NCBI GenBank assembly: GCA_046538485.1
Contig: JBKHIT010000002.1
Coordinates: 1-64,000, forward strand
Direction: 5' to 3'
Length of the DNA: 64,000 nt
DNA from: Candidatus Brocadiia bacterium
GTDB lineage: Bacteria > Planctomycetota > Brocadiia > SM23-32
Part shown: piece after piece, positions 1-64,000 of the stretch
Numbering within the stretch: position 1 is the stretch's first letter
Layout: each line of letters starts with the position of its first letter
The notes under the pieces: model-generated
What the model saw: only the letters and a program-made list of their open reading frames with translations
What the model was told of the DNA's origin: nothing
Database searches by the model: none
Made by a program: the position numbers and the translations under genes

Positions 1-33
1 CCTAATACAGGTTAAAAAGTAACTGTTCGAGAT
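1..33 (+). other. Candidate integron attI / upstream cassette recombination point
   Basis: GTTCGAGAT at 25-33 is the exact reverse complement of ATCTCGAAC at 504-512, which is the inverse core of the downstream attC. Bases 1-24 are AT-rich and do not resemble the end of an attC arm. Confidence 0.45.
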
Positions 34-38
34 AAGAG

Positions 39-620
39 ATGAAGAAACCATGGATAGCAATCGTTGTCGTTGTGGCGGGCCTGCTCTTTGCCCCGCTCGT
101 TGTGCCGATCTTCATTCCTTGGTCCGGCATCAACTGTCGGCATCAGGACATAAATATCAAGACGGGGCAGGCCCGTTACTCCCGTAGCCTGTGGTTCGTA
201 AAGGTGTCCGAGCGAATCGAAGATACCCCATTGTCGCTTGCGCTACAGGGAGACACTGTCGATGTTGCAGACATCAAGGCGTGGCACCGCGTCAACACGT
301 TCTCTCCGGGTGTCCACCATTCTCCTCATTACATATTTCACAGCGCTTTGCACCAAGCACATCAGATGGAAATGCTTGAGTCCCTTCATGAACTCACGCC
401 GGAACGTAAGAAGGATATTGCCAAGTCAATCTTGACTTTTTGGCAGCAGTCGGGACGCGACAGCGGAGCAGACGAGTTGATTAACAAACTGATGGAAGAA
501 GGAATCTCGAACAAGCCGGATGCAGGCGACGGCTTACAGCCGCGCGTGATCCGCAACGTTCGGCTCGGAGATGATGATGACGGAACGGCTACTCGAATCG
601 CCATTGCGCGCCACGGATGA
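39..620 (+). CDS. Integron cassette ORF, membrane-anchored hypothetical protein
   Basis: ATG lies just downstream of the GTT core site. The N-terminus is hydrophobic (WIAIVVVVAGLLFAPLVVPIFIPW). The C-terminus reads into and through the attC (NKPDAGDG). Confidence 0.7.
   Translation: MKKPWIAIVVVVAGLLFAPLVVPIFIPWSGINCRHQDINIKTGQARYSRSLWFVKVSERIEDTPLSLALQGDTVDVADIKAWHRVNTFSPGVHHSPHYIFHSALHQAHQMEMLESLHELTPERKKDIAKSILTFWQQSGRDSGADELINKLMEEGISNKPDAGDGLQPRVIRNVRLGDDDDGTATRIAIARHG
506..564 (+). mobile_element. attC site (59-base element)
   Basis: R'' CTCGAAC at 506-512 and R' GTTCGGC at 558-564. Imperfect hairpin CGGAT/ATCCG, CA/TG, GCG/CGC, CGGCT/AGCCG with single bulged bases at 522 and 529. Length is 59 bp. 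Confidence 0.8.
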
Positions 621-774
621 AGCCGGGGTCGCGCAAGTTGACGGTCTCCTCCACGAGGAGACATTCGATCTCGACGGGATCAAGCACGACGTGGTTGCGC
701 AGACGATCACGATTCCCGTGCGCCGACAGTTTCATGGCGGTCCTGATCCTCACACTTGTGCTCTTTGCTCCTGA
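571..774 (+). pseudogene. Probable truncated second cassette ORF
   Basis: GGAG ribosome binding site and ATG immediately follow the attC R' site. The ORF is 67 aa, and I found no matching GCCGAAC inverse core or second attC downstream. Confidence 0.45.
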
Positions 775-1039
775 ATTTCGATCGCGCCAGTAAAGCGTAA
801 GCGTCCGCGGTATCCTGAAGCATAGTTGGAGCTATAGTCTCAAAGGCCTTCACCCAGGCATATGAATTCCGGGGACAGTATATGGTTTTTGTCATTCCTC
901 GCTCTTACGCGGGCGACCGGGCTCCCCGGGACGCAATCGGGGGGCCCGTCTTTTCTTCGAGTCTATCGACAAAACCCTCGCTCCCCAAGGAGCGACCCGA
1001 GCCGGCCGCCCCCGCCTTGCCATCCCGCAGGATGCTCGG

Positions 1040-1594
1040 TCACCGGTAAACCTCCGCCCCGGGAAGCGCCCCCTTGAGTTCCCGCACGCCTTCTGGGGTA
1101 ATGGTTACCGGAACGTGAAGTTCCTCCAGGTTCTTCATCCCCTTCAGGTGTGCGAGTCCGGCATCGGTGATGTTCGTCCAGTCGAGGTCAAGCACCCGCA
1201 AATTCTTGAGGCCCGTCAGGTGGGCGAGGTGGCCGTCAGCGGTACCGTACGAAAGGTGGAGTTCGGGGATGTCGGCGCGGCGGACCTCCTCGGCGAGGGC
1301 CTCCCAGTCCAGCGTCCGGGCAGCATCCACGGGCCGGACCCACCAGAGGGCGCAGCGGGGGATGCGAAGAGGCTCGTCCGCGGGCGTTACGCCTACATAT
1401 TTCCGCTCCTCCACTCCGTCCTCCTCCACGGTCGCATACACCCGGAGGCGGAGCTTGGAGTTGAAGGTCCCGGCTTCGTAGACCTGCTCGCCTCTCCCGG
1501 AATCAGCTCCGGAGCTGCCTTCGTCAGAGCCATCTTCCGAGTCACGGTCGTTGGGCCCCCCGCGACACCACGGCACGGTTATCGGGCTTCGCAC
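1040..1594 (-). CDS. Leucine-rich repeat protein (possibly an N-terminally truncated fragment)
   Basis: LRR units LAHLTGLKNLRVLDLDWTNITDAGLAHLKGMKNLEEL and C-cap ITPEGVRELKGALP. The start is uncertain and a repeat cluster lies just upstream. Confidence 0.7.
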   Translation of the reverse strand: MRSPITVPWCRGGPNDRDSEDGSDEGSSGADSGRGEQVYEAGTFNSKLRLRVYATVEEDGVEERKYVGVTPADEPLRIPRCALWWVRPVDAARTLDWEALAEEVRRADIPELHLSYGTADGHLAHLTGLKNLRVLDLDWTNITDAGLAHLKGMKNLEELHVPVTITPEGVRELKGALPGAEVYR

Positions 1595-1632
1595 TCGCAG
1601 TCACGGCTACTGAATTCAAATGCGAAATGTTC

Positions 1633-1816
1633 GTTAATCCGCTGCCTCCACCGGCGGGGGCCCGTTGGTTTATGGACCGCGTTCTGAACTCCAGCCTCCG
1701 GCTGAAGTCCAGTCCGCTCGCGGGGACAAACGTTCGGAAATGCGAGGTAGCTGCGGGTCCGCATCGCCGAGGCGGACCTGCCGTTGGTCGTTCTGCTGTT
1801 TTGCTGCGAGACCTGC
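1633..1816 (+). repeat. REP-like modular repeat, family 1, copy 1 (modules A then B)
   Basis: Hairpin A CTGAACTCCAGCC-TCC-GGCTGAAGTCCAG at 1684-1712 and hairpin B GGTCCGC...GCGGACC at 1756-1778. Homologous to copies at 9142, 13808 and 21623. Confidence 0.85.
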
Positions 1817-1900
1817 CGGAGGACTGCGTTTTTATCATCGCACCGGAATGTTCGCGACGCTGGAGGGCTTACTGCAGAATCATTCTTATACGGCAAGGTT

Positions 1901-2066
1901 TAGGCTCTGTCTGAAAATACGGATCTGGATTCGAGCGGCTGCATTTCCGGCTGGCTTTGTCCGCCTGTATCGGCTTATCTCCACTGGATAGGCCTGCTTC
2001 GGCGTCCGCGCCATCCGCAAATTCGCTCGCTCTCGGTCCGACGACCGCATTCTCAGACAGAGCCTA
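1901..2066. mobile_element. MITE, family 2, complete copy
   Basis: Perfect terminal inverted repeats TAGGCTCTGTCTGA (1901-1914) and TCAGACAGAGCCTA (2053-2066), no coding capacity, and a related partial copy at 52209. Confidence 0.8.
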
Positions 2067-2118
2067 GCGCGCCGTTAATTTAGCCCGGATTTTGTATCCA
2101 CACGCCCTGCGCCGTTTT

Positions 2119-2151
2119 ATATAGCCTGCATCCGTAAGATGCAGGCTATAT
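2119..2151. terminator. Hairpin overlapping the stop codon of the GH99-like gene
   Basis: ATATAGCCTGCATC-CGTAA-GATGCAGGCTATAT is a perfect inverted repeat. Confidence 0.55.
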
Positions 2152-3288
2152 ATCCTCATTCTCGCAGGCGCCGAAAACATTTCTCACCGCTTCCAGATAA
2201 CCGTAGCCAAACTCACGGTCGGGAAGCAGATAGCTGTCTTCGGTCCACTCATTCCATGAATTGATCAGGACGAGTTTCGGATCAAGGTCACGCTGATCTA
2301 TCACCGCCCGGGCGGCTTTCAGGTTCTCTTCGAACACCTCCGGGTTGCGTTCAACCACATAGCCTTCCTTCAATTCTGGGAATCGAGCATTATTATCCCA
2401 TCCCACGCTCACCGATGGAAAAAACGGGATGTCATACCGTTCCGCTGCCATTCGCTCACCGGCCCGTGCACGCTCTGACCAATCGGCGTAGGTCCCTTCC
2501 GGCGCCGCCATGGACACCCACTGATAGTTCGTCATACTCGCAAACGGGAGCGTGGAGTGCAGATCGTCTTCGGGCTCCATGTCGGAAGGTTCGCTGGCCC
2601 TTTCTTCGCCTTTCAGCCCCATCGTGTCACCCAACCGCCCCCCGGTAAAAATCGCCTGTAGGTGCACGCCGCGAAGACCGGCGGCGCGGCACTGTTCATT
2701 GAGCCATTGCAGCGCGTCTCGGGTGGCGTCGACTCCGCCCAGTCCATCGACCATTGTTTGTGGTCGAAAAATGGACAGCAGAGGTTTGCCTTCGATGCAG
2801 TAGTAGCACGGATGTGTGAAGTAGCGATCGATCCAGCGTCGGCCTATGATCTCGAATTCCTCCCGATCCCATGCGGCGTTCCAGATGACGCCACCGGGTT
2901 CTTGCTGCCGCCGGTCCCACAGATGCGTTACGTTGTGATTGGCCCACATCAGGAAAAATTTCATGCGGTGATTGTTGCGCGCCTGCAGGAACCCCTCGTT
3001 CAGACATGCTTCCAGAAATGGTGCGCGATCATACCAGTACCAGTCGTAGGCGAAAACGTTCACGCCATGATCGGCCGCGGCGTCGATCTGCATTTCCATC
3101 ACGCGTGGATCCGCCTCATTCTGATACCCCCACAGCGGACGTCTGGGCTGCTTATGACCGGGAAACTTCGGTTTGGAGGTCCGAACGTTGATCCACTCGC
3201 CCTCATGCCCCGGCCAGAAGACGTGTGCGCGGGGTTCATCGTGATAGGATGGCCAAATGTAAGCTGCGACATCATACGCGGAAGTCAT
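2146..3288 (-). CDS. Glycoside hydrolase family 99-like / WbsX-like protein
   Basis: Motifs VAAYIWPSYH, P-LWGY, QIDAAADHGVNVFAYDWYW, SVGWDN and INSWNEWTEDSYLLPD. Start placed at the ATG at 3288, which has GGAG upstream. Confidence 0.85.
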   Translation of the reverse strand: MTSAYDVAAYIWPSYHDEPRAHVFWPGHEGEWINVRTSKPKFPGHKQPRRPLWGYQNEADPRVMEMQIDAAADHGVNVFAYDWYWYDRAPFLEACLNEGFLQARNNHRMKFFLMWANHNVTHLWDRRQQEPGGVIWNAAWDREEFEIIGRRWIDRYFTHPCYYCIEGKPLLSIFRPQTMVDGLGGVDATRDALQWLNEQCRAAGLRGVHLQAIFTGGRLGDTMGLKGEERASEPSDMEPEDDLHSTLPFASMTNYQWVSMAAPEGTYADWSERARAGERMAAERYDIPFFPSVSVGWDNNARFPELKEGYVVERNPEVFEENLKAARAVIDQRDLDPKLVLINSWNEWTEDSYLLPDREFGYGYLEAVRNVFGACENEDI

Positions 3289-3432
3289 ATAACTTGCTCC
3301 TGATAGTGGATGTAACCTGTGCACACATTTCTTTCGTCCAGGCAGGATGCATTATTACAACATTCCAGCCAGAATACGAACTGACCATCCCTCCTTCCCA
3401 TCCCGCCCCGCGATCCGGGGCGATGCAGAGGT

Positions 3433-3654
3433 TTGAGTTGCCCAGTCTATTTGTGTGAAATCGTGTGTCCGCATCGCGTTTTTACGGTCGAAGGTCAAGC
3501 GAATATCAGTGATCGGGACGCATGCATGGAGTGTGGCGCATGTGCCAGGGATTGTCCCGTGGACGCGATTGAGGTGGACTCAGAAGTTCGCGGGGTGTTT
3601 TCGGGTTCTAAGGGGGTCCGAGCCCTTTGCAAGGGCGGAAACCTTGCCCTATGA
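3433..3654 (+). pseudogene. 2x[4Fe-4S] ferredoxin remnant, HgcB-like
   Basis: LCEIVCPHRVF...DRDACMECGACARDCPVDAI. The first Cys motif is degenerate, there is no clear start, and the tail diverges after IEVDS. Confidence 0.6.
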
Positions 3655-3869
3655 TGGCGGGTGATCATGTCAGAACACAGCAGAGTCATATTGCCTGGAT
3701 ACACCTGATTGTTCCGCGGGAAAGGTCATTTGGACACGACATTATAAATGCCGGGATGTTTTGTGTCATGGCAATACGCAAACTCGAGCTTTTTTGGCCA
3801 TTGTGAGGCAGTATTCCCCGGCCGCCACGGCGTCTATTGACTTTTGTTCTCTCGTGACTGGAGATTGAG

Positions 3870-6800
3870 ATGAGAAATCAGCGGTTCTATTCCTTTGCCA
3901 CATGTCTACCAGGTCTTTTAATTGCGCTTGTTATTTCTTTGACCCTCGGTCATCCCACGCCGGCCGATGCCCAGGAGACCACCGTTACCATTGATAAAGC
4001 GGAAACGGCACAGATCAGTGGATTCCAATCGGGCTGGGACGAACCAATTCTTGACAATCTGAAATTCGACGCCGTTCACCGGCGGCTTCTGGTCCGGTTT
4101 CCCGACGCGGCAGAACAGATCTCACAAAAACTCGAACAGGGTCATTCGATCAAGAAAATGGAATTGTTGTTGCCTTTCCGGCGGACGGAAGTGTTTCCCG
4201 AAGGCTATAATCAGCGAGGCAGCTTCGGGGTTAAGAAAAAGTATCAGAAAGTTCGGCCAAACTGGCATGCTGTCGCCTGGGCCCTTCGACACCCGTGGAA
4301 GGCCGACAGAGATCTGGGTCCCACCTTCAATGCATGGATCAAAGATACCGCTTTCTGGAATGAAGCGGGAGCGGAAAGCGAAAAAAGTGATATTTTCCCG
4401 AAACGTTTTGGTCCGACGAGAGTTTCCATCTTTCAGGCAAAAAACCTTGATGATCCGATGGTCGGGCCGGAAGCCTTAGGAGCCGGGCCGAAATACGTGA
4501 TGCACGCCGACAAACAACCCGGTCACAAAGAAGCGATCATCGAGGATCCCAACGCAATTACCCCCGCACGCATGGACGTTACCGCCTCGGTTACCGATCG
4601 TTCCTTTGGCGATACTCTCGGGGAGCGTCTTCGTCGGCTGGCCGATTGTGGTTTTCTGCTCCGCAAATGGGAAACGTACGATTTTCGGTTTCGTCAGGCG
4701 GGATCATATCCGTGGGCTGCATCCACCGGTGGCCGGGCAATCGAGATCCATCCGCCTCGTTTGTCGGTAACGTTCAGCAAGGGCGATTCAGTTTCCGTGT
4801 CCGTTCCGCCGCCTGCGGACGTCACGTCAGTGGCTCAGAAACTGAAGGGGACGGAGAAAGCCGGATCACGTCCTCTTGAAATCCCCCCCGACAAGGAGAT
4901 TCAGCGACGGCTGGACAACCAGGGTTTCAAACGCCGGGAGTGGATGTCGGACTGGCAATGGGAACGCCTGAAGGAACTTCGTAGTTATCATGGCCGTTCC
5001 CTTCCACAATCTCCCGAGGAATATAAAAAATGGGTCAAAACCTTGCTGAGGGAACAACCCCGTTACTGGGCTGGCTGGGACAACGCCGAGCGACTGCTTG
5101 AATATTACCGGTATGAATCTACACTGCCGGACTACGTGAGTACCCACTACTTCTATAACTACTGGTCGGCCTGGCTCCAACCGGATACCCCAACCAGCGA
5201 ACTTGTACATCCCATGTCCAACGTGGGCAACAAATGGGGACAGCTGTTTCCGCTGAAGTATTACCGGAAAACGGGAGACTGGCAGGGGAATGCCAGTTTT
5301 TACCGCCGTGGATTTACCCACAACACAAGCACCATGAACTTCAACCATACCGCTTCGATGGGGGCCCTCCTGGGAGGAGCGATCATCGATTCCGAATACG
5401 CGATGGAAGACGGTCGGTATGGGCTGGAACATTATCCCATGCGGCAGTGGACCTGGCTGGACGGATCAACCCAGGAATCCATCGACCATTATTACTTTGC
5501 TCTGACCCTGGTCGCTCAGAAAATGTTTGCCGACTTCGGGCCGAAACACATTGATCGAATGATGGGCCGAAGCATCCTTGCAAAGTCGGTAGAAGAACTG
5601 GTTTCGGCCTACCATCCGCATCTTCGTCATTTCCTCGCTTCATCCACGCGAACAGGCACGCCGGATTATTTGCTTGCCACCCAGGACGGAACACAGCACG
5701 TCGTGCATACTCTGTCCCGTAAAGGTGCGCTGCACGATTTGAACAAGGGTAAAATCCCACATGGTATGAAGCGATTTGGCAATGATGTGAGTCCCGTGGA
5801 AGCACAGCAGATGACGATGGTTCGTCCGTGGGCGCCGAAATGGTTTGCCAATCTTGTGGACAAAAAGCCTCTTCCTTACAAAATGACCAACGCGTATACG
5901 GAATGGGGTCACCACAAGAACAATCCACTCTGGCGCCGTACCTATCTCGGGGAGCACTACGGACTGGCCAGCACGGACTTCACTGCCGGCACTGTGCAGA
6001 TTCTCGGACACTGGCGGCGAGACGGAAAGACAGTGCGAAAGGTCCAGCAACTCGGCACCATGGACGTGATTTACGGCATTAACACCAGTCATCTGGGGAA
6101 TCCGGGCGGGGGCTGGCGGCCCAAGCACGGTATGCAGGCTACACTGCATCACGAAAACAAAATGATTGTGGTCACCAGCCCGCAAGCAAAGCACCTCAAA
6201 AGAGGCAAAAAGGTGAGCGAACTGAAAAGCACCATTGCGTTCTATAATTACGAAAAGCCCGAGCCTTCATGGAAGATTTACGTCGATGAGGAGCCTGTTA
6301 ATTCTATCCCTGCCACCGCGAACACGGAACAGCTGATTACCATCCACGACGGAGAAAGTTACATCGGCATTATCCCTCTCCCGGCAACGGACCTTGGCGG
6401 GGGCGGTGTGCGTCTGCATCAGCCGGAACCGCAGACCAGCAAGAACACCCGTGTGGAAACGCAGGCAAGGCTGGCGATTGAAAGTTATAATCTCAAAACG
6501 GAGAAAGCCGAGAAAGTGGCGGACAGGTTGAAAGAGATGGACGCTGCTTATGGCGGCTGGATCATTGAATACGGGGACAGCACCGAGTACGAGGATTTCA
6601 ATGATTTTCAGAACCACATGAACAATGTGACCCTTGAGACCAGCTGGAACCCTGAGAACCACGTGATGGACGTAACATACGAGAGCGGGGATGATAAACT
6701 GGAGATGGGGGTGAATACGATGTACCACGGTGGACGAAGAGGAAACACCGCCCATCTGTTCAGGTACCGAAAAGTGAACGGCGAATGGCCTTACCTTGCA

Positions 6801-7298
6801 AAAAACCTCTCCCGCGATACCACTGTCACACAACAGGGCCGTGCCCCGGTGCTCAAGAAAAACGGGGCCACTTTACGCTCGGATAGGGGAACGATGGGGT
6901 ACCTGCAGACCGATCCAGTATCGGGGACGTTCGTGGGTTTTAACCCCCTTCCGGAGATGAGCTTCTTCCAGCTCCAGACGCCCGGGAAAGTCAAAATTCA
7001 GCCAGACGGCCGGGTGGGAATTACCCGGGTGATGGTTCGTCCTTCCGAAAACATCGTGCGTATTGATCACGCCCTCAAAGACAAGCAGAAAGAACGGGCC
7101 GATCGGGCAAATGCAATGTTCGTTTTCGGGATGGAAGAGGCACCAACCGTCGAGGTTAACGACCGTCCCCTGCCGTCGGATAAGCTTGAAGAGGTCCGAG
7201 TGGATGGTGAGAAAGCATGGGTGGTGCCACTGGAGGATCAGATCCCTGGAATAGATGAGCTGCGGCAACGGTTTGAAAAAGCCGACCAGGCGTTTTGA
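3870..7298 (+). CDS. Large secreted hypothetical protein (1142 aa)
   Basis: Long ORF with a GGAG ribosome binding site and a Sec signal peptide ending ADA-Q. Trp/Tyr/His-rich centre. No family confidently recognised. Confidence 0.85.
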   Translation: MRNQRFYSFATCLPGLLIALVISLTLGHPTPADAQETTVTIDKAETAQISGFQSGWDEPILDNLKFDAVHRRLLVRFPDAAEQISQKLEQGHSIKKMELLLPFRRTEVFPEGYNQRGSFGVKKKYQKVRPNWHAVAWALRHPWKADRDLGPTFNAWIKDTAFWNEAGAESEKSDIFPKRFGPTRVSIFQAKNLDDPMVGPEALGAGPKYVMHADKQPGHKEAIIEDPNAITPARMDVTASVTDRSFGDTLGERLRRLADCGFLLRKWETYDFRFRQAGSYPWAASTGGRAIEIHPPRLSVTFSKGDSVSVSVPPPADVTSVAQKLKGTEKAGSRPLEIPPDKEIQRRLDNQGFKRREWMSDWQWERLKELRSYHGRSLPQSPEEYKKWVKTLLREQPRYWAGWDNAERLLEYYRYESTLPDYVSTHYFYNYWSAWLQPDTPTSELVHPMSNVGNKWGQLFPLKYYRKTGDWQGNASFYRRGFTHNTSTMNFNHTASMGALLGGAIIDSEYAMEDGRYGLEHYPMRQWTWLDGSTQESIDHYYFALTLVAQKMFADFGPKHIDRMMGRSILAKSVEELVSAYHPHLRHFLASSTRTGTPDYLLATQDGTQHVVHTLSRKGALHDLNKGKIPHGMKRFGNDVSPVEAQQMTMVRPWAPKWFANLVDKKPLPYKMTNAYTEWGHHKNNPLWRRTYLGEHYGLASTDFTAGTVQILGHWRRDGKTVRKVQQLGTMDVIYGINTSHLGNPGGGWRPKHGMQATLHHENKMIVVTSPQAKHLKRGKKVSELKSTIAFYNYEKPEPSWKIYVDEEPVNSIPATANTEQLITIHDGESYIGIIPLPATDLGGGGVRLHQPEPQTSKNTRVETQARLAIESYNLKTEKAEKVADRLKEMDAAYGGWIIEYGDSTEYEDFNDFQNHMNNVTLETSWNPENHVMDVTYESGDDKLEMGVNTMYHGGRRGNTAHLFRYRKVNGEWPYLAKNLSRDTTVTQQGRAPVLKKNGATLRSDRGTMGYLQTDPVSGTFVGFNPLPEMSFFQLQTPGKVKIQPDGRVGITRVMVRPSENIVRIDHALKDKQKERADRANAMFVFGMEEAPTVEVNDRPLPSDKLEEVRVDGEKAWVVPLEDQIPGIDELRQRFEKADQAF

Positions 7299-7337
7299 CA
7301 TCTAATCTGCAAACATGAACAGGAGCGACGAGCTTAC

Positions 7338-8864
7338 TTGTTACACGAGCCTTATACCGCAAAATTGAAATCTGCATCTCTTCCCATCATGATGGACGAA
7401 GAAGCAGTCCCGACGTTGACCGATTTATTTTCAAAGGAGAACAAAGCAAAAATGGATTTCAGAGGACAGGCGGAGGAAAGAAATGAGGGAAAGTTGATTG
7501 AGGCTCACGGCCGAGTACCCTGGGAAAAATTGAGGAAACGAGCACAGGCGATCAATGACGACCCCTCGGAATGCGAGGAATTGATGGACCTTCTAACGGG
7601 AACGTACGCGGAACCAGATTATCTGCAGCTTCTCCACACTCTGGGAGCACTTGATCTGGCCCGGCCCGGAATGGAGGATTCCATTCAAAAGCAAGTAGGG
7701 CGGACGCTCCTGAATCTTCTTGTGGGCGCGGGGGCCCATGACGATAGCCTCATTGATCCCGATGTTACATTGGTTTGTGGCAAGATCGGGCCAGTTTTAT
7801 TGGAAGATGTTGTAACGACCATAGAAGGTCAGAATGTTCAACCGGACGAAAGTTATTCGTTGTGGATGCTCACCCGGCTGGCCGTTGAATCAAATGATCC
7901 GGAACTTCGGGATAAAACGGCTGCGCTCTGCGTGGGGGCGTTGGAAGGGGCGCTCGCGGAAGAATATGACTGTTTTTATGCCGTGCCGGCGGCGGGCACG
8001 CTGGCGGGCCTGGACCGGTCGCGGGCCCGGCCGCTCGTACAACAAGTATACGAATTTATTCCGATGGATGCGCCGGGGTACGTGGATCTGGAGAGTATTC
8101 TGAGATATATGGAGTCGGACCAGGCCGAGTGTTCCTGGGCCGTGCCGACAGATGTCCCGGTCGAGGAATGGTTGCCAGAATCAATGGAACGAGCCGACCT
8201 GGTTACGGGCGCCCTCGAGGATAAACCTGAAACTACAGAGGAGCTGGCGGATCACCTGGCACGTCGTTTTTATTATTCGCTCAGCGGAGCGAAGTTGGCG
8301 CGTCATATTCGCGAGGAAGCTCAGTTTATTATCCATTCGCTGATTCATGCTGCATGGGAACAGCTGCGGGTTTCGGTAGGAGAGATGACGGGTAGAGACG
8401 TTTGCGAAATCTTGCTGGAGATTTTTCCACGAAAGGTCACCGCCAGAGAGTTCACTTTTGAGCGAATTGTCCCCGTTCTCCGCGTGTTTTTTCCCTGGCT
8501 TGAACGTGAGAGTTACATAGAGAATGCCGCCCGCCTGGTTGAAGCGGTGGAAGAGAATTCCGATGTGGTGGTGGAGTACGGTATGGATCCGGGACGGTGG
8601 GGGATGGGGAAGACGGTGGGGATGATGGCACTGAAGGAGGGCGTCGACATGACCGATGAGCAGGAGAGGGAAGAGTTTATCGCCCGATTTAATGCGAGCC
8701 TGGGAACGGGAGGGACTGGAATTCCTGCACCACCCCCCACCCCTGGAGGAGCGGGAGCGCCCATGTTAAGTTCCAGTCGCGACGTCGGGCGTAACGATCC
8801 CTGTCCATGCGGCAGCGGGCGAAAATATAAGAAATGCTGTGGCCACCACTCCCGGGGGCGATAA
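7338..8864 (+). CDS. SEC-C motif domain protein
   Basis: C-terminal VGRNDPCPCGSGRKYKKCC after a Pro/Gly linker, with an acidic helical body. The true start is probably downstream (about 7389 or 7452). Confidence 0.85.
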   Translation: MLHEPYTAKLKSASLPIMMDEEAVPTLTDLFSKENKAKMDFRGQAEERNEGKLIEAHGRVPWEKLRKRAQAINDDPSECEELMDLLTGTYAEPDYLQLLHTLGALDLARPGMEDSIQKQVGRTLLNLLVGAGAHDDSLIDPDVTLVCGKIGPVLLEDVVTTIEGQNVQPDESYSLWMLTRLAVESNDPELRDKTAALCVGALEGALAEEYDCFYAVPAAGTLAGLDRSRARPLVQQVYEFIPMDAPGYVDLESILRYMESDQAECSWAVPTDVPVEEWLPESMERADLVTGALEDKPETTEELADHLARRFYYSLSGAKLARHIREEAQFIIHSLIHAAWEQLRVSVGEMTGRDVCEILLEIFPRKVTAREFTFERIVPVLRVFFPWLERESYIENAARLVEAVEENSDVVVEYGMDPGRWGMGKTVGMMALKEGVDMTDEQEREEFIARFNASLGTGGTGIPAPPPTPGGAGAPMLSSSRDVGRNDPCPCGSGRKYKKCCGHHSRGR

Positions 8865-8952
8865 GATTATGTATTTTGTGATGCATGTAGTGAACCTCTT
8901 CGCAGTGCCTGGCTTTGCTGGGTGAATGAAAAACGTGGCCATATGGTTTTGT

Positions 8953-9115
8953 TGTGCTTCAGACGGAATTGGACATTTCCTCTTCAGCAATTAGCATGTG
9001 TTTTTCCTGTGGGAGGAGAGTCCGTTATGGCAAAGCGAAGAAGGTTTTCTGGAAAGAGGAAAGTGGAGATCCTCCGGCGGCATCTGCTGCAGGACGAGAC
9101 AGTCTCCGCCGTTCT
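8953..9115 (+). mobile_element. IS3-family left end with truncated orfA
   Basis: TG-initiated IRL-like sequence TGTGCTTCAGACGGAATTGGACATTTCC, a GGAGGAG ribosome binding site, and an ATG at 9027 giving MAKRRRFSGKRKVEILRRHLLQDETVSAV (HTH_Tnp_1-like). It is cut off just before the repeat at 9142. Confidence 0.6.
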
Positions 9116-9141
9116 CCGTGGCCCCCGTGTAGGAATAAGCT

Positions 9142-9303
9142 GTTAATCCGTTGCCTCCGCTGGCGGGGGCCGGTTGGCTTATGGACCGCGTTCTGAACTC
9201 CAGCCTCCGGTTGAAGTCCAGTCCGCTCGCGGGGATTGAGGCGGGCAAACGTTGGGAAATGCGAGGTAGCTGTAGGTCCGTATCGCCGAGGCGGACCTGC
9301 CGT
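9142..9303 (+). repeat. REP-like modular repeat, family 1, copy 2 (A then B)
   Basis: Near-identical to 1633-1783, with a short extra segment ATTGAGGCGGG. Confidence 0.85.
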
Positions 9304-9436
9304 GCAGTGTCCCGGAGTGGAGCCTCGCCGCGACAGCTCACGCTGCACGCGATCATGAAGTTTGCCAGCGGCGTCTCGGAAATGTAGAGTATAGATACGA
9401 GCAATCCAAACTGAAAACCCCTGACGAGGAGCCGTT

Positions 9437-10810
9437 TTGGTGAGCCTATCGCAGCCAGATATCAGCGCGGTCCTGCTCGGCGGCGGCGACAGCCGCCGGA
9501 TGGGGTTCCCCAAAGAGATGATCCGGGTCGACGGCGAGCCTCTGGCCGTGAAGCAGGTTCGTAAGTTGCAGGAGATTTTTTCCTCCGTGGCCGTTTCATC
9601 CAATCACCCCGGCTACCTCGACTATCTACTGGATTGTCCGATTTGGGAAGATGAACTCGAAGATGCGGGGCCACTCGCGGGGGTTCTGACGGGTCTGCGA
9701 AAGGCTGAAACCGAGTGGGTCTTTTTCCTCTCGTGCGATCTGCCGGCTCTGCCCCTCCCGGTAATGCAGCGCGTTGCCGATAAGGCCGCGGAGACCGATG
9801 CTGACACCGTGGCGATTTACGGCGATGATTTTGTATGCGCGGCGCACCATCGGTCCCTCATCTCCGATCTCGAAGGGTTTTTGGATGAAGGCGTACGCTC
9901 GGTCCTGAAATTTATGGACGGGCGGGAATTCGAGAAATTGTCATTCCCGCAGGTGGAAGATTGGTCATTTCGGGACGTGGACGGGCCGGAAGATTTATGG
10001 ATTTTGGAACGGGTGTTTGAAGAGGTCGAGCCCCTGCCCGTAAAAACTGTGCCCATGCAACGTGTCGGCCGCGAGGGCACCGGGACAGATCAGGTTGTTG
10101 TGGAACGAGCGCTCGCGGTTCGCGTCAACGGGGTGAAAATTGCCACCGTTATGAGCATTCCGAACGCAGGGCGTGAGCTGGCCACCGGACTCGGCTCGTA
10201 TCTCGGTCTCATCGACGGCGCCGACGACCTGAAAAGTCTTGAAGTCGACTATGAATCGGGCAATGTTTCGCTCGAGGTGGAAGCTGATGACGACCGGGTG
10301 GCGAATGCGGTGCAGTTTCTGGTCACTTCGACCTGTGGGGGCAATATTTACGGGGCCGTGCTGGAAGATCTGAAGGAAGCCGGTCGGGGAAAGACCGGAA
10401 AAGTCTCCGCCGACCACTTGCTCGAGTGTTTGCGATCACTCCGTTCGAGATCGCCCATATTTGAACGAACGGGCGGTACGCACCAGGTTGCTTTCACGGA
10501 CGGCGAGCGGATCCGGTATTTTTATGAGGATGTAGGTCGCCACAACGCCCTCGATAAAGTCGTCGGCAAGTCGATTCTGGACGACTATTCGCTCGGGAAC
10601 GGTGCTTTGCTCTGTACGGGCCGGATCAGCACGGAGATGGTTTTTAAAGCCCTGCGGCAGGGCGTGCCGGTGATCGCCAGTAAAGCCGCGGTGACGTCGC
10701 ACGGATTGGAACTCGCGGAGAAATACGGTTTGACCGTTGCTGGGTTCGCCCGCGGCGGACGAATCAACGTTTATAACGCCGGATGGAGAATAACAGGAGG
10801 AAGCCAGTGA
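9437..10810 (+). CDS. mobA-fdhD: Fused molybdenum cofactor guanylyltransferase (MobA) and formate dehydrogenase sulfurtransferase (FdhD)
   Basis: N-terminal half has LLGGGDSRRMG, GPLAGV, SCDLP and DVDGPED. C-terminal half has TGGTH, EDVGRHNALDKVVG, TGRIS and GFARG. Confidence 0.9.
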   Translation: MVSLSQPDISAVLLGGGDSRRMGFPKEMIRVDGEPLAVKQVRKLQEIFSSVAVSSNHPGYLDYLLDCPIWEDELEDAGPLAGVLTGLRKAETEWVFFLSCDLPALPLPVMQRVADKAAETDADTVAIYGDDFVCAAHHRSLISDLEGFLDEGVRSVLKFMDGREFEKLSFPQVEDWSFRDVDGPEDLWILERVFEEVEPLPVKTVPMQRVGREGTGTDQVVVERALAVRVNGVKIATVMSIPNAGRELATGLGSYLGLIDGADDLKSLEVDYESGNVSLEVEADDDRVANAVQFLVTSTCGGNIYGAVLEDLKEAGRGKTGKVSADHLLECLRSLRSRSPIFERTGGTHQVAFTDGERIRYFYEDVGRHNALDKVVGKSILDDYSLGNGALLCTGRISTEMVFKALRQGVPVIASKAAVTSHGLELAEKYGLTVAGFARGGRINVYNAGWRITGGSQ

Positions 10811-11016
10811 CTGAAGAAAAACAGATCGAAGAGGCCGTTCGGGAAGCCGCGCAAGATGGCCGCATAGCCTGTCGGAATGCGCTCGATATCGCCGATCGGC
10901 TCGATGTCGAGGGCCGGCTGGTCGGCAAGACGATCGATTCAATGGGCATCAAAATCGTACGGTGTCAGCTCGGGTGTTTTGGATGGAAACGAAAATCAGG
11001 AGGCGACAACGAATGA
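10807..11016 (+). CDS. Small conserved Cys protein (CQLGCF motif)
   Basis: Its GTG start overlaps the fdhD stop and its stop overlaps the moeA ATG. Motifs GRIAC and GIKIVRCQLGCF. Confidence 0.75.
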   Translation: MTEEKQIEEAVREAAQDGRIACRNALDIADRLDVEGRLVGKTIDSMGIKIVRCQLGCFGWKRKSGGDNE

Positions 11017-12200
11017 TTCCGGTCGACGAAGCATTGTCTCGCGCGCTTGCAGTGGTCGACGTTCTGGATTGCGAAACCGTACCGGTGCATGAATGTCAGG
11101 GGAGAGTGCTGGCGGAAGACGTGTTAGCCCGGATTGATAGCCCTCCGTTCAACAAGGCGGCGATGGACGGATACGCTGTCCGTGCTGAGGATGTTTCTGC
11201 ATTGCCGACTGAACTTCAAGTGGTTGGGGAGGTCTTTGCCGGTGAATTTCCGGACTTTGAGATAGGGAAAGGTGAAGCGGCGGTGATCACCACCGGTGCT
11301 CCTGTGCCGCCGGGAGCAGATATGGTGGTTATGGTGGAACATACTGAGCAGATTGGAGAATCGGGAGTCCGTGTAAAAAAGCTCAGCGGGGGGAATATTT
11401 GCAAACAGGGGAAAGACATCACGGCCGGGTCGACGGTCCTGCGGAAAGGCACCAGACTGGATGTCCTTCACGTCGGCGTGGCTGCGGCGGCCGGGTACCC
11501 TCAGTTGTCGGTCTACCGGCGACCGACAACCGCGATATTGTGCACCGGCACGGAGATTGTAGAGCCGGGGGAGGAAGTCGGAGATGGCCAGATCTATAAC
11601 AGCAACGGCTCGATTCTGCGCAGTTTGCTGAACCCGGTGTCCGAAAAGGTGAAATATCTCGGGACGGTTGGAGATGATCGGGAACGGCTGCTGAATTTGA
11701 TCCAGGAGGGGCTCCAGGAGGATCTGTTCATTATTTCCGGTGGGGTGTCAATGGGACAGTATGATCTCGTTCCTGGCTGTCTGGAAGAGGCGGGTGTAAA
11801 GAAAATGTTTCACAAATGCGCGATGAAACCCGGCAAACCGACATGGTTTGGCTGCAAAGGGGATACGTTGGTGTTCGGCATGCCCGGAAATCCCCTGTCC
11901 TGTTTTGTCGTGTTCCATGTGCTGGTGCGTCCTGTGATCGACCGGATGATCGGGATTGAGGAGTCGGGCGTGGAGTACAGCACGGGCCTGGTAATGGAAG
12001 GTTTTTCAAATAAGGGTAAGCGAGCACACTTCATTCCCGCCAGGCTGGAGGTGGAGGGAGGTGAGGTGCGTCTGAGGCGCTTGCCGCACCACGGCAGCGC
12101 GGATATTATGGGGTCGTCGTCGGTCGAAGCTTTAATATCCCTTCCCGTCGGCTGCACGGGAGTCACTGAAAGTCAGATAGTACGCTTTCTTCCTGTTTAG
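11013..12200 (+). CDS. moeA: Molybdopterin molybdenumtransferase
   Basis: PPFNKAAMDGYAV, TGAPVP, IYNSN, SGGVSMG, MKPGKP and GMPGNP. Start at the ATG at 11013 after AGGAGG. Confidence 0.95.
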   Translation: MIPVDEALSRALAVVDVLDCETVPVHECQGRVLAEDVLARIDSPPFNKAAMDGYAVRAEDVSALPTELQVVGEVFAGEFPDFEIGKGEAAVITTGAPVPPGADMVVMVEHTEQIGESGVRVKKLSGGNICKQGKDITAGSTVLRKGTRLDVLHVGVAAAAGYPQLSVYRRPTTAILCTGTEIVEPGEEVGDGQIYNSNGSILRSLLNPVSEKVKYLGTVGDDRERLLNLIQEGLQEDLFIISGGVSMGQYDLVPGCLEEAGVKKMFHKCAMKPGKPTWFGCKGDTLVFGMPGNPLSCFVVFHVLVRPVIDRMIGIEESGVEYSTGLVMEGFSNKGKRAHFIPARLEVEGGEVRLRRLPHHGSADIMGSSSVEALISLPVGCTGVTESQIVRFLPV

Positions 12201-12213
12201 AGTGCCAGTTGCC

Positions 12214-12624
12214 ATGAAGAACGCCTCATACGGATTCCACCCAGCTGGAGCTCTGGTCGTAGTAACACTTGCTGTTCTTTTTTCGTTTGGTTGTGGGGGA
12301 GAAGAACAAACGGGAGAAGGAACGGGTAAAGTCTCGAATAGAGAGGAGACGTCGTGTTTTGCCGATGGCCGATACGAAGGGGCAGCCGAAGGTTACGGCG
12401 GAAAAGTGGGGGTTGAAATTCTCGTCCAGGGAGGGGAAATTAAGGAAGTAAAAGTCGTGGAACAGTCGGAAAGCATGCCGCAGGAAGCCCTGGAAAAAAT
12501 TCCCGATCGTGTTCTTAAGAAGCAGACGGCGGAGGGTGTGGATGCAGTGACCGGCGCAACGCTGACATCCAGGGCAATCCTGAAGGCGGTGAAGAAAGCG
12601 CTTGAGAAGGCGGAAAAGAAATAG
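12214..12624 (+). CDS. FMN-binding domain lipoprotein
   Basis: Lipobox-like FGC, DGRYEGAAEGYGG, and the flavinylation-type motif VDAVTGATLTSRAI. Confidence 0.85.
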   Translation: MKNASYGFHPAGALVVVTLAVLFSFGCGGEEQTGEGTGKVSNREETSCFADGRYEGAAEGYGGKVGVEILVQGGEIKEVKVVEQSESMPQEALEKIPDRVLKKQTAEGVDAVTGATLTSRAILKAVKKALEKAEKK

Positions 12625-12674
12625 AGAAAGGCTGTCGGGTTATTGATCAACCTAAAAAATTATCAGAAAACGTC

Positions 12675-12703
12675 TTGACAAAAACCATCAGACCAATTAG
12701 GTT
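12675..12703 (+). promoter_or_regulatory. Sigma70-type promoter
   Basis: TTGACA at 12675-12680, a 17-bp spacer, then TAGGTT at 12698-12703. Confidence 0.55.
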
Positions 12704-12709
12704 TTGCAA

Positions 12710-12943
12710 CTGCGTCGAGTGACGCAGATCGGGATCGTACGGTGTACGGTTCTGGTATCCGGTATTTGTTCACATTGAGTTGTGAGCGGGGGGGAGAGCT
12801 GGCTGCGGCGAGTTGTAATGGATGGTTGAGAGTCCATCCATCCGGATCGCTGCTGCTGGTAGACTCTATATTCTTATGACGACTGGCAGATCCTGACCGC
12901 GGACATCGGATGGTTCGTCGGTCGGGAGTGCCCTACAGCGTCG
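12710..12943 (+). ncRNA. Candidate structured RNA or 5' leader of unknown family
   Basis: Four consecutive hairpins start at the predicted TSS, with many G-U pairs that work only on the + strand. Confidence 0.4.
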
Positions 12944-12981
12944 GTAATTGAAGTGCTCCGTCAGTAAAAGGGAGATGTGCC

Positions 12982-13542
12982 ATGAAGCTGGTTTTGCTCG
13001 GTGATAGTATTGCGCAGGGGTATCGCAACCTTGTGGAACAAAAAGCAGGGGACGGTCATGAAGTCTGGGCTCCAGACGAAAATTGCGGCCATAGTTTGAT
13101 GCATCGTGAGAAACTTTATATGTGGTATATCGCTCCGAAGCCGGACGTTATCCATTTCAATTGTGGGATGTGGGATTCGGCGAAGCTGGCTGACGGTGTG
13201 AGCCGTTTTTCGGTGAATACCTACGCGTACAATCTGCGTCTCCTCGTCAAACGCGTGCGTCAGGCAACCGATGCCAAACTGATTTTTGGCACGACGACTC
13301 CGATCTTAATTCCCAAAGATGATACCCCCCCCGAAATGTGTTCGGTGGACACAACGGTCATTAAGTATAACGACACCGCCCGGGAGGTTATGCAAGAGAA
13401 TGATGTTGAAGTCAACGATCTCTTCCAGGCTATCATGGATAATGGTTTCCACGAATGTATCAGCCAGGACAAGTTGCATATGACCGATCAGGGCAACGAA
13501 GTCCTTGCCGATGCGGTCGTAAATGCCGCTTTGGGTGAGTAA
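12982..13542 (+). CDS. SGNH/GDSL hydrolase
   Basis: LLGDSI block I, FNCGMWD block III and DKLH block V. Confidence 0.9.
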   Translation: MKLVLLGDSIAQGYRNLVEQKAGDGHEVWAPDENCGHSLMHREKLYMWYIAPKPDVIHFNCGMWDSAKLADGVSRFSVNTYAYNLRLLVKRVRQATDAKLIFGTTTPILIPKDDTPPEMCSVDTTVIKYNDTAREVMQENDVEVNDLFQAIMDNGFHECISQDKLHMTDQGNEVLADAVVNAALGE

Positions 13543-13606
13543 TAGAAGCGGCTTAAAATGGCGTTGTCCTGTTTTTGGTCCCGGGAATGGGGGCGAAACA
13601 AAAGAC

Positions 13607-13805
13607 GTGAGGGAATTGATCCCCATTCTATTAGCAGCGGTTTTTGGTGCGGCTGGCTGTGGCTCTTCTCGCCCCACCGCAGAGGCAGACGCCGTTTTTC
13701 GAAACCGGCTTCAATTGAACGGAATATGGGAAAGGGCAGTGGGACCAGGAGGAGAGATTCCTGGAAAAGGCTGGGAGAAATGTCGCGTTCCACATCGCTC
13801 CCGGG
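13607..13805 (+). pseudogene. N-terminal fragment of a secreted GH2-like glycosidase, cut off by a repeat
   Basis: Lipoprotein-like signal (LLAAVFGAAGC), then LQLNGIWE...WEKCRVPH as seen at the start of GH2 sugar-binding domains. The frame then runs into the family 1 repeat. Confidence 0.5.
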
Positions 13806-13807
13806 AA

Positions 13808-13954
13808 TTCAGCCGGAGACTGGAGTTCAGAACGCGGTGCATAAACCGACAGGTCTCGGAGCAAAACAGCAGAACGACCAACGGCAGGTCCGCCTCGGCG
13901 ATGCGGACCGACAGCCACCTGGCATTTCACGGCATTTGTCCGCCTCAAGTCCCC
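13808..13954 (-). repeat. REP-like modular repeat, family 1, copy 3 (inverted, order B then A)
   Basis: The reverse complement contains GGTCCGCATCGCCGAGGCGGACC...GAGACCTG followed by ACCGCGTTCTGAACTCCAG. Confidence 0.85.
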
Positions 13955-14302
13955 CTTCGTCCGTCTGAGCGGACTCAGCTGGACTCGAGTCTGCAGGATA
14001 CGTGGTCGAGAAGCGGAGTTGCAAGCTTACAGAATGATTGACACCAGATATGGGGTTTATGTTACAACAATCTGTAAAGACTTTTCCGAAGGAAACTTGA
14101 GGAATTTGCGCCCGGCTCTGTTCGGGAGTCGGTGGCAATCTCAAGCCAGTCCAGCGTTGTCAAACAGGGAAATCACCCACAGCGCAAAGTCCTCGTATGG
14201 GCGGTGTCCGCTTTATTCGCTATCGGCGTTTTGTTACAATCGAGCCCCTGAAGGAAGTTCCTTGCTGGATTCCCCCGAAAAGTTGATGAGCTGGCACCGA
14301 CT

Positions 14303-15586
14303 ATGTCCAATAAGAATCCCATGTCTTTGACCGGAACTGAAGACCGCCTGCCGGGACAATGGCGGTACTGGACTCGTCTGCATGAGAGCGCACGACGATT
14401 GTTCAGACTGTACGGGTACGGGCAAATAAGCACTCCCATTATCGAATACACCGACCTTTTTGTAAAAGGTACAGGCGAAACAACCGATATTGTTGAAAAG
14501 CAAATGTACAATGTCGGTGGAGAGGATGAAGATGATGTAACACTTCGTCCTGAAGGGACGCCCCCGGCGGTTCGAGCTTACCTCGAACGGGATCTGCACA
14601 AACAGCAGCAATTTCAAAAGTTCTGGTATGCCGGTCCAATGTTCCGTCGGGAAAGACCGCAGAAAGGGCGGCTCCGTCAGTTCCACCAGATCGGTGTCGA
14701 GGCGATAGGTGGGGAAAGTGCTCTGCTTGACGCGGAATGTGCGTTGCTGCCCATGGCGCTCTACCGTGATGTGGGCCTTGAGAAATGCCGGCTTTTTGTT
14801 AACACAATAGGCTGTACGCAGTGTCGGCCCGCGTATCAGGAGGAACTGCGCGTTCGTTTGACAGAAAGACGCGAGGAACTTTGCGAAAATTGTCAGAGCC
14901 GGCTTGACCGAAATGTGCTGAGAATCCTGGATTGTAAAAACGAAGACTGCCAGGAAGTGGTTTCAGGCTTGCCGGTGATCGATGAGTTCTTGTGTGATAA
15001 CTGCAAAGAACATTTTGACACTTTTAAGGCAACCCTTGATGAGAACGGAGTCGATTATGACGTGGACCCGTTGCTGGTTCGGGGGCTGGATTATTACACG
15101 CGGACGGTTTTTGAAATCAAGCATCCGGGTCTTGGGGCTCGTGATACGATTTGCGGAGGAGGACGTTACGACGAATTGGTAGAATTATTGGGGGGCCCGT
15201 CTCTGCCCTGTGTAGGATTTGCGATGGGCGTTGAAGCGTGTCTTCTTGCCATGGAGTCAGAGCTGGGAGTTGATCGGTCCGGTGGAGTCGCTCCTTGGGT
15301 TTACGCTATCAGTTTCGAAGATAGTGCGCGGCAACCGTGTTTCTCGCAGGTGCAAAAGCTCCGGGAACATGGTGTGCCAGCGGAAATGGATTTCGAGCAA
15401 CGAAGCGCGAAAGCTCAGATGCGTATGGCGGATCGGCTTGGTGCTCAATACTGTTTTTTAATCGGCGAACGGGAGCTCCAGCAGGAGGAGGTTCTCGTGA
15501 AGGATATGGAAAGCGGCGACCAGTGGAATGTCTCCTGGGATCAAGCCGCCGCAGAAATGGCGGATCTTTATGAGCCGTCGGAGTGA
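14303..15586 (+). CDS. hisS: Histidine--tRNA ligase
   Basis: LRPEGT, FRRERPQKGRLRQFHQ, LVRGLDYY and GGGRYD. Confidence 0.97.
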   Translation: MSNKNPMSLTGTEDRLPGQWRYWTRLHESARRLFRLYGYGQISTPIIEYTDLFVKGTGETTDIVEKQMYNVGGEDEDDVTLRPEGTPPAVRAYLERDLHKQQQFQKFWYAGPMFRRERPQKGRLRQFHQIGVEAIGGESALLDAECALLPMALYRDVGLEKCRLFVNTIGCTQCRPAYQEELRVRLTERREELCENCQSRLDRNVLRILDCKNEDCQEVVSGLPVIDEFLCDNCKEHFDTFKATLDENGVDYDVDPLLVRGLDYYTRTVFEIKHPGLGARDTICGGGRYDELVELLGGPSLPCVGFAMGVEACLLAMESELGVDRSGGVAPWVYAISFEDSARQPCFSQVQKLREHGVPAEMDFEQRSAKAQMRMADRLGAQYCFLIGERELQQEEVLVKDMESGDQWNVSWDQAAAEMADLYEPSE

Positions 15587-15631
15587 TGGTAAAAATAGTC
15601 AAGAAGATCCTATTTTGTGGAGAGTAAGGGG

Positions 15632-16411
15632 ATGACAAACGGAAACGTCGGCAAACTGATTTCTCAGCTTGAAAGCTTCCGAACCCGAAGCGAGGCGATC
15701 CAACAGTTGGTGGGAATGGGCTCCGATGCCATTGAACCACTGATTGAGGCGCTTCATGAAGTGAAACAAGAAGGACCGCGGTGGGCGATTATGCGATGTC
15801 TCGGCCAACTGAAGGCTGAGAAAGCCGTCGGACATATTGCTCCGTTGCTTGAAGACCGACAATACCGGACGGTGGCTCATGACGCGCTTGTCGAGATTGT
15901 GGGTGAAGATTTGGGCCCGGCTCCCCAGCCCTGGCTCCGCTGGACGCGCGAGGCCAGTGTCGGTGGGGGCTCGAGACGAGTCTACGAACCTCAGATGCAC
16001 ATGACCGGCCTGCCAGACGAGCGATTACTCCAGCTTGCTCTCACTGACTGTGATGCCGAATGGTATGAAAAGGCAGCCGGCCACTACGAGGTGATCCTGG
16101 AAGGAGAGGGAGAAGATGGATCGCAGACGATCACTGCGAATTTGACGGAGGATGACCACGAAGATTCGGCGATCGTCATTGTCTATGCTCAGTGCGGCCC
16201 TGCCAGAGAAGAGCATTACGAATATGCGTTGAAACGCAATCTGCGCATGCCATACGGGGCATTGGCTGTGCGCGGCTCTGGCGATGAAGCAGAGTTTGTT
16301 ATGTTCAATACCCTGTTGAGAGAAGACATGAGTCCTCTGGAGCTGAGAAAAAGTATTCTTGCCATTGCAAGTCGTGCCGCACGCGTTCGGCGCGATCTGG
16401 AGTCAGACTGA
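15632..16411 (+). CDS. HEAT-repeat protein with a C-terminal YbjN/CesT-chaperone-like domain
   Basis: N-terminal HEAT-like helices (AIEPLIEAL, RWAIMRCLGQLK). C-terminal YALKRNLRMPYGALA...LSPLEL-like segment. Confidence 0.65.
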   Translation: MTNGNVGKLISQLESFRTRSEAIQQLVGMGSDAIEPLIEALHEVKQEGPRWAIMRCLGQLKAEKAVGHIAPLLEDRQYRTVAHDALVEIVGEDLGPAPQPWLRWTREASVGGGSRRVYEPQMHMTGLPDERLLQLALTDCDAEWYEKAAGHYEVILEGEGEDGSQTITANLTEDDHEDSAIVIVYAQCGPAREEHYEYALKRNLRMPYGALAVRGSGDEAEFVMFNTLLREDMSPLELRKSILAIASRAARVRRDLESD

Positions 16412-16444
16412 ATCCCCTGGAATTGAAAGAATAGCGGAATTCCT

Positions 16445-18205
16445 GTGTTGAAAAGAACCCATTATTGCGGAGAACCCCGTCTTGACGATCTCGGTCAGGA
16501 AGTAGCGGTTAGCGGCTGGGTCGCAAACTGGCGCGACCACGGCGGCCTTGTTTTCATTGACCTGCGTGACCGAACGGGTGTCGTCCAGGTGGTTTTTAAC
16601 CCTGAGGAAGATTCCCAACTGCATACGCGGGCCAGCGGCTTGCGTAGCGAGTACTGTGTGAGCGTCTCCGGAGACATTTCCGAGAGACCGGAAGGAATGC
16701 AAAACCCCGATCTCCCGACAGGGAAAATCGAGCTGCGTGCTACAGAACTGGAGATTCATAGTTCGAGCGAGCCCCCACCGTTCGACGTTGATAACCCCGG
16801 AGAAGTGAGCCTTGAGGCGCGGTTGAAACATCGTTTTCTTGACCTGCGACGTCCGGAAATCCAGGATGTTTTTGTGAAACGGCACAGGGTTTTGCAAATT
16901 CTTCGGCGGTACTTCGACGATAATGGTTTTGTGGAAATAGAGACGCCGTTTCTTACGAAGAGCACCCCTGAAGGCGCGCGGGATTACCTCGTCCCGAGCC
17001 GGACGGTGCCCGGATCCTTCTACGCACTGCCTCAGAGCCCCCAACTTTTCAAGCAGATCCTCATGATCGGCGGTATGGACCGTTATTTTCAGGTGGTGAA
17101 ATGTTTTCGCGACGAGGATATCCGTGCTTCGCGTCAGCCGGAATTTACTCAGATCGACATGGAAATGTCTTTTGCTGACGAAAGTGACGTTATGTCGTGC
17201 GTCGAGGGTTTGATGCAGGAGATTTTTGCTGAAATTCTGGATGTAACGGTTGATCTCCCCCTGCCACGGCTCAGTTATCATGAGGCTTTCGACCGGTATG
17301 GCACCGATGCGCCTGATCTTCGTTACGGATTGGAAATCGGTGATATCAGTGAAATCGCCGTCAAATGCGAGTTCAATGTCTTCCGGCAGGCCGTGGAATC
17401 AGGCGCCAGCGTTCGGGGAATCTGTGTCCCGGGCGGGGAAGAAATGACTCGAAGCGAAATCGATGGGCTAATCGAATGGGTGAAACAATTTGACCTGCCA
17501 GGTCTGGCCTGGTTCAAGTTGACCGATGGTGGGGCGACAGGTGGGGTTTCCAAGTTTTTCAGCGACGAAGAGATCGCTTCCATTATCGAAACGTTCGATG
17601 CCCCGGACGGGAGTCTTTTCCTTTTTGCCGCGGCACCACGCCAGAAAGGGGATACGGCGCTTTCGCATTTGCGTGAACACCTGGCGGAAAAAATGCAGAT
17701 GGTGTCGGCCGACGAATACAGGCTTTGCTGGGTGGTGGATGCGCCGGCGTTTGAAGAGGATGAGGAAACGGGTCATCTTACTTTTCCTCACCATCCTTTT
17801 ACGGCTCCCTATGATGACGATATTGATATGCTGGATTCTGATCCTACTTCGGTCAGGACACGGTCGTACGATCTTGTGCTCAATGGGGTCGAACTCGGAG
17901 GCGGGAGCGTCCGTATTGCGGATCCGGCGTTGCAAATGAGGATTTTCCGGATTCTGGGTTATACAGAAGATGAAGTGGAAGAACGGTTTGGTTTCTTCAT
18001 GCGAGCCCTGCGTCACGGTCCGCCGCCACATGCCGGGGTGGCTCTCGGATTGGACCGGGTTATCTGGAAGATGCTGAATGTTGAGGATATCCGGGAGACC
18101 ATTGCATTCCCGAAGACTCAACGGGCAGTTTGTATGCTTACCGGTGCCCCGTCGGAGGTCAGCAAAGACCAGCTTGAAGAGCTGGGCTTGAAGATCGATC
18201 GGTGA
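16445..18205 (+). CDS. aspS: Aspartate--tRNA ligase
   Basis: RTHYCG, RDHGGLVFIDLRD, STPEGARDY, LPQSPQLFKQ and GLDR. The His in RDHG suggests the non-discriminating type (inference). Confidence 0.97.
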   Translation: MLKRTHYCGEPRLDDLGQEVAVSGWVANWRDHGGLVFIDLRDRTGVVQVVFNPEEDSQLHTRASGLRSEYCVSVSGDISERPEGMQNPDLPTGKIELRATELEIHSSSEPPPFDVDNPGEVSLEARLKHRFLDLRRPEIQDVFVKRHRVLQILRRYFDDNGFVEIETPFLTKSTPEGARDYLVPSRTVPGSFYALPQSPQLFKQILMIGGMDRYFQVVKCFRDEDIRASRQPEFTQIDMEMSFADESDVMSCVEGLMQEIFAEILDVTVDLPLPRLSYHEAFDRYGTDAPDLRYGLEIGDISEIAVKCEFNVFRQAVESGASVRGICVPGGEEMTRSEIDGLIEWVKQFDLPGLAWFKLTDGGATGGVSKFFSDEEIASIIETFDAPDGSLFLFAAAPRQKGDTALSHLREHLAEKMQMVSADEYRLCWVVDAPAFEEDEETGHLTFPHHPFTAPYDDDIDMLDSDPTSVRTRSYDLVLNGVELGGGSVRIADPALQMRIFRILGYTEDEVEERFGFFMRALRHGPPPHAGVALGLDRVIWKMLNVEDIRETIAFPKTQRAVCMLTGAPSEVSKDQLEELGLKIDR

Positions 18206-18304
18206 TGCATTTGCCCAGTTTTAGGCCCGAGGTTTACTGCAAAGGTCTGTATTTCTGAAACAGTCTGGCCAAAATAGGGGATGTCGTTGATACGGCTTTC
18301 CATT

Positions 18305-18339
18305 AAAAAAGTGGCCCTGTGATGGCCGGGCCACTTTTT
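18305..18339. terminator. Bidirectional intrinsic terminator
   Basis: AAAAAAGTGGCCC...GGGCCACTTTTT lies between convergent genes. Confidence 0.8.
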
Positions 18340-18357
18340 GTTTGAGAAGATTTGGGG

Positions 18358-19263
18358 TCAGTCGTCTTCTTTTTCCTCGAGATAGCGACGGATTTCGTCT
18401 CGAATGATTTCGCGCATTTCGGGATCGAGGCGTCGGCCTCGGTCGGTGCGGCGTCCGCGGCGGATACCTTCGCCTTCTTCTTTTTCTCTTTCTGTGCGGT
18501 CACGTGCGCGAGCCCACGGCGGAGGACCTTCGCCCTCTTTATTCCGGTTTTCTCGGCGCTCACGCATACGTTCTTTCATCTGTTCCATCCGCTCCATCTG
18601 TTCTTTCATGCGATCCTGGAGTTTTTCAACCGTTTCGGGATTTTCGGATGAGATGTCGATTATCACGCCGTCGTCCGTGTTTTTGACATCGACATCCACG
18701 TCTTTGGCGAACATAAGACTCGAATGGATGCCCATACCATGTCTGGCATTTGGTCCCTGTCGTCGTTTCGCAATATGCGAGAGCATACGGTGCATGCGCT
18801 CGATCTGTTCTTCGTCTTTACTGGTGAGCGTGATTTCAACCCCGTCGTCGATCATTTCAACTCCAACGGTCGGTGGTTGAATCTCGCGTCCTTTCGCGCG
18901 TCCACGCCGGGATCCAGCGAGTTTTTGGAAGTTTTCAAGCCGGGCCGGGATGCTTTGCTGAAGCTTATCCACGATTTCTTCGTTGTCTGATGTGGCGACG
19001 AGCGTGACGCCATCATCGTTCTTCTTGACTTCAACCTCGACTTGCGGGTGATGTATCAGGCCAAGCGGGCCGCCACCAGCCACGCATTTTCTTCGGGTCC
19101 CTTCCGCGTGGCGGCCTGTACGCCGTTCCGCTCTCTCATATTTTTCATGCCGACCTCTTCGGCCCGTGTCTTCTTTTTTGCCATGTCCCAGAACGGGAAG
19201 GCTTACGGCGACTGCTATCGTACCCATAAGGGCCAAGTTTCTAATAATCTTTCGACCTTTCAT
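18358..19263 (-). CDS. Secreted hypothetical protein with three internal ~30-aa repeats
   Basis: Signal peptide plus repeats VEVKKNDDGVTLVATSDNEE, VEMIDDGVEITLTSKDEE and VDVKNTDDGVIIDISSENPE. Arg/Glu-rich tail. Confidence 0.75.
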   Translation of the reverse strand: MKGRKIIRNLALMGTIAVAVSLPVLGHGKKEDTGRRGRHEKYERAERRTGRHAEGTRRKCVAGGGPLGLIHHPQVEVEVKKNDDGVTLVATSDNEEIVDKLQQSIPARLENFQKLAGSRRGRAKGREIQPPTVGVEMIDDGVEITLTSKDEEQIERMHRMLSHIAKRRQGPNARHGMGIHSSLMFAKDVDVDVKNTDDGVIIDISSENPETVEKLQDRMKEQMERMEQMKERMRERRENRNKEGEGPPPWARARDRTEREKEEGEGIRRGRRTDRGRRLDPEMREIIRDEIRRYLEEKEDD

Positions 19264-19427
19264 CGGGTTTCCCTTTCCTTCAAAAGTTTTTTTGCTGTGT
19301 TCGTATGGACGTAAAGAGTACCGAATTGACGTTCAATTTTTGGGATCCTCCTTGTCCCGAGAATATTGGCTTTTTTCCTGGAGTCAGTGTTGTGTTGAGA
19401 TGCGAAACCATTTTCTTTCCCTGGTTT

Positions 19428-20021
19428 TTAAAAAGGGTCTTTATCGTTGTTATTCTTGGGGGCTGAGTCAGGATTGCGATGGCGTGGGCTACGTCCTCTC
19501 ATTCCCGGTCGGCCGGTATGATTATGATGGCCCCGGGGTCTGCGTCCTCTGGGACGGTGAAGCATACGAATGAATCTTCGGCGCTGTTCTTCGTCCAGTT
19601 TGCCTCGCACGTGCATAAGGTTTTTCATCACCGACTGGCGAAGTTCTTGCTGTTCTCTGGCCAGTTTTTGATGGGCTTTTTCTATGGCTTCAGGGTCCGA
19701 ATTCGTCTTTTGCAAAAGTGAAAGAAGATCTTCACGCGCTTGCTCTACATCAGCTTTATCTTCTTTGAATTGTTCGTGCAGTTTGCCGCGCAGGTTCACA
19801 AGGGTTTTGCGTTGGTCGGGTTTCAGGCCGATATTTTCCCACTTTTCCAGAACCAATTGGGCCGGAGTTTCGAATTTCTCTGTTTCTTGCTTTTGACGGG
19901 CCTGTTCCAGTTTTGGTTCGACATAAGCTATGTTGTAGACCCATATCCCAGCGAAGGCGATATTAAAGGCCAGAGAGAATATGAGAACGATGCTTAAAAT
20001 GGTATTTTTATTCATGCTCAT
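19428..20021 (-). CDS. Periplasmic heavy-metal sensor / Spy-CpxP-ZraP family protein
   Basis: Transmembrane SLAFNIAF, LTxxQ-like motifs GLKPDQR and LDEEQR, and a His/Arg tail. Confidence 0.8.
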   Translation of the reverse strand: MSMNKNTILSIVLIFSLAFNIAFAGIWVYNIAYVEPKLEQARQKQETEKFETPAQLVLEKWENIGLKPDQRKTLVNLRGKLHEQFKEDKADVEQAREDLLSLLQKTNSDPEAIEKAHQKLAREQQELRQSVMKNLMHVRGKLDEEQRRRFIRMLHRPRGRRPRGHHNHTGRPGMRGRSPRHRNPDSAPKNNNDKDPF

Positions 20022-20024
20022 TCT

Positions 20025-20504
20025 TTACTCCTCAACAGCCATGAGTTCGAGATACGCTTCGGTGATCGAATCTGGTGGAACGGCGCTGAGCAACTGTTCA
20101 GAAGCGGCATCAGATGTAAGTTTATCCTGTTCCAAACGGGCAAACTCTCTGTGGGTGGATGACAGGCTCATGTAACTACCCAGGCCGACTCCAATAACCA
20201 CAGCGATGATGGCCGCGGCCCGAGCCAGAGCCGGAACTCTCGTTGCGAACAGGGGGATGATCTTCTTGGGATCGGGTTTTTCGAGTTTCTTTTCAGCCGC
20301 GGTCCGCACATCCAATGCAAAATTGGTGGGGATTTCCATCGAAGGCCATTCACCGAGCGACTGTTCTACTTTCCTCATACGGACAATTTCATCTAAACAA
20401 TCAGGACAGGACCGCAGATGATTGTCAATTTCCCGCTTGAGCGTGGGCGAAAGCTCACCGTCCAGGTAAGCGCTGAGTTTTTCTGCGACGTTTTTGCATT
20501 TCAT
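20025..20504 (-). CDS. Zinc-finger (ZAS) transmembrane anti-sigma factor
   Basis: LSAYLDGEL...HLRSCPDC and one transmembrane helix. Confidence 0.9.
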   Translation of the reverse strand: MKCKNVAEKLSAYLDGELSPTLKREIDNHLRSCPDCLDEIVRMRKVEQSLGEWPSMEIPTNFALDVRTAAEKKLEKPDPKKIIPLFATRVPALARAAAIIAVVIGVGLGSYMSLSSTHREFARLEQDKLTSDAASEQLLSAVPPDSITEAYLELMAVEE

Positions 20505-20649
20505 TTTTAATCCTCTATCTATTTAAACGAAAAACTGTGTTTTTTCCTGCGCCCAAAACGGCAAAAATACTTAGATTGTCAGAAGACATTCTATAAAAAC
20601 AAGTTCGGACTGGGTGACAATTGTTATTATGGGTTTGAAGAGAGAAGTA

Positions 20650-21192
20650 TTACTTCAAATCGGCTAACAACTGTTCCAGTTTGCGCCGGGCCCGAACCAG
20701 GAGCGAATCGACGGCTTTGGTGCTGCAATCCATCACCTCGGCAATTTCCTCGTAGCTCAGGTCTTCATAGTGCTGAAGCACAAGCGCTGTTCGTTGTCTT
20801 TCCGGGAGTTGATCGAGGGCCGCGCGGACTTTCTCGGCTCGCTCATTCCGTATCATGACTTCGGATGGCGATTCGCCATTATCCTTGTGGTGGGCGAGTT
20901 CGGCTGATGGGCTGGCGCGACGCTTGCGGTAATGATCGATGCAAAGTCGGCTGACAACGTTGTAGAGGTAGGTGCGGAATTTCGCGGTGGGCCTGTAATT
21001 GTTGGCGTTGTCGAGGATTTTCAAGAAGGCTTCTTGAGCGATGTCCTGAGCCGTATGCGGGTCGGAGACCATACGGTAAGCCACGTTGATGGCGGCTTTT
21101 TGATGGCGACGGACGAGCGTCTCGAAGGCATCCATATCGCCTCCGGCGACACTTTCCATCAATTCTTCGTCTGTGGCAGGAATCTTTTCCAT
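20650..21192 (-). CDS. ECF RNA polymerase sigma factor
   Basis: DIAQEAFL, FRTYLY, LPERQR and LSYEEIAEVM...VDSLLVRAR. Confidence 0.93.
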   Translation of the reverse strand: MEKIPATDEELMESVAGGDMDAFETLVRRHQKAAINVAYRMVSDPHTAQDIAQEAFLKILDNANNYRPTAKFRTYLYNVVSRLCIDHYRKRRASPSAELAHHKDNGESPSEVMIRNERAEKVRAALDQLPERQRTALVLQHYEDLSYEEIAEVMDCSTKAVDSLLVRARRKLEQLLADLK

Positions 21193-21435
21193 TTTTCCAT
21201 TATGATTATGCTAAGCGGCCGGCCTGAAGTTTGCAAAGGGCCTCGCTGGCACCGTATGGAAGCGTGCCCGTTTGGCGTTCAGTCGTCTCAACTTTCGCAG
21301 CCGTGGTCGAGGATGGAATATTGCTCTCCGAATTATCACCGAGGGCCTTATTTTGCTGTGAATGGGAAGACACTCGGGAGCTTGCGCACCGTTACCCGTT
21401 TAGTGGGCATTACCATCAGCCATTAGAGCTCAGAT

Positions 21436-21559
21436 GCCATTGCGGGGCGTGCCGCTGGCCGGGCGCCGTGGCAATCTTGTTGTTGGGCCAGCAGAACGAC
21501 GAGATTGCCCGCCAGAGGACGGATAAACTTCGCCCACCTTACGATGGACTCGCAATGAC
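21436..21559. repeat. Palindromic element, family 3 (GTCATTGCGAG...GCAATC / GAGATTGC...CTCGCAATGAC type)
   Basis: Ends GCCATTGCGGG and CTCGCAATGAC with an inner GGCAATCT/AGATTGCC pair. Related motifs at 52328-52399. Confidence 0.7.
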
Positions 21560-21622
21560 CCATGTGGCCGCGTTTCAGGCTAAACGGCTACGAGGCCCCC
21601 GTATCCTGTCCCCGGAGGCTTC

Positions 21623-21662
21623 ACCGCGTTCTGAACTCCAGCCTCAGGCTGAAGTCCAGTCC
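21623..21662 (+). repeat. REP-like repeat, family 1, copy 4 (module A only)
   Basis: ACCGCGTTCTGAACTCCAGCCTCAGGCTGAAGTCCAGTCC. Confidence 0.85.
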
Positions 21663-21724
21663 ACTTATGGTTCTGTAGACTCGGGTATCTGGATAACCAG
21701 ACAAAATTGGCATGGAGGCCGAAT

Positions 21725-23581
21725 ATGCGGTACGGTATCATTCTCCTGAGTTTCTTTGCATTGATCGGAGGCGGATGCAAAATGGGGGCCGATCGCATGC
21801 GAGGTGTGGATGTTATGAAAATGAAGAAATGGGCCATTATCGTCGATGAGAATGCGATTCCGGCCGAAAAATACGCCGCGGAAGAGTTCCAGCGTTTTTT
21901 CGAGCAGGCGACGGATTTGAAGCTGCCGATCCGGAAGGAGACGGGGCCGGAAACAGGCCATGTGTTTATCGGAGCCGGTCCCCCAATGAAAGCCAGTTCT
22001 GTGGGTTTTGACACATCGGATTTTGGCCCGGAAGACCTTCGTGTGCGTGTGAAAGATGACGCGGTGGCCATAGCAGGTGGCAGACCTCGTGGCACGCTTT
22101 ATGGTGTTTATACATTTATGGAAGAGTTGCTGGGTGTGCGATTTCTGACTTCGGAGCACACGCACATTCCCAAACTCGAATCCCGTTTTGTCCTCGAGCC
22201 CATCGATTTCGAATACCGACCGCCGCTGGAATTCCGGTATCCGTACTACGGCGAAAACAAGGCCAATCCCGAGTTTGCTGTTCGGACGCGTGTCAATACG
22301 ATCACCAGGGATGAACGCCTGGGAGGGCGAGCCCGAATGCGTCTCATCAACCACAGTTTCAGCCGGTACCTGCCCACCCGCAAATACGGTGACGAACACC
22401 CGGAATACTTTGCCTTTGTTAACGGCGAACGCCGCGCGGACGTGGAGAATGATTGGGGCGGGAACGGAACACAACCGTGTTTGACAAATCCGGAGGTCCT
22501 GGAGATCGTAACTCAGGGCGTTCTGGCGGATCTTGAGAAACATCCCCTCTGGCGGAATATTTCGGTGAGTATGAACGATAACAGACACTACTGCCGGTGC
22601 CCTGAATGTCGGAAGGTCGACGAGCAGGCGGGGAGTCATATGGGGGCGCTTCTGAAATTCGTCAACGAGGTGGCCCGGGCTGTCCGTAAAGAACATCCCG
22701 ATGTAATGGTAGGAACTCTTGCGTATTTGTGGTCGCGACAGCCGCCGAAAGGTATCGAACCGGAACCGAACGTTCAGATCCAGTTGTGCAGTATCGAGTG
22801 CTGTTTGATCCATCCGATCAGTGACCCGGATTGCCCGATGAACGTTGAGTTTTGCAGGGATTTGGATGGTTGGTCGGAGATTTGTGACAAAATTTACATA
22901 TGGAACTACAACACTAATTTTCATAATTATCTGCTCCCATGTCCCAATTTGCGGGTCATTGGGCCGAACGTGAAATATTTCGTTGAAAAAGGAGCAAAGG
23001 GCCTTTTTATGCAGGCAGCGGGGAATACGCAGGGGGCTGAGCTATCCGGTCTGCGGAATTACATGATAGCCAATCTGCTCTGGGATCCCCGTCGCGATGC
23101 TGAAAAACTCAAGAATGAATTTCTGGAACTCCATTATTCAGAAGCCGCGCCGCCCATAAAAGAGTTTATCGAGCTTGTGCATGACTGTGCAGAGGCCAGC
23201 GGGTTGCACAATGATTGTTACGGCTGGGCGGCCGGTTACGGTCTGGATGAGTCGGTTGCCGATGCGGGAATACAGGCTTTTGAAAAGGCTATGGAACTGG
23301 CCGAAGGTGAGGAGGTGCGGCGGCGCGTGGAGAAAGCCTCCATCTGTGCATACCGTCTTGCGATCGAACCAGTTGCGCTGGCGGCTTTTCAGTCGCCCTG
23401 GAAAGAAATGGGTGCCCGGCCGTCGGCCGAAAAGCTCAAAGAACTCCGTCCAATGGTTCGGCATCTTTTTGATCTCTGCAATGAATATGATGTGTCCCGC
23501 GTGGCAGAAGGCATGTCTGTGAAAGAAGCGCGTAATAAGTTGCGGAAACTTTACGAGCTCCAGGACGGAGAGGATTTCTGA
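21725..23581 (+). CDS. DUF4838-type lipoprotein (putative carbohydrate-active enzyme)
   Basis: GGAGG ribosome binding site and lipobox GGGC. Motifs RGTLYGVYTF, HPEYFA, QPCLTNP, ND..YCRC..C and TLAY. Confidence 0.8.
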   Translation: MRYGIILLSFFALIGGGCKMGADRMRGVDVMKMKKWAIIVDENAIPAEKYAAEEFQRFFEQATDLKLPIRKETGPETGHVFIGAGPPMKASSVGFDTSDFGPEDLRVRVKDDAVAIAGGRPRGTLYGVYTFMEELLGVRFLTSEHTHIPKLESRFVLEPIDFEYRPPLEFRYPYYGENKANPEFAVRTRVNTITRDERLGGRARMRLINHSFSRYLPTRKYGDEHPEYFAFVNGERRADVENDWGGNGTQPCLTNPEVLEIVTQGVLADLEKHPLWRNISVSMNDNRHYCRCPECRKVDEQAGSHMGALLKFVNEVARAVRKEHPDVMVGTLAYLWSRQPPKGIEPEPNVQIQLCSIECCLIHPISDPDCPMNVEFCRDLDGWSEICDKIYIWNYNTNFHNYLLPCPNLRVIGPNVKYFVEKGAKGLFMQAAGNTQGAELSGLRNYMIANLLWDPRRDAEKLKNEFLELHYSEAAPPIKEFIELVHDCAEASGLHNDCYGWAAGYGLDESVADAGIQAFEKAMELAEGEEVRRRVEKASICAYRLAIEPVALAAFQSPWKEMGARPSAEKLKELRPMVRHLFDLCNEYDVSRVAEGMSVKEARNKLRKLYELQDGEDF

Positions 23582-23699
23582 GTTTAGGTATTTGTTTCGC
23601 GGCTTGCATCACTGAGGCTGGTTCTCGTAGTATCAAACGCTCACGGTAAAGAGACTGGCCTTTTTCAAGAAAACTTTTTTACAAAAATAGAAGGAATCA

Positions 23700-24926
23700 A
23701 TGGAACCGGTTCGTTACGGCATAATCGGCATAAATGGTTACGGCAGATCACATCTGGACGCAGTCGAAAGGCTTGAAGATGAAGAGCTGACGCACCTGGC
23801 TGGCGTGGCGGAAATTTACCCGGAACGCTGCCGCGATAAGCTGGACATGCTGCGAAGCCGGGGGGTGAATATTTACGAGGACTACCGGGAGATGTTGGAT
23901 GCGCAGGATGATCTTGAAGTCGTCAGCGTTCCGACACCGATTCCGCTCCACATTCCTATGGCCACAGCATGTTTCGAAAAAGGCATTCACGTGATGCTGG
24001 AGAAACCACCTGCGGTCCTTGTACAGGATGTTGACCGCCTGATTGAATCTGCCGATGAAGCCGATTGTTTGTGCCAGGTGGGTTTCCAGAACATAGCCGA
24101 TGAATGTGCACGCCAGCTCCGGGAACGGATCGCGAATGGGCAACTGGGGAGCATTCAGGATGTGGTGGTTGTGGGCACGTGGCGACGGCTGGACAGTTAT
24201 TACGCGCGCGCTGGATGGGCAGGGAAAGTCAATCTCGGGGACGATTGGGTCCTCGACGGGCCGCTGAATAACCCGCTGCTCCATTATATCCACGAGGCAT
24301 TGTTTCTTACCGGCCAGACGGCGACGACGACAGATCGGCCTTTGCGAGTCCGCGCGGAACTTTATCGCGCGCATCCCATTCAGGGAGAAGACACAGTCTG
24401 CGCCAGAGCCACTCTGGAATCGGGGGCTCGTCTTCATACCTATTTGACACTGTGTGCTTCTGAGCAGCGTCTACCGTCCATCGAGATCTTTGGCGAGAAC
24501 GGCACTGCCCGGTGGCAGCCTGGCGGTTTTTCGATGACCGCGCAGGATGAAGAAAGTGACTGCGAAGGGGATAGAGGCGGAACAATCGATCCTATCAGGA
24601 ACTTTGTGCGGGTTGTCCGGGGGGAAGACGAACAAATATCGCCGCTATCGATGACACGAAACGTAATTTTGCACAACAACGGATGCTACTTGTCGAGCGG
24701 CCAAATTAAACCTGTCCCCAAACAGCTGGTCCATCGATACGAATCGGATCGAAGCGGCGAGAAAGGCGAAACAGCCACGGAAATCTCCGGTCTGATGGAT
24801 ATAATTGCGAGAGCATCGAGGGAGCGAAAACTTTTCAGTGAACTCGGAGTGGCCTGGGCCAGAGAAACGCCTGAGGTTGAGCTGAAATTCGATCATTTTG
24901 ACCCTTCCGAACTTCTGGCGGAGTGA
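23700..24926 (+). CDS. Gfo/Idh/MocA family oxidoreductase
   Basis: GIIGINGYG, TPIPLH, LEKPP and VGFQ. Confidence 0.92.
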   Translation: MEPVRYGIIGINGYGRSHLDAVERLEDEELTHLAGVAEIYPERCRDKLDMLRSRGVNIYEDYREMLDAQDDLEVVSVPTPIPLHIPMATACFEKGIHVMLEKPPAVLVQDVDRLIESADEADCLCQVGFQNIADECARQLRERIANGQLGSIQDVVVVGTWRRLDSYYARAGWAGKVNLGDDWVLDGPLNNPLLHYIHEALFLTGQTATTTDRPLRVRAELYRAHPIQGEDTVCARATLESGARLHTYLTLCASEQRLPSIEIFGENGTARWQPGGFSMTAQDEESDCEGDRGGTIDPIRNFVRVVRGEDEQISPLSMTRNVILHNNGCYLSSGQIKPVPKQLVHRYESDRSGEKGETATEISGLMDIIARASRERKLFSELGVAWARETPEVELKFDHFDPSELLAE

Positions 24927-24929
24927 AAG

Positions 24930-26066
24930 ATGTCTGATCGTTGCATATTTTTTTCTGCCGGAGACGAATCCGGCGATATGCATGCTGCTAATCTCATGCA
25001 CGCTCTGCGCGAACGGCTTCCCAATGCGAAGTTTGCCGGTATGGGTATGAGCCGGATGGAAACCGCCGGGATGAAAACCGTTCAGCCGGATAAGACACGG
25101 GACAGCGCTATGTGGTTTCACAATATTCTGCGAATGGGGCTGTTTAAGGAGCGTCTGGAGGCCTGTAAAGATTTTCTGAGACGAGAAAATCCGGCCCTCG
25201 TGGTACTTGTTGATTTCGGTGGCTTCAATTTGTGTCTGGCGAAAGCGGCCAAAAAAATCGGTGTGAAGGTGCTCTATTACATTCCCCCGCAGGTCTGGGC
25301 TCACGGGACCTACCGATTGAAGAAAATCAGGAAATGGGTCGATAAAGCAGCCATAATTTATCCGTTTGAAAAGGCCCTTTACGAGAGGTGGAACGTCGAT
25401 GCAACCTATGTAGGACATCCGATATTCGATGAATTGGCCCGGAATCCGGTTGAAGATGGCGAAATAGAAGCGATTAAACCTGAGTCGGAGGAACGGGTCA
25501 TTGCACTTTTCCCGGGGAGTCGAAAACAGGAAATCAGTGCCAATCTGCCGATCCTGATGACGGCGGCGCGAAACATCGCGTCGCAAATCCCCGAAACCAC
25601 CTTTGCCATGGTTTGCCCCCCGGAAGTCAGGCCAGTCGCGGAGGAACTTTTGAACGACTTCGCCGTGGATGTTGCTCTGTTGTCCTGCCGGGCGCTGGCA
25701 CTCGTGCGCGTTGCCGAATTGTGTTTGACAAAATCCGGGACGATTACGCTTGAAATTGCGAGCCAACGAACGCCCATGGTGATCTGTTATAAGGTCCACC
25801 CGCTTGTGTATTTTCTTGGTAAGGGTGTTATAAAAACACCGTTTGTGGGGCTTGTGAATAACCTTGCGGGGACCATGATTTGTCCCGAAAAAATCATGTA
25901 TCGGAACGATTCGGGATGGCTTACTGATCAGGCTCTGGAACTGCTTTCTCAACCGGAAACATACCGGAAATGTATCTCCGATATCGATGAAGTAATGGAG
26001 GGTTTTGACAGGCCGGGAGCCTCGGTCCGCACTGCAGAAATTGTCGAGAATATGTTGGAGGATTAG
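24930..26066 (+). CDS. lpxB: Lipid-A-disaccharide synthase
   Basis: SAGDESGD, YYIPPQVWA, YVGHP, LFPGSR and SGTITLE. Confidence 0.92.
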   Translation: MSDRCIFFSAGDESGDMHAANLMHALRERLPNAKFAGMGMSRMETAGMKTVQPDKTRDSAMWFHNILRMGLFKERLEACKDFLRRENPALVVLVDFGGFNLCLAKAAKKIGVKVLYYIPPQVWAHGTYRLKKIRKWVDKAAIIYPFEKALYERWNVDATYVGHPIFDELARNPVEDGEIEAIKPESEERVIALFPGSRKQEISANLPILMTAARNIASQIPETTFAMVCPPEVRPVAEELLNDFAVDVALLSCRALALVRVAELCLTKSGTITLEIASQRTPMVICYKVHPLVYFLGKGVIKTPFVGLVNNLAGTMICPEKIMYRNDSGWLTDQALELLSQPETYRKCISDIDEVMEGFDRPGASVRTAEIVENMLED

Positions 26067-26069
26067 ACT

Positions 26070-27917
26070 GTGGGCGCTGAATTTTACGTGAGTGCGAACG
26101 GTCGGGACGATGGGAATGGCACGAAGAAGTCGCCTTTTGAGAGTTTGGATCGTGCTCTCCAGGCCTCCCGTTCTGCTGAATCGGAGGAAGCGCGCATTGT
26201 TGTCGAAGGAGGGAGGTATTACGAAGTCTCTTTGGAACTTACGCCCGATGATGCAGGACTGATGATCGAGGGCGACGATGGCACCCGACCTGTCCTCTAC
26301 GGGGGCCGACGGATCGATGATTGGGAGGATGACGGCGACGGCCTCTACCAGGCGAATTTGCCGGGCGTGAAGCAAGGCGACTGGGATTTTCGAGGGCTTG
26401 TTGTGAACGGCCGGCTGGCCACCCGGGCTCGATTGCCCGAAGAAAACTGTTTCTGGCACGAAAGCGAATTCGATGGCCACTGGATGAGCACGACGGCCGG
26501 CGGATGGGACCGTGATCCGACCGATGAAGAATTGACAACCCTTCGCTACAAAACGGACGATATCGGTGAATGGTTCGAACCGGAAAACGCCGAGATAACG
26601 GTCTACCACCAGTGGGATGAGTCCCTTGTGGGCGTCGATGCAATCGATATGGAAGCACAAATCATACGATTTTCTTCGCCCTGCGGGCATCCACCGGGCG
26701 CTTTTGGAAACCCGGAAACAGGGGCCGGCAAAACATACGTTATCTGGAACGTGCGGAAAGGAATGACCCGACCGGGACAGTGGTATCTGGACCGTCGGCA
26801 CGGGTGTGTCGTCTACTGGCCGCGTCCCGGTGAAGATATCCATGAACTCGATATAGTGGCACCGGTTACACAATCCGTAATCCGATTTGCGGGCACTGAG
26901 GAGGAGCCGGTTGTCGGGGTGGAACTGCGAAATCTGACGATATCTGCCGCCTCAACCCCGCTCCAGGCGGGAGGGTTCGCCGCGAACAAATTACCCGGGG
27001 CCTTGTCCGGGGAGAAAACGGAGGAATGCAGAATCGAAGGAGTGCATGTCCGCAGTGTCGCCGGACACGGCATAGCGTTGGCCGAGTCGCGAAAAACCGA
27101 AGTGGAAAACTGCGACGTCGTCGGGACGGGGGCCGGCGGAATTTATCTGAGGGGCCGCGGCAGCGGCATCACGGATTGCCTGGTTGATGATGTGGGGCGC
27201 ATGTATCCGAGCGGAATCGGTGTGCGGGGAACTGGAGGCATGCGGATCCGACACAACGAAATCCGGCGCACGCCCTACAGCGGACTGAATGTGTCCGGCG
27301 GTGAGGGGGCCGTTATCGAGAATAACCTTTTCGAGAAGAATATGACCGAACTCCACGACGGGGCAGCGATCTACGTGACATTCTGCGAGGGGTATGTGAT
27401 ACGCAACAATGTGGCCCGGGACATCACACATGAAACAGCGCATGCTTATTATCTCGACGAACAGAGCGAGCGGTGTCTGGTCGAAGGCAATCTGGCGGTT
27501 AACTGTTATTGGCCTTCCCATAACCACATGGCGCGTCGGAATATCATCCGGAACAACGTCTTCGTGCACGATGGGGATATGCAGTTGACGTTCCCAAAAT
27601 GCGAGGAGTTTGCATTCGAGAAAAATATCCTTGACGCTGGCGGCTCGATCGTCATCAAACAGTCCGACGCCATATCCTCGATGCCGAACAACGTCATACA
27701 CAGCGGGGCGGGTGAAGTTCAGGTCGGATCCGGTCGGGGTTATGAAGGCGGGGAACTTAAGCCGTATGAACCATCGCAGGGGACAATCCTTGCGGATCCG
27801 ATGTTTGTCGACCGTGAAGGAGGGGATTATCGGCTCAGGACCGAGTCTCCGGCCGTCAGCCGCGGTATCGAACCCCGGTCCTGGGAAGATGCGGGCCGAA
27901 CCGCGGAGCGCGATTAA
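26070..27917 (+). CDS. Right-handed beta-helix protein (GH141-like putative glycosidase)
   Basis: FYVSANGRD..GT..SPF, LVVNG...RARLP, PGQWYLD, DGAAIY and YYLDE, with beta-helix repeats. Confidence 0.8.
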   Translation: MGAEFYVSANGRDDGNGTKKSPFESLDRALQASRSAESEEARIVVEGGRYYEVSLELTPDDAGLMIEGDDGTRPVLYGGRRIDDWEDDGDGLYQANLPGVKQGDWDFRGLVVNGRLATRARLPEENCFWHESEFDGHWMSTTAGGWDRDPTDEELTTLRYKTDDIGEWFEPENAEITVYHQWDESLVGVDAIDMEAQIIRFSSPCGHPPGAFGNPETGAGKTYVIWNVRKGMTRPGQWYLDRRHGCVVYWPRPGEDIHELDIVAPVTQSVIRFAGTEEEPVVGVELRNLTISAASTPLQAGGFAANKLPGALSGEKTEECRIEGVHVRSVAGHGIALAESRKTEVENCDVVGTGAGGIYLRGRGSGITDCLVDDVGRMYPSGIGVRGTGGMRIRHNEIRRTPYSGLNVSGGEGAVIENNLFEKNMTELHDGAAIYVTFCEGYVIRNNVARDITHETAHAYYLDEQSERCLVEGNLAVNCYWPSHNHMARRNIIRNNVFVHDGDMQLTFPKCEEFAFEKNILDAGGSIVIKQSDAISSMPNNVIHSGAGEVQVGSGRGYEGGELKPYEPSQGTILADPMFVDREGGDYRLRTESPAVSRGIEPRSWEDAGRTAERD

Positions 27918-28226
27918 GAAAACGTCACAATCCAGCCGTCGATGCTACGAGTCGGGGGAACGTCGTGTATGAAAGGCATCCTGCAGCGTACAGTGTTTGT
28001 TCTTGGTGGGTCAGTGCTGTACCTCTGGGAGTATTCGCAAGAAGGAAGCGGAGGGCAGCGGTCGTGTGACTGTGACCCGGCAGAAGGTAGACAGTTGAGA
28101 GGAGAACCGTCTCGATGCCAGCAACCACAGATAAACACGGCTGGCGGGTCTTTGACCGTTGAACGGGGCTCGGTTAGATTAAATGTAGACAGAGACCGAG
28201 AACAGTCTGTTTTGAGAAGGGTGATA

Positions 28227-30701
28227 ATGGCACAGAAGAAAACGCGGACCTGGCCGGGTCTGATCCGTCGAGTGGCCCAGAGTGTGGCTTTTTTGTTGTT
28301 TCTGATTTTTGTCGTCACCGCTCCCGTGATTCTTGCGGGCGGGAACCGCTGGGGTTTTATGCGACTGAGTCCGCTGAGCGGAGCCGGTGCGAGTCTTTCG
28401 GTCTGGCGAGTTGTTTTCGCTTTCTGGCCTGCAGCTGTGTTGTTAGTAGCGGCTATCTTCCTGGGCCGCTACTTTTGTGGCTGGATTTGCCCTCTCGGGA
28501 CAACGTTGGATTTGTGGGACTTGATTATTGCACCGTTTCGTTCCACAGAACAGGATGACGAAGGGGGCGATGAGCACGACAATGACGACTTCAAAGCGTT
28601 GCGATCCCGGCGGCTGAAATATTATATCCTCGTGGTTTGCGGCACGACAGCGATCTTCGGTCTTTCCCTGTTTGGGCTTTTTGACCCCCTGAGTATTGCC
28701 GTGCGAAGCTACGTTCTTGTCGTGCATCCGTATCTGGCCAGGATGTTGACAGGGTTTTTTGGCTTTATGGAAAGCGTGCCGTTGATCGGCCATTTGGCGG
28801 CGACAATCTCCGACCGGTTCGAGGTGGTGCTACAGACATCAAGTGGGTTCATTTTCAAGGTGCAGCTGGCAAGCGCCCTAATATTTTTTGCGATTTTGGC
28901 ATTGAATTTTTTAGCTCGCCGTTTTTGGTGTCGATCCCTTTGTCCACTGGGAGCGCTTTATGCTCTGGTGGGACAGCGGTCCTTGACAGCACGAAAAGTG
29001 ACCGATGATTGTATCAGTTGCGGCCGTTGTGTGAATGCATGCCCGATGGATTGCATTTCTCCGGATGGCAAAAAAACACTCGGAGGAGAATGCATACTTT
29101 GTCTCAAATGTCAGGAAGTATGCCCGGTAGGCGCTGTGCGGTTCATCGGAGCTGAACGGGATCAGGAGGTTGACGTCAATCTGAGTCGAAGGGGAGCGCT
29201 GGCGTCGCTGGGAGTAGCTGCCGCGGCCTTTCCGGCTGCCCAAATAACGTCTTTTAAAAAACAGACGAAGGGTGGAGATTTTATTCGTCCCCCGCTGGCC
29301 GGACGGGATCCGGAAGAGTTTCTCCGGGAGTGTCTGCGGTGCGGGCAGTGCATGCGGGTTTGTCCAACACGAGCCATCCACCCGATTGGCTTAAAAGGCG
29401 GTCTGGAATCGCTGTGGACCCCTCAGATTATACCTCGTCTTGGCTATTGCCAGTACAACTGCAATGCGTGCGGCCGCGCCTGTCCCTCGGGGGCCATTCC
29501 GGAGTTCACCCTGGAGGAGAAGCACACGACGGCATTGGGATTGGCGTATGTCGACCGAACCCGTTGTATCCCCTGGCGGGGTTACCAGCGCCGCGATGAG
29601 GAGGGCGTCGACTGGGACGAACACAACTGCGGAGTGTGTGAAGAGGTGTGTCCGGTGCCGGGGAAAGCCATTCATTTTTTGCGAAAAGAGATGCCAAACG
29701 GTCAGGAATTGCGGCGGCCTTATGTGCGGTCGGAAGCCTGTATCGGCTGCGGTTTCTGTGAGCACGTCTGTCCGTTGCAGGGTGAGGCTGCGATTCGCGT
29801 TACGGGTGGGTTTCGCGAGTTGCCGAAAGAGGACGTGACAAAAAATGGGGGCGAGTCTCTATCGAAACTTTTTCCAGACGAGCTGGCCGGGATGAAACGT
29901 GTGAGACCGCCGCGAGTATATCGCACACCATCTGAGATGTTCAGCTGGATCAACGGTGCAGCGGAGCCGTATATGAAATACCGTTTCATGGCAGCGGGCA
30001 TGGCTCAATACAGCGATCAGAAAGCGAAACTTGAGGTACAACTCTGGCAATTTGAAGACCCGGCGGATGCTTTCGGGGCGTACAGTATGGACAGGGGACT
30101 GGATGCACGACGTGTGGATATTGGCGACGAAGGAGCGGTTGCAGAGGGCCCTGCGGTTTGGGCGCGGCGAGGACCTTACTACGTGAAGATGTTGCCGATG
30201 GGCGGGGGAATTGCTGAGGAGAATGTGGTCGAGGCGGCGAAGGAAATGTTGGTTGCCACGGGCGCCGACCCGTCGGACCGACCTGCGATATGCAACCGGC
30301 TACCAGAAAAAAATCTCAACGAGCACCGCGTTCGTTTCTTGCGACATTCGATGCATATGCAGGATCTCTTTCTCCCGCAGCCTGTTTTGGATAGTGTCGA
30401 TTTACAGAATGCTTCAGGGGCGGCCTACGGGGTCTATAGCAGTCAAGATGATGGGCGCGAAAGGGGACTTTTGCTGATTCGTTTCCCGAAGGGTAAGCAG
30501 GCGCGTGAGACTTTACTGGCTCTGGAGGAGAATTGCGACAAGAAAGGGAATTCTCTGGGCAAGCACCGAGGTGTAACGGCATGTCGATTAGGAGATTCTT
30601 TCGTCGGGTTTGGCAGGAATGAAGGGGAGATGGCTGTATCCCTGTATTTTCCTGAAGCTACAGAGGCGAGAAAACTCGTGTCAACGGTCTTAGGTAAGTG
30701 A
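28227..30701 (+). CDS. Membrane-bound polyferredoxin (NapH/MauN plus NapG/MauM-like) with an extra C-terminal domain
   Basis: GRYFCGWICPLG, RFWCRSLCPLG, about six CxxCxxCxxxCP clusters and IRPP, followed by ~290 aa with WINGAAE and AFGAYS (DUF6599-like). Start placed at the ATG at 28227. Confidence 0.85.
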   Translation: MAQKKTRTWPGLIRRVAQSVAFLLFLIFVVTAPVILAGGNRWGFMRLSPLSGAGASLSVWRVVFAFWPAAVLLVAAIFLGRYFCGWICPLGTTLDLWDLIIAPFRSTEQDDEGGDEHDNDDFKALRSRRLKYYILVVCGTTAIFGLSLFGLFDPLSIAVRSYVLVVHPYLARMLTGFFGFMESVPLIGHLAATISDRFEVVLQTSSGFIFKVQLASALIFFAILALNFLARRFWCRSLCPLGALYALVGQRSLTARKVTDDCISCGRCVNACPMDCISPDGKKTLGGECILCLKCQEVCPVGAVRFIGAERDQEVDVNLSRRGALASLGVAAAAFPAAQITSFKKQTKGGDFIRPPLAGRDPEEFLRECLRCGQCMRVCPTRAIHPIGLKGGLESLWTPQIIPRLGYCQYNCNACGRACPSGAIPEFTLEEKHTTALGLAYVDRTRCIPWRGYQRRDEEGVDWDEHNCGVCEEVCPVPGKAIHFLRKEMPNGQELRRPYVRSEACIGCGFCEHVCPLQGEAAIRVTGGFRELPKEDVTKNGGESLSKLFPDELAGMKRVRPPRVYRTPSEMFSWINGAAEPYMKYRFMAAGMAQYSDQKAKLEVQLWQFEDPADAFGAYSMDRGLDARRVDIGDEGAVAEGPAVWARRGPYYVKMLPMGGGIAEENVVEAAKEMLVATGADPSDRPAICNRLPEKNLNEHRVRFLRHSMHMQDLFLPQPVLDSVDLQNASGAAYGVYSSQDDGRERGLLLIRFPKGKQARETLLALEENCDKKGNSLGKHRGVTACRLGDSFVGFGRNEGEMAVSLYFPEATEARKLVSTVLGK

Positions 30702-30704
30702 GGT

Positions 30705-32852
30705 TTAATCCCTGAGTTTCTTGATGCGGGCCAGGCCGTCGGCGGCGTCCTGGACTGCGGGTGATTCCTTCCAGTTTCGCAGCACAGCTTTAAAATGTTT
30801 TTCGGCCCGGTCCAGCTCACCGTTTTCTATGTAAGATTCGCCGCTCAGAACATGAATTCTGGGGATAAAGTCTGGATCGACTGCATAACTCAGATAGGTA
30901 TGTCCTCTCCGGGCAGCTTTTTCGTATTTTCCTTCGACCATCAGCGCTTTGAGCTTGAGTTGAACCGGATACCCATCCAGACGTTTGCTCGGCCTGTGCC
31001 AGAGCCATTCATCCAGTGTTTTAAGGGCCCGGTCTGCTTTCCCTTGATTGAGAAAAGCTTCAACTTCATGGACGTAATGGCCTTCGGCAATATTCGATGG
31101 GATATCGGTGCTGAAACTCGTATCTGTTTCGGCTTCCCTGTAGAGTTTCTGCGCCTCGTCGAGTTTGCCGCGGTTTCTCTGAATATCTCCGAGGCGGATT
31201 AAAGCCATGCGACGACGGCGGGGATCAGTTGCGGGGTACTTGTGGCGCAGTTCTTTGAACGTCCGTTCAGCTTTTCCCAGATTCCTGAAACCGGAAAAAT
31301 ACAACTCGGCCAGATGATAAAGGGCGTCGAACTGACGTTCCAGGTCTTGTTCGGGTGCTTTATTGAGGGCGAGATCGAAGTACTTCTTTGTGAGATCCCA
31401 TTTTTCCTGCCGTTGATAACCTTTTCCGAGATCCATTGCTACTTCATGGATTTGGACTGGTGTCAGGTCGGTCCGTCTGCGATCCAGCTCCTGGCAAACG
31501 TCGAATATTTTGCCCCGTTTCTCAATGTCCCGGAGGAATTTCTGGAAGGCCAGAAGATCGTCGGTATGCATGTTTTTGGGGTCATAGTCCTTTGTCCATT
31601 TCCAGAAGTTGTCTTTTTTCTTGAGTGAAAAATACAGGTCATTGCGGATAGGTTCGACAGGGAGGGAGAGCTCGAAGGTATCACTGCGGGCAATATTTGA
31701 TAGCACGTTGAATTTGACTTCGTATGTATCGAGTGTCAAATAGACGTGTGTAATATTGGTTTTGTTGGCTGTGATTCCGTCACCGAAGTCCCACTTGTAG
31801 CTTTTGACGGTTCCTCTCCGAAGGCTGCTTTGCGACGTGAATTTTACAGCTACCATTCGGGCTCCTCCGCTTTCGAGGTAGCTAACCGGGCGGGCGCGAA
31901 AATCAGCACAAACGGGATTCTTAATGCTTTGACAAATGGCTTCTGTAGCCGCCGGGACAGGAATAATGTGCTTGGGTGACAGGCGCCGGTAGCGGTATCC
32001 CATTGGCCCTCCTTCAACAACGGGTTGTTTCTCGGTTCCGGGTAAAACCCAATATAGAGCGCAAGGTTTCGCATGCCCGCGGATGAAAGCCACATAGCGT
32101 ATATGATGGGGACCGGAATCGAGGCGAATAGGGGCTCCGTGTTGCCCTTTGCGCGCATAAGGATTTTTCTTTTTAGGCGGCCATTGCGAAATCAACTGTC
32201 CATCGACATGGAGATAAGAGGGGTCCTGACTGATGGCTACAAAGTGATACTCACCTGATTTCGGACAGTTTATATAACCGTCGTAGATAATAATATAATT
32301 GCTTTGAGGTCCAAAAGGGTTGTAAGCATCGTTGAAATGATGCCAGAAATCTTTGCCATAGACTTTTGTTCCTTCACGAAGCGTTTGAGATGCCTGTTTC
32401 CATGTCCCAAACGTTGCAGCTTTCGGCAGAGCGCGCGTTTCGAGGGTAAGTCCTGCACGGAAATTATACTTGCTTGCAGTACGGGCTGAGCGGTTTCCGA
32501 AATATACGGAATAAAGAGTTGTCTTTTCTTTTTTTTCCTTTTTGCCGGAACTTTTTTCCCCAAAAACCACAAGATGCCGAACGTTCTGCTCGGAATGAAG
32601 TATCGTATGGGGGACTCCTTTCCCGTCCCGGTCTGTCACCCGGATATCCTGCCCTCGAGGCCTGGCTCTTTTCCCGGTGAATAACCAGATTCGGTAGGGT
32701 CCGCCTTTGTTGGGGACCCGGACGAGTTTGCGATAGGCCCATGATTTATCCACCCATTTTGTCTGACCGTATACATGTGGCAATATGGCCACGGACACAA
32801 AAAAAAGCGCAAAAATACTGAGAGGGGTGAGGCCTTTACCTTTTGTTTTCAT
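30705..32852 (-). CDS. Secreted TPR + PKD + PA14-like domain protein
   Basis: Signal peptide, WVDKSWAYRK N-terminus, YDGYINCPKSGEYHF (PA14-like), YKWDFGDG (PKD) and C-terminal TPR-like helices. Confidence 0.8.
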   Translation of the reverse strand: MKTKGKGLTPLSIFALFFVSVAILPHVYGQTKWVDKSWAYRKLVRVPNKGGPYRIWLFTGKRARPRGQDIRVTDRDGKGVPHTILHSEQNVRHLVVFGEKSSGKKEKKEKTTLYSVYFGNRSARTASKYNFRAGLTLETRALPKAATFGTWKQASQTLREGTKVYGKDFWHHFNDAYNPFGPQSNYIIIYDGYINCPKSGEYHFVAISQDPSYLHVDGQLISQWPPKKKNPYARKGQHGAPIRLDSGPHHIRYVAFIRGHAKPCALYWVLPGTEKQPVVEGGPMGYRYRRLSPKHIIPVPAATEAICQSIKNPVCADFRARPVSYLESGGARMVAVKFTSQSSLRRGTVKSYKWDFGDGITANKTNITHVYLTLDTYEVKFNVLSNIARSDTFELSLPVEPIRNDLYFSLKKKDNFWKWTKDYDPKNMHTDDLLAFQKFLRDIEKRGKIFDVCQELDRRRTDLTPVQIHEVAMDLGKGYQRQEKWDLTKKYFDLALNKAPEQDLERQFDALYHLAELYFSGFRNLGKAERTFKELRHKYPATDPRRRRMALIRLGDIQRNRGKLDEAQKLYREAETDTSFSTDIPSNIAEGHYVHEVEAFLNQGKADRALKTLDEWLWHRPSKRLDGYPVQLKLKALMVEGKYEKAARRGHTYLSYAVDPDFIPRIHVLSGESYIENGELDRAEKHFKAVLRNWKESPAVQDAADGLARIKKLRD

Positions 32853-32921
32853 GGTATGACATTTCAACAAAGCGAGGGGGCGCGCACATTTGCTGGATAA
32901 TCTGCCCACCCGGGGAAATTT

Positions 32922-34049
32922 TTAGAAAACGGGAAAATCGTCTTCCATACGTTTTGGGCTTTCCCGTTCTACTTCTATTTTTTTATGTTTGCTGAAGTTG
33001 TCGAACTCTTCTTTTTCAAAGCCAATGATTTCGAGTCTAACGTTGTCCCAGTAGTAGACGCCGACGGGCCAATACGAGTAAAGCTGGACTTGAATCCATT
33101 GCGGCTCGAGTCGTTTGCCCTCGACGGTTGATCGTGATTTTGCGGGGTGGAGAATTCGGGAGAAACGTTTCCATTTCCGCCCCAGTCCGTGCAGTCCCAT
33201 AGGTGCTCGGTAAGCATTTCTTTTGATGACCTGGATGCCTTCAGTGGTTTTCATCTTCTGGTCGATGAACCCTTTTACAAAAACTTTTGCTCCTCCCTGT
33301 TGTTTGACGCGGGCATCGACAGTTACTCGATAAATAGCTCCTTTTCGGTGCCGGATAAAGGGACCTTTGTAATGAATACCGTGGAGTCCCCCAACAGCAT
33401 CGTAGTGGGGGGGAGAAGTAAATTGAGGTTTCGGAGGATCAGGAAGCGGACATTTTTTGAGCACAAATTGCGCACGCCAGTTTAAGCGTTCTTGCAATTT
33501 TCGGATATTGGTAATGATTTTACCGTTGAAAGGCAACCATTGTTTCTCGGAGATTCGGGTATCCATCTTTATGCATCTTTTGCCGTGGGAACCCCCTTTG
33601 ACCCAGAAACTCCCCAATCTGTCGACCGGTTCCCATTTGTAAGGCCACCAGCGTCCTTTTTCGAAACTGTGATTAGCAATGAGATTTTTACTGATGGGTT
33701 TGAAACGCAAAGCAGCGACAGAACGGGGCATTTTGCGAAAATTTTTCGAACCGCAATTGGGGCACTTGTATTTTCCACTTGCAAGTTTTGCGTCGCTTTC
33801 TTTGCTCATCTGTTTTGTGGTTCGGATTTCACCACAATCCTGACAGACCCACATTGTTTGACCGCGCGCGACAGGGATATTTTGTTCTGGCAGCTGCGGG
33901 AGCCATTGAGGCTTAACCACCTTGAACTCATCCTTATTTTTTTCTCCCGCATCAGTGTTTTTCTTTTTTTCAGCTTCAGCGGCGAGCACTGTAGCTGCCA
34001 TGGCAAGCAACAGGAAAACGAACACGCTATAATTGACTTTATGAATCAT
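32922..34049 (-). CDS. Secreted hypothetical protein with a Zn-ribbon and a CBM-like domain
   Basis: Signal peptide, CQDCG...CPNCG, and NLIANHSFE...YWDNV typical of CBM4/9-like beta-sandwiches. Confidence 0.7.
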   Translation of the reverse strand: MIHKVNYSVFVFLLLAMAATVLAAEAEKKKNTDAGEKNKDEFKVVKPQWLPQLPEQNIPVARGQTMWVCQDCGEIRTTKQMSKESDAKLASGKYKCPNCGSKNFRKMPRSVAALRFKPISKNLIANHSFEKGRWWPYKWEPVDRLGSFWVKGGSHGKRCIKMDTRISEKQWLPFNGKIITNIRKLQERLNWRAQFVLKKCPLPDPPKPQFTSPPHYDAVGGLHGIHYKGPFIRHRKGAIYRVTVDARVKQQGGAKVFVKGFIDQKMKTTEGIQVIKRNAYRAPMGLHGLGRKWKRFSRILHPAKSRSTVEGKRLEPQWIQVQLYSYWPVGVYYWDNVRLEIIGFEKEEFDNFSKHKKIEVERESPKRMEDDFPVF

Positions 34050-34061
34050 GTCAGCCTCCCT

Positions 34062-37000
34062 TTATTTTGCCGCATTCTCTGCTAATGAACGGAAATAATT
34101 ATCGACGAGCGGCTTGTACTCCCGGGGAACTTCGTCCCGTTCCGACGAGGCAATCTCGTCGCGAATTTCTTCAGGAATCAAAGCCGAACGATCACGTCGC
34201 AGCTGTTTTTGCTTTTGCATAAGCCCCTTCGTCTCGGCCAGCCCTTTCAGAAGGACACGGCGTTTTTTGGACGCATTGGGAATATGTTCTCCCAACTCCA
34301 TATCTTCGTGGAGCTGTTTCATAAGGCCAATACTATCAGTGAGTTTGCCGGTTGGGTAATGGCGTTTCTCAAGTTCCCTTTTCAGACGCTGGGCCTTGTC
34401 GATAAGCTGTTTTTGTTGCCGGGCCATTCGTTTCATTTTTTTAGCCTGAGGTGGGGCCTGGCCCTGAAAACCCTTTCGACCCCAGCCGCTGGCCTTCCCC
34501 CCGCCGGTGGCTCCAGTAGGAGGTTCGGGCGCAGTATCTTTCACGTGGCCGGCCTCGAAAGGATCGGGAGTTTTGCGGGTAGGTGTTTTACGACCGCCTT
34601 TCCCGGTTGCCGTATCTTCGACCATCTGGCCGCTCGACATCCCTGTGCGGCCTTCGCCGCTGCGGCCGCCGACGTTATTCTCATTGGGAAGCTTATTTCC
34701 TGTTACACCCTTAGCGCTCATATTGGCGAGCGGTCCGTCGGCGGTGTCCCAGCCAATGCCTTTATCCATACTTGAGAGACTGTTGGCGTTTGCATCTTCT
34801 GCTTCCTGGCTGAGTTCGTCTTCTTCGGCCATCAAGTCGCCAATAAGGTCCTCAAGTTGTTCGGGAAGATCCGTTACAGGAGCAGGCGTTTCTTTGTCCA
34901 TGGCTTCCATTTTCCAGCTTATGTTGTCTTTACCCTCTGTGAGCCATTTTTCGATATTTTCTTCGATTTTCTCCGAACCTCCTGCCGCGCTTTCCTCCAT
35001 CGAGCAGGCGATTTCCGTGGCTTTTTTCTTGAGAGCATCCGCAGCGGCCTGAACTTCGCTGTAGACTTCCATATGTTCTTTGGCCATGGAGGCAAGACCG
35101 AAATCCTGCTGAGGGAGATCGCTCAGATCATTGGCTTTTTTCTGGAAATAGTTGGCCCATTCCAGTTCTTTAGCAATGGCTTCTTTGAGTTTTTCTTCTT
35201 CTTCGTCCGTGAACTGATCGACCGCTTTGTCGGCCAGTTTACGGGTAAGTTTGGATATTTTGCGCTGGTCTTCCTGGAACTGCCGCAGTTTTTCCAACAT
35301 TTTTTCGGCCTGTTGTTTTTGATCGAGAAGGGGGTCTTCCTTGTCAGAAACATCTTCTTCCTGATCCTGCTCATCGAGCCGTTTGGCGAGAAGCCCCCGT
35401 GGATCCTCAAGGAGTTTTTCCAGCTGGGCTATAATAACCTTTTCAGTTTGAGCGGCTTTTTTCGCAGCCGGTGCAATTTCATCGTTTTGTTTTGCGTTAG
35501 ACAGCGTTTTAAGTTCTTCCACAGCGCGGGAGATTTCGCTCCTTACGATGGTTGCCAGACCTTCGACGAGATCCGATATGTCGCCTCCTTTTCCGGCGTT
35601 TTCACGGACGGCCCCGCTGCCCGTGGCATAAATCTCCTCCTGGGCTTTGACGAGACTCTGTGCGCGGACGTCGAACCTTTTCCTGGCGTCTTCTTCTTCG
35701 GCGATGTTGCCAAATCCAACGTCATTCCAATTGCCAAGTTTTTCAGTCCCTCCAAGGTTGCCTTTTTGCATTGCAATCATCTTTGAGATGATGCGCCGAA
35801 CAGCTTGCTTTTGCTTTTCGTTTTCCGAACTGGCAAGTTTGTCCGATAGAGCTTTAATTTCATACGTTCGACTTTTCCCGGTATTTTCACCTCGCCCCTC
35901 TCGACCATCGTGTGCGCGGAAAAAGTACCGATAGACCTCTCCAGGCTCGGCTTTCAACTCTTCCATACTGAGGACCGTGCCTTCACGCAATTCGGTTTTA
36001 TTCCCCTCGTATTTCCACCTTTTATACTCTTCCCATTCTCCCCCTGCGCCTTTTTGAACGTGCATCGTCAGTTTGCGCAAAGAGAAATCGTCTCTGACCT
36101 CAACCAGCATGGCAATTTTCTCTTTTACTCCCGCTGTTATATCCTTGCCCGGTTCAATGACCTTGGCGGCGGCTGGCTCATCGGGCAGTGCCTGAATCTG
36201 GCGGGTAACTGGTTCATTTGGGATGTTGTTTTCGTCGACGATCTTGATCCGATACTGCCCGCTGTGCCCGACCTGGAAACTGGCACTAACTATTTGGGGA
36301 CTTGGCGTCCTGAGTTTGACGCGTTCTTTTTTAGTTTCAGGTTCGGAACCGCCAGGTTTCCCCGGTACCAGGAAAAAGAGTTCGAGATCCCCTCCGGAGA
36401 GAGCACGGTTGGATTTTGCGCGGATTGTAATATGAGTTCCCGTCAGGACTTTAATATTGCCGGTTTTGCTGATTTCTGTTTTCTTGCCTACGCCGGTGTA
36501 ATCTGGATAGCGGTAAGTTATACTCAGCTCTTCGATTTTAGGCCGTTTCTGAACCGCCACATGGTATTTTTTACTTGTTGCATCACCCGCTTTTACCCAG
36601 TATTTGAAACCATGTTTTAGATTGACAAATTCGTATGCAAAATGCGTTTCCTGGTCCGTCATATTTCTGGCTTTTGCGCCATTTTTATCGCCTTCAAAAT
36701 CGTAATAGATCGTTGCACCGGCAGGGATCTGACCTTCGCAATGTGCTTCAATCAGAAGAGAATCGCCTTCCAGGCAGGTGGCACCTTCGGGTCGAACGGT
36801 AAGGCGTGTGTCAGTGACGGGGGCAACCTGTTTGTGCGGGGTGGCATAGCGTTTGACGGCATTTGTGAAATGTTGAGTGAAGGCCATGCCGTAGATAATG
36901 ACGAACGCGGCCAGTGTGATAACCCATTTTCCCCATTTCCACAACGGCCGGGGACTGGTCGATCCTTTCATATCGCACTGCCTGACCGCATCGACGGTTT

Positions 37001-37394
37001 CGTCCAGTTGTGATCGAACCATTCTCTGTGTAACAGGATCAGGTATACGTTCTTTGTGGAGGAGCACGGCATTGATCAAACGATTGTCCAGGTCTTCGTG
37101 TTTTTTTTCTACGTGGCGCGCAACCATTTCATCGGTAAGGGGACGTCGCATACTTTGCAGAAATTTGTAACCCAGCATGTAGCCGGCCAGTCCCAGAAAC
37201 GCTGCGGCGTAGGTCACACGGACAGCCTGGGGGAGATTCCAGATATTGTCAGCAACAAGACCGGCTACCAGGGCTAAAAGGACAAAAGTAAGTCCTCGCA
37301 AAACGGTGCTTCCGACGGCGATAGTCCGCCATACGCGCCGTGCCTGATTGAGACGTTGGCTCACCATCTGCATTCGACCATCGCGAATTGCCAT
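34062..37394 (-). CDS. DUF4175-like membrane protein with Ig-like and coiled-coil regions
   Basis: Three N-terminal transmembrane segments, LDNRLINA, YPDYTG, a long coiled coil, a Gly-rich segment and C-terminal VPREYKPLVDNYFRSL. Confidence 0.75.
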   Translation of the reverse strand: MAIRDGRMQMVSQRLNQARRVWRTIAVGSTVLRGLTFVLLALVAGLVADNIWNLPQAVRVTYAAAFLGLAGYMLGYKFLQSMRRPLTDEMVARHVEKKHEDLDNRLINAVLLHKERIPDPVTQRMVRSQLDETVDAVRQCDMKGSTSPRPLWKWGKWVITLAAFVIIYGMAFTQHFTNAVKRYATPHKQVAPVTDTRLTVRPEGATCLEGDSLLIEAHCEGQIPAGATIYYDFEGDKNGAKARNMTDQETHFAYEFVNLKHGFKYWVKAGDATSKKYHVAVQKRPKIEELSITYRYPDYTGVGKKTEISKTGNIKVLTGTHITIRAKSNRALSGGDLELFFLVPGKPGGSEPETKKERVKLRTPSPQIVSASFQVGHSGQYRIKIVDENNIPNEPVTRQIQALPDEPAAAKVIEPGKDITAGVKEKIAMLVEVRDDFSLRKLTMHVQKGAGGEWEEYKRWKYEGNKTELREGTVLSMEELKAEPGEVYRYFFRAHDGREGRGENTGKSRTYEIKALSDKLASSENEKQKQAVRRIISKMIAMQKGNLGGTEKLGNWNDVGFGNIAEEEDARKRFDVRAQSLVKAQEEIYATGSGAVRENAGKGGDISDLVEGLATIVRSEISRAVEELKTLSNAKQNDEIAPAAKKAAQTEKVIIAQLEKLLEDPRGLLAKRLDEQDQEEDVSDKEDPLLDQKQQAEKMLEKLRQFQEDQRKISKLTRKLADKAVDQFTDEEEEKLKEAIAKELEWANYFQKKANDLSDLPQQDFGLASMAKEHMEVYSEVQAAADALKKKATEIACSMEESAAGGSEKIEENIEKWLTEGKDNISWKMEAMDKETPAPVTDLPEQLEDLIGDLMAEEDELSQEAEDANANSLSSMDKGIGWDTADGPLANMSAKGVTGNKLPNENNVGGRSGEGRTGMSSGQMVEDTATGKGGRKTPTRKTPDPFEAGHVKDTAPEPPTGATGGGKASGWGRKGFQGQAPPQAKKMKRMARQQKQLIDKAQRLKRELEKRHYPTGKLTDSIGLMKQLHEDMELGEHIPNASKKRRVLLKGLAETKGLMQKQKQLRRDRSALIPEEIRDEIASSERDEVPREYKPLVDNYFRSLAENAAK

Positions 37395-37398
37395 TAAA

Positions 37399-38571
37399 TC
37401 ACTCCTTTGCTCGTGTCTTTACGGGAGCGGGCGGAATTGGTTTTTCGTTTGTTTGTCTCAGTTTAAGGGCAAGATCCAGATCGGGATTTTTTGCCGTGAT
37501 TTTATGTCCCCCCAGGTTCGGCGAAACAACCACTGTTTGCGGTGGGTCTTCCGCGCTGTCACAGAGTTTTCGCAGAATAAAATGGCGTTTGACGATCGTC
37601 CATTGATCCCCACGCCGTTTGAGATGCCAAATTTCATAGCGGCGCAGTTTCTCCACCCAGGCCCATTTTTTGGGATCCGAAAACTCGAGATTTCCCCTCC
37701 GGACCATCTGGACCAGCACAAAGCATTCTTCTTTGTTCCCGGCGCCGTAGATGGGTTTTTCGACTTCAAACACACTGCGGACATTTGATTTCCAGTTTTC
37801 AATGTGGTTCATGACTGCAGCATCCAGGCGGCTTGCGCCCTTATCTTTTTCATTGCTGAAATACCCGTAAATATGATCATTGGTCACAACGAACAGATCC
37901 TGAGTGCCACTCATGCACTCAGTGAGCTGGAATTGCCCACCGCGTTTTACGGCGCTCCTGATGGAAGTATCTGATTCGCGATGGAGCGCGATGATATGCA
38001 GCGCCACTTCATCGCCTTTTGTGTAGAGTGTGCCACGGATCGAACCGAGTGCTCCTGCGGCATCATCGGTGAAAGCAATCGATTTTGGATAAACCAAATT
38101 CTCCAGTTTTTCACCAACTTTCCCTTGCATTTTGCGCTTTATGGCCAGGCGTCTGCGGTTACCTTCCCGGTCTTCGAAAACGACCATTCGGGCCAGAGGG
38201 GGACCCTGAACCTTTTTGTCATTTCCAAAAGTTGCGCGCACTTGAAAACGCCTGATCGGGTAGACCTCGCCCGTGTAAACCTTCTCATCTCGCCCATCTT
38301 CACGGAAGATCCATTTTTTGTCCATATGTTGTTTTTCAATCACAACGTCGATGCGTTTCAGGGCTTTAACCGGGACGTTGTAGTAGCGGTCTTTACTATC
38401 AAGAAAAACCTTCATCTGGTTGTTGGTAATGTGGATTTTTCCAACAGCTTTTTGGCCGTTGCTGAATTCCACCGTCGCGGGGCGCCAGATTCGTTTTGGT
38501 TTTGCAAAGTTGACACTGACAAAAAAAGCGGAAAATAAGATTGCCAGCAGGGCCACAAGTTTTAGCCGCAT
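37399..38571 (-). CDS. Secreted hypothetical protein
   Basis: Signal peptide MRLKLVALLAILFSAFF; basic protein that lies within the operon. Confidence 0.75.
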   Translation of the reverse strand: MRLKLVALLAILFSAFFVSVNFAKPKRIWRPATVEFSNGQKAVGKIHITNNQMKVFLDSKDRYYNVPVKALKRIDVVIEKQHMDKKWIFREDGRDEKVYTGEVYPIRRFQVRATFGNDKKVQGPPLARMVVFEDREGNRRRLAIKRKMQGKVGEKLENLVYPKSIAFTDDAAGALGSIRGTLYTKGDEVALHIIALHRESDTSIRSAVKRGGQFQLTECMSGTQDLFVVTNDHIYGYFSNEKDKGASRLDAAVMNHIENWKSNVRSVFEVEKPIYGAGNKEECFVLVQMVRRGNLEFSDPKKWAWVEKLRRYEIWHLKRRGDQWTIVKRHFILRKLCDSAEDPPQTVVVSPNLGGHKITAKNPDLDLALKLRQTNEKPIPPAPVKTRAKE

Positions 38572-38691
38572 TTTTATATCCTTTTGCCTGGCGGGAATTT
38601 CGTAGAAACAGTGTACCATCGTTCCTTCCCCCTTCCTTGTTCTATTATACAGTCAATTTGCTTTAAGCCCAAAGGTTTTTCAAAATCTGCT

Positions 38692-41010
38692 TCAACTCAA
38701 TGCAAATCTTTTACGCAAAAACCATTCCGCTGACAGACAAGCAAGCAGAATCATGAAAAAACCCGGTGCATTCCAGAGATTTAATTCCTCCTGATGTGTG
38801 ACATTGCGACGTTTTTCTTCGAGGTCGTCCGGGATTTGTGCTGCGTCTTTAAGCTCATAAAATTTTCCGCCGCTTTCCCCGGCCACTGAGCGCATCGCGA
38901 GTTCGTCGACATCCACACGGTCAAATTCGGTTGTCGGCTTTCCCACCACGAAATCAAATTGGGCTTTTCCCAATGGCCCTGCGTCGTCGGAGGCCGACAC
39001 TGTGACCTTGTAGATGCCACCGGCAGGGGGCTGGAAAGTGCTTTGGTACTGACCCATACTAAGAGGTATCGGTTGAAGCGCCACTTCAGCACTGCTTTCG
39101 GTGTATTCTTGGCCTCTTTCGTTTAGTTTTTTTACTTTTACAGGGTATTCGATAGCAGCCGTAACAGTGACGTTTTCAAGGGGCTGCTTGTCATGGCCTC
39201 GCACTCTTGCGTGCAACTGCATTTCCTCCCCGTGTTTATATTGTGTTTTGCCGGGCCAGGCGCGTATATTCTCTTCACCCTCAAATTCTTCCGTTGAGGG
39301 TTGAGACAGCCAGCGGACGGTCTGACGCCAGAAGCGGTAATAGGGTGATTCAAGTCCCCGGGCTTCAACCTGAAATTTCCACTTCCAGGTAGTATCTGCC
39401 ATCAGAGCCAGCACGCGTCCTCCACCGTACTTTCTCGTAGCAATTATGGGCAGAGGTTCGCCCGCAACCCGTTCGGTAGGATGCACCGTAAGGACCTCAG
39501 CTCCGCCAAGAACTCCTGATACCTTATTAGCACCATCGAGCAAAGCTCTCTGAGAGCCCCTTGAAAAGAACTCCTTACAGCCTTCCAGAACGGGGTGATT
39601 GCGTCCAGCTATGGTAAGCTTGGGCAGAAATTTTGCGTTGATATGCCCATCGTCATCACCAATTCGCACGGGCAGCATTTCTGCAACGTGGCTGTCTGCC
39701 CAACCACCAGCTCCAAGCGCATGGTAACCTCCCATTACGCAGAGCCCTCCGCCATCGCCGACGAATTCTTGCAGGTATTCGAGCTGGGTTTCCGAAAATT
39801 CGCGGCGGGAAATGTCGCCCAGAATGATAACGTCAAACTTTTCATAGTCTTTCTTGTGGACGGGAAGCCCCATATTCAATTTTATGCCTGGATCGACTCC
39901 CTGGTGGAAGAAGCGGTCTTTTCGCAATTTAATGACGCTTGTGAACTCAACGTTCGGGTCGCTTTCAAGAACGTGACGCAAAAATTTATATTCCTGTCGA
40001 ACGGTTCCCTCTACCAGGAGCGTGGGGATTTTTGGGTCAATGATGCGGACCGTGAAAGTGCGTTTATTATTTTTCTCAATCGTTTCTCCCTCGAGCACAG
40101 GGAAGGAGAGTTCCAGTTCATAGAGGCCTGTTTTTTCTGGCGTATAGCTAATTTCCACTTCTCTCATGCCATCACTGGCCGGGAAAAGGATGTGTTTTGA
40201 TGCCAGGTTTTCTCCTTTTTGTTTGAGCTCAAGCGGGAGCTTTCTTTCGGCCTCGGTAAAACGACCGAGTCCGTGATTGCTCACACGAATCTGTATCGTG
40301 GCTTTGTTATCCACGATAAATTCAAGGTCGCGCGGGACGCTGGCAATGCCAAGGTCGACGAATTCACCCTGTTCGACCATTTTCCCGCCGGCCAGGAGAG
40401 TGTAAACCGGAACGCCGAGAAAACGCGCAACATCCTGAGGGTTAGCCCCTTTAGTATTGATACCATCGCTCAATAAAATCAGTCCGCTGATCGCACTTTC
40501 GCCGATTCGACTGACTGTTTCTTTGACTGCTTCACCAATGGCTGTGGCTTTATGGGGCTCTTCGGATTCTGGGAGCCCACTTTTTTTGACGAATTGATCG
40601 GGATTTTCAATTTCAGTGACGAAAGATCCGAAAGTGTATGTATGGACCTTTTGTTCTTCCTGAAGTTTCTCAAGTAACTTGTCTTCTCCCAGAGCATCCA
40701 TGGCGGCCTTGAGACGTGTCTTGCCCTCGGCTGCGTCCTTGATGCCCATGCTCTCCGATATGTCGAGCAGCACAAGAGCTACGGTGTTTTCTTTTTCTGT
40801 CCGGCTGTAACGGATCACAGGTTTCAGCAGGAACAGTGCAATTACCAGAACAGCCAGTGATCGGAGCAGCACGAGAAGTTTGAAGACCCGGGGAGGAACA
40901 CGTTCTTTTTTTCTTCGGTAGAATACGTAACAGAGCAGCCCTACAGCAAGAGCCCCCGCGAAGACGATGGTTGCATTCCAGGTGCTCTGGAATGCCAGTT
41001 CCCAGTTCAT
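38692..41010 (-). CDS. Membrane vWA + glutamine amidotransferase-like domain protein
   Basis: MIDAS motif LLDISESM, TAIG, LSDG, FDVIILGD, GGGLCVMGG and C-terminal EWFLRKR. Confidence 0.85.
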   Translation of the reverse strand: MNWELAFQSTWNATIVFAGALAVGLLCYVFYRRKKERVPPRVFKLLVLLRSLAVLVIALFLLKPVIRYSRTEKENTVALVLLDISESMGIKDAAEGKTRLKAAMDALGEDKLLEKLQEEQKVHTYTFGSFVTEIENPDQFVKKSGLPESEEPHKATAIGEAVKETVSRIGESAISGLILLSDGINTKGANPQDVARFLGVPVYTLLAGGKMVEQGEFVDLGIASVPRDLEFIVDNKATIQIRVSNHGLGRFTEAERKLPLELKQKGENLASKHILFPASDGMREVEISYTPEKTGLYELELSFPVLEGETIEKNNKRTFTVRIIDPKIPTLLVEGTVRQEYKFLRHVLESDPNVEFTSVIKLRKDRFFHQGVDPGIKLNMGLPVHKKDYEKFDVIILGDISRREFSETQLEYLQEFVGDGGGLCVMGGYHALGAGGWADSHVAEMLPVRIGDDDGHINAKFLPKLTIAGRNHPVLEGCKEFFSRGSQRALLDGANKVSGVLGGAEVLTVHPTERVAGEPLPIIATRKYGGGRVLALMADTTWKWKFQVEARGLESPYYRFWRQTVRWLSQPSTEEFEGEENIRAWPGKTQYKHGEEMQLHARVRGHDKQPLENVTVTAAIEYPVKVKKLNERGQEYTESSAEVALQPIPLSMGQYQSTFQPPAGGIYKVTVSASDDAGPLGKAQFDFVVGKPTTEFDRVDVDELAMRSVAGESGGKFYELKDAAQIPDDLEEKRRNVTHQEELNLWNAPGFFMILLACLSAEWFLRKRFALS

Positions 41011-41064
41011 CTTATCTCCATGCTCATTAGAGAGAAAAGGCAATCATAGGGCCGCTAAGGTGCA

Positions 41065-43317
41065 TCAAACAGTCTCTTCCGTTTCGGATGCGCCATGCTT
41101 TAAGACCACATTGCCGATGTAACTTGTTGCCAGAGCCAACAAGAGTGCGGCGAGCAGGAAGTAATCCCACAGCGGAAGTCCTTCCCTGGCACGTCGCACG
41201 ATTTGGCCCAATTTTTCTGGATCTTCAACAATCGTAAAATCTTCAAGGTCAATTCGCTTTTGCACTTCAGATACAGGAATCCGGCTTAAGTTGCTTTCTT
41301 TAACCGGCACATTGACAGCGAAAAGTTCCCGGCGAAGGGCTTTACCTACGGCGACTTCTGCTCGATAAATGCCCGGTCGGTTGGTCTGCTTAAAAATCGC
41401 ACTGTGTCCTGCGCGGCCCAATTCGCTCTTGACCGTAATTGGTTCAGGTGTGTGCCCCTCGCGTTTTTGCTCTTCGGTGGGGGGTGGGTAGAAACTCACT
41501 TTTGTTGTTTCTTCTACCTCCGGTATCGGAAGCCGGTATGCCATCCCTACCGGTGTACTGCTTCGCTGAGAACTGGTACGGGCGAGATAATAGATAGTCT
41601 GGTGAAGCAAGGGCAAAAAGAAAGGTTTCAGCGGGATATTGCTCCAGCCCGGAGTACAGGAAATCGTGAACAAAATGACGGAGCCGGAACCAAATTTCCG
41701 TTCTACCATCAGGGGACCGGCGTTCAAAGTGATGAGTTCTGTCCCGGTGGTGCCATGGTCAGGACTTTCCTGCAGGGCGAAGAAACGCTTAATCTGAGCC
41801 CGGTTGAGTTTAATGTCGCGGATAATATCCCGAAGAATCGGATGGCGAGCATTCTGGTTCCATACACTGAAGTAAGCATCTTCCCCTTTTGGTGTCCGCA
41901 CCTGACCCAGATTGGCAGGCAGCAGTTCGAAACTGCGGGCAACGTCTTTTTTTTCTTTAACATCTGGATTTTCCCCGCCTTTATGTGCAACGACCTCAAC
42001 GGTTTCTTCGGCCGCTTTGCCGATAGCCATGTTGTAGGAAGCGGGCTCAACATTATGGCCCAGGAAAATCAATAGGCCTCCACCGTTACGGACATAATTT
42101 GTGAGGCTTTGGGCCATCTGAGGGGTTATGGTGCTGACGTTTGCCAGAACGACAGTCGCGTAATTGCTGAGCCTTTCTGACTGGAGCTCCCGGTCCGTAA
42201 TTACCCGCGGTTCAATTGGGGAGAGTGAAGCATTATTTTTGCTCATGCCCCCGAGCGCAAGACTCAGGTAGAAAGAACCATCCTGATGTGGAATTACGGA
42301 GGGATCGCCGTTGACTATAAGAAGCGGTACTTTGTCGCTGACTTCAACCGTGAAGTAACGCCTGTTATCGGCCGGGAGATCGTCAGGGTCGAGTTCAACG
42401 AATCCGGTGTAGAATCCTTTGCGTTCGAAGGTATGTTCCACGGTGATGTTTTTTGTCTGGCCTGCGTTTGTGCCGACCTCTGTTTCGTGTATTTTATCGT
42501 CATCGATATGCAATGATAAACCTTGAATAATACCCTGGCTCCCGGTATTTTTCACCGTTGCGAAGAGGTTAGAAACGCTGCCTTCAACATTCATTCTTGT
42601 CCCGAAATCAGCCCTCGTAACGGTGAGATTCGTTGGGACAACAACACCGACGTCGACCAGGAAAAGCGGCATGTCTTTAAACTTCTTGTCATCCAAAACG
42701 CGCCTTGTCTGCTGGGTGATACCCTCATCCCAGGCGAGTTTTTGCATGTCTGTTACGATATAGATCTCTTTGCGTCGCGTCTCGCTTTCTTTGAGACCGT
42801 CGAGGGTTCGTTTCAGAGCGGAGCTCAGTGTAGCCTGTGCATAGCCGCATTTCATGCTTTTGAGGCGGGCAAGTTCTTTACCGGGTGCGGTCGGTTTACG
42901 CCGGAGATCTTCGTCACGTGCAGCGAAAGGAACCACCAGGGCTTTATCGCGTCCTGTCAAACCTTTCAGAACAACTTGAGCGGCTTTTTTGCCCCGGGTG
43001 TAGGCGTTTGTTCCTTCGTGAACTGCTCGCATAGAACAAGTGTCGTCCAGTACTATACCAGCAGTTGTAGGCACTTTGCCGCCCTGGGAAAAACCGCTCT
43101 GGAGCATAGGACGATGGAGGGCACCGATGACGGCGGCAAGAAGTAAAATCCTCAGCAACAGCAGGAGAAATTCTTTGAGCCGGTAACGACGATGCACACG
43201 TTGGTCAATTTGCTTCAGGAAATACAGAGTACTGAAAGGCAACGGCTCTGCTTTCCGCTGGTACACCAGATGTATGATTACGGGAATCGCAAGGGATGCC
43301 CACAAAGCGTGTATCAC
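41065..43317 (-). CDS. BatA-domain vWA membrane protein
   Basis: BatA motif AIPVIIHL...FSTLYFL, MIDAS-like LDDTCSM, VTDMQ, DDLPADNRRY and a C-terminal transmembrane helix. Confidence 0.85.
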   Translation of the reverse strand: MIHALWASLAIPVIIHLVYQRKAEPLPFSTLYFLKQIDQRVHRRYRLKEFLLLLLRILLLAAVIGALHRPMLQSGFSQGGKVPTTAGIVLDDTCSMRAVHEGTNAYTRGKKAAQVVLKGLTGRDKALVVPFAARDEDLRRKPTAPGKELARLKSMKCGYAQATLSSALKRTLDGLKESETRRKEIYIVTDMQKLAWDEGITQQTRRVLDDKKFKDMPLFLVDVGVVVPTNLTVTRADFGTRMNVEGSVSNLFATVKNTGSQGIIQGLSLHIDDDKIHETEVGTNAGQTKNITVEHTFERKGFYTGFVELDPDDLPADNRRYFTVEVSDKVPLLIVNGDPSVIPHQDGSFYLSLALGGMSKNNASLSPIEPRVITDRELQSERLSNYATVVLANVSTITPQMAQSLTNYVRNGGGLLIFLGHNVEPASYNMAIGKAAEETVEVVAHKGGENPDVKEKKDVARSFELLPANLGQVRTPKGEDAYFSVWNQNARHPILRDIIRDIKLNRAQIKRFFALQESPDHGTTGTELITLNAGPLMVERKFGSGSVILFTISCTPGWSNIPLKPFFLPLLHQTIYYLARTSSQRSSTPVGMAYRLPIPEVEETTKVSFYPPPTEEQKREGHTPEPITVKSELGRAGHSAIFKQTNRPGIYRAEVAVGKALRRELFAVNVPVKESNLSRIPVSEVQKRIDLEDFTIVEDPEKLGQIVRRAREGLPLWDYFLLAALLLALATSYIGNVVLKHGASETEETV

Positions 43318-44210
43318 AGCTTTTCTCGCTTCACGATGTATTCTTTCAACATATATTCAAAGGGTACTGACGTATTGACCAGCTGGTAATTGACACCGGA
43401 TGCGCGACAATCGCCCCTGTATTTTTCGAGAAATTCATTGAACGCCTCGAGGTACTCGTCCTGCACGACCTCGGGCCGGACCTGCATTCGCTCATCGGTC
43501 TCCAGATCTCGAAACTCTTTCATGCCCCGGAACGGAAAATCGATTTCCGTTTCGTCGAATATATTAAAAACAATCACTTCATGGCGATCGTGGCGAAAGT
43601 GCTGCAGTGCATTCATCACAGCATCCTGGTTATCGATCAGATCACTGAGCACGATTATCAGCCCCCGCTGACTCATATTTGTGGCAATTGCATGGAGGGC
43701 ACCTGCGACCCCTGTTTCTCCTGAGGGTTTCATTTCCTCAAGTCGGTCAAGCAAGAATTTCATATGCGCTGGGCTACTTCTGGCGGGATATCGTTCCCGG
43801 ATGTTCTCTGCGAAGCAGACAAGGCCAACCTGGTCGCGCTGTTGGACCATCAAATAAGTCAGGGCGGCGGCAAGGTAACATGCGTAGTCGAATTTGCTTA
43901 TTCCGTCGCCCTCATAGGCCATGGAGCCGCTGGTATCAACCAGCAGCGTGCAGCGCATATTTGTTTCTTCTTCATATTCTTTGACATACTTCTTGTCGCT
44001 ACGAGCGTAGACCTTCCAGTCAAAATGCTTCAAATCATCACCGGGCATGTATTCACGATAGGCAGCGAATTCGGTGCTGAAACCTTTGAAAGGGCTTTTG
44101 TGAAGGCCGGAAATGTACCCCTCGACGACGGTGCGGGCCAGGAGCTGGAGATTGCCGAGAGTGCTGAGCTTCTCGGGAACGAAATATTTGTTTTTGGGGC
44201 CTCTTCGCAT
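43314..44210 (-). CDS. DUF58 family protein
   Basis: GLHKSPFKGFSTEFAAYREYMPGDD, DWKVYAR and VDTSGSM. Confidence 0.92.
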   Translation of the reverse strand: MRRGPKNKYFVPEKLSTLGNLQLLARTVVEGYISGLHKSPFKGFSTEFAAYREYMPGDDLKHFDWKVYARSDKKYVKEYEEETNMRCTLLVDTSGSMAYEGDGISKFDYACYLAAALTYLMVQQRDQVGLVCFAENIRERYPARSSPAHMKFLLDRLEEMKPSGETGVAGALHAIATNMSQRGLIIVLSDLIDNQDAVMNALQHFRHDRHEVIVFNIFDETEIDFPFRGMKEFRDLETDERMQVRPEVVQDEYLEAFNEFLEKYRGDCRASGVNYQLVNTSVPFEYMLKEYIVKREKL

Positions 44211-44313
44211 GCTACCTCGGTGGCATTCTCGGAAGCAGATCTATGCGCCAGGAACCGGTGCAGGGATCATTATCTTCAGAACTTTTGAATACAGATGAAA
44301 ACAGTGCTGGAAC

Positions 44314-45738
44314 TCAGGATTCCTGTTTTGCCTGTATCTTATCCTTTTTTCGGGCTGCTTTTTTCTTTGATGTGCGAGCCGCATTTCGTCGGCTACCGGA
44401 ACCCTCTTTTTTGCCCTGAGCCCTGCGCGCGTAGGCCTCCTCGTCGGGTTCGGGAATATTTTCAAGCAATTTATCAATGACGTCTTCGACAGTTACATCT
44501 TCGCTGTCGGCGGCAAAATTGGTCATTATCCTGTGGCGCATAATCGGGTGTGCTATGGCTCGTACGTCAGCGCAAGAGACGTTGAAACGTCCTCCGATGA
44601 CAGCATGGGCTTTTGCCCCCAGGATGAGGTATTGAGCCGCTCGGGGCCCGGCACCCCATTCGATCCAATCTTTAATGAATTGAGGGGCATCTTCTGAAGC
44701 CGGACGAGTTGCGCGGACAAGATCGGCGACATATTCCAGAATATGGTCGCTGACAGGAACGCGGCGGACAATGTCCTGAACTTTGAGTATTTCAGAACCT
44801 TCCATGACCTGGCTGGCTTCTGGCATTTCCTGAACTGTGGTGCGGCGCATTATCTCAATTTCTTCGTTTCTTTTGGGGTAGTCCACCATGATCATGAACA
44901 TGAAGCGGTCCAGCTGCGCTTCGGGCAGGGGGTAAGTTCCCTCTTGTTCTATCGGGTTTTGAGTGGCCAGCACGAAGAAGGGTTTTTGTATGTCGTATGT
45001 TTGTCCGGCGGCTGTAACTCTATATTCCTGCATACATTCCAATAAGGCAGCCTGGGTTTTCGGCGGGGTCCGGTTGATTTCGTCGGCGAGTAGAATGTTG
45101 GTGAAGATCGGGCCCGGTTGGAATTTGAATCGCCGCTCCTGAGTTTCAGGGTCAATTTCAAGAATTTCGGTCCCCGTGATATCGCTGGGCATCAGATCAG
45201 GGGTAAATTGAATACGTTTGAAATTCAAATCCATGGTGTCGGCAATGGTACGCACCAGAAGGGTTTTTGCAAGACCCGGCACGCCGACCATTAAGACGTG
45301 CGCGCGGCAGAACATCGCTATGAGAAGTTCTTCTATGACCTGAGATTGCCCCACGATCACTTTTTGAATTTCCTTCACAAGTGTCTGCCGGACAGCCCCC
45401 AGTTTTTCAACAAGTTCGGCATCCTTTTCGCTGCGGTACGGCTTTTTTCTCTTCTCACGAGCGCCGCGCTCTCCCGCTTCTTGTTTGGAGGACTTTTCGC
45501 CGGTTTTTGCCTGGCTGTCTTGGGCTGGACCTTGCTTTTGCGAGGCAGATTTTGGTTGTGCTTTGGGTTGAGGGGACTGGGATTTCTTCCCAGTTTTAGC
45601 TACCTGCGGGGATTGCCCCTCATCTTCATCTTTTTCTTCTTCCTCTGGCTCCTGTGATTTTCTTTGAACTCTTTGTGCTTTTTGTTGCACAGGTTGAGCG
45701 TGTTGCTTTGCCTGTTTTTCGGTTTCATCATTACCCAC
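44314..45738 (-). CDS. moxR: MoxR family AAA+ ATPase
   Basis: GVPGLAKT, RIQFTPDLMPSD, DEINR and ATQNPIEQEGTYPLPEAQLDRF. The likely GTG start at 45738 has GGAGG upstream; the ORF extends to 45810. Confidence 0.93.
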   Translation of the reverse strand: MGNDETEKQAKQHAQPVQQKAQRVQRKSQEPEEEEKDEDEGQSPQVAKTGKKSQSPQPKAQPKSASQKQGPAQDSQAKTGEKSSKQEAGERGAREKRKKPYRSEKDAELVEKLGAVRQTLVKEIQKVIVGQSQVIEELLIAMFCRAHVLMVGVPGLAKTLLVRTIADTMDLNFKRIQFTPDLMPSDITGTEILEIDPETQERRFKFQPGPIFTNILLADEINRTPPKTQAALLECMQEYRVTAAGQTYDIQKPFFVLATQNPIEQEGTYPLPEAQLDRFMFMIMVDYPKRNEEIEIMRRTTVQEMPEASQVMEGSEILKVQDIVRRVPVSDHILEYVADLVRATRPASEDAPQFIKDWIEWGAGPRAAQYLILGAKAHAVIGGRFNVSCADVRAIAHPIMRHRIMTNFAADSEDVTVEDVIDKLLENIPEPDEEAYARRAQGKKEGSGSRRNAARTSKKKAARKKDKIQAKQES

Positions 45739-45844
45739 GAGCGGAAAACCTCCAGCAATAAACGGTTTTAAAGGGATCGGGAAACGGGGGCACCATTTCC
45801 CTTTGTTCACATATAATTAATTGTGAGGCAGCCCAACGAATCAA

Positions 45845-47362
45845 TCAGTGCGTCATAGAATATACAACGACATTGCCCCCCAGATTAAGTGCATCTTTGG
45901 TGGCGATATCCCGGGCAAACGGATGATCAAAACCGCGCCATCCACCGCCTATCCCGTACGGACAATACATAACGGGCGTGCTGGCGCCGATTTGGATGCC
46001 TTCCAGGGGGAGTGCCGGACCTATGTCGCCGGTATTACGAACATATTCATTGTACTGAATCGCATCAACCTCATGAAGAATACTGTAAACCGGGTGACTT
46101 TCACTGAGGCTTTTCAGTTTGTTTCCGGGCAGCACTTTTTTGATTTCGCGGCGGAAAGCTTTGTCGAACTCAGGGGATCCACAGCAAGGACTTGCCAGAA
46201 TGAATCCACCGTTGCGGATATAGCGTTTTAGCGACGCTACCTCAGTTTCGCTCAAAACAAAATCATGGTGTCCTGACATGTACACGAAAGGATAGTTTTG
46301 CAGTTCATTTTTGGCCAGTTCGACCCCTTTATGGTCAAATTTAACCGTCGCACTGCTGTCCTTAGCAACGGTTTTCAGCAGGTTTGCAATGGCGTTGTGT
46401 TGTGTGTTCCAGTTTTCATCGAGTTTTGCCTGGGCAAATACGAAATCACCGCGACTTCTTTTTTGTGTTTCGAAGAACTGTTTTTGGACGGCCTGATACT
46501 GGCCGACCCGGTGAGTTCCAAGCGCGTATGCGACCATATTGATACCGAGCTTTCTGGCATCAGTAGGGTGAACGGCCATCGAGCCTTCTCGAATATGGCC
46601 GTCCCAGCCGCAGCTCAGGTCGTAGCGTGAAAGGATAATCGCAGTGCGGCAGCCAACGTCGACACCGTAAAAAACGGGTTCAGGTGCTTCCGGCACGTCG
46701 TCGCGTGTGTATTTGACTTGCTGCATTTCGTAGAAAGAGTTGAAAAGGGGATGAGAAAGCTTGAGGCGACGGAAATGACGGTTCATCACCTTTTCCATGT
46801 TTTGCACGAAGGATCCGAAAAATTCGGGATCCCCAAAACAGCAGTCGGCCCAGATGATACCGCCGCTCCGGACAAATTCACGAAGATGTTTGATTTGGGC
46901 TTCGTTGAGGCGGAAAGGATCACTGCCGGTGAAATAGAATACAGGGTACTGTGCGGCGTCGGGCGCGAAGCTGGACAGCGGCCCGCGTTTGTAGGCGTAA
47001 CGGACGTTCAGTTGTTTGTGCACTTTGTTGAGCAAAACCGGAACATCACCGGGATCTTTGTTCCAGTCATGGTATTTAACTACCTTGCCGCTGTGCTTGA
47101 CTTCTTTAACGGACCCGAACTGGATTTTGGCGACCAGTGGGGGCGGGGAAGGTTGGCGTTTCCTTTCCGTCCGCCTTTGAGGTGTTGCGGGGAGAGGCAA
47201 AGGCGGTATACCTTCTCCACTTTTTCGCCTTTGCTGATTTGCCGGTTCCGCCGAACCACATGGTCCTTTCGGAATGCCCCGACCTCCGCCTGCCGCTCCG
47301 AGAGCAAAAAGTGGAGCAAAAATAATAACAGCCAAACTCAACATGACTCCGATTTTTTCCAT
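45845..47362 (-). CDS. Tandem DUF4159-domain secreted protein
   Basis: Two repeats of YPxxYxxG...LxxYxxxGG...HP...G.N.V.Y and a signal peptide. Confidence 0.8.
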   Translation of the reverse strand: MEKIGVMLSLAVIIFAPLFALGAAGGGRGIPKGPCGSAEPANQQRRKSGEGIPPLPLPATPQRRTERKRQPSPPPLVAKIQFGSVKEVKHSGKVVKYHDWNKDPGDVPVLLNKVHKQLNVRYAYKRGPLSSFAPDAAQYPVFYFTGSDPFRLNEAQIKHLREFVRSGGIIWADCCFGDPEFFGSFVQNMEKVMNRHFRRLKLSHPLFNSFYEMQQVKYTRDDVPEAPEPVFYGVDVGCRTAIILSRYDLSCGWDGHIREGSMAVHPTDARKLGINMVAYALGTHRVGQYQAVQKQFFETQKRSRGDFVFAQAKLDENWNTQHNAIANLLKTVAKDSSATVKFDHKGVELAKNELQNYPFVYMSGHHDFVLSETEVASLKRYIRNGGFILASPCCGSPEFDKAFRREIKKVLPGNKLKSLSESHPVYSILHEVDAIQYNEYVRNTGDIGPALPLEGIQIGASTPVMYCPYGIGGGWRGFDHPFARDIATKDALNLGGNVVVYSMTH

Positions 47363-47741
47363 CGTTCTTTTCCCATATGCCAATTGAAAATCCCCTGAAA
47401 GATCGCAAAAAGAATATCCTGCTAATTTATTACGCATAAATCATGCCAAATGTCCAATACTATAATATCATCTCAAAACCAGCCGGTCAACTTTTTTCTT
47501 TTTTTTCTTCCGGGTTAATATTCGCATGTTAAGCCCCTTTTCCGGCCGAATTTCCCCCGCGAATGTCGATTATCCCCCCGGGCTTAGTTTTTTCCCGGTT
47601 GATAAACTACTTCTTGCACAGTTCGTCCTGTGCCGGGCCGAGCGGTAATGGGCGCAAAGGTGTTGGAAAATGCAACACCCGGATGCGTTGTGGAGGTTTT
47701 TCCTACATTTGCTGGGGGCTCTGCTTTTCAGAGCAACGGGC

Positions 47742-48182
47742 TCACTTTGAGCGTTGGCGTTCGGCAATACGCGCGATTTCAGCAGCGGAATAGAGCTGAC
47801 CCTTCCCAATGCCCGGGCAACGCTTTTTAAGTCGGTCCCAACTTTTTTGGCTGTGAATTACATGTGGCCAGAACGGGAAAGTCTGGCACTGGACAGGTCT
47901 GACAGAGTAGATGTTGCAGCCTTCGGGTGAATAGAAAACACAGTCGCCGTTGTCATATTCGATAAGACTTATGCGGGAACCGACCTTTCTGCAGTAATTT
48001 TTGAGGAAGTTTTTTTCTGATATTTTCAGCAAACGCGAGATTCGTTTTATTTCTTTTCTGTCGACCCATACAAAACCCGGTTCGCCACGACAACACCGGC
48101 CACATTGCTGGCAGGTGAAGCGCAGCCCTTCGCTGTACCAGGGCGAATTTTCTTGGACGTTTTCGGGGCAGGGGGGTTTCAT
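47742..48182 (-). CDS. YkgJ / CxxCxxCC family cysteine cluster protein
   Basis: CQQCGRCC, CVFY, CNIYSVRPVQCQTFPFWP and CPGIG. Confidence 0.88.
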   Translation of the reverse strand: MKPPCPENVQENSPWYSEGLRFTCQQCGRCCRGEPGFVWVDRKEIKRISRLLKISEKNFLKNYCRKVGSRISLIEYDNGDCVFYSPEGCNIYSVRPVQCQTFPFWPHVIHSQKSWDRLKKRCPGIGKGQLYSAAEIARIAERQRSK

Positions 48183-48249
48183 GTTTAGGGGCGGGGTTCT
48201 GGAACTCAAGGAAAACGCAGTGCAGGCGTACAAATTATCACGGGGTTAT

Positions 48250-50292
48250 TTATGCGGGACTTCCGGCGGGTGCGGGGAGGTCGCCTGAGGCGGTTCCTTC
48301 TTCACCTTCTTCTTCCTGACCTTTTTGTTCCTCGCCTTTGGGGCCTGTGTCTTCTGCATTTGCAGATTCCTCCTTGGTTTGTTTTTCGGCGGCAAGCTCC
48401 TCGGCGGTTTTGCCTTCGACAACGGCTTCAACTTCGTCACTGTTCAGCGTTTCGAGCTTAAGCAGAGCTTCGGCCAGTTGTTCCAGTTCGTCGGAATATT
48501 CTTCGCACATTTTTGTCGCTTCGGAATACGCGTCCGTGAGTATACCGTGAATCTCTTCGTCTATTTCTTCCGCGATATGCTCACCATGTTTTCGAGAGCG
48601 GGTGATTTCACTCCCGAGGAACACGTGTTCTTCGTCGTCGGAGTACGAAACCGGTCCAAGTTTTTCACTCATTCCCCACTGGGTAACCATTTTTCGCGCG
48701 AGTTTCGTGGCTTTATCGATGTCGTCTTTGGCTCCAGAAGATATATCGTTACAGAACATGGATTCGGCAACGCGGCCGGCAAGGTTCATCACCAGTGTCC
48801 CTATACATTCGCGTTTTCGCATTCCGTATTTATCTTTTTCCGGCAAAATCATGGTCATCCCGAGTGAAAGCCCGCGCGGTATGATCGTGACTTTATGCAA
48901 CGGTTCGACATCGGGGTGGAGAGATGCGACGAGAGTATGTCCCGCTTCGTGATAAGCCGTCATTTTGCGGTCCTCTTCGCACATGACACGGCTCTTCTTC
49001 TGACGCCCAAAACGCACCTTATCCCGGGCTTCTTCCAGCTCGCTGAGGGTGACAGACTTTTTATGTCGGCTGGCCGCAAGTATAGCAGATTCGTTGACCA
49101 GGGCTTCGAGATCGGCACCACTAAATCCGGGGGTTCCGCGAGCGATAACGTCCAAATCCAAGTTGTCAGCCACTTTGATATCGCGAAGATGTATTTCAAG
49201 TATTTCCTCGCGTCCTTTCAGATCCGGGAGGTCGACAACGATTTGCCTGTCGAAACGGCCCGGGCGGAGGAGTGCGGGGTCGAGCACATCGGGTCGGTTG
49301 GTTGCGGCCATAACTATGATACCGTCTTCGCGTTCGAACCCGTCCATTTCGCTCAGGATTGCGTTGAGAGTTTGTTCCCTTTCGTCATGGCCTCCGCCGA
49401 GTCCGGTTCCTCTTTTTCTGCCAACGGCGTCAATTTCATCGAGAAAAATAATGCATGGTTGCTGTTCTCGAGCATGTTTGAAGAGGTTTCTCACGCGGGA
49501 AGCACCGACACCGACGAAGAGTTCGACAAAATCGGATCCGCAAAGACTGAAGAACGGGACTTTTGCCTCACCGGCGACCGCCTTGGCCATAAGTGTTTTT
49601 CCGGTTCCTGGATGGCCTACAAGCAGCAACCCGCGCGGTACACGCCCACCGACGGTGCGGAAACGTTCGGGGCTTTTCAGAAATTGTATGGTTTCTTTCA
49701 GCTCGACTTTCGCCTCTTCAACACCTGCAACGTCGTCGAAAGAAACGTCCGGTCTTTCTTTATGGGCAAGACTTGCGTCGTTTTTCAGGAAAGGAAACCC
49801 GCCATCGCGAGAGTTTACCATCCTCATTTGTCGGTTGAAAAAGTAGAACATTATGCCAACAAGAAGCAGAAGGGGCAGGACGTTAATAAGAATGGCCGAC
49901 CACATGCCATCGTTTACTTCGTGGTCAACGCTCGGCACAAGTTCATTCCACTTATTCAGCGTCTCACTATCCATGTAAGAGGATGGGACAGTGGCCTTAA
50001 TCTTGGAATAGGACGGGGCTGCGTCGCTTTTGAGGGTTGCGGTGACCTGTTCCCCTTTAGCTATGAGTGATTTAACGTCTTTTTGTTCGATGTGCTTTAT
50101 AAGGACACTGAAACTTACATTTTTAGCCCCTCCGTCACCGTTTTGTTTGATCAGCATGAGAGCAAACAGCACACCGGCAATCACTAGAATCCATAGAAAA
50201 AGTTGCCGCCCAAGATGCGTACGCGGCGGCTCACCATGATCCTGATCATCGGGCTCACGGGGGGTCGAATTTTGGTTATTATCGTTGCTCAT
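48250..50292 (-). CDS. ftsH: ATP-dependent zinc metalloprotease FtsH
   Basis: Two transmembrane helices, [24 protein letters not shown] and HEAGH. Confidence 0.97.
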
Positions 50293-50382
50293 GTTGTACT
50301 TTCTTTTTTACGAAGACAGTTAGACAGGCTGATAGAAGGGAGGAGCCTGAGCAGCATAACAGACGAACCCCATACGTATATT

Positions 50383-50895
50383 TTACCATCGTTCCTCGAG
50401 TTTTTCCACGATGGTCTGCGCTGCCTCCCGGAAAATTAGCTCTTCAAGAGTCTCGGAACGGGCTGGTGCAAAAGTTTTCGATTCGGAAATAGTGAAAGGC
50501 CCTATCAGCGTTCTCCCCGTCAAATTGTCCACCCACCGGAACCGGACTTTTACGCTGGCCTGCTTGAGAATCGTTTCGTCGCGAATCGATTTGATTTTTA
50601 TCCTCTGATCGTACGCTTTCAATTGTCCATAGAGCACGCTATCCGCTTCGGCTCGGTTTTTTACGTTCAACCTGGTATGGAGCTTGATTTCATTGGTGAC
50701 TGCCCGTGTCAGTTCGACTTCCAGGCCGCGTCGCCGCGTCTCGTTGGCAAAAGTTGGGATATGCACCGTGCGTATGTCATCGCGGATCAAAGCTGCCGAG
50801 GAATAGCCGCAGCCCACGTTCAGAATGCAAAATCCCAGCAGGACGAATCCCAGCAGAGGTTTGATCGGTAGTCTTTGAAAAGTCAAATTTATCAT
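50383..50895 (-). CDS. lptE: LPS assembly lipoprotein LptE family
   Basis: Lipobox VGCGY and IRTVHIPTFANET..GLEVELT. Its ATG overlaps the stop of the upstream gene. Confidence 0.75.
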   Translation of the reverse strand: MINLTFQRLPIKPLLGFVLLGFCILNVGCGYSSAALIRDDIRTVHIPTFANETRRRGLEVELTRAVTNEIKLHTRLNVKNRAEADSVLYGQLKAYDQRIKIKSIRDETILKQASVKVRFRWVDNLTGRTLIGPFTISESKTFAPARSETLEELIFREAAQTIVEKLEERW

Positions 50896-51905
50896 GGCCT
50901 CCCGGGTCTGCTTTTCCCCTGCTTTTTCACGCCTTTGAGCGGTGTTGGACGAGACGAGCTTCTCAGTGGTACCAGTAGAGCTTGGCGGAGCTTTTTGATC
51001 TCGGAACTGGCCCATTTGGCGACAGTCAAATTGTTGAAGTCTTCAGCTAATATCTGGAGATAAGGCAAAGCGGCGCGGGGCCTATTGGCCGAGCGCATAT
51101 AGTACTCGGCTATCTCGCGGTAATGTTTCGCTTTCGCTTTTCGGACTTCGGTGAGCTTTTTTTTGGCTTCAGGAGCATATTCATGGTCCGGGTAATTCGC
51201 GAGAAAGTCTTTGTAATGTCGCGAAGCACGATCCAGATATTCCGAGCCCCTGCCTATCCGGCGAGCCAGTGTTTGCTCGCATTCACCCAACCGATACCAG
51301 GCGTACGGTACCCACGAGCTGTCGGGATAATAATCTATCAGTGTCAGGTAGGCGTCCGAAGCCTTCATTGGTCGCCCTGCCCGAAGCATGGCATCTGCTT
51401 TCTCTTTCTGACATTGCGCGGCCAATTCGTCACTTTCAGCTTCGGAAATGAGCCTGTCATAAAAGTTAATTGCCGTATTCAAACTCTTTTCAGCTCGATG
51501 TCCGGCGCTTGCAATTTGCATCTGTCTTGCCGCTTCTATCAATTCACTTTTCGGGTGCCGGGCAACAAAGGTCTCCAGAGCTCTGTACGCTTTTTTGTGT
51601 TTTCCCCGCACGTAATAGCCCATCCCGATCAAATAGCGGGCCTTTCCGCTCCACCCGGCCTCAGGGTGTTTTCTTAACAGCTTTTTCAGTTGTCGAATCC
51701 CGCTTTTCGCCTGACCGGCCGTAATCAGGGCAGCAGCATGACGGAACCTGTCTTCGGGTGTGTCCGCAGATTCGTCATCAAGGTCTACTTCTCCCGCTAC
51801 CGGATTCCAGACTTTAACGGCAAGTGCTCGACGAGCGGAACTGCATAAAAGACACAAGGCCAGTGTCGCGAAAAAGAAAACAATTCTGTTTCGTTCGGGT
51901 TTCAT
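50892..51905 (-). CDS. BamD-like TPR protein
   Basis: Signal peptide, TPR repeats with YP-S motifs, and C-terminal HYREIAEYY typical of BamD/YfiO. Confidence 0.7.
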   Translation of the reverse strand: MKPERNRIVFFFATLALCLLCSSARRALAVKVWNPVAGEVDLDDESADTPEDRFRHAAALITAGQAKSGIRQLKKLLRKHPEAGWSGKARYLIGMGYYVRGKHKKAYRALETFVARHPKSELIEAARQMQIASAGHRAEKSLNTAINFYDRLISEAESDELAAQCQKEKADAMLRAGRPMKASDAYLTLIDYYPDSSWVPYAWYRLGECEQTLARRIGRGSEYLDRASRHYKDFLANYPDHEYAPEAKKKLTEVRKAKAKHYREIAEYYMRSANRPRAALPYLQILAEDFNNLTVAKWASSEIKKLRQALLVPLRSSSRPTPLKGVKKQGKSRPGRP

Positions 51906-52208
51906 TGGGTTTTCCCTGGTTCCGCACGTATGCATTGCAGATCGATCTAGCAGTAAGAAGTATTTTATCATAACTGCAAAGCCGATTCACAGTATGAGGA
52001 ATCTGCACTATTGGCCTTTTCAGGCTCTGGAAATGGTAAATTGGCTTAGCGTTGCCCTCGCTTCTCGAAGGCTGCCAGCCGCAAATCCCTTAGTTCTTCT
52101 GCGGAAAGAATTTTTCAGTTCTGCAGCGGGTGGTTAGAGGCTCAAAATCCCCATCCCCATATGCACTTCCCCTGCAAAAAACCAGTTGGTCTCAAAATGG
52201 AAGCAGGT

Positions 52209-52316
52209 TAGGCTTTGTCTGAGAATCCGGTCGTCGGGCCGAGTGCGAGCGCATTTGTAGCTGGCTTTGTCCGCCTGCATCGCTTGTCTCCACTGGATCG
52301 GCCTGCTTCGGCGCGC
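52209..52316. mobile_element. MITE, family 2, partial copy
   Basis: TAGGCTTTGTCTGAGAAT end, with internal CTGGCTTTGTCCGCCTG...CCACTGGAT.GGCCTGCTTCGGCG shared with 1901-2066. Confidence 0.75.
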
Positions 52317-52327
52317 CTTACGTCGGC

Positions 52328-52399
52328 CTCGCAATGACCAGAAACACGTTTAGAACCTCAATTGCGAGGAGCCCGTTGTTTGGGCGACCCGGCAATCTC
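52328..52399. repeat. Family 3 palindromic element fragments
   Basis: CTCGCAATGAC at 52328 and ATTGCGAGGAG...GGCAATCTC at 52361-52399. Confidence 0.6.
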
Positions 52400-52512
52400 T
52401 CCGTTCTTCCACAAAAAATAAAGTGTCATGGGCCACCAGTCCGAACGGTTGGTAAAGGAAAACTACAAGGAATTTTGAGAATGGTTGTGACGATTGCAAA
52501 AACTCGCAAACG

Positions 52513-54813
52513 TTATTGAGTGTCCCCGAATGAATCTCTTAATGACTCTGCCAGATTCGCCGCGATTGCTTCGGGGACCCCGGAAGTTTTACCCTCCGGC
52601 CAGGCGATTTTTGTTTCGTAGGTTTTTCTGTCGGTTTCTCGCGCTGCAACCAGGCGCAGATTGAAGTTTTTCAAATCCCTGTCTCCTCGGATGATAGCCA
52701 GAACGGGAGAACAGGACGGTTCCCCGGGGCGCGTGAGTAGTTTGGTTTGCGCTTCGGATTGTTCCACACGGATGTCAAGCTTTTTGTATCCCGGCCAGGT
52801 GAGGTTTTTCAGTAGATAAAAAACCGCACCGTCAGCGGGAAGCCCGGATTGCAAAGCGAGGGCGGCCCCGCCGGTGGAGGCGCAGATCTTACCGTAGCTT
52901 GGTAGCACATGGTGTGCGCCAATTTGTAATAGGTAAGTGCGGATATTGTTGGTCGAATTTTTTTGGACCAGTGGTTCCTGCGGCGGACGATGGTCTGTTA
53001 CCACAATTGCCAGAGCGCGCCGATCGTGTTCCATCCCGCGAATCCAACCCGGAAGATCACCGGTCGGTGGTCCGACGCCACTGCCGACTTGCCAGAGCCC
53101 CGCCAGCATTTTTTCATTGACAATATGGCGCGGTCCCCTCATTGTTGGGTCAAGAATTTTTACTTTGCCATCGTAGGCGGCTACCAGCAGCCGCGCGTTT
53201 CGGTCAAGTCGAGCGGTTATCTCCTCGCAGATTTCGTGAGGGTAACCAGTTCCTCCGAATTTATAGTCGCCACTCGCGTTCAGCCCGAGCAAAAACCTGG
53301 AACTGCGGCGAATCGTTTCGTCAGCGTCCATGTCGAGATGTACCGCTACAAGGGCCATCCGGCTGGAACTGCCGGATGGCGTCAGAAAAATTGTGTTGTG
53401 AGACGGTTGCTTTTTGAGTTGGGCCCGATACACAAGCGGAACAGCCGCCTTCAAAGTTTCGTACTCGCGATTTTCAGCCTTTTTGAGCGATAAGTTTCCA
53501 GTTCTTGTGAGTTCGGAAAGTGATCTTAAATTTTCGCCCGGCGCTCTGAGTTTAACGGAGACATTTGAGACAGAAGAACCCCAGGCACCGGGCACGATTG
53601 CAAAAAAGAGTTCTTCACCACATGTTGCCATAGCTGCGATAGCTCCGATTCCCACGACCTGTTTCTCGCCGGGTTCGAGCCTGACGCTCCCGGGGCTGGT
53701 CGCAGCAATTGGTTGGGGCCAGAAGAGGTTTCGAACAGGAAGTTGTCCATCCCATACTTTATCTCCAATATTTTCCAGTCTGGCTTGAGCTGAAATCAGC
53801 AGGAGAGGCCCCCGGATATTGGCATTCAATTTAATTTCGCGTATACAAATGTGCTGCGGGATAGCCTGCGCAGAAGGGCCGGCTGGGAGGAGAGGGATAG
53901 CGTTTTGTGAGATATTTTTCTTCCCGGGCGCTTGAAGGCGCCGGGTCCAGAGCCCGGCGAGTCGTGCGTTGGATGGACGCACTTGCTGGAGGATTCGTTT
54001 CCCGAGCGCCATACCTTGCTGGCCGCCTTCCAGTTCGACTTTTTGATCATTTTGGCCTCTGATCTGGGCTTTTCCGCGCAGACAGGTTGCCCTGAGTCTG
54101 ATATGGGAGACTCTTACTGTGACGGCCCCGCGCGGACAAAAGACGCTCCGGTTCTCGGAGTTGATTTCGAGCGGTTCTTTGTGGGCTTCATCCGGGACCG
54201 CCAGTATCCGTCCCCCTGCGATCTCGACTTTATTCAATTCCGGCAACAGCACAACACTATTACTATCCAGTATCCAGTGTCCGCTGTTAGTCTGAATTTT
54301 TGCCATTCCGTTTTGTGAAGTGCGGAGAATGGTATCAGATGTGAGTTCTAAGGCCGGGGGGGCCGGAGTCCATTGTCCTTGCCCTCCAAAGCGGACATAT
54401 AAATCACCGGTTTGTTCAACGATTGTGCCTGTGATGACGGGTGGTTCGGAATAGCGACCGACTACAGAAACGATAACCATGAAAAATGCAGCGACAGCGA
54501 GCAGGAAAGCCAGCACCCAGACCACCTGTTTCCGGGCTCCCCTAACCGGGTCGGGATTCGCAGGTGGTTCTTCAGAATCATTCGTTTGCCCTGCAAGTTC
54601 ATCGAGAGCCTGCCCACACGCTTTCTTTACTTCCTCAGGCAACTGCGGAGTGGATAGATTTTCCAGACCTTCCCGGACAAGCCTGTATCGCCCCAGAATC
54701 TGTGCACAGTTCGGGCATTCTTCAAAGTGCCGCTCAAGGGCGCTCTTCTCCTCATCCCGCAGGTGGTCTTCCAGAAAGGGAGGTATCAGTTGTCTGGCCC
54801 GTTTACATTTCAT
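52513..54813 (-). CDS. Large ZAS anti-sigma factor with FecR-like and degenerate VIT/vWA-like domains
   Basis: MKC...HFEECPNC, one transmembrane helix, a FecR-like segment (LRTSQNGMAKI), and later LGLNASG, IVVTD and ICASTGG resembling a decayed vWA domain. Confidence 0.65.
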   Translation of the reverse strand: MKCKRARQLIPPFLEDHLRDEEKSALERHFEECPNCAQILGRYRLVREGLENLSTPQLPEEVKKACGQALDELAGQTNDSEEPPANPDPVRGARKQVVWVLAFLLAVAAFFMVIVSVVGRYSEPPVITGTIVEQTGDLYVRFGGQGQWTPAPPALELTSDTILRTSQNGMAKIQTNSGHWILDSNSVVLLPELNKVEIAGGRILAVPDEAHKEPLEINSENRSVFCPRGAVTVRVSHIRLRATCLRGKAQIRGQNDQKVELEGGQQGMALGKRILQQVRPSNARLAGLWTRRLQAPGKKNISQNAIPLLPAGPSAQAIPQHICIREIKLNANIRGPLLLISAQARLENIGDKVWDGQLPVRNLFWPQPIAATSPGSVRLEPGEKQVVGIGAIAAMATCGEELFFAIVPGAWGSSVSNVSVKLRAPGENLRSLSELTRTGNLSLKKAENREYETLKAAVPLVYRAQLKKQPSHNTIFLTPSGSSSRMALVAVHLDMDADETIRRSSRFLLGLNASGDYKFGGTGYPHEICEEITARLDRNARLLVAAYDGKVKILDPTMRGPRHIVNEKMLAGLWQVGSGVGPPTGDLPGWIRGMEHDRRALAIVVTDHRPPQEPLVQKNSTNNIRTYLLQIGAHHVLPSYGKICASTGGAALALQSGLPADGAVFYLLKNLTWPGYKKLDIRVEQSEAQTKLLTRPGEPSCSPVLAIIRGDRDLKNFNLRLVAARETDRKTYETKIAWPEGKTSGVPEAIAANLAESLRDSFGDTQ

Positions 54814-54817
54814 GGAA

Positions 54818-55351
54818 TTATTCCTCTTCAAATAAACCGCTTTTGGCCAGACGTTGATACGCTTTGGAGATGAGATCTCTTGTTTTCTTCTCGGGGAAAC
54901 GGCATGCCCGTGCCGTTTCTGAGAGATTGAGACCGCCGATCGTCATCAGCAAGAAAGGCTGACGGAGGGAACGTTGCATATCAATTAGCGCCCGTCTGAT
55001 TTTTTCGTCTCTGTTGGAAGGCTCTTTTTGTCGTAATTCGTCCACAAAATCCATGATACCGTGTTGTTGGGGCACAAAAGCGGGGCATACGTTCTGCGTG
55101 GCGATTGCATAAAGCCAGCATCTTATTGATTTAAAACCGTCTGGTTGCTGCTGGTACTCTGCGGCCACACAGAATACCTGTCCAAGCGCTCGAGCAGCCG
55201 TTTCCATATCATCAAGGCTGAGCAAAAGGTAGCGGAAGAGCGCTTCTTCATGCCGATTCCGTAATTCATCCAGAGCCTCACCGGATCCGTCGACGTACTC
55301 CGACCATAGCTGCTCATCGGAAAGGTTTTGCATGCGGTTGGTTTCCTTCAT
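54818..55351 (-). CDS. Divergent ECF sigma factor
   Basis: LSDEQL, RCWLYAIATQ and GLNLSETA in region 4. It sits directly upstream of the anti-sigma gene. Confidence 0.7.
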   Translation of the reverse strand: MKETNRMQNLSDEQLWSEYVDGSGEALDELRNRHEEALFRYLLLSLDDMETAARALGQVFCVAAEYQQQPDGFKSIRCWLYAIATQNVCPAFVPQQHGIMDFVDELRQKEPSNRDEKIRRALIDMQRSLRQPFLLMTIGGLNLSETARACRFPEKKTRDLISKAYQRLAKSGLFEEE

Positions 55352-55581
55352 AATAATCGTCCAGAATTGTTATTTTCCTTTACAAAGTGGAGCATTGTCA
55401 AACTTACGACTGCGAGGTGGAAGAGTTTGACGGTTACCAGGGTCACGGATATGCTGGCAGGTGCGTGATATGATGGATGCATAGGAGCTGAAGCGGATGG
55501 GATTTTTGTTGGTCAGTATTGGACTCAAGCTTTGCTACGTGCAAAAGTGGAGTTTTTGAGAAAACCGAAGGTGCAAAGTAA

Positions 55582-57534
55582 ATGAAAGACAATGCCATTC
55601 GCTCCGACCGTTCCGATGGGCGGTTTCAAACGCTCGGTGGACTCGTACATCATCGCTACAAACAGCTTCAGCCGAAAATGCAGTTTGATCCGGGCCTGAC
55701 CGGTGATGAGTTTGCTGACTGGAAACGTCAGGTCCGTCGTCGTCTGCGGCAATTGCTGGCCATGCCGAACCCCGTCGGGCAACAACCCGAACCGAAAATG
55801 ATCGATGAACAACCGCGGGATGGGTACCGACTCCAGAAGTGGGAACTTTACCCGGAAGAAGACAGCGTGGTGCCGATGTTGATGATGGTTCCAGACGATG
55901 TGACCGAAACGGAACCGGCGGCTGCCGTTCTTTGTCTGCCGGGTAGCAATCATCCCCTGGAACGACTCGCCGGGGAACCAGAACCCGAGGGCAGTCCGGA
56001 AAACCGTTTCCCCGAGCATAATTGCATGGGATTCCATTTCGTGAAAGAGGGCCTGATAGCGCTCTGTATGGAGAATCCGGGGACAGGTAGTATGGCCGAA
56101 CCTGATGTTGCTGACTGGCGGCGCCAGGCCTGGGATTTGGTCTGGCTCGGGAGGAACTACGAGGGCGTTTCTGTTGCCCATAAAGTGTCTGCCTACCGGT
56201 GGTTGCGAGAGCACCCGGTTGTTGATCCAGAGCGTATCGCGGCCTGCGGATTTTCTCTTGGCGGCAAGCCGGCATTGCTGCTGGGCGTGCTTGAGCCTAC
56301 CGTTCGTGCCGTCGTGTGGAACTCCCTGGCATACGACCATCGCGTGCAGGCGATCAAAACCAACCTCGGGCGGATTGCGCCATGGCAGTACGTTCCGGGT
56401 TTCCTGCAGTGGTTCGATTATCTTGACATCATGGCGGCGCTCGCGCCCACGCCTCTGTGTCTACCGGAAAGTGGACGGACGGAGGAGCTGCAAAAAGTGC
56501 GCGATGCCTTTGCCCTCAACGGGGCGGACGAAAATCTTGAAATCTCGTATGTGCCGAGTTACCGCGCCCCGGCCCATCGAAAACTTGATAACGAACCGAT
56601 TCCCGAGGGGCTTACAAAAGAAGAATACCGGGCCTATATGAACACGACTGTCGACGAACACCGTTTCCAGTACGACGAGGTTGTTCCCTGGGTCGTACAG
56701 CAACTGGCTGGCACGGGAACAGATGAAACGCGAGCAGCGGAAAAGGCAAAAGTTGAGTCAGACGGGACATCGGACGCAACTCCGGCAACACGTGACACGC
56801 TGACAGCGGACATGCATGCACTCGGAATTGAGGAGGGAGATACGCTTTTTATCCATGCTTCTTACAAATCGTTGGGGGCGGTCGAAGGTGGTGCCGGGAC
56901 TGTCGTCGCGGCTTTCGAGGATGCACTCGGACCAGACGGTTTGATTATGATGCCGAGTTTCAATCTTGGTGAAGGGGACAAGGAAGACCGGGCAGCCCGC
57001 TGGGATCATGCTACCACCCCGTCAACTGTCGGTTGGCTGACGGAGTTTTTCCGGCGAATGGACGGCACAGTTCGTTCCGACCACTATTCGCATAGTGTGG
57101 CTGCTCGGGGTCGGGACGCTCATTGGATCGTCAGTGCCCACAGGGAGAATACCGGCCTATTTTCTCCGTGGGACCGGGAACCGTGGGGTAAAACGTATGG
57201 CGATCAGTCTCCTATGCTGCGAGCGTATCGCCGGGAAAACAGCAAGCTACTTATGCTCGGAGTAGGCTACGATTCCTCAACGTATCAACATGTTGTGGAA
57301 GTGGTGGACTGGCATTTGCGCCGGAAGGAAGATCCGAAAGCTCCTTTTTTTACGTATAAACCGCGAGAGAAATTGGGCCAATTTTGGGAAGAACAGGGAC
57401 GATTCAGACGCGGTAAAATCGGCCAGGCCAATTGCCGACTTTTCAGTATTCGCGATTATGTTGATACTCTTCTGGCGGAGGTCCAGCACGATCCCGCGAA
57501 ATATTGTCCCTGGCACCCGGATAACAAGAAGTAG
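55582..57534 (+). CDS. Fusion of an alpha/beta hydrolase (Abhydrolase_7-like) and an AAC(3)/YokD-family acetyltransferase
   Basis: N-terminal GYRLQKWELYP and GFSLGG. C-terminal LFIHASYKSLG, MPSF, RSDHYSHSVAARG and LGVGYDSSTYQHVVE. Confidence 0.85.
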   Translation: MKDNAIRSDRSDGRFQTLGGLVHHRYKQLQPKMQFDPGLTGDEFADWKRQVRRRLRQLLAMPNPVGQQPEPKMIDEQPRDGYRLQKWELYPEEDSVVPMLMMVPDDVTETEPAAAVLCLPGSNHPLERLAGEPEPEGSPENRFPEHNCMGFHFVKEGLIALCMENPGTGSMAEPDVADWRRQAWDLVWLGRNYEGVSVAHKVSAYRWLREHPVVDPERIAACGFSLGGKPALLLGVLEPTVRAVVWNSLAYDHRVQAIKTNLGRIAPWQYVPGFLQWFDYLDIMAALAPTPLCLPESGRTEELQKVRDAFALNGADENLEISYVPSYRAPAHRKLDNEPIPEGLTKEEYRAYMNTTVDEHRFQYDEVVPWVVQQLAGTGTDETRAAEKAKVESDGTSDATPATRDTLTADMHALGIEEGDTLFIHASYKSLGAVEGGAGTVVAAFEDALGPDGLIMMPSFNLGEGDKEDRAARWDHATTPSTVGWLTEFFRRMDGTVRSDHYSHSVAARGRDAHWIVSAHRENTGLFSPWDREPWGKTYGDQSPMLRAYRRENSKLLMLGVGYDSSTYQHVVEVVDWHLRRKEDPKAPFFTYKPREKLGQFWEEQGRFRRGKIGQANCRLFSIRDYVDTLLAEVQHDPAKYCPWHPDNKK

Positions 57535-57544
57535 AGTGGATCAC

Positions 57545-58018
57545 ATGGCCAAACATTGCCCAGAATGCCATATTCTGGCGAAGGGTACGGACAGCTTCTG
57601 CCCCAAATGCGGTAATGCTCTTGAACCGGGTGCCCCCTCAGGTGACGAGTCGGGCAAGGCAGAAAAACCTCTCTGGCTGTTGGATACCATGTTAACTTTC
57701 TTCCCCGGATTCGCCTACAAATCAGTCATCATTGCGTTCATTGTATTGACGGTACTGGCGCTGGCCGCATGGGGCTTGACGTTGCATGTTTTCACGATTG
57801 AGATTCCGGAGGGGGGCTCGGAACTGACCGGCAGTCTTTTTTGCCTGGGGATGTTGTTTTATTTGCTTGCTTTGATCTGGCTGATGTGCGGTGAGATCTG
57901 CCTTCCGCTGGAAGCTTTCGTCGATTTAACCGGCGTCCAGTGGATGATCATGCTGGTAATGGTTTCGCTGCCGACGGCCGCGCTTTTCATTGCCGGAAAA
58001 TTGCTGACAGTCAGTTGA
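57545..58018 (+). CDS. Zinc-ribbon membrane protein
   Basis: CPEC...CPKCG followed by three hydrophobic helices. Confidence 0.75.
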   Translation: MAKHCPECHILAKGTDSFCPKCGNALEPGAPSGDESGKAEKPLWLLDTMLTFFPGFAYKSVIIAFIVLTVLALAAWGLTLHVFTIEIPEGGSELTGSLFCLGMLFYLLALIWLMCGEICLPLEAFVDLTGVQWMIMLVMVSLPTAALFIAGKLLTVS

Positions 58019-58033
58019 ATGGTTCTCAGTGAG

Positions 58034-58279
58034 TCATCGTCGCCCGAAAAGGAAGAACCAGACAACCAGTCCGATGAGCGTGGTTATCACGCCGAAAACG
58101 AGCATTTTCAGGAAACTCTGGCCGAGTAACTCAGTGAATCCTATTCGGGGTCCCCTTAATTTGTGAGGGATGAATTGAGTCACCGCTGAATACGGGTTTA
58201 GCCTGATGGTCACAGGAATGATTCGGAAGCATATCCCGCCTTGTAAGCGCTTGAAAATATAGCGGCCGCGCTCCGACAT
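58034..58279 (-). CDS. Small hypothetical membrane protein
   Basis: 81-aa ORF with a hydrophobic C-terminus; weak support. Confidence 0.3.
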   Translation of the reverse strand: MSERGRYIFKRLQGGICFRIIPVTIRLNPYSAVTQFIPHKLRGPRIGFTELLGQSFLKMLVFGVITTLIGLVVWFFLFGRR

Positions 58280-58384
58280 ATTGTCAGCTTCGGACCGTGT
58301 ACACAGGAGATCAAATGCCTGCGGCTGAGCTCAGTTCATCAACACTCTATGATGAAGGATCTGAGTTTTGTTGAAGGCGTCGTT

Positions 58385-59047
58385 TTATTCGTCTTCTTCC
58401 GGCGATGTAGCGGCCCAGACTGTGCCGCGGACGAGCAGTTTCTTGAACATTTCATGCTGGCACGCTTTGCCGTCGTGCCCGAGCGCCAGCCAGTAGACCC
58501 TGCCTGCAGCCCAATCTTTAACCCATGCGACCGGCACGGTCCGGTCTTCCCAGAGCGCCTGGGCAAGGATATGGTTTCGTTCATCGTAACTCGTTACATA
58601 CATCTCGTCGGTGACGGTGAATTCGGGCGGTTCTTCCTCGAGCAATCCTTCTGTAATGGGATGTTCCGGATCGGTCACCATCACCTGGTATTCGCGGTAA
58701 CGAGGATGCGTCACGAAATGGCCTCCGACCATCGCGCGGTATTCGGGGCAGCCGCGAAACGAATCGGCCGCCGAATGAATTCCGACATAACCATTTCCAT
58801 TCGCGACCCATTCCAGAAGCCCGTTTTTCTGCGCGGTCGTGATCTCGCCCACGGTGTAGTAAAAAACGAGGACGTCGTACTGATCCAGGTCGGTTTCGAA
58901 AACGCTCAGATCGTTTTTGACATATGTGATGTTGAACTGACCGTCGGCGTCGAGTGTTTTGCGGATTTCAGCGCCGCAGGATTTCCAGTCGTGGATTTCT
59001 CCACCTGCAACAAGGAGTGTTTCGATAGGGGACATACCGGACTCCAT
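58385..59047 (-). CDS. ThuA-like domain protein
   Basis: HDW, GYVGIHSA, GGHFVTHP, HPIT, DEMY and ALGHD. Confidence 0.88.
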   Translation of the reverse strand: MESGMSPIETLLVAGGEIHDWKSCGAEIRKTLDADGQFNITYVKNDLSVFETDLDQYDVLVFYYTVGEITTAQKNGLLEWVANGNGYVGIHSAADSFRGCPEYRAMVGGHFVTHPRYREYQVMVTDPEHPITEGLLEEEPPEFTVTDEMYVTSYDERNHILAQALWEDRTVPVAWVKDWAAGRVYWLALGHDGKACQHEMFKKLLVRGTVWAATSPEEDE

Positions 59048-59088
59048 TCCTGAAAAAAGGAAGTAAAGGTATTATGCGTTGTGAGAAA

Positions 59089-60420
<1,332 letters not shown>

Positions 60421-60895
60421 TTATTCAAGGCAAAATAGGCGCCGTTCGAGGGCGAAGGTCTATCAAAAGGACCCCAAAAAGTCAAATGATGTCCGCCCAT
60501 TTGATGATTTGCCGCCGTACAGCTTGCAGAGCTTCCGCCCGTTTACAGACCCTCAGGCGGTTTTGCATAAATCTCCTGAGGTTTAGCAGAGAAGAGCAGC
60601 AGCGGCGTTTTTGTTGGTAGCGGCATTACTTCGCACGAAAACCAAAGTTGGATAGAGTCCAACTGTGGTTTGTATGGCTCAGGAATAGAAACGCTATTCT
60701 AAAGGCGAAAACGTTTGCGCACTTTTGCCGGATTGCATAACAGTGATTTTGAAGACCGTAACCCGTATAATGGCGGGCCGGGGAGAATTTCCGGCAATCA
60801 CTTTTCAGAGACCTGAGATGTGTGGCACAAAGAGTGGTTCGAGGAGTTTGGGGGCGTTGATCATTTGACACCGGGTTTGTTAGAATTAAGTCATT

Positions 60896-61519
60896 ATGAT
60901 GGTAAAAGTAAAAATCTGCGGGCTGACTAATGTGCGGGATGCGCGTTACGCGGTACGTAGAGGCGCCGACGCATTGGGTTTTAATTTTGTTCCCAGCAGT
61001 TCCCGTTTTGTCGAGCCATCGCGCGCGCAGGCGATCATATGCGAGTTGCCTCCCCTTGTTTCAAAAGTGGGAATATTTGTGGACGAAGATCCGGAGCGGA
61101 TGAAAGAGATTGCGGAGAGCTGCGGACTGGATTACCTGCAATTGCACGGTCGAGAAAGCCCACGGGTTTGCAATAAACTGCGTGATTATAACGTGATCAA
61201 AGCACTCCGAATCCGCGATGAAGATGACGTTAAGAAGGCCGAACTTTATCGTGTAAGTGCATATTTGCTTGATGCCTACGTGGTAGGTCAGGAGGGTGGC
61301 ACGGGGGAGACGTTCAACTGGGAACTTGCGCGCGCTGCGGCGCGGGGCGGCTACGTTATTTTAGCCGGGGGGCTCACGCCGCAAAATGTGCGAGCGGCCA
61401 TCGAAGTGGCCCGACCATACGCTGTTGATGTGGCGAGTGGTGTGGAAGATGAATCCGGTGAAAAGTCGAAAGAATTGGTCGAAGCTTTCATTCGAAGGGC
61501 GAAAAGTATCGATGTTTGA
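60896..61519 (+). CDS. trpF: Phosphoribosylanthranilate isomerase
   Basis: VKICGLT, QLHG, GGTGETFNW, LAGGL and DVASGVE. Confidence 0.95.
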   Translation: MMVKVKICGLTNVRDARYAVRRGADALGFNFVPSSSRFVEPSRAQAIICELPPLVSKVGIFVDEDPERMKEIAESCGLDYLQLHGRESPRVCNKLRDYNVIKALRIRDEDDVKKAELYRVSAYLLDAYVVGQEGGTGETFNWELARAAARGGYVILAGGLTPQNVRAAIEVARPYAVDVASGVEDESGEKSKELVEAFIRRAKSIDV

Positions 61520-63530
61520 AGCGAATCGTCTGAAAAAGAGCCCGACAGGTTTGTCGCCGAGAATAGCTCTTTTTGTCTTCAGTTTTCTGGTTTTTGGCTT
61601 GTTGTATTTTGCAGAAGCTGGAGAACCGGATAATCTTCCCGGAATGGAGGCTACTGAGGAGCGGGGCAAAGATTCGCCAGAACTGGCGCGAAAAGTTAGG
61701 AGTTTGCAGAAGCGCCTGGAGCAAGTTGTTAAACAAAAAAGAAAATTATTGTTCCGGCATTCAGATTTGTATGCCCTGGCACGGTTGAAAGTAGAGAAGG
61801 CATCTACCTTACTTGAACGATATTTGTCAGACACCTATCGGGACCGTTTAATCCAGGAAAACCTGGCTGCAGGGGAACAGATACTTGATGCGCTACTTAA
61901 AGGCAAAGCTCCGCCTCTTGAGAAACATGGGCGTCTGGAACGGGCATACCTGGCATTGAACGATATGTCGGCGCAACCGTATCAGCTGTACGTCCCGGAA
62001 TCATACGATGGGTCAAAACCGTATGGTCTGCTGATTTACCTGCATGGATATGCACGTGAACTGGGCAAAGAGAACTGGGTGCGTCTGATGTACGCGGATG
62101 TGATTGACCAGTACGCGGAAAAAACGAATTGCATTATGCTGATGCCTTTTGCGCGAAGTAATACGGATTTTCAGGGGATCGGCGAAGACGATGTTTTGCG
62201 TGCGATAGACGAAGTAAAATCAGACTTCTCAATTGATGAGGACCGCGTCATTCTGGGGGGCTACTCGATGGGGGGGATGGGCGTTTGGACAATTGGAGGC
62301 CATTATCCCCACCTGTTCGCGGGGTTGTGGGCGATGAGTAGCCGGTCTGACTTTTATATGTGGAAAGATACCAAACCCGAGGAAATCGCCCCGTTCAAAC
62401 GCAAACTGGCCGAGGGGGAATTCGGAGCGAATATGCTTGAAAATTACAGTAATCTGCCGATGCTTATGATGCATGGCAGCGAAGATTTCGGTATTCCCGT
62501 CGGGCAATCCCGTACCATGTACAATCGTTTGAAACAGAAAGGAATGGACGTACAGTATACGGAGATAGAAGGTGAGGGGCATTACTTTTTTTATGATGAA
62601 ACAAAACCCCGGCCCCAGGCCGTGAAATGGCTCAAAAAAGTTGGTGGAAATGACCTGCCCAAAAAGTTTAGTTTTAAGACTTACAATTTAAAATACGACC
62701 TTGCGTATTGGGCGAATTTGCTGGGTTTTGAAGATTGGAGCCGACCGGCCCGCGTTTCCTGCGAGCTGGAGACCGAAAATGCGCGCATCAGACTCAAGAC
62801 CGAGAACGTTATGGCGTTGCGTATCAGGCCGCCCGGCAGGTTGATTTCCCAAAAACAGGACCTGCAAATTGTCTGGAACGGGAAAAAATGCGATGTTGAT
62901 CCGCAGGCGGATGGAAGTTTTGTGATCGGCTCTTACCCGGATGAGAAGGAAAGGGAAAAGAGCCTCTGGAAAACTCCCGATCTTTGTGGTCCGGTTCGTG
63001 AGGCGTTTACGGATCCCTTTATCATGGTCCACGCGGGACAGGAAACCCCGAGCTATCAGCTGGCGATAAGAACGGCCATCGACTGGATGCGTTTTGCAAA
63101 AGGTGTTCCCCAGGTGATACCGGCTTCCGAGGTGACTGAGAATTTGCTGAAGAGTCACAATCTATTTCTGTTTGGAACGCCCGCCGAGAACAAACTGACC
63201 AGGCAGATAATGCCGGATTTGCCAATTACTATTGGTGAAAAAACGATTCAGGTGCGGGACCGGGAGTACGAAACCCAAAAATGCGGATTCTGGATGATTT
63301 ATCCAAACCCGTTATCCCCGGGTAATTACGTGGTTCTCAATGCGGGCATACCATGGGGCCAAAATCTTCCGTATAACCATAAATATGACTTAATACCCGA
63401 TTTCATTGTGTATACCGATGAAGTAAGCGACGAAATTGAATGGTGCAATAAATATTTATGCGCCGGTTTTTTTGACCAGCGATGGCAGGTCAGCGAGAAG
63501 TCAATCTGGTTCTCTAAAGAACCCCGCTAA
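61512..63530 (+). CDS. Secreted alpha/beta hydrolase (esterase / S9 peptidase-like)
   Basis: [23 protein letters not shown] and GEGH, with an N-terminal transmembrane or signal segment. Confidence 0.85.
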
Positions 63531-63565
63531 AAGGGACCGAGGGACCAACGGATGAGAGGTCTGAG

Positions 63566-64000
63566 ATGATTGTTCGTAAAAATGGATGCGCAAGGGCCGG
63601 GTTGGTCGGCAACCCTTCAGATGGCTATAACGGCAAGACAATCGCTTTCACGTTCCGCAACTTTCAGGCGGAAGTTACGCTGTGGGAAAGTCCTGATCTC
63701 GAATTGCGACCGGCTCCTCAGGACCGCGCAGTTTTCGATAGCGTTGAGCATTTGACCGAAAGCGTCCAGCGCACGGGGTATTACGGTGGGGTTCGGCTGA
63801 TGAAAGCTGCCGTAACAAAGTTTGCTGAATATTGTGAGCGTAAAGGCATCGAACTCCCCCGGCGCAATTTCACTATGCGGTACAGCACAAACATACCCCG
63901 CCAGGTGGGTCTTGGCGGATCCAGCGCAATCATTACAGCCGCTATGCAGGCATTGCTGGGATTCTACGGGGTCGATATCATGGATCACTGGTTGCCTAAT
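63566..64000 (+). CDS. GHMP kinase, glucuronokinase-like (partial, runs off the window)
   Basis: Not in the ORF track; translated by hand from the ATG at 63566. Contains [26 protein letters not shown] and [12 protein letters not shown]. Confidence 0.85.

Follow-up and report, generated by a model that had tools for sequence, protein, structure and literature searches.

The window, by which we mean the whole 64,000-nt stretch of DNA analysed here, is the first 64 kb of contig C67, and its base 1 is the end of that contig. The assembly comprises 143 contigs (5.19 Mb; completeness 88.3%, contamination 4.0%). The features at the left end of the window are as follows.

1-24, + strand: last 24 nt of LF, a repeated element described below, cut by the contig start and forming the left flank of the insertion point; 85% match to C67:149200-149226 (- strand)
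25-31, + strand: R' core on the upstream side (GTTCGAG), perfectly complementary to the R'' of 506-512; putative crossover between G25 and T26, the similarity of four loci starting at the GTT
26-558, + strand: complete 533-nt gene cassette made up of a short leader, the ORF and the attC site; boundaries from alignments A5 and A6
39-620, + strand: ORF of the cargo protein (193 aa; membrane helix at the N-terminus), in which residues 167-193 are a read-through tail
506-564, + strand: attC site of 59 nt, matched over the full length (1-91) of covariance model R2
506-512, R'' (CTCGAAC); 515-534, left arm with extra bases G522 and A529; 535-537, loop; 538-554, right arm; 555-557, spacer; 558-564, R' (GTTCGGC): parts of the attC site
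571-774, + strand: truncated gene remnant; its nt 574-747 code for residues 1-58 of a family of about 156 aa

The sequence features described in an earlier note on this DNA were all present where it had placed them, the cores among them (GTTCGAGAT at 25-33, ATCTCGAAC at 504-512 and GTTCGGC at 558-564). The cargo is a promoterless ORF for a small membrane-anchored protein whose function is not assigned, and neither Pfam nor NCBIfam holds a family for it. In its predicted structure (pLDDT 73.9, pTM 0.64) an N-terminal helix is accompanied by a small sheet and a bundle of helices, and the tail (160-193), which scores below 50, is unstructured; Foldseek comparison of this model with the PDB returned nothing at E ≤ 0.001. 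There were 126 homologues at E ≤ 1e-3 among 380 candidates, mostly of about 166 aa; where a MAG source was named it was mostly Planctomycetota or a family within it, and the genome records containing relatives included Phycisphaerae, Planctomycetaceae, Kiritimatiellia and others. The distribution is patchy: apart from the gene in the window itself, a search of 41 genomes, its own included, gave only three weak matches (E 1e-6 to 9e-5). The hairpin that forms the attC site falls inside the ORF as this is now read, a point absent from the earlier note. Because the closest relatives (82-92% identity) end in ...AGDGL, corresponding to nt 536, and the window reads CAG at 537-539, the ancestral stop codon must have been in the hairpin loop, and the window copy has a read-through tail of 27 residues.

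Downstream of the cassette, 571-774 is a real gene fragment, broken near 748. A phmmer search of 1.84 billion representatives matched the remnant to residues 1-58, and no more, of P0122 (158 aa) with 81% identity, and it also matches P0128 and P0129 (156 aa; 44% and 38% identity, or 44% and 40% with tblastn). Residues 59-158 were sought with tblastn and found neither in 1-1500 nor elsewhere in the genome, and a search for protein homologues of similar length to ORF 571-774 gave none. All three listed variant positions in this stretch (591, 618 and 657) are third codon positions of the frame. What the earlier note took for an array comes down to one complete cassette and this truncated remnant: no second attC site, after the remnant or anywhere else in the 64-kb window, was found at E ≤ 1, and the two or more clustered attC sites on one strand that mark a CALIN are absent from the window. 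A weak match to the Rfam family whalefall-1 was seen at 895-998 (21 bits, where the gathering score is 37) and was not repeated in the paralogous copy on C44.

The attC site and the cassette boundaries

Folded as single-stranded DNA, bases 508-562 form an imperfect hairpin of -18.1 kcal/mol on the + strand (z -2.58, equalled by 5 of 200 shuffles) and of -16.3 kcal/mol on the - strand (z -2.04, 7 of 200). The complementarity of R'' to the upstream core that the earlier note had reported extends over a perfect inverted repeat of 10 nt (24-33 with 504-513). By itself this repeat is no more than chance would give, the same 1.1 kb having two further perfect inverted repeats of 9-10 nt (132-141/722-731 and 76-84/167-175). 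Its weight comes from position and comparison, since an attC model picks out 506-564 and the same pair of cores flanks distant homologues. Two covariance models were used, both built without any sequence from the window's genome: R1 from the seven attC sites of locus L028, and R2 from 76 Planctomycete attC sites at 29 loci in other genomes. The E-values of both are rough, the calibration having been shortened. With filters off, R1 applied to bases 1-1200 gave 506-564 (+ strand) as its best match (15.9 bits, E 0.0012), the next reaching 4 bits. R2 applied to both strands of the 64 kb, again with filters off, gave the same 506-564 on the + strand (23.9 bits, E 3.3e-4), so that the score went from 15.9 to 23.9 bits once the seven-site model was broadened. 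This was the sole R2 match in the window with E below 1, the second best reaching 11.6 bits (E 1.1). A covariance-model search of the kind that the earlier note had proposed as a check, made here on the 64 kb with the Planctomycete model, has selected the very 59 bp, on the + strand, that the note had read as an imperfect hairpin. As a positive control, R2 found eight attC sites (27-50 bits, 60-126 nt) in 7 of 11 loci bearing an integron integrase above the NCBIfam cut-off, and attC sites of 60-61 nt adjoin a true intI in relatives of the same class (L091 and L092). The stretch 506-564 is an attC-type site, of modest score: its R2 E-value extrapolates to about 0.03 for a 5.2-Mb genome.

The details of the site fit the Planctomycete pattern. 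CGAAC pairs with GTTCG, the spacers being AA and AAC, and the unpaired left-arm bases G522 and A529 align to the two unpaired positions of R2 and are identical to the model consensus. The canonical extrahelical bases on the bottom strand of attC sites are G and T. Those of the window site are C and T, the same as in the consensus of the Planctomycete model, which has G on the top strand at the first bulge, and 25 of the 76 Planctomycete sites have C as the fourth base of R'. The earlier note had regarded the GTTCG cores as non-canonical and the L'' bulge as unusual; on this comparison of sequences both GTTC cores and a G bulge are common in Planctomycete attC sites. The note was right that R'' is closer to the upstream R' than to its own R': it agrees with GTTCGAG in 7 of 7 positions (10 of 10 when extended) and with its own R' in 5 of 7, and the same relationship holds in all six L028 cassettes and in two more cassettes of the window's own genome. 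When twelve short attC sites (from this genome, L026, L012 and L010) were aligned by fitting them to the model, they were 90.1% paired, compared with 28-43% in slid controls, and 19 of 27 pairs showed compensatory change; none of 500 shuffles reached this. Rfam holds no family matching the hairpin, and no T-run follows its stem. The left arm of the hairpin is coding sequence, and the protein could account for part of its conservation.

The cassette boundaries were placed by aligning four loci: the window, L026 (42% amino acid identity), L012 (62%) and L010 (72%). DNA similarity among them is confined to the stretch running from GTT[C/G]GAG before the ATG to ...CCGNAAC/GTT, and outside it they are unrelated. 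Because the similarity of homologue DNA starts and stops at the two GTT triplets, 26-558 is a discrete integron-type gene cassette of 533 nt, the kind and size of element that the earlier note had proposed. At L026 the upstream ...GTTCGAGAC is followed by 5 nt and the ATG, CTCGAAC opens an attC-model match that overlaps the stop codon (1274-1344, 27 bits), and a sensitive search gave three attC matches on one strand. L010 also has GTTCGAGAC before the start, with both 3' cores mutated (CTCGAGC and AACAAT), and L012 has GTTGGAG upstream and CTCGAAC...AACGTTGGGT at its 3' end; at both L012 and L010 a weak attC match (15.9 and 13.6 bits, respectively) ends exactly at the GTT before the start of the homologue. 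A more distant homologue (34%) is one cassette in the array of L028, whose seven attC sites (about 90 nt, with AAC...GTT cores) show compensatory change in 14 of 27 pairs; in all six cassettes of that array R'' is exactly complementary to the R' before it. R1 found its attC family in 41 of 61 genomes (G041, which is L028's own genome, and its relatives). The core-swap signature of L028 is also seen at L026 and, with 7 of 7 matching positions, at C67:149.2 kb (GTTCGGC/GCCGAAC) and on C125 (GTTATGG/CCATAAC). The gene family is not always a cassette, since 31 of 35 distinct homologue loci have no cores of the GTTCGAG/CTCGAAC type; only some lineages carry it as one. Clustering of the neighbourhoods of these 35 loci and the window revealed no conserved neighbour, and a search of metagenome loci gave no relative of the cargo closer than 72%.

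The stretch 1-1500 was also compared with the contigs of four runs labelled as microbial-mat and salt-lake metagenomes, of which X1 is possibly the source sample, X2 belongs to the same study as X1, and X3 and X5 belong to a second study. Depth spikes were confined to 501-600 (87.6 against about 4.4 in X2, 26.8 against about 3 in X3 and 38 against about 2 in X5). Many short contigs match 508/510-560/564 only, on either strand and with 3-9 differences, and have unlike flanks (loose-end agreement 0.45-0.6). One 436-nt contig from X3 matches 557-820 with three differences and is unlike the window over its first 172 nt, so that it has a different left neighbour at the R' crossover. Because the contigs share the hairpin and differ in their flanks, the hairpin behaves in these communities as a shared recombination site joined to many different cassettes. 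In X2, X3 and X5 parts of 1-1500 have no contig cover, to which no meaning is given here. Among the contig joints listed for the four runs there was none that skips 26-558, as excision would produce, and no circle was seen.

The LF element, other cassettes and the search for an integrase

The 27 nt to the left of the crossover at C67:149.2 kb are 85% identical to bases 3-29 of the window. Pattern and profile searches defined LF as a repeated element of about 110 nt that ends in ...CCTGTT, with at least five further copies in the genome beyond that at the window start:

C67:149202-149310, - strand: LF copy (pattern and profile search)
C125:35195-35285: LF copy, cut by the contig end
C115:2445-2537: LF copy
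C3:103654-103740: LF copy, ending in GTC and not GTT
C9:2-55 and C110:28608-28660: 5' halves of LF only

The earlier note had assigned bases 1-24 to attI; they are the tail of this repeated element, which may have an attI-like role. LF had no match in Rfam or in 60 relatives, and its profile found nothing in the 11 IntI-bearing loci or in the homologue arrays. The fold common to four copies of LF is weak, at -7.9 kcal/mol and with compensatory change in 3 of its 23 pairs, and no integrase-binding repeats were identified in the element. A promoter scan of the C67:149.2 kb copy gave no sigma-70-like site on the cassette strand; by eye, a TTGAAT-N17-TAACTT was seen in LF that is conserved in spacing only. 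A 19-nt stretch at C95:4711-4729 was considered as a further copy and set aside as chance (three mismatches, no similarity in the flanks and no attC nearby).

An attC-model match lies downstream in four of the five LF copies that keep their 3' end (the window, C67, C125 and C3); none follows the C115 copy. At C67:149.2 kb, reading along the - strand, LF and GTTCGGC are followed by an ORF for a 187-aa membrane protein and an attC site with cores GCCGAAC...GTTCGAG (148653-148708, which is L086 2653-2708; 29.0 bits, E 1e-6), and then by a gene for a ZIP-family transporter and a second match (147660-147720, L086 1660-1720; 18.4 bits, E 0.0012) 930 nt apart from the first. With its two attC matches, C67:147.6-149.3 kb falls under the definition of a CALIN. 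The C125 site (34756-34828, L087 5757-5829) scores 36.1 bits (E 3e-8) and has cores GTTATGG/CCATAAC. The C3 site (L103 3826-3885; 13.7 bits, E 0.06) has cores GTCATGC/GCATAAC, both GTT triplets being changed to GTC. The genome has at least four mini-clusters of one or two cassettes docked to LF. A 16.1-bit match at L087 3427-3498 lies inside an ORF of 897 aa and was not counted as an attC site.

A blastn search found no second copy of the hairpin in the 5.19 Mb. A structure scan (27,435 folds, 29 rows) found one related site, C67:148653-148708, and missed both the C125 site and the second L086 site, so that it cannot serve as a census. A sequence-only nhmmer profile of the 76 attC sites, which also missed sites supported by the model, gave nothing below E 1 in the genome. 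R1 and R2 searches of the own genome, in which 150 of 1191 and 150 of 1685 candidates were scored, returned nothing and missed the window site itself, so that they carry no weight for other sites.

Of what the earlier note had expected elsewhere in the genome, further attC-like sites were found (C67:148653-148708, C125 and C3) and an integrase gene was not. The note had placed intI just to the left of the window, where the contig ends. No IntI was found in the assembly (best TIGR02249 score 76.9 bits against a cut-off of 265), and tblastn with the IntI proteins of three other genomes matched only C84 and C86, whose proteins score above the equivalog cut-offs for XerC (357.2 against 335.15 bits) and XerD (344.5 against 329.6 bits). 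By these scores the two tyrosine recombinases of the assembly are XerC and XerD. IntI above the cut-off is present in 12 of 61 genomes (the window's own counted among the 61), most of them from a single family of the window's class, and none of 30 genomes of the window's own family has it. Nor is there an integrase beside LF at the two in-contig copies that were read: that at C67:149.2 kb lies within a 200-kb contig, with a rubrerythrin gene and what we take by eye to be pyrF upstream and no recombinase within 2.7 kb, and that on C115 follows a gene that we likewise take to be lgt.

Interpretation and relation to known systems

We put at about 0.8 the probability that 26-558 is one intact integron-type cassette with its own attC site, SALIN-like, docked to LF and with no integrase at the locus. 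What it is docked to is judged from the other LF copies, since the left side of the window cassette is cut 24 nt from the crossover. We suppose that an IntI made the insertion and that LF was its target. The IntI would have folded the bottom strand of the attC site of a 533-nt circular cassette and recombined the circle at the G/TT with which LF ends, the original site, ...CTGTTCGGC, being converted by the insertion to LF-G/TTCGAG...cassette...AACG/TTCGGC. Insertion of such a circle at an LF core of GTTCGGC would leave an R'' (CTCGAAC) that is perfect to the upstream core and only 5 of 7 to its own, as is found here. The integrase may since have been lost, may lie in the 12% of the genome that is not assembled, or may have acted in trans from a transient element.

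That the hairpin has nothing to do with integrons, being a chance structure, a palindrome of the REP or MITE type or a terminator, is a reading already largely refuted and very improbable. Its z-score is only -2.6, the inverted repeat is at chance level, Rfam has nothing like it, the whole-genome model searches were empty, and, like a REP, it has many copies in metagenomes. The empty searches missed the window site too, however, and carry no weight; within the genome blastn gave no second copy and the structure scan with the attC model gave one diverged relative, 148 kb away, which does not resemble a REP family, no T-run follows the stem, and an attC model built independently of this genome picks the same coordinates and strand. 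The homology boundaries also fall at the G/TT, and L026 and three cassettes of this genome all show the core-swap signature. The reading of the earlier note, a complete chromosomal integron with the cassette next to attI, bases 1-24 as part of attI and intI past the contig start, we regard as improbable. It draws on the fact that the left side is unseen beyond base 1 in a genome that is 88.3% complete, and on run X1, in which two 54-nt contigs (depth 22 and 8.4) end within 1-30 and the assembly graph branches; IntI is also present in the 12 genomes mentioned above, most of which belong to a single family of the window's class, and MAGs such as G041 can carry arrays without an assembled intI. 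It is opposed by the want of any IntI or IntI fragment in the assembly and of any IntI above the cut-off in the 30 genomes of the own family, by the LF copy that lies well inside a 200-kb contig beside the rubrerythrin gene with no recombinase within 2.7 kb, by the copy that follows the presumed lgt on C115, and by an LF profile that matches none of the 11 IntI loci.

A third possibility concerns LF itself, which could be, in place of a double-stranded target of the attI/attG type, a diverged attC site or the 3' end of a conserved cassette without an ORF, the loci then being fragments of former arrays joined by attC x attC recombination. The last 57 nt or so of LF can form a hairpin with GAAC/GTTC at its base (L086 3196-3295, - strand; -14.4 kcal/mol, z -2.76), its 5' part, ...CCGAACAACGGGATTCAGG, resembles the R''-L'' side of the second attC site at L026, and the homologous cassettes at L010 and L012 are each preceded by an attC-model match. 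We nevertheless consider this unlikely: LF matches the model only in part (7.8 bits, E 1.3), just 3 of 23 pairs in the weak four-copy fold are compensatory, and in the C115 copy no AAC stands where R'' would be. Sites of the attC type are usually not conserved in sequence, and LF is. It is tempting to go further and to see LF as a dedicated multi-copy docking site, the clusters being integrase-less mini-platforms that capture one or two cassettes and are served in trans. This is a tentative idea, to which we give less than even odds. Under it LF would stand at five or more scattered places with the same GTT, possibly with a promoter of its own, and the integrase would be transient, unassembled or lost. 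If true, cassette capture would be distributed over many sites as an alternative to one intI-attI platform, and some CALIN and SALIN elements would have a concrete origin.

Integron cassettes outside the clinical Proteobacteria form a large and poorly charted gene pool. To this the locus adds a short type of attC site, of about 56-73 nt, that is abundant with unlike flanks in metagenome contigs. It also contributes a cargo family with at least 126 members and no assigned function, which in some lineages travels as a cassette. LF, if indeed a preferred target, would make it possible to test site-specific capture at a distance from any integrase gene.

The window site has the R''...AAC/GTT...R' cores, the imperfect hairpin and the two extra R''-L'' bases of the attC sites of sedentary chromosomal integrons. 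With the Planctomycete arrays (L028 in G041, and relatives) the cassette shares a short leader, an ORF that begins 8-13 nt after R', an ORF end that overlaps attC and an R'' complementary to the upstream R'. It differs from them in having neither array nor integrase, and its attC site is 59 nt long whereas the 76 model sites measure 87-134 nt (median 91), a 3-nt loop replacing the central 36 model positions. Of other known sites, attI has a similar sequence-conserved and weakly structured character, with a GTT crossover end and a position upstream of the first cassette; LF, in contrast, is multi-copy, has no intI beside its two in-contig copies and matches nothing in the 11 IntI loci, although attI sequences are, according to the available part of one survey, unknown for most integrons (PMC4889954). 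Cassettes can also be inserted by IntI at genomic sites outside attI and attC, termed attG, which in the available text describing them have little in common beyond a GWT motif, and from which cassettes are expressed when near a resident promoter and stay excisable (10.1101/2022.09.11.507474). LF has the same GTT-type triplet in ordinary chromosomal DNA, but as a long conserved repeat that is used repeatedly it is more like a dedicated site. There is also a close likeness to SALIN elements (a single attC without integrase) and CALIN elements (two or more attC without integrase), as defined in the accessible parts of PMC4889954 and 10.1101/2022.09.11.507474, where the origin of integrase-less clusters is treated as an open question. 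Here too there are attC cassettes without intI nearby or in the genome, in groups of one or two and with unassigned cargo. CALIN and single-attC elements (PMC4889954) and insertion near promoters (10.1101/2022.09.11.507474) have, as far as the available text of these sources goes, already been described, whereas repeated use of one long conserved docking element does not appear in the same text. The locus is a known type of element, SALIN/CALIN-like and sound but ordinary; the unusual part is the repeated docking at LF, with at least four clusters lying behind the same element of about 110 nt at the same GTT.

Cassettes and an assembly-graph branch at copies of the LF element

A two-cassette cluster lies behind a copy of LF (the ~110-nt element, ending in GTT, that is repeated in the genome) on the same contig as the window:

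C67:147660-149310 (L086 1660-3310 in the excerpt around 149 kb), minus strand, LF copy followed by a cluster of two cassettes

In this cluster, the second unit carries a gene for a metal transporter of the ZIP family (85.3 bits to Pfam Zip). On either side of that gene is an attC hit to the Planctomycete covariance model, one scoring 29.0 bits and the other 18.4 bits, and a divergent rubrerythrin gene is located upstream of the cluster. LF contains the motif ATAATGA, whose sequence resembles a Fur/Zur-box half-site. Contigs C125 and C9 also share the 5' half of LF, C125 in its last 55 nt (reverse strand) and C9 in its first 55 nt, with divergence beyond. The assembly graph thus branches within LF, which suggests strain variation or else a second breakpoint mid-element.

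Repeats beside the window cassette and elsewhere in the genome

Downstream of the window cassette (26-558) are the following features:

866-1013, non-coding element, ~135 nt; second copy at C44:73391-73525 (78% identity)
1040-1594, minus strand, leucine-rich-repeat ORF containing a 34-nt recurring stretch (1118-1151)

Depth in metagenome run X3 is raised at the non-coding element (25 versus ~4). The minus strand of the element gave a weak Rfam match to whalefall-1, at 21 bits where the family's gathering score is 37, and the C44 copy gave no whalefall-1 match. The 34-nt stretch was found again with unlike flanks in other contigs of X3 and of X1, the possible source sample, yielding 'goes back' joints; this recurrence is repeat-unit behaviour of the leucine-rich-repeat gene.

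A structure scan of the genome detected a family of ~71-nt palindromic repeats (62 nt in the C44 copy), starting GCTGAACTC and ending GTTCAGA, on six contigs:

C2:28514; C36:14383; C44:182933; C85:48945; C89:594; C90:41143 and 41473

A pair of nearly identical GC-rich 71-nt hairpins (C17:28-98 and C97:126-196), each near a contig start, is probably the end of a repeat breaking the assembly.

Candidate attI repeats in a metagenome array

In L026, the Phycisphaerae-MAG array with a homologue of the window cassette ORF, the first cassette is directly preceded by three direct repeats of ~18 nt (TTATACGG-type, 640-820). These repeats could be the integrase-binding repeats of an attI. The 640 nt between them and the contig end contain no integrase ORF. 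Farther along the array (2069-2837) is what we presume, naming it by eye only, to be a HigB/HigA-like toxin-antitoxin pair.
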